Positions 1-64,000 of a DNA stretch of 64,000 bases are shown piece by piece. A model generated the notes under the pieces. That model ran no database searches and was not told where the DNA came from. It saw only the letters and a list, made by a program, of their open reading frames with translations. The position numbers and the translations under genes are program-made. The stretch spans positions 62,001-126,000 of the forward strand of contig MCFH01000029.1 in NCBI GenBank assembly GCA_002104945.1. Reading direction: 5' to 3'. Every line of letters begins with the position of its first letter. Within the stretch, counting starts at the first letter, position 1. The stretch is from Piromyces finnis finn (taxonomy: Eukaryota > Fungi > Neocallimastigomycota).

Positions 1-1023
1 CAAAATAAAAATATAGGAATTGAAATGAAAAGGAAACATACAATACTTGTTATGTCTAACATCTACTTTAAATAATTTGATTATAATAATTTATCATACA
101 ATACATATAAATTGAAAATAAAATTAAAATATTATCCATACCTTACATTACATACATATACATATTTATACATTGAATACATTATAATTCTTTGTTATTT
201 TTGTTATTTTTTCATTAAAGCTATAGGATTAGATTATATTAAAAAGGTTAGAGTATTTAAAAAAAAAACTTTTTTTTTTTGTTATTATTTTTGAACAAGA
301 AACAGAAATTGTTTGTTTGTTGTTGTTATTATTAAATGTTATATCATTATCAATATTGTATTTATTATATTTATTTATAATAATTATTAAACCATTTTAT
401 TATTTTTTTAGTATTACCAATATTAAAATTTTATTTTTAAAAAAAGTTTATTGAAAGGCATGTAATTACAACGAAATAGCATAAATATATTCATATAATA
501 TTAAAATTATTAAGATAATAATTTTAAGTAAAAATACATCAAGACTATCAAATAAATAAAAGAGATAATTGTAAATGAGTCCAAAGTAAGGTTATATACT
601 CAATTATAAATTTCATTTTTTTCTTTTTTTTTGTGATAAATATTACGAAAATAATAATATCAGTAATATTAAAAATTAAAATATTAATTACTTTATATTT
701 AATTATTATATGAGTAATAATCATTTCATGTATCATAACTATTTATATCTTCACATTTATATGAAAAACAACATGAAATATTCTTTTTTATTTATTTATT
801 AATTTTCAATACGAGTATTTTTTAATAACATTAAAAATATTAAAAAGTAACATTCTCTTAAAAATGTTATTTGACAACTATATGATTTGATATTTATTAT
901 CTATTTCTTATATAACTTTTGAAATTAGATTATTTAATAATAATAAAAGAAAAAATTATAATATTATTATCGTTTACAAAGTATTTTATTTTATAATTCA
1001 ATGTGTGTTGGTTTGATAAGTAT

Positions 1024-1041
1024 AACTAACCAACAACTAAA

Positions 1042-1108
<67 letters not shown>

Positions 1109-1117
1109 CTAACTAAC

Positions 1118-1164
<47 letters not shown>

Positions 1165-1293
1165 CTAACTAACTAACTAACTAATTAACTAACTAACTAA
1201 CTAACTAACTAAATAACTAAATAAATAAATAAATAAATAACTAACTAACTAACTAAATAAATAAATAAATAAATAACTAACTAACTAACTAAT

Positions 1294-1358
<65 letters not shown>

Positions 1359-1401
1359 AACTAACTAACTAACTAATTAACTAACTAACTAACTAACTAA
1401 C

Positions 1402-1476
<75 letters not shown>

Positions 1477-1505
1477 ATAAATAACTAAATAAATAAATAA
1501 ATAAA
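1024..1505. repeat. Compound tetranucleotide satellite (TAAC)n/(TAAA)n with TAAT interruptions
   Basis: About 480 bp of alternating TAAC and TAAA blocks, read directly. The sub-unit (TAAC)4-5 TAAT (TAAC)6-7 recurs about three times. Confidence 0.95.
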
Positions 1506-2179
1506 TATAATTTAAAATTAATTTTTTTTATTAGGAAAAATTTCACATTTAAAAAAAGCTATGTTACACAGAAACAAATTATAATATAATTTTTTTTAAA
1601 AATAATATAAATGAAATGAAAATTAGTTTCAAAGAAATCAAAAGTTGTAATTTAAAAAGGTAATTATAATATTTTATTTTGAAATGAAAAGATTAATTAG
1701 TATATATATTTAAGGAGTTATATATAAAATATTTAGACTTTATATGTTTGTTTCTTTTTTTATATTTACAATTCCATTTAAATTTTAAATTAATATACAA
1801 TTTTTAGAAAAAAGTTTGAATTATTAATTTGAAATTTCAAATTATAATGAATATATTTTTATTACATTATATATAATTATTTTTATTTTATTTTTGTATT
1901 GCTATTTTTATCCACTTTTTATTTCAACTAATATATTAGTGTTAGGTTTAAAATAGAATATATATTGTATATTTCATCTTTAATTTTAAGATTTTTTATT
2001 TTTTTTTTTAAATATTACATTTCTAAATCAAATTACAATTTAAAAAAGTCAAGATCAAAACTTTGTAAAATTTAAAAATTAACAATATTAAATAACATAT
2101 ACCATATATATTTAACATATCTATTATTATTTATAAAATTTATTTTTTTTTTATTTCTTATTCCTAAATTTATAATTTC

Positions 2180-4410
<2,231 letters not shown>

Positions 4411-4971
4411 AAAGACGAAGATAAATATAATAACAAAGAGTTTGTACCATTACATTTTGATGAAACAATAAAATTAGTCTTATTAGTTCAACAATTTAAT
4501 CCATTTTTTTTTTTAAACAGTATGGATTTGAAAAAAAAAAACATAAATATTATATATATAAATATAAAGCAGGTGCAACAACAATCAACAGAAAAATATA
4601 ACAAACATACAATAGAAATAATATTACCCTGACGATACTTCATTCTTATTTATTTTATAAATTTTATATTTTAAATATTTATTTATATCCATGGAAAATT
4701 ATAAAGTGTTATTATTTTTTTTTTTTAAAAAAGAGAAAAATTTCTCGTTTTAATTCTTTTATACAAAAATTAATATTTATCATTATAACTATGTAACTTT
4801 TAATTGTTTTATAGATTTTTATAAAATAGAACTAAGCAAATTTTTTTAAATATTCATATACCAAAAATCAAAATAAAACAATAAAGACATTTTCATTATT
4901 ATTTAAATATAAAATTTAAAATAAGTAAAAAACTTTTATTTACTGATTATATTCCAGAAGTTAATCATTGG

Positions 4972-5004
<33 letters not shown>

Positions 5005-5061
5005 ATATATTTATGTATAAAATGTACAATACTTTTTTTTTATGTTTTAAAACAAATGAAA

Positions 5062-5092
<31 letters not shown>

Positions 5093-5410
5093 AAATAAAA
5101 AGTATAAGTTTTATGATCTTTGTTTATATTTTATTTTGTATAATACTTAAAATCAATAACAATATTAATAATAAAAAGGTAAAAAAAAAAAAAAAAATGT
5201 TTTAGCGCTATATTAATTTTTTTTTTTTATAATTAGAAAATATTATATACAATATAAGCTTATAAATACCAGATTTATTTTAATATAAAATAATAAAAGA
5301 AAATAAAGGATTCTTAAAAAAAAAAAAAACTTTTTTTTTTTTTAAAAATCATTTGTATTTTTTCAATGTTTAATATAATATTAGAAATAAATCCATAATA
5401 ATGTATAATA

Positions 5411-5447
<37 letters not shown>

Positions 5448-5455
<8 letters not shown>

Positions 5456-5986
5456 ACCACGAGTGATTTAATACTTGGTCGATTGTTGGCCTTTTACTAC
5501 TATCTCTATTAGTCATCCAAATAATTAATTCTTTGCATTCTATATATAAATTATTTAATTTATGATAAGAAAGAAAAATAAAGAATTTATTATAATACTT
5601 AATTATTTAAATATTAAAAAAAAAAGTATATATATATAATAAATAATAGTATAATTTTTATAAAATTTCTAATTAATATTTTATTTTATTTTTTTATTAC
5701 CGTTAGAGATTGACTGTGGGAATGTCATTTTTTTTCTAATAATTTCATAATAGTCATTGAACGGGATAGCTTTGTAAATCATAGTATATAAAAGAATACC
5801 TAATGACCATATGTCTTGTGGAGGACCTTCATAAGTCATACCTTTGACAACTAATAATTTTATAATAATATTAAAAAAAAAAATTACTATATTTTTTATT
5901 CCTTATATAGTATATTGAATTAATAGTATAGAATGCTCATATATATATACTTTCTGGAGCCTAAAATAAATATATTACATATAATA

Positions 5987-6025
<39 letters not shown>

Positions 6026-7280
6026 CAAATTTAAATTTAAATCATTATTTATAAAGTAAAAATTTAAATTAAAAAAGTTTTTTTATTAACAAACTTACAG
6101 CAAATAAAAAACTTCCCACAAAATTACTTAATTTTTGATCTTTTTTATAAAAAGTACTTGAACCAAAATCAATTAATTGAATTTCTTTAGTTTGATAATT
6201 AATGAGAACATTTTCATCCTTTTTTTTTTAAGTTATAAAAGTTAAAAAAAAAAAATAATATTTTATAGTGTTAGAATTGATATTAAATTAATATATAATA
6301 TTAATCTATAAAGTATTAATATGGTATATTCTTATTAATATTTAGTCTATCTAACTCTCATTACTTTTATATCACGATGAACAATATGATTATGATGTAA
6401 AGTTTGGATAGCTTCTACTATATTTTTAAAAATTATTTTAGCTTCTTTTTCCGACATCATTTTATCCGTAGTTTTATCGATATAATCAAAAAGATCAGAA
6501 TTAAAATCTTCTGTGTCAGCAAATACTAAATAATAGTAAATAGAATCTTCCCAGTAAGCGATAAGCTTTGTTAAATTATTTGGAACATCTCCGTTAAATT
6601 TATCATAAAGATTTTGTAATACAGCTATTTCATTTGGAAATTTTTTGTAGGCATTATCATTACTGTAGGTCCAACATCCTCTTAATATTAATGATTTTAC
6701 AACATACTTTATAATCACTTTTTTTTGGGTTTGATTATGAATAGCATTTCTAACAAATCCACTGGAACCTTTTCCTAATTGTTTAGTAATTGTAAAATCG
6801 TTGATATCTTTTGATGTTCGAAGATTTTCGTAAATTCCCTTTTCTTTATAAAAATCACTATTTTTCATTTCCTTTTCAAATTCCTTAAAAGATATTGATC
6901 GACAATCTAAATTGGCACTTTTCAACATTAAAAGTAAATCTTTTTGATTTTTGTAGTTATGATCATTTTCGAAGAAGAGTAAAAGGATATTATCTTCTTT
7001 TTGTGAATCTAAATAATGCTTTGAATAGGATAAAATGTCGCTTGAGAAATGATTTACCCCAGAATGGGTAGTATAAGTAATACTAATAGAATTGGTAAAA
7101 TAGTTATCGTCTAATGATTTACTCTTGTCAAAGATTTTTTCGATTTCATGATTTTCACACTTAAATAAACTTTTATGATATATTTTTAATAAATTATAGG
7201 AGATAAACCACCATAATAAGAATATTTTCTTTTCCTTATCCGTATTACCATCTTTAATAAATAAAAGTTATACATATATT

Positions 7281-7317
<37 letters not shown>

Positions 7318-7901
7318 GTATTTTTAAATGTCAATTTTTTTTAATTAGTTTAAATAATTAATAATAACTTTAGTAATAACATATTAACATAATAATAATT
7401 AAAATACAATAAAAAAAAGTAATATATATATATATATATGTATATATTTACCTTTTTCAATATTTAATAATTCAAGGCAAAGGCATTGATGTAAATTAAG
7501 TGTATCCAATATAATATCATATTCATATTCGTATTTACCGTTTAAACGTTCAATACATTTGGTATATTTAGACAAGGCATTTAAATCGGCTGGAGATAAA
7601 CAAATAATACTATGATTTTTTTTGGTTTCGGTTTCAAAATTCTGAATCGTTTCTGAATCAAATTCTTTCAAGTATCTATAACGAATTTTGTAGCAGAGGT
7701 AGAAGGTCCAATTCCAAAAATGTTCAGACATTTTATTTTTTAGATTTTCTTGATTTTTACAATTATTTGGTTGATCTTTTACGATTTTTATGATATATAT
7801 TTTTGTATTTTAGGATATGAAATGTTATTATAAAAATACAAAAAATGTGTTACAGATATAGTATACATAAATAAATTAAAAAATAAATTGGTATTAAAGA
7901 G

Positions 7902-7951
<50 letters not shown>

Positions 7952-8542
7952 TACCTTTTAGATAATTTAACATGAGTTGATCTGAAAATGCAAGACAATT
8001 TAAAAATTTTTTTATTATATACATATTTTCACTATATATAAACATTAAATATTAATATTTAATAATAGTAAAAAAAAAAAAAATATTATAAAATATATGA
8101 AATTATTTTTTATTTTTACTCGTTTTCTTTATCATATGGATCAGATTTATTCATACATCTAATATGAAATAATTAATAATTAATAGTCAATATTTTTTTT
8201 TTAAAAATAAAATTATAAAAATTAAAATAAAAAAAAAAAAGAAATAATCATCATACTCATTCACTTCATCTACTGTAAGCACTTGTAATGGGATTTTGCT
8301 AATAAATGTTATCCATGATGGAAGAATAACTAATGAAATAAATAAAACAAATAAAACAAAAGCAAGAAAACAAACAAACAAATGAAAAAAAGATTATTAT
8401 TATTATATTATTATCTTGTATTTTCTATTTAATCATTATTTAAACTAAATTATGAAATTTATTATTTCTATTATATATAATTAGATTTATTATTTTAGCT
8501 ATTACCATTATTATTGTTTGCTGGGTTTAGTTGAACAACCAT
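5448..8542 (-). CDS. Ser/Thr protein kinase, PASK/PIM-like (CAMK group), with an unrecognised N-terminal region; about 10 exons
   Basis: Frame-consistent exon chain from ATG 8542 (MVVQLNPANNNN|VILPSW...). Catalytic motifs: LGKGSSGFV, VIIK, HRDIK|DENV, IDFGS, FA|APE|IVKG, DIWSLGILLY, RPTIDQVLNHSWLN* (stop 5448-5450). HRDIKDEN is typical of PIM/PASK kinases. Confidence 0.85.
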
Positions 8543-10930
8543 TTTTTTTTTCGTAATAATTAACTCTATTATTAGACTCTTCCTTTTTTATTATTATTAA
8601 TATATTACTATTTGATTTTAAATATTTTAATTCAATATATTTCTTATATGTATTTTTTTTTTTCTTTTGTATTTTATCAATGGCAAATTTGGTTAGATTT
8701 AATTTATTTTTTTTTTTAATTTCTTTTCTTTCCTTAATTAATATATGAACTTTTTAAAATTAAAAGAAAAGAGGAGAAAAAAAAGTGAATTGTTTAAGTG
8801 GGTTATATTTGGAAATATTTGATAAAGAGAAAAAAAAAAGAGGAATGGAATATATTAATTGAAATATATAATAAAAAGGTTTACTAGTTTTTTTTTCATA
8901 TAGTATATATATATATTATCTTTTTGATTTTTTTTTCTTATATAATATTATGAGTTACTAAGTTATTGATTGATAATGGAATGATGGTAATTTAAATGTA
9001 TGTATATGTGTGTATGATGATGATAATGGCAATTGATGAGGTGATAATGTGATTTTTCTTTTAAAAAATTATATTTTAAAAAGAAAAATGTATGGATAGG
9101 GAAAAAGGGAAATGTGATGGAATTTTTTAAAAGAAATATGATATGGTTTAACTTAGAACTAATAACTTTTTCTTTTCTTTTCTTTCCTTTTTTTTTTTTT
9201 TTTCTTTATACTTGTTTTTTCTTTTCTTTTTTCTTTTCTCTATTTCTTGAATTTAAATATTACAAAGTATTGTTCGCTTTCCCTTTTTTTTTTTAATTAT
9301 TATAATTTAAAATTAGAAAAGTAATATTGATTGATACTTAATATTGAATGATATTTTTAAAATAAAAGCTTGTAAAAAAAAAAAATGATATGATGATAAA
9401 AAATTAAAATATGGTTGAAAATTGTTGTACTATATTATTAAAAGAAAAAAAAGTTAAAGTTATGTTATATAATACAAAAATAAAAAAAAAAATAAAAATA
9501 AAAATAAATAAAAATAAGAATATAATGTATAATGGTATATTAAATAAAAATTAATTAATAATGTGTCAGGTATTAGGTATAATAAGTTTTAATATTATTA
9601 TTTTTTCTTTATATCAATGTTTTGTAATACGCTTATGAGCCTCTTCTGAAAATTATAATATATATATATATTAAATAGATAGGATGATATTTTATCTATA
9701 TATATATATATAAAAGTATTGAATGTATATAAAAAATTATTTAAAAATACCATATAATAAAATAAATAAATAATAATAATAATAATAAAAAAAAAAAAAA
9801 AAAAAAAAAAAAGAAAGGATTTATTAAAAATAATTATAAAGTAACATACCTATTATTATTATTTTCTTTACATTTAATTATGAAAAAGTAATGTTCAAAA
9901 TTAAATTCAATTATTTAATTCTTTTTTTTTTTTTTCTTCTTTTTTTCTTTTTTTTTTCTTCTTTTTTTCTTTTTTCTTTCTTTCTTTTTTTTTTTTTTTT
10001 AATTATTATTATTTTTATTTTTTTTTTATTTTCTAAATCAATGTGAACAATGATACTTTAGATAATTAATATTTATGTATTTTTTTGTAATAATTAAAAA
10101 AGCTGGTTTAATTATTTATACCAAGATACCAAAAAATATTACTTATAGAAAGTATTATTTATTTTTTTTAAATTGCAGTATTTTTTTTTTTTGAAATTTA
10201 GTTGCTTCAAATGAACCTTTTATTTTTTTTTTAAAGAGGTTATTATTTCTCTTTTATAATACAATTATTCCAAAAAGGTAATAAAAACAATGAATCGTTA
10301 AAATATAAATATTATATAATTTAACTTGGTTGCCTATTTATTATATAAAAAGCAAAGGATAAAAAAATCTAAACAAAAAAAAAAAGCAAATTTTTTTTTT
10401 TATTTTCTTCTTTTATTTTATCTTTCCTTTTTACAATAATATAATATAATTCTCTTGTTATATTAAAGGCAAAGGATACTATTTCATTGAAGATTGTTCG
10501 TCTGTTAATTTTATTTAATGATTCTTTTTATTTATTTATTTTTATTAGAACAAAGAAAATTTCTTTTTTATTTAAGTGTAAAGCCAAACTTTTAAAAAAA
10601 AATTAATTATACTGTTTCACTTTTTTTTAATCAATAATTTTTTTAAACTTTAATTAAATATTGAATTAATAAATTTTAATTAATAATAATTTTTTTTTCT
10701 TTATTTTTTTTGATAGAATATAAAAATTAAAAAAAAATTATTTGTTTTTTTTTTTTTACCAGAAAATTTAAAGTTTATTGAATGTATTGTAATATGTTAT
10801 AGACATATATTATTTAATTAAAATTTAAAATAAAATAAAGAAAAAATTACAGATTTTAAATTAAATTATTAATAAGGGAAAATCGAACAATGAAAATAAT
10901 AAATTGACATTTTCTATTATTAAATATAAA

Positions 10931-11090
<160 letters not shown>

Positions 11091-11997
11091 TTTAATATTA
11101 CTCTAATTAGTATAAAAAAAAAAAAAAGAGAAAGAAATTAATAAACAATTTATTATATTAAATTGTAGTTTATTAAAAAGTTAAAAAGTTAGAATAGGGC
11201 AAAATAAACCATTCTGTTTTTTTTATTAAAAATATTTACACTTTTCATAATTATATATTTAGTATTATTAAAAAAAAAGTTTTATCTATACTAAATAAAT
11301 AATAATATTTATTTATAACTTTTATATATATTTTTACTACTATTAATTATATTCTAGTACACTTAAATTGAAGTATTTGATATATTAAAAAAAATATTAA
11401 ATTTAAAAAAAAAAAAAAAATCCAAACTTTTTACAAGAAGTTTTAGGTTTGATAAAAAAGTAAAAAGAATTAATAATTGATCATTAAAAAGTCAATGATA
11501 TTTATATTTTAAATATTATTGTTATTATTTTTTAAAAAAGAATAATTTATAATTCATTTACTCATTTACTTATTTTATTTATACTTTATGTTTTGTTGAG
11601 TATAAATGAATATAGATTTATATCTTATATATTTTATCATAATTATTATTCTATTATTTCATTATTTTATTTCTAAAATAAAAAATACATTTTTTTTTTT
11701 TTTTTTTTTTTTTTTAGTATCCTTATTTAATGATTTTATACTTTTATATATATATATATATAGATATAATGAAAAAATAAAATAATATTATTTAACAAAA
11801 ACCATAAATTCTTTTTTCTTTTTTCTTTGAATAATGTATATTTTAATGAATTGTTAATGATAATAATGATGTTGCTGCTATTTTTGTTCTATTTTTATTT
11901 ATTTTTAAATACTAATTATTTTAGTTTTGATTTGTTTTAATTTTATTTTATTTTTTTTAAACTTTTGATATTATTTTGAGTTTGATTTCAAAAGTAA

Positions 11998-12205
11998 TTA
12001 ATTAATAATCTTAAAGTAAACATCATTTGGTTGATAACTTTTTGGAAGTTCAAATAAATCATCTGTTATTTTAGTCTCATCAGTATGAACATTTTTAAAT
12101 TTAACTTTTGCAAAAACAGTAGCCATTATTGGAATTTCTATGATATTAAAAAATATATATATATAAAATAATTTAATATACAAATAGATAATGCATAAAA
12201 ATTTA

Positions 12206-12251
<46 letters not shown>

Positions 12252-14758
12252 GTTTCAAAAATAATAATAATAATAATAAAAACATCTTTTTTTTTTAAAT
12301 TCAATTATTCCATTATTTTTTACCTATCTTTCCTGGGAAATGATCTTTTCCGGATAAACTATTTATAATTTGATCAACGTATTTTTTTGTATTTAATTCT
12401 TCTTCTGGATTTGTAGAGGTAAAAGATAATAAATATTCTAGTAAAGGAGCAAATTGTGAAAGACTTACTGGATAATCCTCATCACATTTACACATAAAGA
12501 ATTTAACTTTTTGTTTATATATATGTTGATCATATTCAACATTAATTTTTCTACCCATATGAAGAGGTCCTTTTGCTGCTCTAATATATTCCTGGAATGA
12601 CATATCTTGTTTTTCCCAATATTTATTTTGGGGTTCACTGACAACTTCACGAATACGCTCAATATTTGGATTAGAATTAACAAGACTACTAAGGGTACTA
12701 CTATTATTATTGTATTTTTCTGTTGATAATTTTGTATTACTATTATTATTACTGGCCATAATGGTACTATGACTTACAAATTTGCTTGTATTAAATGATT
12801 CAACGGATTTAGTTTCAATATTAGTAGTAGTATTACTCTTTAACGACATAACGGATGGAGTTGGTCCTAAGGTTTTTGGCGTTTCAAGAAGTAAACCATC
12901 AATATTTTCATTATCTATATCTTCTAAATATTGTTCAATATGTTTATTTAAAAATTCTATATCCTTCTTTTGTAATGGATTATCATTTTCATCTTTACCC
13001 GTAATTAACATATGTGTGATTTGTTCTTTCGTTTTATTATTTAGTGGACCCTTTCCATTATTTAACATTTCTATAATACTATTTTGATTATTATCTTTAT
13101 CTTTTTTGATATCTTCTTCAGAAAAAGATGATTCATATCCTTCTTCTTCCTCATCACTATCCATATTATCCGAATCATACATATCATCATTACTAGGGAG
13201 TTTTGACGAAGTAGAAGTATTTGTTTCACTTGTATTTTTTTGTATTTTTTTCTTATGAATAATTTTTGTTTTTACAAGTGAACTTGGTCTATCGCCAATT
13301 AATCTTTCATTTAATCTTTCCTGAGTATTTAATATAACATTGGTTAATTTATAAACATCTGCTTTAACAGATCTACTATTAAGTTGAACGGATTTTGATT
13401 TACTAAATAATCTTTTATTTTTCTTTTTAATTTGAATATCTTTTAAATTTAAATCAAATGAAATAATACTTGATGCATTACAATATTGAGAAACAAAATC
13501 GTATAATGACCATGAAGGAATATTTGGGAAAATTTCTTGGAAAGTCTTTTTTTCATGATCAAGAATATGAATAACAGGTAATTCTTAAAAGGTTAATTTT
13601 ATTTTTATAAAATAAATTTAATTTAGTTTATGTATTACGAAATATTTACACACAAATAAAAAAATAAAAAATAAAAATTTATAAAATCATAAAAATATGT
13701 GCCTAAATTAAAAAATAATAATAATAAAAAAAAAAAGACATAAATCTTTATAGATCAACAAACAACATGAAATAATGACAAACAAACAACAAAATGATTC
13801 TATTATATATATATAAGAATAGTACCTTCATTTGGTAGCATATTAATAATAATACTCATATTTCCTTTTAAGAACTTTGGAATGGATCTTCTGTCTAAAC
13901 CAATTGTATGGAAATCAATTCTAAATTTTGATTCCTTTTTATATATAGTTATTAAATCTCTTGGACATATTTTTGCTAATAATGGAACTAGTTTTTTTGG
14001 AGGGAGGAAAGTGAATAAAAACAAAAAAAAAAAAAAATTATCGATATTAATAAAAATTATCATACTAAATTTAAAAAAGAATATGGTATAATTTTTTTTA
14101 ATAATATACCTGGACTTCTAAATGACAAAGCGACTTGTGTTTGGAAACATGGAAGTGTCTATATAAAAAAAGAAATTTAAAATGAAATAATTATTTAATT
14201 TATTCTCATATCAACAAAACTATTAATGATTACAAATATTAATTGAAGAAAAGGAATGATGCTTATTTTCTAGGGAAAAAAAAAAATACCTTGTTAAATT
14301 GTTCTAATAAACCATCTGGTCCAAGACACTTTTTAACCGCATTTGTCCATTTTTGAATTATTAATTTTTCTATTAAATCAATATCACCAATTCTATATTT
14401 TAATTATAATTAGTTTAAATGATTAATTTTTTAATATTAAAAACTATATAAAAAACATTCTCATTCTTATTTTTAGTATTGCTATTAATTATGATAAAAC
14501 TAGTATAGAATATTACAATGACGCTTCATCCAAACAAGACCATCCAAAACCATTTTTAATAGAAGTATCTGCACCAGTATCGATTAATTTTTGAGCACAG
14601 TTTCTTCTATCAAGCATTAATGCTAATTGTAATGCCGTATTTCCATGTGTATCTTTCTTATTTATAATTTTTTGTATGTTTGGTTGTTGTAAAAAAAGAA
14701 AGAGATTGACATAGTCATCGTTATAAATATATTTGTGTAATGTGTAATCCTCAACCAT
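11998..14758 (-). CDS. ANKRD13-family ankyrin-repeat protein (ankyrin repeats plus GPCR-chaperone-like domain); multi-exon
   Basis: Exon 1 has ankyrin repeats (LHKYIYNDD...DTHGNTALQLALMLDRRNCAQKLIDTGADTSIKNGFGWSCLDEAS). Middle exons include VPLLAKICPRDLITIYKKESKFRIDF. C-terminus FPGKI|EIPIMATVFAKVKF...LFELPKSY is characteristic of ANKRD13. No UIMs seen, so ANKRD13C-like. Confidence 0.8.
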
Positions 14759-15816
14759 TTTATTGTTAATTTTTAAATTTAAAATATAGAAATATATATA
14801 TCTAAAAAAAAATAAAATAAAATAAATATAAATATAAATTATATTAATTCTTCTTATTATTATTATTTTCGTTGTTTTTTAACTATAAAGTTTTTAAAAT
14901 TTAATTTATAACAAAAAAAAAAAGAAAGAAAGAAATTTATCTCTCACAATCAAGATAAGTATAGACAACTATTAAATTCTCAAATAACATCATATCTTTC
15001 TAGTTGAATAATAATGTTAATTCTAAATATTGAAGAATTATTGAATAAAGTCTTAAAATATTTTATTTTTTTTTTTTATATATATATTTTCAATTATCAA
15101 ATAAACTATTATTGGGTATAAAATAGTGTGATATATATAATATATATAATGAATTTTTAAAAAATATAATAGTGTGATATTCAAATTCCAAAGTTTTTTT
15201 TTTTTTTAAAAAAAGTAATAACAATAAAATATAAAAAATAAATTATGATTGATTGTGTTCTTATTATTACATAATAAAAAAAATATCTAAGCCAAATTGA
15301 TATTGATAAACATTATTATTAACCTTTAACTTTTAAACTGTTTTACAAGAATATATAATAAATATTTAATAATATTTTATGTTAAATTTGTTTGTTTTTT
15401 TTTCCTCTTTTGTACAATTGATATACTTTTTTTAACAAAATTTTCTCATGTCAAAACACTAAAATGAAAACTCTAATTTTTATTAGTTGAAATTTACCTT
15501 TGTTTTTTTTTTAAATAAACATATATATATATATCAATATGTATGATAATAAAATATATTTTTATATATTTACCTTTTGTATTGATTTCTGCTTTTTTGT
15601 TATTTAATTTTTTTCTTGTATTGTACTTTTTTTTTTTTTCCTCTTTGTTTAATTTTGTTAATTTAAGAAAAAAAATATATTGTTTTTTACTAGTATATAA
15701 AAAAGTGTCGTGACTATAATACAATGATATCTAGAATGAAAAGATTTCTTTTTTTTTTTTCTTTTTATTTATTTTTTATATAAATAAAAATCGTATATAG
15801 ACAAAAATTGAATTTG

Positions 15817-15854
<38 letters not shown>

Positions 15855-18104
15855 TAAAATAATATACAAGTTAATTTTCAAAGGTTTATTGAATTATGGT
15901 TTTTGTAAAATAAAAAATAAAAAAAAAAAAAGCATTTCTTTTAGGTATTTTTTTTTTTTTTCGAAACAAAATTAATAATTAAAAAATTAATAATATAAAT
16001 TAATTTTAATAAACCATAATTAATATAATTTTAAATTATGAAAAAAGCTTGAAAACTCGATGCTCTTTATTTTTTATTATTCTTTATTTTGTTTTGTTTA
16101 TGGTATAATAATAATAAAAAAAACCATTTTAGAAACAATAGAGTAATAATATAAAATAAAAAATAAATGATTTTAATATTTATATTTATTAAACAATAAA
16201 TAAAGAAATCATCATTTTATTTTTTTTTAGTGAATTAGATTTGATACCTTTTTTTAAACCTAATAAATACTTAAATTAAAATAATATATTCTATATTAAT
16301 TCCTTTCATTTATTTTTGTGGAATGATGAAAAAATGGCCCATCACCACGATTCTTTTTTTTTTTTGATTTAATTACTATTCCTTTATTTTTATTATTAGT
16401 TTATTTAAAATCACCTATCCTTTATGATTATTCTTTATTTCAAGATTATAACTACACCTTAATCAGATTTTTATCAATATTTAATAATGATAATAGAAAA
16501 AAGAAAAAAAAAAAATCCTTTTTTTTTTTATGACTATAAATAATTCAACCAAAGTTTATGGTATAACTGAAGAGATCCTTTTGCTACTTTCATAGCTAAA
16601 ATTCATTATTGAAATTAGTTTTAATTAATAAAAACCAATCAAGAGATGTATTTTATTATAATATATATTGCATAATATATTGCAATATAATGATAATAGT
16701 TTATAGTATTTAATTTTTAATGTAATACAAAATGAAAATAAATTAAATTTCCTTTTTTTAACTTTAAATAGTAATAATTAAAAAATAAGTATCTTTATAA
16801 ATTAATTTTAAATCTAATCCGTAATACAAAAAGCAGAATAAAATATTAATGTAGTTTATTTTAACAAAATTATAATTATTAACAATAAATAATAAAATGC
16901 GTGCATTTTAATCTTTTTTTATAATAAAAAAAGAAATATAGATACAATGTTCTATTTTTTTTTTTGCATAAAAGAAGATAAAATATCATTTTTTTTATTT
17001 TTGTCAAATCTTTACAATAGATGATCATAAAATATTAGGTTACACAAAGTCAACAAATTTTTTGATATTAAAAGTCAATAAAAATGAAGTCTTAAAAATG
17101 AAAAAAGTATAAAAAGTAGCATTTAAAGTTTTTTTTATAAACCAAAAATAATAATAATAATAATAATAATATATGTATATATATATATAGAAAGAAAGAG
17201 AAATAAATAAAATTATTTTTGAATTTTACCCTTCTTCATTATACCTATTTTTATTAAATAAAAAAAAAAATTGTTACACCAAAAATAAATCTAAATAAGA
17301 TAAATTTTAACTTTTGAATCTACTTTATAAAAACTCTTAATCATCCTAAATTTCATTACTTTTCTTAAACGATATTTATATTAAACTATAAAAGAAGGGG
17401 TAGGAGAAATGGTGTAAATATCAGAGTTATTATTAATTTTCTTAAAATAAAAAAAACTTTCTCGTCATAATGAATTTTTATTTTTCTAGTGTTAAATTTT
17501 ATTTTTTTTTCTTTAAAAAAAAAAAAGTAAAATATTATTTGAATATTATATTAATATAAATGTATTTAATATCATAAATACTATAATACATTGCTATTGC
17601 GTTTCTTGTTAAATTAAAAAATATGAAAATAATAAGAGTTAAAAAAAAAAAAAAGTATATGTATATATTCTTTCTATTTATCTTTTTTTTTTTTGTCTTC
17701 TTTTCTCTCTCTTATTTTTCTAATTCTTTTTTTTTTTTTTCTATTATTTTAATAAAAATAAAATAATAAAGAGGTGTGTTTCTTAAAAAACAACTTATAA
17801 TAATATAATTAAATTATTGTAATAAATATATATAGATGACTTATATATTAAACTTTAGATAAAAAGAAAAAATAAGAGAATTAAATAAATGGATAAAAAA
17901 AATAAAATAAAATAAAAAGAATAAAATTAAACAAACGCTAATATTATCTTTACAAAAAAAGAAAAAATTAAAAAGATAATAAAAATAAAAAAATTAAAGA
18001 AAAGAAAATGAATATAATATAATACATATATATAACATTTATATCCCTTCTCTTTTTTTTTTCTTCCTTTAATTTTTAATGTATATCACGCATTATTATC
18101 CAAT

Positions 18105-19884
18105 TTACTTCTTTGATTTAGTGGTTTTGGTGGATTTCTTTGTAGCTGATGAGGAAGACTTCTTTTTAATAGTTTTCTTTGGAGCAGCAGCAGTTTTAGT
18201 GGTAGTCTTCTTAGTAGTGGCAGCAGCCTTTTTGGTTGGGGCAGCAGCCTTCTTAGTTGGGGCAGCTTTCTTAGTAGTGGTAGCAGCCTTTTTGGTGGTA
18301 GTAGCAGCAGCCTTCTTAGTAGTAGCAGTGGTAGGCTTCTTCTTTTCAGCAACCTTCTTGGCAACTGGTTTCTTAGCCTTTGGCTATTTAAAACATTTTT
18401 TATTTATAAAAGATTTAAAAAAAAAAAGGTATTTAGTAAAGCTTTGCTCTTACACCTTTTTTTAGCATTACATAATTGATAAACGCATTAATGATTATTA
18501 AATAGATTTGTTATTGATAATATCAAGTATATATATATATTATTGTATAATTTTTAATTTATATAATTTTGGTTTTAAATAATTAAATTTTTAATAATCA
18601 TAGGCAATTTTTATCCAATCAAAATTTAGAATTTATATGAATGGATGATTATTCTGTGTATTATTCCACTCATTATCATCAAAATAATAAAATGTTCAAA
18701 GAATTATTATTAAAAAGGTGTGTAATTACTTTTTCTTGCTTGAATAACTTGTATGAGTTAGAGTGACCTTGTGGGCAATATATAATCTTTTGTTCTAAAC
18801 CACGCTTTAAAGTTAAGTTGATTTGCTTAACTTTATTTTTTTAATTATATATCATAAAAAATAAATTTATTATATCAAATAAAAAAAAGGGGGAGGACAA
18901 TAAATATTTTTTAGTATTTTAAATTATTTGATTGTTCCTAATAAATTATTTAATTTCAAAACATACTAGCAACAGATTCAATAAGAGTGTACTTGGAAAG
19001 AATGTACTTCTTAATAGCTATTAATCATAATCATAATAAAATCAATTAGTATTTCCTTTACAATAAACTATTCTTTTTTTAAAAAAAAAAAAGTCGATTA
19101 AACATATTTAATAATTACCTTGTCTACTGGAACCAGTACGGTCCTTTTTTAAAAAAATTATTTCAAAAAATAAAATTAAAGATATATGTTATTTAGTTTT
19201 CATTTATTTATAAATTTTATTTTTATTCTATTGTGAACGTAAAATAAAAACCATCTTCTACCTTTAATTCAATAATAGCCTCTGTTATATAAATATAAAA
19301 TTTTTAAAAAATAGTATTAATATTATTAAGTTATTTTTATATCTTATATATTTTAATTATTATTGTTGTTGTTAAACTAGTTCAAAAGATTATAAAAAAT
19401 TTTTATTACCTCTATAATTATTTTAATTATTTTTTTATAAAAAAGTAATTAAATTGATTTAACAATTATAATAAATATTTTATGATTAATATAATGGTCA
19501 AATGATGTTCAATTAATAATAAAATCATTATTTCTGAATTAACAAAACGTTGAATATAGATAATAATGATATAAATGAATTATCTTTGATTTATATAAAA
19601 ACATTTTATACAGTATAAGATATTCAACATTAAAAATTAAAATTTGTACCTGATCATATCCCTATATTTTAAAATAAACATTAAAATAATTCATTAGTCC
19701 TATAGATTATTTTTTTATTACATAAATAAAACTATTTTTTATCTTTTTATTAAAGAGATATAATACTTCAACAAAAAGAGAAAAAAAACAATAATAATTA
19801 AAATTCCTACATGTATTTTGGATGGTCTGGTTGGCTTTTAGCATCCTTAGTAGCAGTCTTTGTAGTATTCTTAGCAGCAGCCAT
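18105..19884 (-). CDS. Linker histone H1; 8 exons including 12-, 2-, 20- and 25-nt microexons
   Basis: Exons 19884-19811, 19661-19650, 19411-19410, 19281-19262, 19143-19119, 19017-18967, 18830-18730 and 18383-18105, all GT-AG. They give [54 protein letters not shown]...KQINLTLKRGLEQKIIYCPQGHSNSYKL followed by a K/A/T-rich tail. This is a classic GH1 winged helix (HPxYxxMI..[15 protein letters not shown]). Confidence 0.93.
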
Positions 19885-21089
19885 TTTCTTTATTTATTTA
19901 TAGTAATAGTAAAATAAAAAAAATAAAAGGAAATAAAAAGAAGAGACCATTAATAAATATTTAATTTATTTTTGAATTATAAATTTGAAAAATTTTATAG
20001 TTTGTTTTTTTTAATTGAGTAATGTCAATGTTTAATTTTCTTTCCATTGCTTATTTTTTTATACATATCACATATATATAAATATATATAAATATATTAT
20101 GTTTTTATTCAAAAAGAAAAATAGCATTCCATGATACATACACTTTTTTTTTGATATTATATTTAAAAATATAGTTTAGTTGTTAGTAACAAAAAATAAA
20201 GTATCTTCTTCCTAAAAGATAATAAATATGATGGTCTTTACAAGTAGAGTTCAAAATATAAGATATATTTTGTGTGTAAAGTTTCGTTTTTCTTTTATAT
20301 ATCAAAAAGGTTTCTATTTTAAAGTGGTGTTAGAAACTTTTTTTTTTCAAGAGTTACTGTTCTCTTTTGATTAAAAAATTGATTCTTAAAAATTAAGAAA
20401 GAAAAGAAAGAAAAAAAAAAAAGGAAAAAAAGGTGTGGTGATATAAAAATTATTTGATATTAAAATTTCATTAATTATTATGATTCAATAATTTTTTTTT
20501 TTTAATAGTAAATACTAATAAAATTATAATAAAATTATTATATTAGAACGATATAATAAATAAATAAATAAATAAATAAATAGATTTCATAGTTAAATAA
20601 ATACATCCATAATTTAATATATGAGGAATTATATTGAAGTCATAGAAAAAAGATTATATTTTATTAAAATAAATAAATAAATAAATAGATTATATATCAT
20701 TCTATATAATTTTTAATGTAAAAAAGTATAAAACATATTTTAATTAAATTTTTAATTAATTTATATATTATAAAATGATATATAAAATAGTAATGAAATT
20801 GAATAGAAGTAATATTTCATACATATATTATAAATAGTATTTTATATATATAATTTTTAGATGTGTAATTTTGTTAATTGAAAAGAGGCATATATTACAT
20901 TATATTAGAAATATTAAATTTTATATATTATTATTTAAATGCAAAGGGTTAAGGTTTGATAAATCTAAAAAAATAACCCTTGAAAGAGAGGGGGAGTTAT
21001 ATCCTATAGATAAACCCAGCCAGTCTTTTTTTAAAAAAAAAAGTCTTTACTCATTTGTAAAAGAGAATAGCAAAAAAAAAAAAAAAAAA

Positions 21090-21259
21090 GATGAAGATGA
21101 AGATGAAGATGAAGGTGGAGGTGGAGGTGGAGGTGGAGGTGGAGATGAGAGATTTTTTAAAATGAGTGAAAATCTCTAATAAAAAAAAAAAAGGATTAAA
21201 ATATTTTATTTTATTTTATTTTATTTACAAAATTATAAAAGTTCCCCCCCCCCCCCCCC
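21090..21259. repeat. (GATGAA)4-(GGTGGA)5 hexamer run followed about 100 bp later by a C16 tract
   Basis: Read directly: 21090-21143 hexamers and 21244-21259 poly-C, in the intergenic region between the divergent H1 and TTLL1 genes. Confidence 0.9.
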
Positions 21260-21968
21260 TCAAATTAACTTTTATTTTTTTATATTCTTGTGTATGATCA
21301 TTTTTATATATCATATAATTGGTTAGTAATCAGCATACCTATACATAATATTAAGAATAATCATTTACAACAACAAGTGAAATAAGGCAGTATTGAATAA
21401 AATGCCATTATAATAATAATAATAAATAAATAAATAAAAAAAGAACGATGCTGAAATATTCATTACTAAAAATAAAATAGTTATAAATATTTTATGGTAG
21501 CTTTCAATTATAAAAATTGGAATTTACCCATTAAAACATTTTTTTTTTTTATAATTAAAATAAAATAGGAAATGAAAGGATGATAAAATTTTAATAATAA
21601 TAAAAAAGTAAAAAAAATATAAAAAAAAGTATAGAAAATTAAAAAAACAAACAAATATTCTTATATCTATATATTTTGATATTATAGTGTAAACTATTTA
21701 AAATGAATAGATTTTTACTAGTATTCTAATTCTTTGATAATTATTATTTAACTAAAATTTAATCATTATTTCACTGTATGAGCAAATGAAAGAAAAAAAG
21801 AATGTTATTCATAAAAGTCAATGGTTTTAAACCATTAAAAGGTCTTATGAGAGTGTATAGGAATAAAGGATTAATATTAATATTTTATAAAGGATTAAAG
21901 CATTCTATTCTACAATTTTTTTATATATTATTTAATTTAATTATTCATGAATTTTATATTTATTAATT

Positions 21969-22000
<32 letters not shown>

Positions 22001-23748
22001 GCTAGAGTTGTCCTTCTTTTTTTATAAAATTTTTAATATTTATTTTATTGATAAAAAAAGTTATACATTGAAATAGAAATAGAAAAAAAAAATAACATTT
22101 TAAAAAGAATAAATGAATAATTGTTTTCATTTTCATTGAAAATGCTTTATTGATAGAAACCTTTAATAATGAATTATTAATTTTTTTTATTTATTCAAGA
22201 AATGAATTATATTTATTCAAGAAATGAATTATATTTATAGTATGACTGTTATTTGTTATTAAATGTTATTTAAACTTTTTTTTTTTTTTTGATAAAAATA
22301 TAAAAAATATAAAAATACTATTATTCTAATTATTATTATTATGTTTATTTTAAAAAACTAATTCTCGTTGCATATAGTTTTTCAGTTGTATGACTAAATT
22401 TAAAAAAAATACCAACCACCAACAATTATCAAAGTTTTTTTTTTTTAAATAACTAGATAAGGTTGGTGTATTATCTTTTATTATAAAGTATTTTATTTTA
22501 ATATTGTTTACATGAGATTAATATCTTGATAAAGCCATATATTGTTGAATTAAAAAAAATTGATTTATATTAATTGTACGAATAACCAATAATAAATACA
22601 TACGTACTTTGTATAAGCCATATACAACTTTAATTCTTGATAATAATAGTGAATACTCTTAAACATGAAAAAAATATTTCGGGATTTAAACTTTAATGAA
22701 ACTTCTTTTTTTTTTTTTATTAATTTGTTTGTTTGTTTGTAATTTTTTTTTTTGTAGTATTTGTCTATACATATATATTGATATATATTGATCTATGATT
22801 TATTAATTATCTAATAATTTATTTGATAAGTATGATATTATATTTATAATATTTTTAAGTAAAATATAAATTAAAAAAGGTGAAGCTACTCTTTTCCTTA
22901 AATATTCAAAACTTTCAACAAGAAGAATTTTTTGATGAAATACTTAAAAATTGTATTAAATATTAATAAGAATTTATTTTTTTTATTAAAAAAGTTTATT
23001 TTCCAAATAAAAAACAACTATATAGATATATAAAAAAAAAGAGATGGTTATATCTTTTTTAAAGAATCAATCTATATAATATAAAATACTTTTTATATAT
23101 TAAACATCTTAATATAATATAGTATATAGTTCATCCTTTTTTTTTTTTATTTTTTTTATCCTTTTTTATTATTTACTTAGTGTTTTATTTTATTAATTTC
23201 TTATTACTTTTTTTATAAAAAAGATATTACATGTAGTATTACTATTCTATTTTTTCTTATGCTCATTATGTAAATAACATATATTTTTTTTATAAAATAT
23301 TTAAAAATCTTTACATTTTAATTATTGTATTGTAGTTTAATATGCGATGAAAAGAATAAAAGAACCATTTATATTTTAAATTTACTTTTTTGTATTTTAA
23401 TATGCTTTTATTAATGAAGCAGATATCCTATTTCTCATCTTTTTTTTTTTTAATTTAAAACATCATTAAAATCATTTTTTGATAAAAAAAAAACTTTAAT
23501 TTAAATAAAGTTTAATGAATTCATTAAATAGATACAACAAAATTTTACTGCTGATTATTTATATTATTTATATGTAATATTTTAAAGTTTTAAATAAGAA
23601 AAAAACGAAAATAATTTAGTAATAAAGATAAAAATCATATAATAATTATAAAGAATAATAAAGAAAAGAATAATAGACAATCAATTAGCATTAATATATC
23701 AAGTCAAGATAAAGAAAAAAAAATAATTATTTTATAACACTATTGAAA

Positions 23749-26715
<2,967 letters not shown>

Positions 26716-27758
26716 ATCACTTGATTCATTTAATGAATAATATTATTTTTTTTTAATGCAAAAAAAAAAAAAAAAAAAAAAAAACTAGCACCTATAGATA
26801 CCAAAAAGAAATGATATTTCTATATAATAATATTATAGAAATATTCAATCTTAAATATATAAAATTTATATACTATTTTTTATACCTATTACCTATACTT
26901 TTTGAAAATTTATATAAAATTTTCAGAACTATATTTATTTATTTAAGAAATAAAAAAAATAGAATTATTATTATCGACACTTTTATATACCTACACTATT
27001 AAAAAATAATAGTATTATATAATGAACTATAAAGGATACAAATATAACTTTGTTAATTAATATTTATAATAATAATAAAAAAAGAAAAATCTAAACAAAT
27101 TAATATATAATATATAAAAAGAATACCATTCCCTAAACTACAAAAAATAAAGAAATTTGATTTAATTTTTGAAAATTTTTAGATGGCCATATCCTACCAA
27201 ATAATAGTTTAATGAAAAAGAGAAATTATTTCCATATATTTTTTTTACTAAAAACATGATTATTGTTTTAAATATAAAGAGTATAATAAAATAAAAAAAA
27301 AAAAAAAATTAAATTTCAATTGAAAAAAAAATTTATAATAACAATTTAACATTCTTAAATATATAGTATAATGAAATAAAAAGAAAAAAAATTAAATTTC
27401 AATTGAAAAAAACATTTATTTATAATAACATTTTAACATTCTTTTAAAGTATAATTTTTAATTTTTTTTATTAATTTTTTTAAGTTAAAATTTTTTCTTT
27501 TAAAGAAATGAATATATAAAATTAAAATGGTTTAATATAATTTTTTTTATGTGTCAAAAAATTATTATTATTTATTATATTAATAAAATAAAAAAAATAA
27601 TTAAAATGATTTTGATATACGCGATTTTTCTTTACAAAATAGTAATTATGATATTATTTTTTTTCTTTACATTAAGATATATAATTATTTTTTTTTGTTG
27701 TTATTTATTGTTGTTGAATAAAAAAAAATATTTAATTCCTGATGATAAATTTGTACAT

Positions 27759-29903
27759 TTACCATAACCAGAATCTTGATTTCTTTTGTTTTTCAGCTGG
27801 GTGGTTTGGTGGAACGTAAACCCAAACTTCATCTTCAATAGATCTTAAGGAGAAGTTTCTTCTTCTGATACTACGCATAATCTTTTTGTGTTCTTCATCC
27901 CACCAAATATTTTTGTTACTGTTAGCACTACCATAGTATTTATTCTTCATTGGGTTAGTGTATTTCTTTGAATAGGCAGAGGAATTGATTTCTTCATCAT
28001 TTTCTTCACCACACTTCTTGAATTTCTTGATACTACATAAAAGTTTGGCGTATTGATCATCATTTGTGAGTCTTTGATGAACTTGTTGAACAATGTAAAC
28101 CTTTTCACGAGATTGGTTACATACATCATTTGCAGTTTTATTTAATAATTCTAAGGAAATATCTTTTTCATTGGAAACACGAGTACCACCAATAGCTTTT
28201 GGAATATCTTCTAAGGCAACCTTACGTAATGGACGATGATTTTTGATTTCTAAAACAAGTTGTTCTGGGAATGAAAGCTTAAGTGGAGCTTCCTTCTTGG
28301 TAATAGGTACAGTTTTTCTAAGGGTAATATCACGATTCTTAATTTCCCAAATAATTTGTTGAATTGGACTAAGAGATTTTGGCATTTCTTTTTCGATTTT
28401 CTTGCATTCCTTCTTAGTTTCCTTAATATTCTTAAGAATATTGGAATTTTGTAATTCCCAGGCCATATAACCACGAGAATTAAGATTGGAACGAACAGCT
28501 GGTTCTTGAGTCTTCTTTAAGATAATTTTATGGTTTTTAATTTCATAAAGTAACATATCCTTTAAGGTGGATGGAGTCTTCTTGTTGTCCTTAATAGAAG
28601 ATGGAACCTTGTTAAGCTTGTTATTAAAGTTTTTAATTTCATACATTAATAAACAGTGATTGTTCATTTTAGTTGGAGCACATAACATACTGTTGGTTTT
28701 CTTGCTTTTTTCCATCTTCTTGTTCTTGCTCATTAATTCATTCATAACCTTTTCGTGAGCATTGATGATTTCATCTGGATATTCATTAGTTTTTTCAACC
28801 ATCATTGGAACAAATGTGAAATCATCATCATCTTCTATCTTGAAATTAATTTTTTTGGTGGTCTTCTTTTCAAAGTCCATCAATGGTCTTGGTGGTGGAA
28901 CTGGAATACTCTTCTTTTCAAAGTCCATCAATGGTCTTGGTGGTGGAACTGGAATACTCTTCTTTTCAAAGTCCATCAATGGTCTTGGTGGTGGAACTGG
29001 AATACTCTTCTTTTCAAAGTCCATTAATGGTCTTGGTGGTGGAACTGGAATGCTCTTTTTTTCAAAGTCCATCAATGGTCTTGGTGGTGGAACTGGAATA
29101 CTCTTCTTTTCAAAGTCCATCAATGGTCTTGGTGGTGGAACTGGAATACTCTTCTTTTCAAAGTCCATCAATGGTCTTGGTGGTGGAATTGGGATATTCT
29201 TCTTTTCAAAGTCCATCAATGGTCTTGGAGGTGGAATTGGGATATTCTTCTTTTCAAAGTCCATCAATGGTCTTGGTGGTGGAATTGGGATATTCTTCTT
29301 TTCAAAGTCCATCAATGGTCTTGGAGGTGGAATTGGGATATTCTTCTTTTCAAAGTCCATTAATGGTCTTGGAGGTGGAATTGGGATATTCTTCTTTTCA
29401 AAGTCCATTAATGGTCTTGGTGGTGGAATTGGAATATTTTTCTTTTCAAAGTCCATTAATGGTCTTGGTGGTGGAATTGGAATAGTACTTTTTGGCTTTC
29501 TAATTCTTAAACGAATTATTGGTTCAAGAATTTTAAGAATTGGTGGTCTTGGTGGTGCAATTGGAATACTCTATTATTTGTTGAATTTTTTAACATTTTT
29601 ATTTATTTAATTATTTTTTTTTTTATTGAGGTGTCAATTTTAAAATAATTTAACATTTATATATACAATAATATAAATTAAGTCCATATGATAAATATTA
29701 AAGTTATTTATTTTATATGATATTATGATGAAATTTACCTTTACAATTTTTTTAATAATACTCTCATTTGGAATAGTAATGATTTCATATTCTTCTTCAA
29801 CATTTAAAGTGTTGACCTTATAATCTTCAAAATCATATTTATTTCTTAATTCACAGATTAAAGTACTGTGAATGTTTTCAGTATTATATTGTTCCATTTT
29901 CAT
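27759..29903 (-). CDS. Proline-rich tandem-repeat protein with five WH2-like motifs (about 658 aa, 2 exons); putative actin regulator
   Basis: Exon 1 is 29903-29739 (55 codons, phase-0 donor GTAAAT). Exon 2 is 29570-27759 (acceptor TAG), in frame with ORF 27759..29456. It contains 12 x MDFEKK(N/S)IP(I/V)PPPRPL, then motifs of the form L..EIKN....L(K/R)K(V/T). Confidence 0.8.
28863..29483 (-). repeat. Coding minisatellite, 48-bp unit (16 aa), 12 full copies plus partial flanks
   Basis: Successive ATGGACTTTGAAAAG starts run from 29456 to 28880 = 576 nt = 12 x 48. Six N/I-type units are followed by six S/V-type units. Confidence 0.97.
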
Positions 29904-31129
29904 TGTATTTATATGTATTATATATTAAAAGTTTATATATATCTTTTTTTCCTTTGCTGTTGTTAATGTGTATTGTTTTAATGAAAGTTTTTTCTATAAA
30001 TAAACTATTTTTATAACTTTCGAAAATAATTATTCAGTGTATTAAAATTTTTAATAATATTATTTTGTTAAATATTATTATTTTTAAAATAGCATAATTA
30101 CAATTTGTATTTTTTTTCTTTACAAAAAATTATTTAATATTGATATCTGGTTCTATAATAAAAAGGGTAACTGTATCTATATAATATATGCAAATTACAG
30201 GTATACCCTTTTTATTTTTTTTTTATAATGAAAATTTGTGGGATTTTCTATATACTAATTTATGACTTTTTTTTTACTTTTTTATTTTTTGTAGGTGTAT
30301 ATTTTAAAATAATAATTTAATATTATTTTTATATATATATTTTACAAATGCTTCTCTCTTTCTCCTTATTTCTCTCTACTATTTTTTTTTTTGTAAAATA
30401 AAAAAAAGATAAAGTTAAAAAAAAAAAAGAAAGAAATATTTTACTTTTTATTTTAATCTATCATAAATTACAAAACAAATAATTAAAGATAATTATATTA
30501 ACATTAATAATTAAAAAAGTATTAATAAAACTTGTTCTATTCAAAAGTTATTTTTATTTGATAATTAAAAAATACATTGAATTGAAAGCATTAAAGTTTT
30601 CTTTATATTAAATTAAAATAAAAAAGGAAATATTTAATTTATTTTTAAAGTTTGTTTTTTAAAATTTCAAAACTTTAATTATTAATTAAATTATATTAAT
30701 GATATATTAAAATACCTAAAATAATAGTATAAAAACAATGTATTGAATAATATATATTAAACTATATTTAATCAAATTAAATATTATGAAAGGTCACTGT
30801 TGATTGGAATAAAATAAACAAAAATACTTTGAATTTAAATAAGTTACTTATATTACTAATTAACTACAATATATAAAATTTATATTGTATAACATTTCAC
30901 AAGAAAACATGCGGTTTCAATAAAAATAACATATATTTATTTATACCACTCGTTTGATTGGTTAATCATAATTGAAATATTTGATTTTAATATTAAGTAT
31001 AATAATTTATCTTATAGTTAAAAGATATAGTCAAAAAAAATAAAAGCTTATAGATCACTATACAGATATACAGATTACATTAATTATAATAATTATTAAA
31101 ATTTATTTAATATAATAATTGAAAAGATA

Positions 31130-31660
31130 ATGGAACTCATATAATCTCAAAAAAAGGAGATACCTATTATATCTTCTAAAAGAAATAATATAACCACATC
31201 AAATTGGTGATGCTAAAAGACATGACTTATTATTGGCTTATCATAGGTTTTGCTATACTCTTGATATTATTCAAATGGAATGACTGATTTATGGATATAT
31301 ATGCTATTTGGTTCCTATTCATATAGGAATGAGTTTTTCCAGACAGTTTTCATTATCAATCCAATTTATTATTGTACAAATCTGATCAATCAGACGCATG
31401 TGTCGAGTTTCGGATATAATTACAAACCTTGCTGCAACATTTATGTTCATTGGTATTGGCTTCTATTTTGTTGTTCGAGAGGAAAGTGTCATACTATTAG
31501 CCTGCATAATGTTCAGTTGTCTCGAAGGCACTGCTCATAGCCAATTCAGTACAAAAGCTTATCTTTGCTTTAAGAGGACAGGTAAAACAACCATTTATGG
31601 TCAATGCTCCTTAATAGTTTACTTTTACTTTGATTTCTTTGCAATTCTTATTTACTAACT
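31130..31660. other. Higher-complexity, GC-elevated island with broken reading frames; possible decayed gene or TE fragment
   Basis: Coding-like composition without homopolymers inside very AT-rich flanks. It has short ORFs with hydrophobic stretches (TNLAATFMFIGIGFYFVV...) and many stops. No family recognised. Confidence 0.3.
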
Positions 31661-32483
31661 TCTGTATTTTAGAACGTCAAATTGTTGTTACGAATTAAAT
31701 TATTTGCCTTTTTTAGTTAATTTTAATGACAAGTGGATTAATAATTTTAACTAAAAATTTACTTAAAAAAGAGAGATATCAAATACTTTTTTAAGACGAA
31801 TGGCTTTTATGACTATTATGATCATTTCTTGTAATAATGCAAGCTGATCCTTAAAAATACTTAATTATTATTATTTACATATTATACATATATTATTTAA
31901 TATAAAAAAATTAATTATTATTAATTAATAAATCTAAATCAAAAAAATATATTAATTTTATTAAAAATAAAAAAAAAATTAATTTAAAAAATATATGTAA
32001 CAAAAAATAAAAAGTAATAAATAAAAGAAATAATAATAGTAATAATTGTTTTTAAATTATTGAATAAAGAATAAATTAGTTATTATGTTATTTTTTATTT
32101 CACATCAACACTAACATAATTGATTATGTTAGTGATTAAGAAATAATTAATAATAAAGAAATGGATGTTAAAATTTCAACAATAAAATTAATTATATAAT
32201 GGTATTTAAAGTTTTCATATCTAAAAATAGAATTTTTGATAGAAATTTACTTACCATCATTGATTCCTAAAAATAATTAGAATTATTAATAATCCTTTCT
32301 TTCATTTGAATGAATGAATATTGCTGATGAAAAATGTATCATGTGTTTTTCCATCATAAAGATTTTTGAATTATTATACCGTTTTTCCTATCTTGTTTAT
32401 ATAATGACTCAAATTGTCACAAATTAATTTGTAAAAAAATGATTTAAGAAAAACAAATTGTTATCGAATCTATTTTTATTATA

Positions 32484-32518
<35 letters not shown>

Positions 32519-34893
32519 TTTATCTTCTATATATCACCATCCATTCTTTTAAAGGAAAAAAACAAGCTTAAATATGTGTCTTTTTTTTTTTTTAAATATA
32601 TTATTATTGGGTTAATTGTAAGAAATTAATATATAAAATTATATATAAATTAGATTATAATAGTAATTATAATCAAAATGGTCATTCAAATGGACATATA
32701 TATATATAAAACATGTCTTTTAAGAAGAATATGATATTTAAGTAAAGCAATTTTGAATTTTTAAATAGTAATAAAAAATATGTAGTATTAATCTTTTTAT
32801 TTTTCTTTTTTTTTTTTTATATTAAATGAAGAAAATTGAAACAATCAAATATTTTTAATATTTGATATTATCAAAAGGTATAATATTATTACAATAATTA
32901 TTTAATATTTTGAATATTTTTTTATAATCAAATAGATTTTTTCAAAATAAGTATTATATGTAAATTTTATTATCATTTAAGAGGAAAAAATAAATAAGAA
33001 TTATTATAGTATAGCATAATTTTAGCTTGGAGGATGATAATTATTATATATTTTATATATTTTTATAAATATTTTTTTTTTTTTTTTTTTTATATAGAAA
33101 AATAAAATAAAATAAAAAAAAAAAGTTTTATTATATGCCTATTAATATTATTTGTAAAATTTAGATTTATTAATTTTCTTTTATAATTTTTGAAAAAAAG
33201 TTTATTTTATACATATTATAAAATAGTATTTCTTTATGTTAAAAAGTATAATTTTTTTTTTAAGTCGAAATGAAAGTTATAATTATAATACTAAAGGGAA
33301 AGAAGAAAGATATTACTTATTTTATATTGTTTAATTATATAAATGAACATAATTTTCAATATTTTCCTTAGTTGATTTACTTAACAATATGAATTATATG
33401 AAATGAAACATTCAATGATGTAATCGATTAGATTTGATGTATTGAATTTTCATAATTTTATGCATTTTATGGTAATGTTTTTTTTTTTTTTTATTATTAA
33501 AAAGGTTATTTCTATCAAGGTCAATGTTTCTTTTTATATTACAAAGTAAATTAAATGAGTGAATTATACAACTTTTTTTTTTTTTTTCTCAAATTAAAGG
33601 ATGTAGGACAGAATTTAAATGATATAAATATACATATAGATTTTTTGAAAATGTTACATATAAATATATAATAGATTCCTTACTACACTCTGAGTTATTT
33701 CTTTTATATTTTATTTTAAATTACTTTAAATTTTTATGTATTAAAGTTTAAAAATGTATGCAACCATTAAAAAAAAAGTGAATAAAAAACAATATTTAAA
33801 CAATATAATAAATATATTAAACAAAAAAAAAAAAAAAGGTAATATTAAAGAAAATATAATTACATCTAATTAATATATATATGTGATATATATATTTATT
33901 TAGCTAATTGTAATAGGATACAAAAATATTTATTATAATCATGTTTTAGGTTACAATAACAGAATTTATAGTAGTAATTAAAATAGAATAACTTGTTTAT
34001 TTTTAACCATTTTAATAACATGTCAACATGTCAACATGTTAAGATGTTGTACCGCTTCATTTCTATTGTATAAGAATGTTTATGTAAATGTATTTTTGCC
34101 TAGTAATTCATAATTATTTCATTTCTTTTTTTCTAATTTACATTTACTACATAAACTGTTCAATAATAACGTAGTAGTGGCTAAAATATTGTAATACATG
34201 ATTGGATCAACAAATACATATTACATATAAATAATGTACTATAATGTACAACATATATACATATGTATTATACTTTTATGTATTATTAAATTATTTAGAA
34301 AAGGAGGATGAAATATTTATATTATACATATACACATTATTGGAAAAATTATAATTTATTTTAATTATAAAAATAATATATATTACCATATATAATAATA
34401 ATATTGAATTATTTGATTTATAAAAAAAAATACAAAAATATATTTATATTTTGAGAAATTTTAATTATTATTTAATATTTTTAATACAAATTTTATATAT
34501 ATTATACATACCTAATATATTAATATATTACAATAAAATATATACAACTATAATATATTATTATTAAAATATATACATATAATTTTTTATTTTTTTTTTT
34601 AATAATTTTTAATATTTAATAATAAATAAATAAAAAGGTAAATAAGTATTAAGATAAAAAAAAGTAAATTTAAGTTTTATAATTTTCATTATTATTAAAT
34701 CTGTTTTATTAAATCTTTTTAAACATTTTATTAAAATAATAAACATCTTATTATTTTCATATTTGTTTTCATTATAGATATATATTTAATATAAACAGAC
34801 TCAACAATAAATAATCTATCTTAGAATTTAAAGCTAAACAAATAAATTATAGATTTTTATTTTTATTTTTTTTAAATATAAACAAATATTAAA

Positions 34894-37448
34894 ATGGAAT
34901 CAGGTCAACAAAGCCCAGTCATCGTTCAACAAGCTCCAGAAAGCAAAAAAGTGAATATTAACATTTTAATAGTTTATATAATCAATATATATTTAACGTT
35001 CCTGATATTATATTTTTGAAGAATTAATAAATAGAATTTTATTTAAAATAATAAATAAAAATATAAACCATTTATTTATTTATACCAATATTTTATCGTA
35101 TTTTCGATAACAACAACATTATTATTAATAAAATAATAAAAGAATTTAAGAAGAAAAATATATATTGATTATTTTATAATAATACAAAATTATATTAATA
35201 TTTATTAAATATAAACAAATTTCTAAATAATTCTTTATTTATTATGAATATATAATTTACAAATAATTGTATGTAATAAAGGTCGCTTTAACCGGATATG
35301 TTGGTTTCGATACTATTACAAGACAAATTGAAAAGAAATTACTTAAGAGAGGTTTTACCTTAAACATTATGGTTGTTGGTTAGTATTATTACAAATAAAA
35401 AAGATTAACAAACAAACTCCAATTACGATTCATATATTAAAAGTAAACAATAAATATTCAAGCGGAATTAAAAATATATTGTCAGTAATTCAAAAAAAAA
35501 AAAAAAATAAAACAAATTTTTTTTACAGTACTTTGGTACATCAAGGAAAATATGTAAATTGGAGTAATGAATAAGACTAAACAAATAAGATGAATGGTGT
35601 TATATAATAAATAATTTCATTACTTTTTTTTTTTTTCTCTTGTAGTATTTGAATTTGCAAAATAATGAAAAAAATTAAACATATTTAATAGCATACCACA
35701 AGACAATAAATTTTTTAAAATAAAAAGAAGAATATATTAATAAAATATTTTTGGATAAGAAGAAACAAATTACTTTTTGATAAATTTATAATAAAATATA
35801 AAAATGAAGATTTTTCTAGTCAGAAAATAATATTATACCAAAAGAATGCCATCAAGAATATTTTTTGTTTTATTTCTTTTTTAAAAAAATGAAACCAATA
35901 AATATTTTAAACTATGAAATTAAAGAATAACGGAAAATACATAGCTAATTTTAACATTGAAATTCAAAAATAATTTCATCAATTTATTAATATAAATAGT
36001 TGATTACTCTATTATTTAGAGATTATTTCTTAAAATTTAAAAAATAATATTTATTTAAATTTTTATTGAAATATTAAGGGAACAAAACCAGAAATTAATA
36101 AACATAATACATGTTTTAAAAATTATAAATAGGTCAATCTGGTTTAGGTAAATCTACTATGGTTAATACTCTTTTTGCTTCTCATCTTTTAGATACCAAA
36201 GCTACCCAAAAGGCTAGTGACCCAATTCGTCAAACTACTGAAATCAACACTGTTTCTCATAGTAAGTTAGAAAAATAATAATATTATGAAATATCGATTT
36301 GAATGGTTATTAATAATAATTGTATGTATTTATTAAAAAAAAAAAAAAAAAAACTGTAGTTATTGAAGAAAACGGTGTCAGACTTAGATTAAGTATTACT
36401 GATACTCCAGGTTTTGGTGACCAAATCAATAATGAAAACTGGTAATTATAGATATTATTTTACTAATGTTGGATAAAGCATTCTATTTATATATCAATTT
36501 TTTTTCATTTATATTATTATTTAACAATGCAACTATATAATTTTAGTTGGGAATCTATTATTAAGTACATTAAGGATCAATATGCTACTTACCTTCGTAA
36601 GGAATTAACTCCAAACAGAGAAAGAAGAATTGCTGATACTAGAGTTCACGCTGTCTTATACTTCATTCCACCAACTGGTCACTCGTAAGTCTATATTTAA
36701 ATAATCACTAGACTCGAAAAGAATGAAGATTTAATTGTAATATAATCATTAATATTATATTTATTTTTTACGATGAATAACAAATAGTCTTAAGCCAATT
36801 GATATTATTGTTCTCAAGAAGCTTTCTGACATTTGTAATGTTATTCCAGTTATTGCTAAGTCTGATTCTTTAACCGTTGAAGAACGTATTGCCTTCAAGA
36901 AGAGAATCAAGGAAGAACTTGCTTTCCATGGTATTCAACTTTACCCATACGATGATGTTGATACTGATGATTACAGTATTACTGAAGCTGACAGAGCTGA
37001 AAAGGCTTTAAACCAAGAAATGAGAGTTAGTTTTAAATAAAATATTTTTATATTTGATATAGTAATGATTAATAACAAGGTAATTAACTCTATTAAATAA
37101 TATAGGAATTAATTCCATTCGCTGTTGTTGGTTCTGAAAGAAATGTTGTTGTTGATGGAAAGGCTGTTCGCGGTCGTAAGACTCGTTGGGGTTTAGTTAA
37201 CAGTAAGTTTAATTAAAATAAAACAAAATTATATAAAAATATGTTGTATTTATAATTAACCGGTAATACTATACATTTTAAAAAAAGTTGAAGATGAAAC
37301 TCACTGTGAATTCCCACAACTTAGAAACTTCTTAACAAGAACTCACCTTCAAGATTTAATTGAAACTACTGGTATTGTCCACTACGAAACCTTCAGAACT
37401 AAGCAATTAGTTGCTTTAAAAGAATCAACAATGAGCCACTCTCGTTAA
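34894..37448 (+). CDS. CDC10: Septin, Cdc10/group 1 type; multi-exon
   Basis: Motifs: [28 protein letters not shown]|[18 protein letters not shown]; [15 protein letters not shown]; [16 protein letters not shown]; [10 protein letters not shown]; IPFAVVGSE; GRKTRWG; [25 protein letters not shown]...HYETFR. No C-terminal coiled coil, consistent with Cdc10. Stop 37446-37448. Confidence 0.92.
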
Positions 37449-38160
37449 ATGAGTTTAATTTAAAATAATAATATACAACAAATTATATAACTTTTTATAT
37501 TTTTTCTCTTTTATTCTTTAAATTGAATTCCTTTTAAAACATTTATTTTCAATATAAATATAAATCATCATAATTTTATGATAATATAATCAACCACCTT
37601 TATAAGACAATAGAAAAGAAAAATCAAAATTTTTAATAAAACGGAAAACTTTATCAAAGCAAGACAAATTCTTAAACAATACATTAATGAATTTCGTATC
37701 AATCAAAAAAACTTTAAAAAAAGAGAAAAAAAATTAAAAAAAAAAAAAAAACAAAAAGAGAAAGAAATAATTAAAAAGACTTTTTTTAAAAATGATCGTT
37801 ATTTTTATTATTATTATTTTTTTTTTATAAATTAATATCTTTTACATAAAAAATATAAAATTAAGTAAAAAATAAAAATCAAACTACAATAATTTGAAAA
37901 ATATTTTAAAATTATAAAATAAAAAAACCAAAATAGATAAATATATAAAATAAATAAATAAATAAAAATAAATAAATAAATAAAAAATAAAAAATTAAAA
38001 AAAAAATATAGTGTATATAAAATATTATGATGGTAATATTGAACATAGAATTATAAACGCTATTAAAATTTATTCAGCAAGTGTGTTTTTTTTGAAGTTT
38101 TAAAGGAAAAAAAAAAAAAAATTATTATTATTTTCCTTTAATGATAATTTGAAATGTCAT

Positions 38161-38175
38161 TTATACATAAATACA

Positions 38176-38230
<55 letters not shown>

Positions 38231-38243
38231 ATACATACATACA

Positions 38244-38294
<51 letters not shown>

Positions 38295-38345
38295 ATACAT
38301 ACATACATACATACATAAATAAATAAATAAATAAATAAATAAACA
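38161..38345. repeat. Compound (AAAT)n/(ACAT)n microsatellite
   Basis: Read directly. It produces the spurious ORF 38161..38397. Confidence 0.95.
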
Positions 38346-39222
38346 AATAAATAATATATTGGTCTGTGGTTGTAAAAGTAATATAATTATAAAACAAATT
38401 TTTTTTCTTGATAAATTATTTCACTACTTTGTAAAGTAGTAGTATTGAAATATTATAAAAATATTTTACATATAGTATTATTATTTTATCTCTCTTTTTT
38501 CTTTTCTTATATGATAATTTTAAAGATGTTTATTATCAAATTAAGTCAAATTACAAAAAGATATATTATATGCTATTTATCATGAAATAGTTTTAATTTT
38601 TTTTTAATATAAATTTTTATGGCTATTTTGAACTTTTTATGGCTATAATTATTGTTTCACAACCATTTTTTTATGGAAAAATAATTATTAAATTTTATAT
38701 ATAAAAACCATGAATGTATTTGGGTATAGGGATGCTAAGATTAAGTTACACCTTTTTTATCTATAGTATTAATAGAAACATTTAATAATAGTTATATTAT
38801 CAAAAAGGAAACTTTTATCTATTTTAAAAATTTATTGATACTAGTAAATATAGTTGTTATGATATAAAAAATATTTATATTATATATATATAAATATAAA
38901 TGTTCTTTTAACAAAACACTAGATACAAATAATATTTTTTTTTAAAAAAGATATTATAAAAAAAGTTTAATAAATAAAATTAATAGAGAAAAAAGTTCAA
39001 TTTCAAAATAATTTCCATATAGTAATTAATTATTTAATGGTGTATATCTATATAAATTAGAGTATTTAATTTTATGCTTTTAAATTGAAATAATTTAAAT
39101 TGAAGTCATAGTCATAATAGCAGTACTAATAACAATAACAATAATAGTAATAATAATAAAAAAAAAACAATTTAGAAAAATATTTTGAAATTTTAATAAT
39201 TACAGTATATTATAGACTAAAG

Positions 39223-42200
39223 ATGCACTCCAATATTTTATATTCTCTTCAATGCTTCAATAATATAAATAAATTCCGTATATTAAATTCTTATTATGGT
39301 TTAAGGTATTTTTCAACTTCCTCAAAAAGCAAGGTCAATAGTCCTTTAAAAAGAATATTTAATGATACCTTTTATTGGAATCATCATGTCCAAAAATTTA
39401 ATAAAAATAACAAGAATGAACATGTAGGATTATGTGGTTTTACCAATTTAAATTCCCCGGAAGAATTGATTCAAAATGCCCAACTTTGTGTAAAATATTC
39501 CAATATTTTGGTTAATACCATTTGTAATGATTATATATCAAATAAAAATAATAATTCTTTTAACAATAATTACACAAAAGAAAATCCTCAAATATTGATT
39601 GTTAAACGACTTGACAGGTTATCAGATAAATTATGTTCCATGATTGATACTTTTGAATTATTAAGAAATGTTCATCCAAATCCAGAATATATTGATGCAG
39701 CCAATGAGGCTTATGAAATATTGAATAATTATTTTGGTCAATTAAATACAAATTATAATTTATATGAGGTATAAAAAAATTGAAGATTTTTTTTTTTTTT
39801 TTTTAAAAAGTATTTTTAAAAATATGAGTTATTATTTTTAAATTTTTTTTTTTTTTAATTTTTATAATTTTATATATTAAAGCATATCAAATGTATGAGA
39901 TAATAATAATTCAATATTTTGTATATTTTGTATTTCGTTCTTATATTAAATTATTTTATTTTATTTTATTTTATTTTTTTTTAATTTTTTGAATATTATT
40001 TTTATCTTTCTAACATCTTTGTATTTTTTATAATAATGTATGATATATTTATATATTATGCTTCATTAATAATCATAAAATGTTTTCAAAAATTTTTTTT
40101 ATAAAGTCGTTAAAATATGCTATTACTAATAAAGATATATCGGTAAAATTTTCAGAAGAAGAAATTACAGTAGCTCAAATATTAATGGAAGATTTTGAAA
40201 ATTCTGGGATTCATATGTCACCTGAAAATCGTCGAGAATTTATTGAAATCCAAGATAAAATAGCAAGATTAGGTCATAAATTTACATTGAACGCATATAC
40301 TGATTTTAGACCAATTGAAGTAGAAAATCCTAGAAAAGTATTGAAAGGTCTACTTTATAAATTATTAAATCAAATTATATACAAAGTTAGAGATACATCA
40401 TTTATTCAAGATCATATAAATGAAGGAATAATAGAGGATGATGATGAAGATGATGATGAAGATGATGAAAGAACAAAACCTATACCCATGAAAGAAGTTG
40501 CAATTATTAGTAATCCTTTTATCGCTCAACAAATATTACAAACCGTTGAGGATGAAGAAATTAGAAAAAAAGTGTATATGGAATTAAATTATTCAACAGA
40601 TGACCAAATTAAAACTTTAGAAGAAATGCTGTTTTTACGTGGAGATTTGGCTCATTTAATTGGTTATTCAAGTTACAGTGAAATGAATATTAAAAATAAA
40701 ATGGCTAAAAGTCAAGGTATTTTCTTTTTTTTTTTTTTATGAAATAAAATGAAAAGTATAAATATATTATTATTATTATCATCATTATTATGTTATTCAC
40801 CCCCTTTTTTTTATTAATTATATCTTTTATTAAATAAAGAAAATGTTTTAAAATTCCTAAAAAATATGTCTAATCAGTATAAATCTATTGCAGAAAAAGA
40901 AATTCAAGAATTATTAAAAGAAAAGAAAAAACATCAAAATAAACTATCCAATATATTTAAAAAGACAGAATTTTATCCATGGGATTATCAATATTATACT
41001 AATGTTATTAAAAATTCAAATTATAATAAAGAAGAATTAAGTAATAAAAAACGATTATATCGTTCATTATTATCTTATTTTTCTATTGGAAGCATTATTG
41101 AAGGTTTATCTAATTTATATTCTCATCTATATGGTATATCGTTTAAACCTTCAACATCAATTTCCAAATCTGAATTTTGGCATAAAGATGTTCGAAAATT
41201 AGATGTTATCCATGAAGTAGAGGGTAAGATAGGAACAATATATTGTGATTTCTTTACACGTCCAAATTCATCTATTGAAAGAAAATATGAGAATGCAGCA
41301 CATTTTACCATTCAATGTGCTCGTCGTGTAGATTTTGATCAATTTGATACTAAAATGAATAAAAATTTACATATAATTGAATCCATTAATTCCTCTTCTA
41401 CACCTGAACAAATTCAACAAAATTCTGTCATGATGAAACAAATACAACAACCTTTTAAGTATTTTGAAGGTCAAGGAACTTTTCAATTACCAATTGTAGT
41501 TATTGTTACAAATTTTGAAAGACCTTCAGAATATTATTCCTTCCAACAGTCATCTAAAAAGAGAAATAATAACAATAGGTATCCTACATCTAAACCATCC
41601 CTTTTAACCTGGCCAGAAATGGAAACTCTTTTCCATGAAATGGGTCATGCTATTCATTGTAAGTAATAAATATATTATTATTGTTGTTATTATAAAAAGT
41701 GAAATTAATCTTTGATTCCACTTTCCACTGTAAAGTCTAAAATATCACAAATAATAATAATAATTAATTTATATTTCTAATTTCTATTAATAAATATATA
41801 ATATATACGTATATATAATATAATATATTTATTTATTTTTTTTTTTAAAAGCCATTCTTGCAAGAACCAATTTCCAAAATATTTCAGGTACGAGATGTAA
41901 AATGGATTTTGTAGAAGTACCTTCAATATTAATGGAACATTTCCTTCAATCGGATGAGGTTATTAGTAGTATTGCCCGTCATTATCAAACAGATGAACCA
42001 CTCAAATCAAAATATGTAGATATTATGAAGAATAGTCAACCTCAAAATTATAATTCTAGTAAATATATTAATATACAGAATCAACTTAAACTTTCTTTAC
42101 TTGATCAACTTTATCATTCATCCATCTTTAATAAACATTCAAATAAACTATCTGATAAATTATTTAATTGTAAGTATTTAAGTATTTATCATAATTTATA

Positions 42201-42920
42201 CCAATAACTAATTGAAATAGCAACAATTTAATTATTATATATATATATATATGATAATGATATTCTAATTCAATAATTTATTATTTATTATTATTTTATC
42301 AAACTACGCTTTACATAGTAAATTTGAATAAAAAAACTAACCTAAGTACAAAAATTTTAGAACAAGTTACCAAAGAATTTGATATTTATCCATATATTCA
42401 GGATACCCAATGGCAAGGTCAATTTACTCATTTATTTAGTTATGGATCTACTTATTATACCTATTTTTGGTGTCGTAAAATTGCCGAAGAAATATGGAAT
42501 AAATTATTTAATTCTAATAATTCCAATAAAAATAATAGTACTTCAGAAAAAGGTAAAGACATTCTAATATTTTAATAATAATAGAATTTTTTTTTTTTTT
42601 TTTTTTTTTTTTGAAATTACCATTTATAATGATTTTATATATTAATATATATGAATAATATATATATGTTAATATTAGGTCAATCAAAATCTATATGGGA
42701 TTCATTAAAAGAAAGAAAATCCTTTTCCATAAAAGAAAATGTTCAAACTCAACAAGACAATAGTGATCCATTACGCGTATTAGGTGAAAAATTAAAAAAC
42801 GAACTTTTAAAATGGGGAGGTGCTAGGGATCCATGGATTGGATTAAAGAATCTAGGTATTGTTAATCAAGATCTTGAGAATGATACTCTTTTCACCCATT
42901 TTATCAATGATACAAAGTAA
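39223..42920 (+). CDS. OCT1: Mitochondrial intermediate peptidase (M3A metallopeptidase, MIP/Oct1-like); multi-exon
   Basis: Motifs: [23 protein letters not shown]; DFENSGIHM; [19 protein letters not shown]; PWDYQYY; [20 protein letters not shown]; [11 protein letters not shown]; [11 protein letters not shown]; zinc motif [10 protein letters not shown]; [13 protein letters not shown]; [15 protein letters not shown]; [13 protein letters not shown]-terminus resembles a presequence (…[14 protein letters not shown]). Confidence 0.9.
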
Positions 42921-45704
42921 AAAAAAAAGTCACCAAAAATCGATAATGTATATATATATATATATAAACTATAACAAAGATTACAAAATCTTTAGATAAA
43001 ATAATTTTTTAATTATATATATATAATTAAACCTTGTTTGTAATATAATATAGAGTAAAAAAAAAAAAAATAATAATTTAATAAAACTGAATAACAGTCA
43101 TAATTACAAAATACAGTAGTAATAATAATATTAAATTAATATTTATTGAAATAGATGAATCTTTTTTTTTTTTTTTTTTTTTTTATTATTATTACTTTTA
43201 AATATATATAAGAGTAGAACAGTAAATAATCTATAATTAAAAGTTTTGTGGTTAGTAATAATAATAATAATAATAATAAATTTGGTTTGTATTGGTATTG
43301 GTGGATATAATAAAAAAAACTTCAAAGTTATTAAATATGTAATTATAATAATAATATTAAAATATTAAAATAATTAAAATAGTGATTTGATTATAACGGA
43401 ATAAATACTATATCAATAATATATGAAAAATCAAATCATTTATGAAAAGAAAGATATTTAAGTATTTAAAAAAAAAAAAAAATAACTTTACTATTTATAA
43501 ATATATACAGTTATTTTGTTTGATTATAATTTATATGTTTAGTATTAGACCTATAAAACAATCCTTTTATTTGGATATTTTAACCAAAATAGTATTTAGA
43601 TGGATGGTATAATAATCTATCTAGTTTCTAGATTTGAGTAGATTGAAGTGTTATAGATTTAAATATCCTGAACAATTTTTTTTAATTATAAAAATGAATA
43701 AAGTTTGGTAGTGGTTTTATACAGAAATTTCCTTTTAATATTTATTAATTACTATTTTATAATGAATAAAAATAAGCGATGTATGTCATTTATATATTTT
43801 TAATACTATTTGAAAATTTCTCTTCAACAATTTATTTATATCAATATTAATAATAATGAAAAGAATTATTAAATATAATCATATAAGAATTTTATTTTAT
43901 ATTTATTGTTTTAATTTATATTTATTAGGCAAATGATGATATTAAATGGATTATACAAATTTTGAATTTATATAAATAAACTTTAATGTTTCACAATAAA
44001 ATAATTATAATAATAATAGTAAAATAGGACCTACAATAATATTTAATGTCAATTAAAATAGTAATAAACTATTATAAGAATAGTATATAATAATAATCAA
44101 ACAACCATAACTCTTTTTTTTTTTATTTAGTAGTTTGTATCAAAACTATCAATAGATATATAAAACTCAGGTCGTTTATTTCAATTTATAGAATAATTAT
44201 TTAAACTAAATATATTATTAAAAATTTAATATATAACTATTTATTCAATTGAAATTAAAATAAATATTATATCATTTATATATATATTTTTAAAAAAGTA
44301 TTATGTGTAATTTACATACTATAAAGTCAATTAAATAGTATTTTAAAAAGTACATAGAGCGTATAATGCTCGTGTCAAGGTGCATTATTTGATTTTTATA
44401 TACGTTTGTTTTAGGTAATAATAACAACAACAGGAACAACAACAACAACAATAATAATAACATTATTATTATTCCTTTTTTTTTTTTTTTACTTATTTAT
44501 TATTATTATTATCTTTTAAAAATTCCATTTAAAGTAATTTTTTTTAGTGTTGTTTTATAATTTTTCTGTATTATATATAATATATTAAATGTCAATTCAT
44601 TTATATATTTTATAATATATTACTTTTAATATTTATATATTATAGTTTATATAAAAATAATTTTAATATTTATTAAAGTTTTTTTTAATTAAATGGTAGT
44701 ACAAACTATTCATTTAATAGTTTTAGTATAATTAAATTGTATATTCAATTATATACATAATGTAAAGGTGATGATGATAATGGATATGGTGGGTATGGTG
44801 GGTGGAATATTTAATTTTAGATAAAAAAGAAAAAAAAGTTTCTATAAGCTAGTATGAAAAATAAAGATGCATTTAATAACCAGAGATAAATGTAAGCTTA
44901 ATAAAAAGAACTGTAAAATACATTAACATAAACTTTGCTTATAATTTTTATCCTATGGCACTTATCCTTTAAATTGTAATAACTAATTCAGTTACAAAAT
45001 GCATTTTTTGATATTTATATAGAAAAATAATAGATTATAATACTTAATCATTTAATATTACTTAATAAATTAGTAGTTTTTAAATGCAAATTTCAAAAAA
45101 AGTGAATGCATGTTTTGTTGATAATTATTTAAATATTAATAAATTTTTTATTAATTTTTTTTTTTTTGTGCTTGTTTCAAAAAAGGAAAAAGCTAAAATT
45201 TATTTAATTAAAAAAAAAAAAAAAGTTTGACCGTGTAGGACTATAAAGAAAAAAGAAAAGTTTCTTTTTTTTTTCTTTTTTTTTTTTTTAATTAAATAAA
45301 TATTTCTTTAAAATATTTATTAATATTCTAAAGAAAAAAAGTTAACTTTTTTTTTTTTTTCGTTAATATCATATTATTAAGAAGTATCATAATGATATAA
45401 AGATATTGAGAAAAATAAAATAAAAATAGATAGAAAATAGTAATAAAGAAAATTTATTTAAATCGTTTTTTTTTTAAAAAAAAAATAAAATAAAATGAAT
45501 TTTAGTATTATATATCAAAATTAAAAAAAAAATAGTATCACCAACAGAAGAAGAAAATGTTTCATTCATTAATAAAACAATTCATTTAATTATATAATAT
45601 ATATTTTTAATTGATAAGTTTTGAAAAAGAATATTAATACCTAGAATATCTATGAACAAATATCTTTCAAAATTGCAATTATTATTTAACTTTAAGAATT
45701 GAAC

Positions 45705-45735
<31 letters not shown>

Positions 45736-46356
45736 CTCAGAAAACAAAAAATAAGAGAATAGATTTAACTATTGAACATAGCAACTAATAAATAAAAATA
45801 GATAAAAAAAAAAAGTATTCAAAATTACTTTTTAAAATATATATAAATATTTTAGAAAATAAATTTAGTTGTATATTTTTAAGATTTTTAATATTTAATA
45901 ATTTATTTATAAGAAAAAGGTAACTATATAACTATTTATTTATATTATATAATTTTTTATTTCTTTATATTTTGTATTATGTTAAATATAATAATAATAG
46001 CAACATTACTATTATTTTTTAAAAGCCTTTTCAATGTCAATAGAATAAGAATATATTAAATATTTTGATAAAATATAGTGGTTACACAAAGAATTAAAGC
46101 AAATTGAATTAACAATTATTTTATTATTAATTATTTATATATTTATAATAATGAATAATGCTTATATCAGTTACAGAAAAAAAAAAAGTATATCTAGTTT
46201 TTATACTGAAGGAATAAAGATTCATAAATATTAAATTACTATTATAAGAAATAATATTAAAAATTTTATACGAAAAAAAGTAGAATAAAATAAAAAGAAA
46301 TATATATATAAAAAGAAAATTCAATAATTGTAATATTGTAATAATAACAAAAAAAA

Positions 46357-49300
46357 ATGGTAAAGGTTAATGCATTTGTTACACTTTTAACTTCTGAAAC
46401 CTATATCCAAGGTGTTATAGCTTTAGCTCACTCCTTACAACTTACAAATACTGAAAATGACATAGTTTGTATGGTTACCAAAGATATTAATTCAAGTATA
46501 ATTAAAAAGCTTGAAAAATTATTTGATAAAGTTATATACATTGATGAATATAATTCAAAACTTGGAAGTACTTATGGAAAATTGAATGTTTGGAAATTAG
46601 TACAATATAATTATATAATTTATTTAGATGCTGATACTATTGTTTTAAAGAATATCGATTCTTTATTTGATCAAATGAAACATGTTCATAATCAGGAGGT
46701 TAATACAGTATTTATCGCAGTTCCTAATGTAGATTCTCAAAATCATTTTAATTCTGGTGTTTTTGCCTGTAGACCAGATCTTCAAACTTTTTTGGATTTA
46801 GTTAATTATTCAAAATCATTAGATAATTTTGATGATGGTGATAAAGTTTTATTTAATAATTTTTTTAGTCAATGGATTAACAATTCAGATACAAGATTAT
46901 CTTTTAAATATATTACTGCACCTTCAACTTATCATACCTATGTTCCAGAATATCAAAAACATAAAAATGATATAAAAATAATTCATTTTACTGGAAATAA
47001 TAAACCATGGCTTTCTGATACCAGTCAAAAAATTAAAAAAAAGAAAAGTTTATTGGTGTCTCAATTTGATTCTTTTGTTGACCTTTGGTGGAATATATAT
47101 GATAATTCTATTATAAGGAATGGCCAAATTAGTGAACCTATTAACTCAAAAACATTAAATTATCCATATGATAATAGTAATACTATTCAACAAAAAGATA
47201 TAATTAAAGATTATGATACCAATGAAAATAAAAAAAATAATCATATTGATCACATGGAAAATACAATAGAAAATAATGTAAATACTTTAAATAATAATGC
47301 TTTTGGAAATTATTCTATTAATTGGAATTCCGAAGAATTACGTGGCTTTGGAAAGCAATGTAAAAGGTGTATTGATGAAACAGGAAAAAAGGCTAAAAAT
47401 TCAGTAAAATTTGATAATACTATTAATTCTATTATTAAGGAGGAGGAATTGATTTCTCAATATGAATCTGAAATTGAAAATAGTAAGATAAAGGATGATA
47501 TTTTGAATATTAGTTGTTTACCAGGTCTTAATGCTACGGAAGAAACAGAAGGTGTACTTCATGAATCCTCTTTTAAAACTATTTCAAAAGAATTTGATAT
47601 TTATGCTTTTAATTATCAAGATGATATAAAGAGAAAATCCTTTATCAATGAATTTGATGAAGATGATGTTAAAATTTCCAACAAAAAAAGAAAAAAATCT
47701 CTTATTGAAACAATGAAGGTGTTGGATGACTTTTCAATGACTAATATAGAATCTCAAGATAATGGAATTAGTGACAGTATAATAGATAGATCAATGAAAA
47801 TAGAAGATACATTAGATGTCACTGGTATAATTGAAGATAACTTTGAAAATGATTTATTCATTAATGAAGATGAAATAGAAAATATTTCTTTTGTTAAAAA
47901 TCGTGGTCCTATAACGAATGGTAATAAGTCTTTTGCATCCTATAATGACATTGAAAAATATAGTATTAATGTTGAACCCATTTCATTTACTGAGGTTACT
48001 GAAGTTCTAGGTAGTGAAAATGATATTATTCTACCAAATGATTTAAGTATTAAAGAAGGAGAAACTATTATTAATGAATCAATCATTCCAAGTGAATTTG
48101 AAGAAGAAAGAGATATTACTATTAAAAATCTTGAAATCTCGAATGAAATAATAAATGCTATCAATAAGAAATACAATATAACTGAAACAGAAATATCTAA
48201 ATTACCAGATTTCTATAATTCAATAATTAAAGTAAATAATGTGGAAATTCCATCTCAACATGTCACACCGGAATTAGATACTTATCTTGATCGAGAATTA
48301 ATGAAACAAAACAAAGACAAAAAACTAAGTAAGGATAATAATGCTATAATAGAAAAATCTTTAAGTTTAGAAGAATTAACATTGGTTAATAATACTTTTA
48401 GTAATAAAAGTATATTAATGGAAGGGAAAGAAAATTTACGAGAAGAGGATGAAACTGAATATCAAAGAAAAGTAAAAGATCAAATTAAAACGGAATCAGT
48501 TAATAAAATATTAAAAGTAAAAAATATCTGTAATAAAAATTTTGAGGAAGATTTTCATGATAATACAGATCTTGATTCTCTTATTGATGATATTGAAATA
48601 TCATTAAGAAGGATAATTAATGAAAATACTATAATTGAAGAAAAAATTAACATTTTACCAAAGGAAAACGTACATGAAGATATTTCACTAAAGGAAGAAA
48701 TTAATATTATACCAAGAGAAGTTACCAATGACAATACGAAATCTTTACAGAAAAATATTAATTTAGAGGATATTTCAACGATTCCATTAACGAAAGAGAA
48801 AGAAAGCAATATTAATAAAATAAATAAAATACACGTATCAGATTCTTCTATTAGCATTAAAATTAGTGAAAGTGAAGAAGATGATAAAAATCTTGTAAAT
48901 CATATTACAATTTTACGTAAATCTTTAAATGATAACATAGACAATACTAATGATATTAAAACTTCCATAATCACTACTAGAAAACCAGCATCATCCACAA
49001 TTGATGACGATCAAAAAATAATTGAAATGAAAAAAAATATTATTTCAGTTGAAATGGAAAAAACTGGTAATTCTGTGGAAGAGAAATATAAAATTTTAAT
49101 TGAAAATGATAATACCGAAACTGAAGAAGAAAATGATTGTACAATTCTTAAAAGTCAAGATTCAAACCATAGGAATGAAAATATGGAGACCCATAAAAAA
49201 GTAAAAGTCTCTGAAGAAAAAGAAGAAATTATTTTGTATGATAGTAATAATAATGGTCACTATTCTTATGAAACCATTGATGAAATCCAAGAAGAAAAAA

Positions 49301-51270
49301 AATCAAAAAAAGTTAATTTAGATAAGAAGAATGAAAATATTAATGGTATTCAAGAAGAAATGGGTTCAGAAGAAAAAGTTTTTTTAGATAATAAAGACGA
49401 AAACACTGAAGATGAAGAAATTACTCTAAATAGTGAGAATGAAAGTATTGAAAGCATTAATGAAGAAAAAAATTCTGAAGATGAAGAAATTACTGTAAAT
49501 AGTGAGAATGAAAGTATTGAAAACCTTCAAGAAATAGGTTCAGAAGAAGAAATTATTTTAGGTAATAAGGATAAAAACATTGAATTTATTCAAGAAGAAA
49601 ATAGTTTGGAACAAAAAGAAATTACTTTATATGATGATGATGGACCCTATACTTATGAAATTATTGATGTTATTCAAGAAGAAAAAGAAGAGACAGAAGA
49701 AGAAGAAGTTACTTTAGATAATAAGGATAAAAACATTGAATTTATTCAAGAAGAAAATTGTTTGGAACAAAAAGAAATTACTTTATATGATGATGATGGA
49801 CCTTATACCTATGAAATAATAGATGTTATTCAAGAAGAAGAAGAAGAAATTACTTTAGATAATAAGGATGAAAACCTCGATATCATTCAAGAAAAAAATG
49901 ATTTAGCCCAAAAAGAAATTACTTTTAATAATAATAATGATGATGATGGACCCTATTTTTATGAAATCATTGATGTAATTCAAGAAGTAGAACCAGATTT
50001 AGAGGAAGATGAAATTATTTTAAATAAGGATATAAATATTGAAATTATTCAAGAAGAAAAAGAAGAAACAAATTCTGAGAAAGAAATTATTTTAGATATT
50101 AAAGATGAAAACATTAAAGACCTTCGAGAAGAAAATGATTTAGCACAAAAACAAATTACTTTATATGATGATGATGATGATGATGATGATAATGGTCCTT
50201 ATACCTTTGAAATCATTGATGTTATTCAAGAAGAGACCGATTCAGAAAAAGCAGCTACTTTTGATGATAAGGATGAAAACGTTGATGTTGTTCAAGAAGA
50301 AAATAGTTTGGAACAAAAAGAAACTACTTTATATAAGAATGATGAAGGACCCTATACTTATGAAATCATTGATGTTATTCAAGAAGAAAAAGCAGCTACT
50401 TTTGATGATAAGGATGAAAATACTAATATTATTCAAAACGAAAATGGTACAAAACAAAAAGAGGTTACTTTATATGATGACGATGGATCTTATACCTATG
50501 AAATAATTGATATCCTTCAAGAAGAAGAAGTGAATTTAAAAGAGTATAAAGATAAAAATGAAAATTTATATTTTAATTTTGATGGGTATGAAAGAAATTT
50601 AATTCCTAATGATAAAACTTTTAAAATTATTATTGAAAATGTTATTCGAAAAATTAACGAAAATAATTGTATAGAAGAGGAGAAAGAAATAATTGAATAT
50701 GAAATGGATGAAATTACTGAACAGAATAAAAGCATTAAACTTATTGAAATTGAATTCAGGAAAAAAGAAACGTTAACCGTTAAAATAATTAAAATTTCAA
50801 AGTATAATAAAAGAAATAATAATTATGATGAAGAGGAGGATATTGAAGAAGAAGAAGAAGAAGAAGAAGAAGAAATTATTGAATACGAAACCATTGTTGA
50901 ACAAGAAGAAATAGAAAAAGATCATGGAAATAATGATGAGACAAGGGTTTCCATACAAAATTCTAATGAACATTATCAAAATTGCAATGAAAATCCTATT
51001 CATGAAACGGAAACCAATACTAAAAAAAAGGATCTTCTTGGTTTGAAAGAATTTGGAAATCATAAAAGAGATAAAATAATAGAATTGAATAAAGCAAATC
51101 AATTAAATGAAGCAATGATTCAAAAAAGTAAAGAAGATGATACCGCCGATATTGATACAACTATTAATATTATTGAAAGTAGTAGTAATGATGAAGAAAA
51201 CACATTTTATGATGATAGTACTTCCTATAATTTAGAAGAATCAACAGATGATCAAGATGATCATTATTAA
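46357..51270 (+). CDS. Glycogenin-like GT8 glycosyltransferase with a roughly 1350-aa acidic, repeat-containing tail; single exon, 1637 aa
   Basis: N-terminal ~250 aa: AFVTLLTSETYIQGVIALAHSL, YGKLNVWKLVQYNYIIYLDADTIVL (DxD), FNSGVF, FDDGDKVLFNNFF, HFTGNNKPW. The ORF is uninterrupted. Confidence 0.85.
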   Translation: MVKVNAFVTLLTSETYIQGVIALAHSLQLTNTENDIVCMVTKDINSSIIKKLEKLFDKVIYIDEYNSKLGSTYGKLNVWKLVQYNYIIYLDADTIVLKNIDSLFDQMKHVHNQEVNTVFIAVPNVDSQNHFNSGVFACRPDLQTFLDLVNYSKSLDNFDDGDKVLFNNFFSQWINNSDTRLSFKYITAPSTYHTYVPEYQKHKNDIKIIHFTGNNKPWLSDTSQKIKKKKSLLVSQFDSFVDLWWNIYDNSIIRNGQISEPINSKTLNYPYDNSNTIQQKDIIKDYDTNENKKNNHIDHMENTIENNVNTLNNNAFGNYSINWNSEELRGFGKQCKRCIDETGKKAKNSVKFDNTINSIIKEEELISQYESEIENSKIKDDILNISCLPGLNATEETEGVLHESSFKTISKEFDIYAFNYQDDIKRKSFINEFDEDDVKISNKKRKKSLIETMKVLDDFSMTNIESQDNGISDSIIDRSMKIEDTLDVTGIIEDNFENDLFINEDEIENISFVKNRGPITNGNKSFASYNDIEKYSINVEPISFTEVTEVLGSENDIILPNDLSIKEGETIINESIIPSEFEEERDITIKNLEISNEIINAINKKYNITETEISKLPDFYNSIIKVNNVEIPSQHVTPELDTYLDRELMKQNKDKKLSKDNNAIIEKSLSLEELTLVNNTFSNKSILMEGKENLREEDETEYQRKVKDQIKTESVNKILKVKNICNKNFEEDFHDNTDLDSLIDDIEISLRRIINENTIIEEKINILPKENVHEDISLKEEINIIPREVTNDNTKSLQKNINLEDISTIPLTKEKESNINKINKIHVSDSSISIKISESEEDDKNLVNHITILRKSLNDNIDNTNDIKTSIITTRKPASSTIDDDQKIIEMKKNIISVEMEKTGNSVEEKYKILIENDNTETEEENDCTILKSQDSNHRNENMETHKKVKVSEEKEEIILYDSNNNGHYSYETIDEIQEEKKSKKVNLDKKNENINGIQEEMGSEEKVFLDNKDENTEDEEITLNSENESIESINEEKNSEDEEITVNSENESIENLQEIGSEEEIILGNKDKNIEFIQEENSLEQKEITLYDDDGPYTYEIIDVIQEEKEETEEEEVTLDNKDKNIEFIQEENCLEQKEITLYDDDGPYTYEIIDVIQEEEEEITLDNKDENLDIIQEKNDLAQKEITFNNNNDDDGPYFYEIIDVIQEVEPDLEEDEIILNKDINIEIIQEEKEETNSEKEIILDIKDENIKDLREENDLAQKQITLYDDDDDDDDNGPYTFEIIDVIQEETDSEKAATFDDKDENVDVVQEENSLEQKETTLYKNDEGPYTYEIIDVIQEEKAATFDDKDENTNIIQNENGTKQKEVTLYDDDGSYTYEIIDILQEEEVNLKEYKDKNENLYFNFDGYERNLIPNDKTFKIIIENVIRKINENNCIEEEKEIIEYEMDEITEQNKSIKLIEIEFRKKETLTVKIIKISKYNKRNNNYDEEEDIEEEEEEEEEEIIEYETIVEQEEIEKDHGNNDETRVSIQNSNEHYQNCNENPIHETETNTKKKDLLGLKEFGNHKRDKIIELNKANQLNEAMIQKSKEDDTADIDTTINIIESSSNDEENTFYDDSTSYNLEESTDDQDDHY
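49240..50530 (+). repeat. Degenerate coding repeat in the glycogenin tail; seven copies of (Y/N)DDDG(P/S/H)Y(T/F/S)(Y/F)EIIDVIQEE
   Basis: Cores near 49250, 49630, 49785, 49940, 50190, 50340 and 50475, mostly preceded by DNKDKNIEFIQEEN.LEQKEITL-like segments. Confidence 0.85.
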
Positions 51271-51380
51271 GGAAGAGATGATAATGCCTATAGATATTAT
51301 AAATTTAAGAAAGTTTTAAAAAATCACTTTATAAATCCTATTGATTTTTACAATAAATTTCAAATTTGAAATTAATAAGC

Positions 51381-51417
<37 letters not shown>

Positions 51418-53507
51418 AAAATTAAAAATAGAATAAAGGAAATTAATATATAAAATGAAGAAAAAAAAAATAATAGTAATAATAGAAAAAAAATATTTAA
51501 AAAAAAAAATAGTCATTTTCTTTAATTCAATTTTTATCTTTTATAGCATTATCAAAAATTATGATTCAAAAGATGATTCTTTCCTTTCGTTCACTAAGTT
51601 GAGTATTTAATAAAAAAAATTTTTAAAGGCAAAAGAAATGCTATAATCTAAAAGGACCTAAAATTAAATCTATTCAAGATGAAAATAGAAGAAAGAAGAA
51701 AACCCAATTCCAATGATTATTTTTTAAAAAATGAAAATATAAAAATCAAAAAAAGGTTATTCTCATATGAATATACCATATTAAAAGTTAATAATAGAAA
51801 AGTCAATAAGTAAAGGAGAAGAAAAAGTGATTTGAAAAAAAAAAAAAAAAAAAAAAAAAAAATGAAAACAAAAAAAAAAAAAAAGTAAAATATAATAAGA
51901 TAATAATTCGCATTCTTATTATTTTTATTTTATTATTTAATTAATGATAAAAAAAATATATATTATATAAGGAAATCGTCGAAAAAAAAAAATTAAGTAT
52001 TCCTTTTTATCCTTATTTATAATTCATTATTACCAGCCAGTTAAAACAATAATAATAACAAAAAAAAAAAGATAATAATATTAATATGTATATCAATAGT
52101 TTATTTATGAGTTAAATTTATAATAATGAAATCCTCTCTCACCTCGATATGACTTTTCAAAAAAAATAATAATTACTTTTATCAAATTACCAATTTTTTT
52201 TTTTTTTAATACTCATAGGATACTTTTTAGTATAAAACTTTTTAGTAATATACAATTAAAAAAATAATAATAATAATAATAATAATAATTTTTTCATTTC
52301 TTTTATATCCTTTTCATTTTATTTTTTTATTTTTTTATTTTATTTTTATTTTTATTTTATTCTAATACTTTTTTAAATATAGTTTTTGCTTTCCTTCCTC
52401 TTCCCATAGATCATCCTTCATTTTTTTTATTTATTTATTTATTTATTTATTTGTAATCTTTTAATATTTCATTTTTTATTAGTTTTAATATTATTATTTA
52501 TTTATTATAAATATAAAAATGTAAAATGTAAACCTATTTAAATCTTTTTAATAAAAAAATTAAAATAAAATCATTTCTTATTCAAACTGTAATTTCTTTA
52601 TATATTTGTGCATGTATGATCCAACAAAGTAATGATAACTACACTTTTATAAAGTCAACCACTAAATTACTAAAATCAAAACTATATTTATTAAATACCA
52701 CAAAACATAAAAAAACTGTAATTATAAAATTAAAAAAAAAAAAAAACACTTTCAAAATTTCTTTTTTTTTTACTTTTTACTTTAAAATGTTTTTTACTTT
52801 TATTTTTTACTTTTTTTTTTTTTTTAATAAATTAATTTAAATTTTCTATTTACAAAATTTTTTTTAAATTTTTATTATGTACAATTTTTTGATTTTTGGT
52901 TCTTTTTTTTTTTGTTGTTGTTTCTTATTCATTTTTTTTTTTTTTTAATAAACTAGCCTTTTAATATTTAATACAATAATTTAAATATATTGTTATTATA
53001 TACTAAAAGTTTTTTATATCTTAAAGATAGTAATAAACAAACATTTTAGAGTTATATCTCTGTAAAAATGTTTTAATTCAATGAAACAATGTGTTGTTAA
53101 TTTCTTAAAATAATCAGACTATTTTGATTATATTTATCGTATATTACAATTTAAAATTAATTTACAAATACCTTGCTTTTATTCTAACTTTGAAAAGAAA
53201 AAGGGTAAATTAAATATATCTATAAAAATTTTCTTTTCTTGTTAATAAAAGAAGGATTTTTTTACTTAAATATTTTTTCTCTTAAATAAATTTTAAATCT
53301 TCATTTTTTCAATTAAAAATGAGATAGTTTTAGAGTGTTGAATAATTATATAGATAGGTTTATAATTATTCAATAAATTATTGCTTCGATAATGTTTTTT
53401 AAATATAAAAAACTATTATCTTTGTGCGATAAGCGATAAAAGAATTGTAATTATTAATACATAACTGAAGACATTGAAATTAATTGTGAAATTTGTAATT
53501 TAAATGC

Positions 53508-54608
53508 TTAAAAATTCTTTGACTTTTCAAGGCCTTCTAAAACACATAAAGCGGATAAGATAGTTTGTCTTGGATTATAATAGTCATTTGACATTTCCAT
53601 TGAGTATGTTTCTTGTTCGTGATATGAAGATAATGAGACGGTTCTCTTTGGATATGAGGTGGCTGGTACAAACGTAGTTTTCATAATATCTAATAATAAT
53701 TTTATCCAGATATTACATTCTTCTTCTGATGAGAATACTAAAGTTAATTTATCAGCAATTTTTTCATTGAAATTGTTATTGTAATCACCATAGAGCTCTA
53801 AGGCATTGTTAATATATACAGATTTTTCTATGTTGCTACAATTACTGAATGAAAAAGTGAATTTCATTTGAGATTTAGATTTATTTGAATCAAAAATATA
53901 AATTTTATCATCTGTTAAGATGGCATATTGTTGTTCTAATGGAGTGAAATCAGTCTGTGTTTGAACAAAAGAAGCTATTAAAATTCCATTAGCAAAAACA
54001 TCTTTAACACAAATTGTATTTTCAAGAATTTGGCAAGTTTCATCTTCTGGATAATAAGCATCATCTTCTCTTAATTCTTCAATACAATTATCTAATTCTT
54101 TAAGTAAATCAGATACTTTTTGACGTGTATCTGGAGATGAAATAGATGAGGTATCATTATTTACATTATCTAATTCACTCTTTACAGCAGCTTCATCTTT
54201 TGCTTTTAATTCTTTGTAGTATTCATTGCTCTTACTACAATCAGCAATAGCTGAATCTACAGAAGCAATACTAGAATTACTAGAACGTCTTTCACTTTCA
54301 ATTTTAATAGATTCGTTGTTAACATTACATTCTTTTTCAAGCATGTTATCTAAAGTTGTTCTTAAATGAAAAATCATATTAGAAATATTTTCTGATTCTG
54401 AGTCTTGATGCTTTTCTGAAGAGGTATTTTTAGAGGGTAAATTTTTAATCATTTTACTTAAATCATCAATACCAAGACCCTTACATTCAACAGCTCTAAC
54501 AAAATTGTTGATTTGTTCTTCTTCAGTTTTTGTTCCTGGAGCAAAAGTAACTCTAAAAGACTTCTTTCTACCCCTTTTAATTGAACTGTCTTTAATTGCA
54601 CTAATCAT
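53508..54608 (-). CDS. PH-domain protein with an N-terminal RVxF-like motif; single exon, 366 aa
   Basis: C-terminal half has PH-like spacing (QQYAILTDDKIYIFDS...LTLVFSSEEECNIWIKLL). N-terminus has KRGRKKSFRVTFAP. The ORF is intact. Confidence 0.65.
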   Translation of the reverse strand: MISAIKDSSIKRGRKKSFRVTFAPGTKTEEEQINNFVRAVECKGLGIDDLSKMIKNLPSKNTSSEKHQDSESENISNMIFHLRTTLDNMLEKECNVNNESIKIESERRSSNSSIASVDSAIADCSKSNEYYKELKAKDEAAVKSELDNVNNDTSSISSPDTRQKVSDLLKELDNCIEELREDDAYYPEDETCQILENTICVKDVFANGILIASFVQTQTDFTPLEQQYAILTDDKIYIFDSNKSKSQMKFTFSFSNCSNIEKSVYINNALELYGDYNNNFNEKIADKLTLVFSSEEECNIWIKLLLDIMKTTFVPATSYPKRTVSLSSYHEQETYSMEMSNDYYNPRQTILSALCVLEGLEKSKNF

Positions 54609-57600
54609 TTTTAATAATATTTAGTTCTTTTAATACAAAATTAGTAATTTTTATTATTTATATAATTAATTATTGAATTTATTTTAATTTTATTAATTAA
54701 AAATTTTTTTTTATTTCTCTTTATCGTTATTAAATATAAAAATTAATAAATATTTATAAAAAAAATATAAAAAAATTCTAAAATCTAATTAATAACTTAA
54801 ATCGAAATTTTAATAGTAAAGTAAAAAAAAAAAAAAAATCAGTTGAAAAAGAAAATGAATTAATTTATATACTTTTCAAAAGGATTAATCTATTTTTTTA
54901 AAAAAAACAATCATTGAAATTTTATTATTAAATAAAATTAAAGAATAATTATTCTAACAAACTTTAATATGATTATTATTAAGTTTATTAATTAATTAAT
55001 TAAATCTATATAGCATAAATATGATAATAATAAGTTTTATTATTTAAATTGATTATATATATTATTGATATATTAGTGATATATGAATTTCTACTTTCTG
55101 GAATACCAAGTAATTTGAAATATGTTTATAATATATGGTCAATATAATAATTTAAATATTGATGATATATTGTTAATAACATTCATATTATAGTTATTAT
55201 ATTAAATAATATATTACTTTCACAAATTATTATTGGTTCCATTATTTTATAACTTTATATGTTTCCCGTTTTGAGTTACTATTAATAGTTAAATTAAAAA
55301 ATGATAATATCATCTAACATAGTATAAGTTTTTTCATAAAGCTCAAAATTTTTAATTAATTTTATTTTAATGTTACACATAATAATTTTTATTAATAAAA
55401 ATTTTAATATTGAAAAGAACAATACATTTAATATATTTTAATATATTTAATGATATGTTAGTAAATACATTGATAATTAATTAATATATTATAATAATAT
55501 GAGTAATTAGAATTTAAATATATTATTTATTTTTAATACTATTTTATTTATAATAAAGAGAAATAGAGATAATTAAATAAAAATGAAATATATATTATTA
55601 TTATTATTTTAATATATTTCATATTATATAAAATCTAGATTTAAATGTATTTATGATAAATAAAACATTTTTAATGTCAATAATAATGAAACATTAATTT
55701 AAAAAGGATTCCTATAGCATGATGCAGAGTTTCTTAGCTTCTGGCTATTGTTGTTCACTGTTTGAACTATTTTTTTTTTTTAAAAAAGTAGTAATTGTTA
55801 TAATACCTTTAAAAAAATATTAAATAATTAATTTAATGTTGAATAAAAATAATTTTCATCTTTTTATAAAGTTTATTGTCTTATTTATAAGTATACTATG
55901 TATTTCATTGTTATAATGAATATACTATATTAATTTTTTTTTTATTTTGTTCTTTCGCCATTATAAAGTACTACTTAGCCAATAAAAATACAAAAAATTA
56001 AAAGATGAAAAGGCATCGTTCCACCAAAAAAAAAACATTACTATTTAAAATTAAAGTATATAAAGAAGGTATGATAGTATTACTTGACTATTAACACAAT
56101 CACTATTTGCTTTAATACTTTTTGAATTCTATTCTTTTCCCTATCTATATTATTTTTTTTAAAAAAAAAAAAGTCAATAAAAAAATTAAATTAGTTTTTA
56201 AATTCTTTAAACTATTTTTTTTTAATATAATTGATTCATTTTTTGATTTAATAGTGAAAATGCCTTTAAATTCTATATTAAATTTTATTTTATTAAGGCA
56301 TTTTAAAAAATAGTATTAAATATAGAATTTAAAGTTGTAAATGATTATTTTCATTTTTTCAAAAACTTTTTTTTTTTTTTTGTAATAAAATCTTTAAAGT
56401 TATTATACTTTAGTATAGAATGAACTTTAATTCAATCTTTATAAGGTATAATTAAAATTTAAATTTTATTTTTAGTAAAACCAAAAAGGTCTTTCAGAAT
56501 CTAGACACATTCTACAACATATACAATAGAGTAATAGAAATGAGAATAATAATAACTATAAAAATTTAATTTGATTTTACTTTTAATTTGCAAAAAAGTA
56601 AATAGATAGTATTTAAATTCTTCTTTAATATATAGTTTTATCCTAAATTATTAATCTTATTACATTTTAATACCATTCAAATATTAATATAAAACCAAGC
56701 ACATGGATGGTATTCTTATCCAAAAAAAAAAAAAAAATTCTTTTTGAATTTTTTATTGACAAATTCACTAAAAAAAATAATTCATAATGCATTTTGTAAT
56801 TATTTTTTTATTGTAAGTATCATAAAAAACTCTTTTTGCTTATAATAGAAGTTTTCATAATAGTTAATTTTATCAACTATTCTATTAAATAATACATTTA
56901 TACTTGATTTTAAAGCTATTTCAATTATTGCTTTTACTTTTTTCCTACACTATAGTAGGCAACATTTTTTTAATAGTAAAAAAAAAAAGTTGTATCTTAC
57001 ATTTATTATTTAACTATTTTAATTTAATATAATAATATCATATATTAAAATTTTATTTTGTATAGAATATTTATATTTATTAATTTATTTCTCATATATA
57101 TGGCTAATTAATATAATTTAATTATAATATATATTTATTTATATTAATATGATTTATTTATATAAAATGTTGATGTTTAATTATTTTTAAAGAGTTGTGC
57201 TACATGAGTAATTTCAATATAGCCATTATTAGAAATTTTTAAAATATAAAGTATATTAAATTTGTGTTACCTGGATTAATATTATATACTTCTATATATG
57301 GAAGGTTTAAAAATTTAAAAAAATAATACTATAAAATTCAATTTTATAGTAAATAGGATTAGATAGAAAGAAATACAGTTATAAAAAGTATAATTTAATA
57401 TTTATATTAAAATAATAATAAAATGTATTTAGTTATAGCAAGATTTAATATTTAAATTTATATTAAGTAAAACATTATTTATGATTTATTGTTATTCCTC
57501 TTGACATATTGAATAGATTAAATGATATTCATAAAAAATAAAAAAAATAATTTTGAATAATTAATTTTAAAACTAAACTATTACACAAATTAAATTATAT

Positions 57601-59620
57601 TTCCAATAAATTTTAAAGAATTTAAATTAATCTTCACCTAAAAATTAAATTAAGTTTTTTGACATTTTTTTTTTTAAATAAAAAAAAAAAAATTTATGAT
57701 GAATAAATAAAATTGGTCCAATAGATTTATGGATTTTCAAGATGTTCATTTTTTCTATTAAAAATTCATTTATTTCTAATTACAAAAATTTATAGGTCAA
57801 TACAGTAATTATGTAGTTATTAATTAATAAGAAATTCATTAGTAATACCTAGGTAGGCCAATTCACCTAGAAATTTCTAGTTGTTATAAAAAGTATAAAG
57901 AATAGTTGGAAAAGAAAAAAAGTTTAAATTTAATCTAAGAAAAATATAAAATTAGTTCCATTTATGATTAATCTTTTTTTTAGAAAAAAAATAATAATTC
58001 AACATTTTAAGTAGTAATGAAAGAGGTAAAATCTATATGGATAGATTTGTATATTATTAGAATATTAATTAAATTAAACATCATCATTGAACTTAACCTC
58101 ACAATAATAACTAATAATTTAAAGCTGTATCAATAATTAATTTGTCCTACATGAGGTCCTAATTTAATAGCAAGTAACTTTCCATATTTTTCATTGGTAT
58201 TTTTCTCTCCTTAACTATTATTTATATGAATAATTATTATTTAATAAAAAATAGTCTATTTCCAATATATAATTCATTTAAAAAATAGTTATTAAAATAA
58301 AATTAATCATTATTAAATAATATTTATTTACCCCCTAATCCTATATATATAATTTATATTTATTATTTAATAATAAATTTAATTATCATATGAAAATTGT
58401 AAAATAATCTATTATATTAATACATAATTTAATATATTCTAATAATGACATTATTGTATGTACATTACATAATTTAATATAATTTAATTACATTACATAC
58501 ATTATTTAATAAAAAAAGCAGATCTATATCTCTAAAACTAATACGAACTAGTATTCTCTATGATGATGATGATGATGGGTGTATTAATTCATTTCTATTA
58601 AAATATAGAAATTTTTAATCCCATTTTTTTTTATTTTTCAGTATACTATACTATAGCCTATCAAGTATTATCATCTTTTTATAACATAAACTTTAAGAAT
58701 AGTATTAGTAATAGTATTTATTATAATTCTAATGTTTAATCTATTTAACTTTTTAATATTTAATATCCATTTAGAAACCATTAAAATCATTTTATAATTC
58801 ATACATTTTTAGCTTTTTCATTTTAAGGTATTTAAAGTTAATTAAACCAATTTTTTCTACACAAATAAAAATTCAATAAGTTTTTTAAAAAAAAAAAAAA
58901 GGTCAATCGTCTAGACTCCCTTAAAATATAAACTTTATTTATTAATAAAATTTTATAAATGTATTAATAATGAATACAGACATTCACACAACTATCCAAT
59001 AAAACAATGAATATTAGTTTATTGTATACATATCAAATACATGTAATTACATTTTATGGAAATTATCTTACATTTTTATTCATTTAATATAAATAATAAT
59101 AGATAAACTTTATGATAATATACATAGTTAAATTTCTATTTAAATAAAAAGAAAAGGAACAAATAATATTAAAAATTAATATAATTAATAGATTGACAAA
59201 AGATAAAATAATGCACACTAATTGAATTACAACTAAAAAGTTCAAAAAAAGTAGAAATTATTAATTATGAAGCATTGAATGCTTTTTCTTTTTTTTTATA
59301 GTAAAAAAAGTAAAACATTCATTTGAAAAAGCAAGGACTAGCCTTCCATTCAATGCAATAAAAAAAATTTTAAGCATCTTTATTGGTTCAATACTTTATA
59401 AGATTAAACTTTTAAACTTTGTATTTTTCTCTTTTTTTTTTTTATGTTTCAGCTATAGCATAATGCAGCAATAAGAAAAATTCAGCCTAAATTTTTTACC
59501 ATAAAAGATAAAATAAAAAAGTCAAAATTTTTGTTGGAAAACTTTATTTATTAATAAAAAAAGATTTAGGCATTACTAATTGAATTTTTATTTGTTTCTT
59601 ATGAGGTTAAAATAGTCTTG

Positions 59621-59965
<345 letters not shown>

Positions 59966-62260
59966 TTCTTCTATATAAATAAACTTTTTACCCTATTTAT
60001 TCCTATTTATTGAATGAAATAACCCTAATTCAAAGTGTTACAACAAAGATTTTCAATAACAATATTAACATCAAACCAAAAAAAAGAAAAAAAATTAAAG
60101 TTTTTAAAGTTATTATACAATATATTATTTTCCAATAAGAATCACTATATATGATATATATTATATTCTTCAAAATCATTATAATATATTAATTATATAT
60201 ATTGTATATAATTAATTTTCTTATTTTTTTAGGTTGTACAAAATCTTTTGTACCTTCCATAAAAGTACTAATTAAATAATTATTAAAAATTATTGCCAAT
60301 ATTTCTTTATATTAATCCTAAAGTTTAAATTTCATATATATTTTTTGAAAACCAATGAAATATCATCTACTAAATATTATAATAAAGTATAATAAATAGT
60401 AAAAATAAATAGTTTTAAATTCTATTCTTATAGCCAGTCAGTCATTACCGTATGTATGATGTTTTTTTGGCTAGTATTTAGGCTAAATAATAAAAAGGTT
60501 CAAAATGAACTTGATTAACATAGAAAAATTGAATTCTTAAAAAGTATAGTTAAAAACTTAGTATTTTATAGTTGATGTTAAATTAAAGCATAGTCTGTTG
60601 CTTCCATTATAAAAGTAAAAAAAAATTTTTTTTATTATAAAAATAGTAATTCTTATTACTAATATTTTTACTTTATTTTCTTTGATATAAGGTTCACTTC
60701 AATAAAAATACGGCTTGTTAATTTTCTTTATATAGCTTAATGTCATTAAAAGCATAGAATAGATTTAGGCAATTAATATAAAAATCTGGATATGGCTAAT
60801 CTCATATAAATAATAAAAAAAAATACCAATAATTGTTTTAGAAAAGGTTATTCTTAATATTGTTTTTTCATTCGAATAATATCTAAAGTCATCATCATTA
60901 ATATTTTTTATCAATAAAACTTTATTTTTTTTTTAATTTATATATAATAATATATACATATATACTAGAAAAAAGAAAAGAAAAAAAAAACCAAAAATCT
61001 TTTTAATATTATTGTGAGTCCCGTTAAATTAAAATTTACTGGATAATTAAAAAGTTTTTTTAAAAAAAAAAAAGTGTACCGTTTTGAATTGCTTAAAATT
61101 AATAGTTAATAAATTAAACTTTAAAGTTAGCAAAATAAAAAGAAAAAAAAAAGAATCTGTTAATAAGGGTTTATTGCAATTAGGAAAAACAATTTATAAA
61201 AGCTTTTTCTTTTTATTACAAAAAAAAAAATAGTTTTTATGTATATTAGACCAGATCTTTAATCATTAAATTTCATTTTAAATCTACGAATTAAAAAACT
61301 TTTTATATAAGTTAATTTCCTTTAAATATCGAATAATAACACACTTTTTCTTTCTCTATCCTTTCTTTTTTTTTAAAAAAAAAAAATGGCCTATAAAATT
61401 AATTAATTGATATAAAACCTTAAAAATGATTCTTATATTGTCTTTTTTTTTTTTCCAAGAATTTCTTTTATTATACTTCTTTATTAGCTAATTAAATAAA
61501 TAAATGCATAACTAATAAACAAAAACCTTATTTTGCTTTCTAATTAAATTTCAATGTCTTTTGTAATATAATCTCATTAATAAGATTAGCATTCAAATAT
61601 TAAAATAAGATTATTCATTAATAATTCATATTTAAATTAATAAAAAAAAGTCACCAAAAATAATTTATTCTTTTTTTAATTAAAAAAAAATTAATTATAA
61701 TTATATATTTAAATTCATAATCTATACACAAGACAATTATACATTTTTTTTTATTATTATTATCTATTATCATTAATGAATTAGGGTATATCACATTATA
61801 GTTTTATTACTACTGTTGGAGAAAATGAATATCCCTATATATTATTACTATTATTATTATGTGTTGTATGAAAATAATAAAAAAAAAAAAAAGTATACCT
61901 TCTTTTGATCACATTTTAATCATCTTTCCGTTACAATTATAGTTGACTTTAAGAATAATTAAATGATCATTAAGTTAAAATATTTTAAAAGGTATCATTT
62001 GACTTTTTTTTTAAAAAAAAATAAACTAAAATAAAATAAGCTAGAATAAATATAAATTCTTTTTTTATGAAATGGATATAATAAATAGGTTTGATTTAAT
62101 ATGAAAGTTTAATTAATTTTTGATATTTTAAAGTATTAATATATTAAAAAAGTGGTTTTGTTTATTATAAAATAATTTAAGACTTTTGTTAATGTAAATT
62201 TTAATTATTAGTTTATTAATTGATTAAAGCATTAAGAATAATAAAATTCAAAAAAAAAAA

Positions 62261-62303
<43 letters not shown>

Positions 62304-63199
62304 TAATGGTCATAAGATTAATTAAATTAACCACATTAAAACATCATGATGGTTTATATGATATTTTCCCTTTTATTATCTTTATAAAAATGTTTAAAAA
62401 TACATAACACTTAATAAGGTTTTTAATTGTTATAACTATTTTGAATAAACAATGTCTATTTTTTATATATGGGTTAATAAACTTTGATTTATATGTTCAT
62501 TAAAACATTACTTAATAAATAGTTTAATAAACTCAAGTTAATATGAATTAAAAATTAGATAAAGAATTAAAACACTTTTTTATTTAAACAACAATATCAA
62601 TTTAAAATATATGATGCATTAAAAAAATAAAAAACATATATCAGTATTTTAATAATTAAAATGAATCTTTTATTATTATATCTTTAATACTATAAAATAA
62701 AAATTAATACTACATGACCTTGGCTCATAGATCAAAAAAAAATTTTTTTTTTTTTTTTTTGATTTTTTAAAATTGTATAATATCATTTTGTCATATTGGT
62801 ATTCTTTTTTTTTTTTTTTTTTTTTTGTGATATTAAAGTAATCTATTCTATTACATTATAATTAGCAATATGTAATATTACTTGGATTAATTAATCAAAA
62901 TATCCTTTTATATATATTTATATATATATATATTTTTTTTTTTAATTGAATAACCAAAAAAATTAAAGTTTAATAAAAGCAATCTAACATATTATAATGA
63001 ATTCATAAATAAATTATCCTTTGATGACCATATTTAAATTAATTAAAAAATTTTTTTAATTATTTTTCTCTTTTAATTATTTTATTAATAATAATGATGA
63101 TAATAATTATAGGATTGGACATACAGTTACTATAAAATATTACCAAAAAGAAAAAGGGGAATGCTAATTAAATTGAGTTAGAATAAGAATATTGTTTTA

Positions 63200-64000
63200 T
63201 GATGTGGTATATATTGGAATGAATATTAACATACTGAGATCTTGCAACTGATTTTACTGTCTTTGCTATTTTGGATAATGCATTAGTGGCATTAGTAGTT
63301 GTAACAGCTGTAGTAGAAGAAGAAAAAGCAGCTGCTTTAGTTGTAGCTTCAGCATCAACAGATGTATCAAGGGTTACTGAAATTTCAGGAGTTGCTGTAT
63401 TGGAAACCTCAATAGTTTTTTTGCCAATTACGAGAGAGATATTAAAATAAATTTATAGTAATAAAAAATTTTAAACCTTAAAAAGAGCTGTCTATAATAA
63501 TTTAATAATAAAAAGTATTAAAATGAAACTATAAATACAAACTAGAAAAAAATAAAGTAATTAAAAAGATTGTTTATAAAAAAAAATACCTTTCCTTTTC
63601 CATAAAAGGCAAATGCATAGCATGAAAAAAAATTCTTTTGAATCTTTCCAATTTTTTAACAGCTTTTTTTTTTGAAGAAGAATAATTTTTAATAGTAAAG
63701 TTGTACCGTCATTATAACCTAAATATGCTAAATATACTAATGTTTTCATATATGATAATATAATAGCCATGCAGATAAAATAATGATATACAGGTTATGC
63801 AGGTTATACAGGTTATACAGGTTATGGTATATGATTTGATACATAAAATATCTTAGAATTATTATATACCTCTACTGAGGCCAAGAAACCCTGGAGTGGG
63901 ATTGAATTCATGCTATTCGTTAATGTAGATTCTGTGTTTTTATTTTTCCATGAATTTCTAGGTGAGGTACTAAATAGATTACACAATTCATGGTTATTTA
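63200..64000 (-). pseudogene. GEM1: Decayed Miro/GEM1 (mitochondrial Rho GTPase) copy: EF-associated region and start of second GTPase domain; truncated by the window edge
   Basis: 64000-63870 gives ELCNLFSTSPRNSW...TNSMNSIPLQGFLA. 63770-63590 gives YMKTLVYLAYLGY...TTLLLKI, then a frameshift into GKIQKNFFSCYAFAFYGKGK, then after an intron TALFK. These match recalled Miro motifs (LFSTSP..PW; TLQGWLAQW; TTLAYLAYLGY; RNVFLCYVFG..GSGKTALL). The expected QW reads T-CAG-TAG, and two expected AG acceptors are not evident. Confidence 0.72.
63787..63826. repeat. 9-bp tandem repeat (ACAGGTTAT)x4 in an intron of the Miro remnant
   Basis: atacaggttatgcaggttatacaggttatacaggttatgg, read directly. Confidence 0.85.

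Follow-up and report, generated by a model that had tools for sequence, protein, structure and literature searches.

A probable two-nucleotide coding exon in the histone H1 gene of Piromyces finnis, at a splice-site motif kept in three genera of Neocallimastigomycota

The histone H1 gene and its transcripts

The minus strand of the 64-kb window, by which we mean the whole stretch of Piromyces finnis DNA analyzed here (identical to scaffold MCFH01000029.1, locus L012) and whose numbering is used throughout, carries a histone H1 gene (18105-19884) that runs from an ATG at 19884 to a TAA at 18107-18105. The region is ~15% GC and the gene is intron-rich, with eight exons and seven introns, and is covered by RNA contigs. 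A preliminary description of the locus had proposed that one of these exons, AG, is two nucleotides long; when the minus strand was recut, its exon coordinates, the position of the AG and the sizes of the flanking introns (238 and 128 nt) were all verified, and the exons, joined and translated with the AG included, give a stop-free open reading frame of 564 nt, i.e. 187 amino acids plus the stop. All seven introns of this model are of the GT..AG type.

Exon 1 (19811-19884, 74 nt) encodes M...HPKY followed by the bases AT, with a donor reading CAT-gtagga, and pieces of the RNA contigs span 19810-19887. Intron 1 (19662-19810, 149 nt, GT..AG) is absent from the RNA contigs, in which exon 2 (19650-19661, 12 nt, GGATATGATCAG) stands directly behind exon 1; exon 2 is present once in the window and is identical in three genera. 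It is followed by intron 2 (19412-19649, 238 nt, gtacaaat...ttatag), the orthologues of which measure 234 nt in Anaeromyces and 249-250 nt in Neocallimastix, by the candidate microexon AG (19410-19411), whose bases are the third base of an Arg codon (AGA) and the first of a Glu codon (GAG), and by intron 3 (19282-19409, 128 nt, gtaataaa...ataacag), with orthologous introns of 112 and 166 nt. Exon 4 (19262-19281, 20 nt, AGGCTATTATTGAATTAAAG), where the RNA contigs align to 19262-19283, is separated by intron 4 (19144-19261, 118 nt, GT..AG; RNA joint from 19142/3 to 19261/2) from exon 5 (19119-19143, 25 nt), which encodes DRTGSSRQ and has RNA joints on both flanks. Intron 5 (19018-19118, 101 nt, GT..AG), exon 6 (18967-19017, 51 nt; RNA joints 19017 to 19119 and 18830 to 18967), intron 6 (18831-18966, 136 nt, GT..AG) and exon 7 (18730-18830, 101 nt), which encodes helix 3 and the wing of the globular domain and is likewise bordered by RNA joints, lead to intron 7 (18384-18729, 346 nt, GT..AG) and to exon 8 (18105-18383, 279 nt; RNA joint 18383 to 18730), which encodes the Lys/Ala/Thr-rich C-terminal tail and the TAA stop. 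The RNA contig of run X1 continues for 339 letters past 18050, which would correspond to a 3' UTR of at least ~390 nt provided that the extension is colinear with the genome.

The translation has the tripartite layout of an H1, with a short N-terminal tail, a globular winged-helix domain and a Lys/Ala-rich tail that contains KKAA/KKPV repeats and is encoded by exon 8. Membership of the linker histone H1/H5 family is supported by a score of 60.4 bits for the public model of the gene against Pfam PF00538 (Linker_histone; curated cut-off 22.4 bits); exon 7 alone scores 16.4 bits, under that cut-off. Transcript-derived orthologous proteins that contain MDMIRE match the same profile with 82 bits over positions 1-73, whereas public models without MDMIRE reach 60 bits over positions 9-73, and the MI-x-x-A spacing is kept in more distant H1 proteins. 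An Rfam scan of 17500-20200 returned no family, and thus no histone 3' stem-loop behind the gene.

A search of sequencing runs identified four that carry ~21% of the sampled words, a share as expected for exons without introns, and three runs, from two studies, each yielded one contig over 18050-20000 at a depth of 160-250. The contigs skip 18384-18729, 18831-18966, 19018-19118 and 19144-19261, each of which is CT..AC on the plus strand and hence GT..AG on the strand of the gene. Since five introns can be missing at exact GT-AG borders only in cDNA, the runs are RNA. They confirm introns 4-7 and the exons of 20, 25, 51 and 101 nt, the first two of which, exons 4 and 5, have the sizes given in the preliminary description. 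Upstream of exon 4 the contigs pass from 19283 to 19810 through eleven intervening letters, CTGATCATATC, so that exon 2 is represented by these eleven letters together with an ambiguous G at 19810. Read on the gene strand, all three contigs give CAT G GATATGATCAG AGAGGCTATT. The mRNA of P. finnis is thus ATG GAT ATG ATC AGA GAG GCT ATT, encoding M-D-M-I-R-E-A-I and containing ATCAGAGAGGCT; it reads ATC AGA GAG GCT where inclusion of the AG had been proposed to yield I-R-E-A. The two extra bases are placed by the aligner at the end of the intron, on 19283-19282; as these last intron bases are likewise AG, this placement is not distinguishable from a GT..AC join.

The genomic sequence leaves little room for other sources of the two bases. 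When exon 2 is joined to exon 4 without the AG, the frame runs ...MIRGYY and stops, as the preliminary description had stated for the direct join of the 12- and 20-nt exons. With the acceptor at 19283-19282 the reading is AGA GGC TAT TAT TGA, ending in a stop, and with the following AG, at 19281-19280, as acceptor it is AGG CTA TTA TTG AAT TAA, again a stop; joins at 19281 and 19279 thus both hit stops, and no canonical acceptor restores the frame. Contiguous ATGATCAGAG is absent from the window, and splicing must therefore add two bases. A duplicate 14-nt exon at another place in the window was considered and rejected, given this absence and the single occurrence of the 12-nt exon. Within the 368-nt interval between exons 2 and 4, tatag-AG-gtaata (AG at 19411-19410) is the sole AGNNGT. 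When that interval was shuffled 20,000 times by dinucleotide, an AGNNGT of any kind arose in 15% of trials, AGAGGT in 0.36% and AGAGGTAA in 0.06%; AGAGGTAA occurs three times in the window, counting both strands (128 kb).

Each of the 21 RNA contigs recovered from four taxa (three from P. finnis, six from Anaeromyces, ten from Neocallimastix and two from a fourth taxon) carries the included form. No skipped form was present among them, although assembled contigs hide rare isoforms and intermediates. A search of metagenome and metatranscriptome contigs for the intermediate composed of exon 2, the AG and a retained intron 3 (GGATATGATCAGAGGTAA) gave ten matches, all unrelated sequences of 31-50% GC attributable to chance, and a protein search for partly spliced reading frames (predicted lengths 37 and 41 aa) with the Neocallimastix genomic exon 1 reading frame returned the query alone.

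Two of the Neocallimastix RNA contigs (L036:1-107 and L039:1-92) have an unusual arrangement, in that exons 2-6 are spliced correctly, stop at the donor of exon 6 (GTTGCTA) and are followed by AGTTATTATAAATA, then by a 5' UTR and a complete H1 reading frame. In the genome, AGTTATTATAAATA lies behind ttttatag, ~510 nt upstream of the H1 start codon (about position 1992 of locus L013). The junction could be a back-splice (circular RNA), tandem read-through or a cycle introduced by the assembler.

Conservation of the site and its treatment in public annotation

Relatives were found by searching with the exons singly. The 33-residue exon 7 sequence gave three useful matches in a representative library, i.e. 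P0002 (183 aa, 100% identical), P0001 (a 50-aa genomic reading frame) and P0006 (72 aa), which derive from P. finnis itself, from JGI and ENA metagenome contigs and from Anaeromyces robustus contig MCFG01000471.1; a protein word search with the exon 8 tail returned nothing, being swamped by low-complexity candidates. Use of P0002 as a query added the Neocallimastix cluster P0009, represented in three assemblies, and the transcript-derived proteins P0010 and P0011 (the two scored above at 82 bits). The P0009 cluster includes P0128, a protein of 202 aa present on 29 spliced JGI contigs. The Neocallimastix loci comprise those of the three assemblies (L013-L015) and five metagenome contigs (L003, L004, L006, L007 and L010).

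In A. robustus (L001) the region reads ataaag-GGATATGATCAG-gtatataa, 234 nt, ttttatag-AG-gtaatgat, 112 nt, atacag-AGGCTATT; in Neocallimastix the same exon 2 is followed by 249-250 nt, taatag-AG-gtaaaata, 166 nt and ataacag-AGGCTATC. From the transcripts, exons of 12, 2, 20, 25, 51 and 101 nt could be located in all three genomes with AG and GT on their flanks, and TAG-AG-GTAA is invariant in Piromyces, Anaeromyces and Neocallimastix. The interval between exons 2 and 4 is otherwise 54-65% identical between genera in an optimized alignment of ~87% A+T sequence, which is near the random level, and MAFFT left the Neocallimastix TAGAGGTAA out of register with that of the other genera. With the introns otherwise scrambled, the nine bases TAG-AG-GTAA stand out as an island of conservation. 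The chance of AGAGGT arising in shuffles of the interval is 0.4-1.4% per genus; we count three independent lineages, the three Neocallimastix assemblies and the metagenome contigs being identical here and treated as one. The sequence comparison indicates that the microexon layout is older than the split of Piromyces, Anaeromyces and Neocallimastix.

The mRNAs of the relatives agree with these genomic layouts, all reading ATGGATATGATCAGAGAGGCTAT / ATCAGAGAGGCT (Anaeromyces L016-L021; Neocallimastix L034-L043 and the protein P0128; the fourth taxon L022 and L023). Two of the checks suggested at the outset, presence of ATCAGAGAGGCT in cDNA and retention of ag-AG-gt in related fungi, agree with the microexon, the former in P. 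finnis and its relatives and the latter in two further genera, where the surrounding intron sequence is not conserved. The locus combines extra bases in the mRNA, an AG-exon-GT arrangement for which there is no canonical alternative and conservation in orthologues, three of the properties expected of an ultra-short microexon.

Neocallimastix has a second AGNNGT, aaag-TC-gtaatt, located 76-77 nt past exon 2 (L013-L015), which would be in frame as I-S-Q-A; it is unused, the mRNA encoding I-R-E-A. Over the 450-nt interval from exon 2 to exon 4, the three Neocallimastix assemblies (GCA_016946835.1, GCA_050613775.1 and GCA_002104975.1) and the JGI/ENA contigs are identical save for a 1-nt difference in poly-T length, and, as this interval is mostly intronic, the strains behind these records must be very close. 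Two metagenome contigs are anomalous around exon 2: L002 (4060-4140) has no 12-nt exon and has a poly-T run of >80 nt at that place, and L006 (1-180) has the 12-nt exon twice, flanking a similar poly-T run. The likely cause is that the poly-T runs in the introns on either side of exon 2 were collapsed or expanded during assembly.

Public annotation has missed the microexon, as the preliminary description expected of annotation pipelines. The P. finnis model (ORX47813.1, P0002) joins exon 1 to 19283, which implies a 527-nt GT..AC 'intron', loses the 12-nt exon and reads HPKY-I-EAII. The Neocallimastix models (ORY64556.1, KAG4090223.1 and KAL6622166.1, P0009) make the same join and likewise lose MDMIR, and the A. 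robustus entry (ORX65269.1, P0006) is a 72-aa partial model that begins at an ATG within intron 2 and uses the donor behind the microexon. In all, the H1 entries deposited for five assemblies are wrong at this place, and in those of P. finnis and Neocallimastix the globular domain begins without MDMIR. Annotation of these intron-rich, extremely AT-rich genomes may overlook ultra-short exons systematically, in which case protein catalogues used for enzyme mining would suffer.

Interpretation of the two extra bases

We propose, with a probability of roughly 0.88, that the AG at 19411-19410 is a constitutive 2-nt exon of the P. finnis H1 gene flanked by spliceosomal introns of the ordinary GT-AG type, 238 and 128 nt long. 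Direct observation extends to the mRNA, to the sites and to their conservation; from these we infer that the splice sites at 19412 and 19409 are used, neither partly spliced RNA nor a lariat having been seen among the contigs. The AG would complete an Arg codon (AG+A) and open a Glu codon (G+AG), so restoring the frame and the start of the conserved linker-histone fold.

An AG after the branch point is taken by the spliceosome as the 3' site. With the acceptor tatAG and the donor GTaata 2 nt apart, the factors that recognize the acceptor of intron 2 and the U1 particle at the donor of intron 3 are unlikely to bind simultaneously, so that the two introns would be removed in turn. Either order of removal is predicted to regenerate a normal site, i.e. 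ATCAGAG-gtaata if intron 2 leaves first or tatag-AGAGGCT if intron 3 does. The two bases of the microexon may themselves act as the exonic AG favored at -2/-1 of the donor that follows; as they supply this AG, AG-GTAA would give U1 six consecutive pairs.

The best-placed competing account is a single non-canonical intron of 366 nt, with GT at 19649 and AC at 19285-19284, removed in one step, TAGAGGTAA then being an intronic element with another role or a coincidence. It yields exactly the mRNA seen, and we agree with the preliminary description that the mature mRNA is the same for a 2-nt exon and for a GT..AC intron. The join is also the one chosen by the read aligner and by the public gene models, AC precedes AGAGGCT in all three genera, and the two-step route has left no intermediate among the contigs searched. 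The shared AC is, however, unremarkable, given that A is the commonest base at -4 of the acceptors of this gene and that a C at -3 yields CAG, the best acceptor; moreover, the cut would fall right before an AG instead of after it. GT-AC is, to our knowledge, no recognized class of splice-site pair for either spliceosome. U12-type introns of the AT-AC class have the 5' splice site RTATCCTT and the branch site TCCTTAAC; the 5' ends here (GTACAAAT in one genus and GTATATAA in the other two) are not U12-like and TCCTTAAC is absent near the 3' end, and a U12-type intron was thus rejected. A single intron also fails to account for TAG-AG-GTAA, which stands unchanged at a corresponding position in three genera with otherwise scrambled introns. 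We consequently regard this account as very unlikely.

The preliminary description also raised the idea that the microexon is real and works as a switch, with regulated skipping producing the MIRGYY-stop frame, degradation of the mRNA and thereby tuning of H1 dosage. Skipping would indeed frameshift immediately, and a 2-nt exon is expected to be fragile. Yet strong and invariant splice sites flank the exon, H1 has a housekeeping role in chromatin and the included form alone is found in the 21 RNA contigs from four taxa and several studies, in which minor isoforms are invisible. Regulated skipping is thus improbable, and inclusion looks constitutive.

Very unlikely, too, is a more radical version of the single-intron account, in which 19649-19284 has been kept as one GT..AC intron in three genera with TAGAGGTAA acting as an internal signal instead of an exon; it would entail a splice-site pair new to any spliceosome. 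Finally, that the genome is wrong or polymorphic, the true DNA being ...acagAGAGGCT with one more AG (AGAGAGGCT at 19283-19277), a normal acceptor and no microexon, is compatible with the RNA contigs and a short AG repeat is easily miscounted, but it is scarcely credible given that acAGAGGCT with two AGs is shared by the P. finnis and A. robustus genomes, by the three Neocallimastix assemblies and by no fewer than five independent metagenome contigs, every one of which also has TAG-AG-GTAA.

Relation to known ultra-short exons and composite introns

The proposed 2-nt exon resembles several systems in which splice sites lie unusually close together. At the recursive splice sites of long animal introns, AG and GT abut, giving a zero-length exon in a very long intron. 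Those sites and the H1 site alike have juxtaposed 3' and 5' splice sites within a seemingly single intron and imply stepwise removal; recursive sites, however, leave no bases and lie in very long introns, whereas in H1 two bases are retained between AG and GT and the introns are of 128-238 nt, such that the H1 site is not a recursive splice site. The stwintrons of filamentous fungi are closely adjoining U2 introns that are spliced consecutively, the first removal creating or exposing a site of the second (PMC5639578, PMC6616335). They share with H1 two introns so close that removal must be consecutive, but the inner intron of a stwintron splits one of the outer intron's splice signals and nothing between them stays, whereas in H1 two coding bases stay. 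As the AG is retained in the mRNA and is coding, the H1 arrangement is not a stwintron.

Closer parallels are provided by ultra-short exons. A long-read re-annotation of Coprinopsis cinerea reported 2-nt exons in 50 genes (57 in all) and 13 exons of 1 nt, and found that omitting exons of ≤3 nt creates premature stops and breaks gene models (PMC12230235). The H1 microexon is likewise a fungal internal exon of ≤3 nt; C. cinerea, however, is a basidiomycete with a genome-wide long-read catalogue, whereas the present case concerns one gene in an early-diverging anaerobic fungus of 15% GC and adds cross-genus conservation (PMC12230235). The CYP621A genes of Fusarium have a 1-nt exon, identified as AG-N-GT in an over-long intron, for which orthologues with the same site and RNA reads provide support (PMC12940212). 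There, as in H1, an out-of-phase pair of exons in a conserved motif is rescued by an exon that annotators missed, and the evidence for both exons comes from mature mRNA and conservation rather than from splicing intermediates; the Fusarium exon is of 1 nt in an ascomycete P450 gene and that of H1 of 2 nt (PMC12940212).

Exons of 1-2 nt are thus already documented in fungi and plants, and the H1 microexon is no new kind of biology. Its main value lies in the correction of annotation and in providing a well-conserved example. In the literature searched we found no link between microexons and Neocallimastigomycota, including by a looser search with genus names, and H1 adds a checked case of a probable 2-nt coding exon in this group, kept since before three genera diverged. 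The locus also offers a natural substrate in which 3' and 5' splice sites lie 2 nt apart, with three diverged orthologues to compare. APC11 of Arabidopsis offers a further precedent, a constitutive 1-nt exon that was tested with reporter constructs in protoplasts (PMC4674806). Like the exon proposed for H1, it is constitutive and ultra-short, has canonical introns on each side and was mis-annotated in a database entry; it differs in belonging to a plant gene and in having been tested with reporter constructs, whereas the H1 exon is proposed from sequence, its conservation and RNA contigs.

Follow-up and report, generated by a model that had tools for sequence, protein, structure and literature searches.

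Results

A two-exon gene of anaerobic gut fungi

The window, by which we mean the whole stretch of 64,000 nucleotides of Piromyces finnis DNA that was analysed, carries on its minus strand a gene of two exons (Table 1), the product of which is a 100% match to the P. finnis protein ORX47815.1. The join between the exons is supported because the NCBI protein skips the intron (29571–29738) and because an orthologous contig (L001) reads straight through the exon junction. Both exons are in phase, and the N-terminus encoded by exon 1 is joined to the proline region in P0001 and in the orthologues P0003 and P0005 to P0008. The NCBI model and the orthologues place the start two codons later than the first ATG, at the second ATG (29897). 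A 144-nt difference from the NCBI protein was considered as a possible mis-called intron, and this was rejected for want of GT-AG boundaries. The predicted protein of about 656 residues contains 16% Lys and 9.5% Asn; AlphaFold predicts disorder, with a pLDDT of 38 for the 369-residue C-terminal part, and the product is best explained as a cytosolic and largely disordered protein.

Table 1. Features of the gene, listed in the direction of transcription (window coordinates).
Feature	Coordinates	Strand	Description
Whole gene	27759–29903	−	Two exons; ORX47815.1, annotated "hypothetical"
Exon 1	29739–29903	−	55 codons from first ATG (29903)
Motif 0	29814–29861	−	LICELRNK..., exon 1; helix part without LKKT-like tail
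Intron	29571–29738	−	GT...AG, phase 0, from the sequence
Exon 2	27759–29570	−	Open frame of 603 codons plus stop (TAA, 27759–27761)
Region upstream of array	29457–29570	−	Degenerate SIPIAPPRPP, basic hydrophobic stretch ILKILEPIIRLRIRKPK, leading half repeat STIPIPPPRPL
Repeat array	28881–29456	−	12 exact 16-residue units, MDFEKK(N/S)IP(I/V)PPPRPL
Region trailing array	28800–28880	−	Partial repeat and conserved acidic-aromatic patch (K.I.F...DDDDFTFVPMM)
Motif 1	28605–28652	−	LLMYEIKNFNNKLNKV; tail LNKV; solved-WH2 profile p=0.016
Motif 2	28509–28553	−	LLYEIKNHKIILKKT; best WH2-like motif; tail LKKT; p=0.009
Motif 3	28425–28466	−	MAWELQNSNILKNI; degenerate tail, CKNV in most orthologues; p=0.34
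Motif 4	28308–28355	−	IIWEIKNRDITLRKTV; tail LRKT; p=0.17
Motif 5	28215–28259	−	LVLEIKNHRPLRKVA; tail LRKV, four-residue linker; p=0.14
Helical spacer	27909–28214	−	IPKAIGG ... two long predicted helices ... KCGEEN ...; conserved, common to P0013
Basic helix	27837–27908	−	IWWDEEHKK and amphipathic helix IMRSIRRRNFSLRSI; relaxed-pattern match; AlphaFold helix
Aromatic tail	27762–27836	−	EDEVWVYVPP...KKSRFWLW-COOH
3′ flank	27606–27740	−	Aligns with orthologue contig; includes TGTAAAGAAAAATCGCGTATATCAAA at about 27611–27636

The gene is real, and its occurrence is confined to the anaerobic gut fungi. When 1.84 billion proteins were searched exhaustively with an HMM, the search returned orthologues from Neocallimastigomycota and, apart from these, a single relative of 190 residues from an uncultured fungus (P0013), which is itself an orphan. 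A word-indexed protein search, together with the HMM search, likewise revealed no named or distant family except P0013, and a search of the ESM Atlas with P0013 and P0012 gave no usable match. Neither the exhaustive HMM search nor a PDB profile search detected homology to actin regulators. The first-pass annotation, which proposed an actin nucleator, had allowed that clear orthology to a non-cytoskeletal family would speak against it; the exhaustive HMM search found none. The gene downstream of L001 was sought by local BLAST against 24000–27758, where no syntenic match was seen and AT-rich noise dominated.

The proline repeats carry putative SH3-docking sites

The twelve exact repeats containing PxxPxR that had been described from the letters alone are borne out by the minus-strand ORF (27759–29456, which contains the array), by the sequence, and by Tandem Repeats Finder, which put the copy number of a 48-nt unit at 13.0 (28862–29484, 97% matches). 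At the protein level the array consists of six exact copies of MDFEKKNIPIPPPRPL followed by six of MDFEKKSIPVPPPRPL; at the DNA level the copies diverge from one another by 0 to 7 bases, and five copies of the S/V type are identical. The orthologue sequences that were recovered have between 2 and 13 copies. The repeats arose by internal duplication and not by chance. The region upstream of the array (29457–29570) is kept in P0006 and P0008, and the partial copy that trails it reads MDFEKKTTKK.

Every unit fits both the class-I (KxxPxxP) and the class-II (PxxPxR) SH3-ligand pattern, and a pattern scan of the whole protein gave 13 and 14 matches, respectively. The patterns ([RK]xxPxxP or PxxPx[RK] in a disordered region) are kept in all orthologues with the exception of the truncated P0010. 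The units, which agree with both classes of ligand, are putative docking sites for SH3 domains; in the fungal protein Las17, Arg-flanked proline tracts are bound by SH3 domains and also bind actin (PMC5026357). The junctions between units create 13 copies of LMDFE, the last of them formed with the trailing partial copy. This string agrees with the clathrin-box consensus L-Phi-x-Phi-[DE] (PMC5182127), and among the orthologues x alone varies (D, P, S or E) in LMxFE, making it a candidate clathrin-binding site, the likeness having been spotted after the fact. A match to SxIP was dropped because it is confined to the leading half copy.

The helical motifs resemble WH2 in layout

Downstream of the repeats, the five spaced motifs of the first-pass annotation are present as quoted, and they show little or no variation across 11 orthologues of 75–91% identity. 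In each, a helix whose positions 1, 2 and 5 are hydrophobic, with Glu at position 4 and K, Q or R at position 6, leads to an Asn cap and a linker of four or five residues that includes a hydrophobic one, followed in motifs 2, 4 and 5 by L(K/R)K(T/V). The helix pattern is found in all six motifs when motif 0 of exon 1 is included; this last element, the tail, is complete in those three, whereas motifs 1 and 3 have degenerate versions of it and none is seen in motif 0, whose LICEL(R/K)N is kept in every orthologue possessing an N-terminus. The helices that AlphaFold predicts, at low confidence (pLDDT <70), for motifs 2, 4 and 5 each stop precisely at the invariant Asn. The five motifs are spaced by 32, 29, 37 and 32 residues, compared with 27 between the two WH2s of N-WASP. 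Judged from the residues against the published definition (PMC3298513, section 11), a WH2-like layout of the motifs is supported. Motif 5 is invariant in all orthologues and is present even in the remote relative P0013. In one orthologue motifs 2 and 3 are duplicated to give seven central motifs, which suggests that the array is a modular, dosage-like unit.

The identity of the motifs as WH2 domains was less clear. A search of each motif with the Pfam WH2 profile (PF02205), which the first-pass annotation had put forward as a check, did not favor it: none reached the gathering cutoff of 23.1 bits, the protein scoring 11.5 bits (E=0.26) and motif 2 alone, the top score, 13.7 bits (E=0.053). WH2 was the sole Pfam family reported for motif 2 alone and one of two for the 369-residue C-terminal part, in each case below the cutoff. 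The profile was matched in only two of 12 orthologues, and in the orthologue scans its E-values equaled those of the spurious families Phage_pRha, RsbU_N and GLTP. Nothing rose above cutoff when Pfam was run on the whole protein, on its non-repeat part, on exon 1, on the single motifs, on the 12 orthologues or on P0013. The strict WH2 pattern of Kollmar et al. 2012 (PMC3298513) had zero matches in 12 proteins because the residue at position 3 is without exception Tyr, Trp, Leu or Cys, and never small or acidic; when that position was freed, motif 2 alone matched, in nine of the 12 proteins. Under a relaxed pattern, 10 of the 12 showed five or six matching sites, the C-terminal basic helix among them. 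No WH2 chain was found by PDB sequence searches with a motif profile (A2), motif 2 or motif 5, and no relevant chain with a second profile (A1).

We also scored the motifs with an HMM built from seven WH2 peptides solved with actin, using composition-matched random sequence as the null. Motifs 1 and 2 beat the null (p ~0.01), whereas the values for motifs 3 to 5 were 0.14–0.34; the addition of beta-thymosins to the profile gave p=0.0006 for motif 2. In a calibration, bona fide WH2s from VopL, INF2 and Spire reached only 6–13 bits against WASP or WIP, and the unrelated Hsc70 did equally well. Because WH2s known to be genuine score no higher against one another when they come from different families, the weak profile scores do not amount to a refutation. 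The proposal that the motifs are WH2s finds support in their layout and tandem spacing; it fails on the strict pattern, the Pfam cutoff and the PDB searches, and three of the five motifs score at the random level. The first-pass annotation had been prepared to give up its reading if there were neither a WH2 profile or structural match nor binding of G-actin; as for the former, no match was obtained at a curated threshold.

One interpretation of these results, which we regard as quite possible, is that we are dealing with a disordered scaffold specific to this lineage, the helical motif of which binds a partner other than actin, such as an EF-hand protein, tubulin, a component of the zoospore flagellum or a nuclear protein, and that the likeness to WH2 is a product of K/N/I composition and an amphipathic helix. 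Glu and Asn are the sole residues invariant across all motif copies, and neither is a WH2 hallmark; the conserved aromatic residue at position 3 would lie, as inferred from a helical wheel, opposite the WH2 contact face; and the WH2 profile signal is at noise level in three of the five motifs. The Lys and Asn content of the protein and the lack of any relative that is an actin regulator point the same way. LKK-like strings are cheap because the AT-rich genome gives a K/N/I-rich composition, and the motif matches are not independent evidence because the five motifs are paralogues. However, in motifs 2, 4 and 5 the distance between the helix and L(K/R)K(T/V) is constant, and the tail is conserved from genus to genus although the linkers vary, and the order of proline-rich region and then motifs, at a spacing of about 32 residues, matches that of actin regulators. 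Nor was a motif for an alternative partner recognised. Sfi1/centrin repeats, RPEL, the CPI motif, the PIP box and LIR were dropped for pattern mismatch, and the calmodulin 1-8-14 pattern because it fits motif 4 only.

The C-terminal module

The remainder of the protein is made up of the helical spacer, the basic helix and the aromatic tail. AlphaFold gave a pLDDT of 53 for the C-terminal module and of about 60–68 for the spacer helices. Foldseek found no fold match for the module in the PDB (nothing with E <8), and the axonemal microtubule inner proteins among its matches were discarded as meaningless (E ~9). The amphipathic helix IMRSIRRRNFSLRSI is a seventh, degenerate copy of the motif that also carries an RxRxxS site, and the basic helix aligns with LMYEIRRTNLELQQV of P0013. 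The Trp-rich C-terminus pointed out earlier is evident in the sequence.

One could envision that this end of the protein makes it an Arp2/3 nucleation-promoting factor with a stretched V...C...A region, in which motif 5 is V, the basic helix IMRSIRRRNFSL is the connector, and EDEVW or the terminal Trp is the acidic-Trp element. The published C-domain pattern consists of three large hydrophobic residues spaced by three residues, followed by two or three R/K residues in a row and one hydrophobic residue that closes it (PMC3298513). P0013 fits it exactly (I-xxx-L-xxx-I-RR) and ends in EEEEDAPLTWW..., and in the window protein an RRR triplet, the closing hydrophobic and all but one of the three spaced hydrophobics are retained; it also has the acidic-Trp elements WWDEE and EDEVW, and has Trp as its last residue. 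We think that this is very unlikely, however. No Neocallimastigomycota orthologue matches the pattern at the C-terminal helix, the gap from "V" to "C" is about 100 residues, and the final 15 residues are net basic (KQKKSR) and not acidic, EDEVW lying 20 residues upstream of the end. Moreover, Pfam finds no WH1, SHD or WAHD domain, and the basic helix agrees no less well with the motif that is repeated within the family.

Discussion

The architecture of the protein, its conservation, predicted disorder, lineage restriction and short-motif content are established by observation. As to function, we tentatively favor, while holding it to be somewhat short of an even chance, a multivalent scaffold that docks SH3 domains and binds actin monomers. 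Such a protein would be an adaptor of the cortical actin or endocytic machinery. Its 13 to 14 K-x-I-P-(I/V)-P-P-P-R-P-L units would dock SH3-domain proteins, clustering the protein at a membrane site or being the means by which it is clustered there, and the conserved LMxFE between units may add clathrin binding. The five central motifs would each bind one actin monomer in the fashion of WH2, the N-terminal and C-terminal variants of the motif perhaps contributing, and the array, with its spacing of 29–37 residues, would concentrate and align monomers so as to seed filaments or feed barbed ends near the SH3 partners. The C-terminal module (motif 5, helical hairpin, basic helix and aromatic tail) would represent an ancient core, probably serving in targeting or self-association. 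The proline repeats lie upstream of the motifs, the same order as in WASP-family proteins. A further point against the WH2 reading is the conserved aromatic-Glu-Asn face of the helix, for which a simple WH2 contact does not account.

If the motifs bind actin, the gene would encode a lineage-specific actin assembly factor in little-studied fungi that still produce motile zoospores, an example of how tandem actin-binding arrays are generated as a short motif is duplicated (a protein with two motifs giving rise to one with seven), and an unusually clean natural case of very high SH3-ligand valency, with 13 near-identical sites, for actin assembly driven by clustering. If they do not, it would be one more orphan disordered protein, and a warning that WH2-like strings arise easily in proteomes rich in Lys, Asn and Ile.

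Might the protein nucleate actin on its own, which is the first-pass reading in its strong form, as an autonomous nucleator that uses tandem WH2s in the manner of Spire, Cobl or VopL/F and assembles a seed of four or five subunits without Arp2/3? Five WH2-like motifs spaced by 29–37 residues, the seven central motifs of one orthologue, and a proline-rich arm capable in principle of bringing in profilin-actin or SH3 partners are consistent with this. Spire, Cordon-bleu, VopL/VopF and JMY likewise have tandem helix-linker-LKKT/V motifs about 30 residues apart in a disordered region, often with an adjoining proline-rich segment. We nevertheless consider autonomous nucleation unlikely. Every point against the WH2 reading counts here too, and the tails of motifs 1 and 3 are degenerate. 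Unlike the tandem-WH2 factors, the window protein has helices with an aromatic position 3 and an Asn cap in place of Gly, and it falls short of Pfam WH2. Tandem WH2 arrays by themselves are poor nucleators, and to our knowledge the tandem-WH2 nucleators that have been described all need dimerisation or another accessory domain. In the window protein, Pfam finds no KIND or FYVE domain, Cobl K-region, VopL dimerisation domain (VCD) or other domain, and the exhaustive HMM search detects no sequence homology to the Spire, Cordon-bleu, VopL/VopF or JMY families.

A bolder proposal is that gut fungi evolved their own family of tandem-WH2 assembly factors, the first in Fungi, in which the motifs of a two-motif ancestor resembling P0013 were duplicated and fused to a 13-valent repeat of SH3 ligands and clathrin boxes, and in which clustering by SH3 domains and clathrin at endocytic sites would lead to Arp2/3-independent seeding of actin. 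We hold this combination to be distinctly unlikely. SPIRE, a known family of such factors, has been reported to be absent from fungi (PMC11231147).

Returning to the scaffold that docks SH3 domains and binds actin monomers, we compared it with three other groups of proteins. Verprolin/WIP is similar to the predicted layout in having an N-terminal actin-monomer motif, a long proline-rich region of SH3 ligands, further actin-binding motifs and disorder throughout, and the aromatic tail of the window protein may be likened to the aromatic C-terminal tail by which WIP binds its partner. There is, however, no detectable homology to verprolin/WIP, and the N-terminal motif of the window protein lacks the LKKT half.

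Members of the WASP family, which include Las17 and the WH1-less WAWH type (PMC3298513), share with the window protein the succession of a proline-rich region, one or more WH2-like motifs, a basic amphipathic helix and aromatic or acidic C-terminal residues; in Las17, the proline tracts with flanking Arg are SH3 ligands and weak actin binders (PMC5026357). The window protein differs from the family in having no WH1, GBD or other N-terminal family domain, in not matching the C-domain pattern, in its basic rather than acidic tail, in the approximately 100 residues that separate the last WH2-like motif from the connector-like helix, and in its proline tracts of three contiguous prolines instead of five. 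The first-pass annotation had set Las17/WASP aside for want of a WH1, and Pfam indeed finds neither a WH1 nor any other known domain; for exon 1 and the first 95–100 residues, no Pfam family matched, WH1, SHD, WAHD and GBD included.

In contrast to disordered clathrin adaptors of the AP180/CALM type, the window protein has no ANTH or ENTH domain, and its motif is a clathrin box rather than DLL or DLF. What it has in common with these proteins is a disordered region carrying many short motifs of the clathrin-binding type, here the 13 LMxFE, as a pattern match only.

The gene and its flanks

The gene forms the sole GC peak in its neighbourhood, in a window that is extremely AT-rich (12-31% GC). 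Its two exons lie on the minus strand, and the non-repeat part of the product is a 100% match to ORX47815.1 ("hypothetical protein BCR36DRAFT_584527", Piromyces finnis). The NCBI model and the orthologues start at a second ATG, two codons after the ATG at 29903. The exon junction is contiguous in L001, an orthologue-carrying contig that is either a transcript or an intron-less gene; whichever it is, both exons are parts of one protein.

Features of the gene, in window positions
Feature	Position	Strand	Basis or location
Exon 1	ATG at 29903, 55 codons	minus	sequence
Intron, GT...AG	29738-29571	minus	sequence
Exon 2	603-codon open frame, TAA at 27759-27761	minus	sequence
Motif 0, helix-only copy LICEL(R/K)N	29814-29861	minus	exon 1
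Motif 1	28605-28652	minus	
Motif 2	28509-28553	minus	
Motif 3	28425-28466	minus	
Motif 4	28308-28355	minus	
Motif 5	28215-28259	minus	
Extra degenerate motif copy IMRSIRRRNFSLRSI			near C-terminus

Directly after the stop codon, the 3′ flank (approximately 27606-27740, minus strand) aligns with L001 positions 2277-2380 at 74-79% and includes a GC-containing block, TGTAAAGAAAAATCGCGTATATCAAA, in AT-rich, otherwise featureless surroundings. The aligned flank may be a conserved 3′UTR or polyadenylation element. Approximately 300 nt downstream of the gene is an 83-nt AT-rich tandem repeat of about two copies (27273-27455; 83-88% matches, indels).

For the 3′ part of the gene, 98-100% of sampled words were present in four "organism A" runs from three studies, the RNA nature of which is a guess only. 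In 13 gut or rumen metatranscriptome runs, 6-15% of words were present, and these presumably represent conserved parts of relatives.

Proline-rich repeats

Tandem Repeats Finder identified a 48-nt unit in 13.0 copies with 97% matches, the copies diverging from one another by 0-7 bases. The first-pass annotation had counted 12 exact repeats of the encoded unit, MDFEKK(N/S)IP(I/V)PPPRPL, and the count was borne out at 28881-29456, with six N/I-type copies followed by six S/V-type copies. ORX47815.1 has 9 full repeats as opposed to 12, the missing three being N/I units. Splicing was considered as the cause of this deficit and rejected, because no 144-nt deletion bounded by GT-AG yields the NCBI protein; we therefore attribute the difference to assembly or allele, or to a collapse in one of them. 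Among the recovered orthologue sequences, the copy number ranges from 2 to 13.

Each unit fits the class-II SH3 ligand pattern PxxPxR, as had been proposed, and also KxxPxxP. At every junction of units the sequence LMDFE is formed, a match to the consensus for clathrin boxes, L-Phi-x-Phi-[DE] (PMC5182127). In the orthologues, L, M, F and E of the junction are fixed and the free x position alone varies (D, P, S or E). As the pattern was recognized post hoc, we treat the match as a lead rather than a result.

The helical motifs and their relation to WH2

The five central motifs recognized earlier were recovered at spacings of 32, 29, 37 and 32 residues. Their consensus is two hydrophobic residues, Y/W/L/C, E, I/L, K/Q/R, N, 3-4 residues, and L(K/R/N)K(T/V); one Glu and one Asn, and nothing else, are invariant across all copies. 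A WH2 is described as starting with two large hydrophobic residues followed by two small, polar or acidic residues, with I or L and then K, R or Q, a linker of 4-5 residues, or more in some families, that includes a hydrophobic residue, and L-[KR]-[KR]-[VTA] (PMC3298513). The motifs agree with this description throughout except at position 3, where a small or acidic residue never occurs, and for that reason the strict pattern gave zero matches. When position 3 was left free, only motif 2 matched.

For the C-terminal 369 residues, Pfam reported two families in all, one of them WH2 at 11.5 bits, below the cutoff of 23.1; motif 2 alone scored 13.7 bits against the same cutoff, with no other family reported. 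WH2 appeared in 2 of 12 orthologues, beside spurious families at the same E-value, and PDB searches with the motifs found no WH2 chain. The WH2 reading proposed in the first-pass annotation was supported as to layout, position 3 excepted, but not by the strict pattern, the Pfam cutoff or the PDB searches.

We also scored the motifs with an HMM of seven solved WH2 peptides, drawn from PDB alignments, against 20,000 composition-matched random 32-mers. Motif 1 gave p=0.016, motif 2 p=0.009 (0.0006 after two beta-thymosins were added), and motifs 3-5 p=0.14-0.34. As a calibration, true WH2s of VopL, INF2 and Spire scored only 6-13 bits against WASP or WIP, the same range as the unrelated Hsc70. 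Because true WH2s and Hsc70 score alike, weak profile scores neither refute nor establish the WH2 reading. The invariant Asn can be read, in our interpretation, as a helix cap replacing the conserved Gly of canonical WH2s; the low-confidence AlphaFold helices stop at this residue in motifs 2, 4 and 5.

AlphaFold modelled the 369-residue non-repeat part at a pLDDT of 38 and the C-terminal module at 53; each motif received a short helix, and the spacer two longer ones. Foldseek found no fold match. These models are most consistent with a disordered protein that carries short binding helices.

Possible functions

One interpretation, which fits the layout and spacing while the profile evidence is weak, is that the protein acts as a multivalent scaffold for SH3 docking and that its WH2-like motifs bind actin monomers. 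We favour it tentatively as the best-supported mechanism. On this view, the motifs would also promote filament assembly at sites of scaffold clustering. Among fungal proteins, Las17 offers the nearest functional precedent: its proline tracts, flanked by Arg, bind both SH3 domains and actin (PMC5026357). Another scenario, which we consider a serious possibility, is that the helical motif binds a partner other than actin, since neither of the invariant residues, Glu and Asn, is a hallmark of WH2. The strong form of the earlier proposal, an autonomous Spire-type nucleator, seems unlikely given that neither an accessory domain nor homology was found.

All orthologues carry the sequence RRRNFS/T (residues 624-629, approximately 27849-27866) unchanged within the basic helix of the C-terminus. 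Its location there and its match to the RxRxxS/T site of basophilic kinases make it a candidate phosphosite with a regulatory role. In the spacer, a further site of the RxRxxS type (RERITS) is kept in 11 of 12 proteins; the window copy, HQRLTN, does not fit.

Relatives and origin of the family

A word-indexed protein search recovered 11 orthologues of 75-91% identity, one from Neocallimastix californiae and the remainder from JGI environmental assemblies. Our literature search found no paper linking WH2 to anaerobic gut fungi, and SPIRE has been reported absent from fungi (PMC11231147). The protein family is new and lineage-restricted; at minimum, it is an orphan disordered protein. In one JGI orthologue, P0004, motifs 2 and 3 have been duplicated internally, over 60 residues (residues ~169-286), to yield seven central motifs versus five; the copy number of the array itself differs from species to species.

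When 1.84 billion representatives were searched exhaustively by HMM, the sole addition was P0013, a remote relative of 190 residues (E=3.9e-4; profile-profile probability 95.5%) that was itself an orphan in searches. It comprises one motif 5 copy (QLIQELENHKPLRKLA...IPQRIGG), a helical spacer, LMYEIRRTNLELQQV and an acidic WW tail. This makeup implies that the C-terminal module, with its two motifs, is the family's ancient core and that the Neocallimastigomycota enlarged the motif array and gained the proline repeats. P0013 also has the connector pattern of a stretched V-C-A activator of Arp2/3, but the window protein lacks it, and we consider that function very improbable.

The contigs that carry P0013, L002 (8929 nt), L003 and L004, are metagenomic and gene-dense, with 37% GC. 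The stretch holds 11 genes in 8.9 kb, with intergenic distances of 24-140 nt and introns apparently absent. Because the SNF2 neighbour of P0013 has its best named matches in early-diverging fungi (44-60% identity), P0013 probably comes from an uncultured fungus, and probably an unsequenced one with a compact genome, seen in metagenomes. The surrounding genes (GPP34, HscB, MINDY, SNF2, prenyltransferase) appear fungal, and their best named matches, at only 44-60% identity, are from Mortierellomycota, Glomeromycota and Kickxellomycotina.

Follow-up and report, generated by a model that had tools for sequence, protein, structure and literature searches.

We show that one end of the window (the whole 64,000-nucleotide stretch of Piromyces finnis DNA under analysis, C155:62001-126000) holds exons and introns that derive from a Miro gene and follow its order, on the minus strand from position 63134 to 64000 and then for about 810 bases beyond the window end. 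The window end cuts this remnant, whose full extent reaches window-equivalent position ~64810 (C155:126810) in the flank read beyond the window (C155:124001-132000, here L014, where the window coordinate equals L014 + 62000). On its contig the remnant spans C155:125134-126810 and is interior to 668 kb of contiguous sequence; C177 and C200 denote other contigs of the same assembly, which was searched as 56.46 Mb in 232 contigs, and local G+C is about 16%. The recognizable relics follow the order of Miro, with an EF_assoc_2 domain beyond the window followed by EF-hand 2, EF_assoc_1 and the P-loop of GTPase-2. Relative to a complete gene on C177, homology starts inside intron 7, its 5' end lying between window-equivalent ~64785 and 64815, covers exons 8-12, introns included, and the opening codons of exon 13, leaves out ~1.1 kb of parental sequence, picks up again in the last exon past the membrane anchor and stops about 100 bases beyond the parent stop codon.

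Six-frame searches of the genome with the Pfam EF_assoc_1 and EF_assoc_2 profiles identified exactly three Miro-type loci, on C177 (~390.8-391.8 kb), on C200 (~286.7-287.5 kb) and on C155, the last being the weakest, with EF_assoc_2 only (42.8 bits) and a TGA inside the match. In the remnant itself, EF_assoc_2 lies just past the window end, split by the TGA, and scores 25.2 bits, above the cut-off of 23.7, while the in-window pieces reach 13.8 bits (profile positions 1-25) and 17.5 bits (positions 29-58) against EF_assoc_1, both below the cut-off of 29.1. A PDB search with C155 pieces of 64 and 77 amino acids gave no meaningful match, and the in-window pieces taken alone look only weakly Miro-like. 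The identification as Miro is made because the DNA matches C177 at 79-81% and because an above-cut-off EF_assoc_2 domain lies just past the window end. When the remnant DNA was searched against the genome, C177 was matched at 78-81% identity, and blastn with introns included aligned the two loci in collinear blocks, the first covering L014 1472-2809 and L015 5020-3707 (78.8% over 1393 columns) and the second L014 1134-1432 and L015 6408-6127 (80.5% over 303 columns), with E = 0 over ~1.4 kb, gaps included.

The alignment to C177 allowed us to follow the remnant part by part along the minus strand, in window or window-equivalent coordinates; the identities of the parts come from two block-wise alignments, with gaps excluded. 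Beyond the window end, exon 8 has had its acceptor changed from AG to GG (64766-5) and its donor from GT to AT (64643-2), and it contains an in-frame insertion of 12 nt at 64717, while exon 9 has acquired a nonsense codon (AGA to TGA, 64439-7) together with insertions of one T at 64371 and two nucleotides at 64355. The remnant of exon 11, covering EF-hand 2 and the start of EF_assoc_1, occupies 63870-64000 and continues to window-equivalent 64016; it is 87% identical to its C177 counterpart, and its EF-hand 2 loop has lost Asp at position 1 and Gly at position 6. An extra C at 63880 and a TGG-to-TAG change at 63874-63872 account for the damaged Gln-Trp pair that the first-pass annotation had reported near 63875. 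Intron 11 (63772-63869) keeps its donor GT (63869-63868) and has lost its acceptor, and a short tandem repeat of ~29 nt is inserted in it, with a 9-nt unit of the cctgtataa type, located at 63790-63830 on the same strand and missing from the parent intron.

Exon 12, which encodes the end of EF_assoc_1, the linker and the GTPase-2 P-loop, persists at 63590-63771 with 85% identity to C177 exon 12. Its acceptor has changed from AG to TG (63773-63772), in agreement with the earlier remark that no AG precedes 63770, and the frameshift formerly placed near an A-run at about 63665 resolves into an insertion of 5 nt at 63676 and a loss of one nucleotide at 63658, in and beside the run. In the P-loop, G-S-C-G-S-G-K of the parent is replaced by AFYGKGK (63610-63590), so that the first Gly has indeed become Ala, as had been noticed; the loop is that of GTPase-2, not of GTPase-1. 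Intron 12 (63492-63589) retains donor GT and acceptor AG and is 92% identical to the parental intron. The alignment assigns 63462-63491 to an exon 13 stub holding the first residues after the P-loop, and here an additional T in a T-run (~63479) yields TALFKV followed by a stop (63491-63471), which is the disruption after TALFK described before. Between 63433 and 63461 lies an AT-rich filler at the deletion junction, delimited by the blastn blocks, the alignment ends and hydropathy. The Thr/Ser/Ala-rich open stretch, which the first-pass annotation had placed where GTPase-2 was expected, is present at 63234-63432 and is 87% identical to the post-anchor tail at the 3' end of C177 exon 17; GTPase-2 itself has been deleted. 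At 63236-63234, codon comparison shows that the parental stop TAG has become CAG, so that the frame remains open on to 63171, and the duplication ends with a copy of the parental 3' flank (63134-63233), which shows 89% identity to the 99 bases that follow the C177 stop.

Each lesion listed in the first-pass annotation is thus present as a genuine departure from the intact C177 paralogue. Altogether, the copy has two nonsense codons, three destroyed splice sites and frameshifting indels in exons 9, 11, 12 and 13, and exon-by-exon comparison with C177 found no continuous open frame across consensus splice sites. A frame of 94 codons in the tail, open from 63452 to 63171, is low-complexity, matches no Pfam family above cut-off and has no supportable start context. 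Judged from its sequence, the C155 copy cannot encode a Miro protein.

The losses at C155 extend to entire domains. Since homology starts in intron 7, the copy is without GTPase-1, and exons 1-7 have no copy at C155 or elsewhere in the assembly other than on C177 and C200. The internal deletion of ~1.1 kb (L015 ~5028-6118) takes out what follows the stub of exon 13, the whole of exons 14-16 and the beginning of exon 17. In the parent this segment encodes GTPase-2 and the membrane anchor almost in full, and of GTPase-2 only the P-loop relic AFYGKGK and five further residues are left at C155. The parental hydrophobic segment (L015 6070-6126) falls almost wholly within the deleted stretch; hydropathy analysis found no hydrophobic segment in the C155 tail frame that could stand for the anchor, its maximum Kyte-Doolittle value being 0.53 versus 1.49 in the parent. 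Genome-wide searches with the parental 5' region and the 1.1-kb segment returned only the sequences themselves, the old paralogue on C200 and low-complexity intron matches, and thus no second recent copy of the missing 5' or internal segments exists in the assembly.

In contrast to the shortened, deleted and disabled copy on C155, the parent gene on C177 is complete, with splice sites and frame intact. We mapped 17 exons at C177:389345-393309 (L015 2345-6309), in which every intron is bordered by AG and GT, the phases are continuous from ATG to TAG and no exon contains a stop. In Pfam searches its exons exceed the cut-offs for EF_assoc_2, with 77.4 bits, and for EF_assoc_1, with 44.9 and 30.4 bits; the first GTPase gives a weak Ras match, and one exon matches the Miro structures 4C0J, 5KSZ and 9E2P in a PDB search. 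The C200 gene (C200:285225-288680) has 15 exons that provide a counterpart to all 17 exons of C177, in the same order and with unbroken frames, and AG and GT fall exactly on the borders projected from C177. For both models, intactness was judged exon by exon and by phase arithmetic, and exons of both genes match PDB entries named Mitochondrial Rho GTPase 1 (5KSZ, 9E2P, 4C0J) with E values from 1e-19 to 3e-5; the lowest of these values, 1e-19, is also that of the fused exon 8/9 of C200 against human MIRO1. C200 lacks introns 8/9 (L016 3775/3776) and 15/16 (L016 5326/5327), both of which C177 has, its exons being contiguous there and in one frame; all other intron positions and phases are common to the two genes. 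The two proteins are ~58% identical (identities summed over exons), which indicates that the genes are old paralogues. They also differ at their C-termini, the C177 protein having ~60 Thr/Ser/Ala-rich residues after its hydrophobic anchor (L015:6127-6306, C177:393127-393306) and the C200 protein ending 9 residues after the anchor. Tail-anchored Miro proteins do not usually extend so far beyond the anchor, and an unrecognized intron in the C177 model could be the alternative explanation.

Divergence between the copy and its parent is even across coding and non-coding sequence. With gaps excluded, identity to C177 is 87.5% in exons and 87.8% in introns, introns 8-12 taken individually aligning at 78-92%. 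Nei-Gojobori estimates over the codons that align without gaps (~167 synonymous sites) give dS 0.131, dN 0.135 and dN/dS 1.04, and with C200 as outgroup 28 derived amino-acid changes fall to C155 versus 4 to C177. Almost all of the protein change is thus placed on the C155 branch, as would be expected of a dead copy beside a constrained parent. Together, the equal divergence of exons and introns, the dN/dS of 1.04 and the 28-to-4 split indicate that the C155 copy evolved neutrally.

These findings make it very probable that the C155 locus is an unprocessed, that is DNA-duplicated and intron-retaining, pseudogene fragment of the C177 Miro/Gem1 paralogue (C177:389345-393309). Retention of the introns places the duplication at the DNA level and excludes a retrocopy; we had considered a processed pseudogene and rejected it since the copy keeps its introns and its 3' flank is the genomic flank of the parent, with no poly(A) tail. 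Moreover, the copy keeps the exon 8/9 intron, which is present in C177 and absent from C200, and it therefore descends from the C177 lineage. As homology shows, the segment copied to C155 began within intron 7 and reached ~100 bases beyond the stop codon. The copy either never had exons 1-7 and any promoter or has lost them since, and the ~1.1 kb with GTPase-2 and the membrane anchor disappeared later. Neutral drift has introduced the nonsense, frameshift and splice-site mutations seen today, with the intact genes on C177 and C200 presumably covering Miro function in this fungus. We infer that the copy has no function.

Compared with Miro/Gem1 proteins (human RHOT1/2, yeast Gem1p), the fragment shares recognizable relics in Miro order but lacks GTPase-1, almost all of GTPase-2, the membrane anchor and a continuous frame. 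With its parent it shares, where the bases align, ~87.5% identity from exon 8 to exon 13, introns included, and again over the last part of exon 17 together with ~100 bases of 3' flank, and the intron positions are the same. Like other unprocessed pseudogenes of eukaryotes it is intron-retaining, partial, disabled and neutral, and nothing notable sets it apart from them; as an ordinary member of this class, it matters little in itself. The dead duplicate that the first-pass annotation had offered as one of its two readings, together with its view of Miro-like segments in the correct order, is thus borne out by the minus-strand alignment to the intact C177 paralogue, with the further detail that the duplicate is truncated, internally deleted and neutrally evolving. 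Annotation should label this locus a pseudogene, lest its EF-hand relics be called as a gene.

Two features lie close to the 5' end of the remnant. Just beyond the window end, at L014:2847-2939 (window-equivalent 64847-64939), we observed a dispersed element of ~95 bp that is relatively rich in G+C; at least 40 copies of it, with identities of 72-91%, are scattered over many contigs. This element, which may be MITE- or SINE-like, comes to within about 40-60 bases of the 5' breakpoint and may mark an insertion or recombination event that truncated the copy; neither it nor the remnant contains a tRNA detectable by ARAGORN or a match to Rfam. Farther out, L014:3381-4551 (minus strand, window-equivalent 65381-66551) is occupied by two open frames next to each other, of 204 and 202 amino acids, which lie upstream of the remnant on its own strand. 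The second of them has ankyrin repeats (Pfam Ank_2, 29 bits, and Ank_4, 30.9 bits), and the pair is probably a neighbouring gene that ends ~570 bases from the remnant.

The proximity of these same-strand ankyrin-repeat frames, together with the open 94-codon frame in the tail, raises the question of whether the remnant has been put to new use as a non-coding RNA related to its parent, as the 3' UTR of the upstream gene or as a short tail-frame peptide. We consider this unlikely in the extreme, given that exons are no better conserved than introns, that dN/dS shows no sign of constraint, that Rfam returned no match and that the open frame is low-complexity and belongs to no Pfam family above cut-off. 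A related idea is that the remnant is transcribed, for instance by read-through from the ankyrin gene, and that the resulting RNA, ~87% identical to parental exons 8-12, influences the expression of Miro from C177; the sequence data give no support for it, and we regard it as barely credible.

We also weighed whether sequencing or assembly errors could have produced the lesions in a Miro gene that is in fact intact, the third of the genome. A- or T-runs, where long-read assemblies err, do contain several small indels (64371, 63658 and ~63479), and each of these homopolymer indels, taken singly, could be such an error. However, most of the damage is not of this type, comprising two nonsense codons and three splice sites altered by substitution, the +5 nt insertion, the 1.1-kb deletion and the absence of exons 1-7, to which are added substitutions at ~12% of sites, distributed evenly across exons and introns alike. 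The missing parts are found nowhere else in the assembly, and the locus is well inside its contig. It is not reasonable to ascribe the substitutions, the splice-site changes, the 5-nt insertion, the deletion or the truncation to errors of assembly, and there is scarcely any prospect that C155 holds a third intact gene.

The other reading in the first-pass annotation, a snapshot of Miro loss during organelle reduction in which C155 would be the decaying last or principal copy, could appeal to the heavy degradation of the locus and to a 2014 review according to which species with mitosomes and hydrogenosomes have no Miro, Microsporidia and Entamoeba being named (PMC4100572), but it is almost certainly wrong, for the same genome contains two intact Miro genes that score well above the EF_assoc_1 and EF_assoc_2 cut-offs and match solved Miro structures, anaerobic fungi are reported to retain ERMES, a target of Gem1 regulation in yeast (PMC10648710), and a survey of fungal GTPases counts two 'Miro/Rac' genes in Piromyces sp. 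UH3-1 and four in a Neocallimastix (PMC8146680 Table S1). An intact copy elsewhere had been named beforehand as the observation that would refute that reading, and such copies exist on both C177 and C200. From the survey counts, the retention of Miro in anaerobic fungi is already on record, in line with the two intact genes described here; these genes fit the published retention of ERMES and qualify the older review statement that eukaryotes with hydrogenosomes lack Miro. The main use of the C155 pseudogene is therefore negative: because two intact Miro genes are kept in the same genome, it should not be cited as evidence that Miro is being lost as mitochondria are reduced to hydrogenosomes.

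The proposal that the DNA comes from a hydrogenosome-bearing anaerobic fungus, made at first pass from the letters, agrees with the gene content of the genome. We found a large subunit of [FeFe]-hydrogenase in an open frame of 631 amino acids (327.8 bits) and at least 150 scored matches to the fungal dockerin CBM_10 among 561 candidates. Hydrogenase and dockerins are hallmarks of Neocallimastigomycota, and their presence here supports the assignment to a hydrogenosome-bearing fungus. Additionally, we observed a second locus resembling [FeFe]-hydrogenase on the minus strand of another contig (C207:190713-191901), where Fe_hyd_lg_C is matched in two pieces with TGA and TAA codons inside the matches; these stop codons may belong to introns or may mark another pseudogene.
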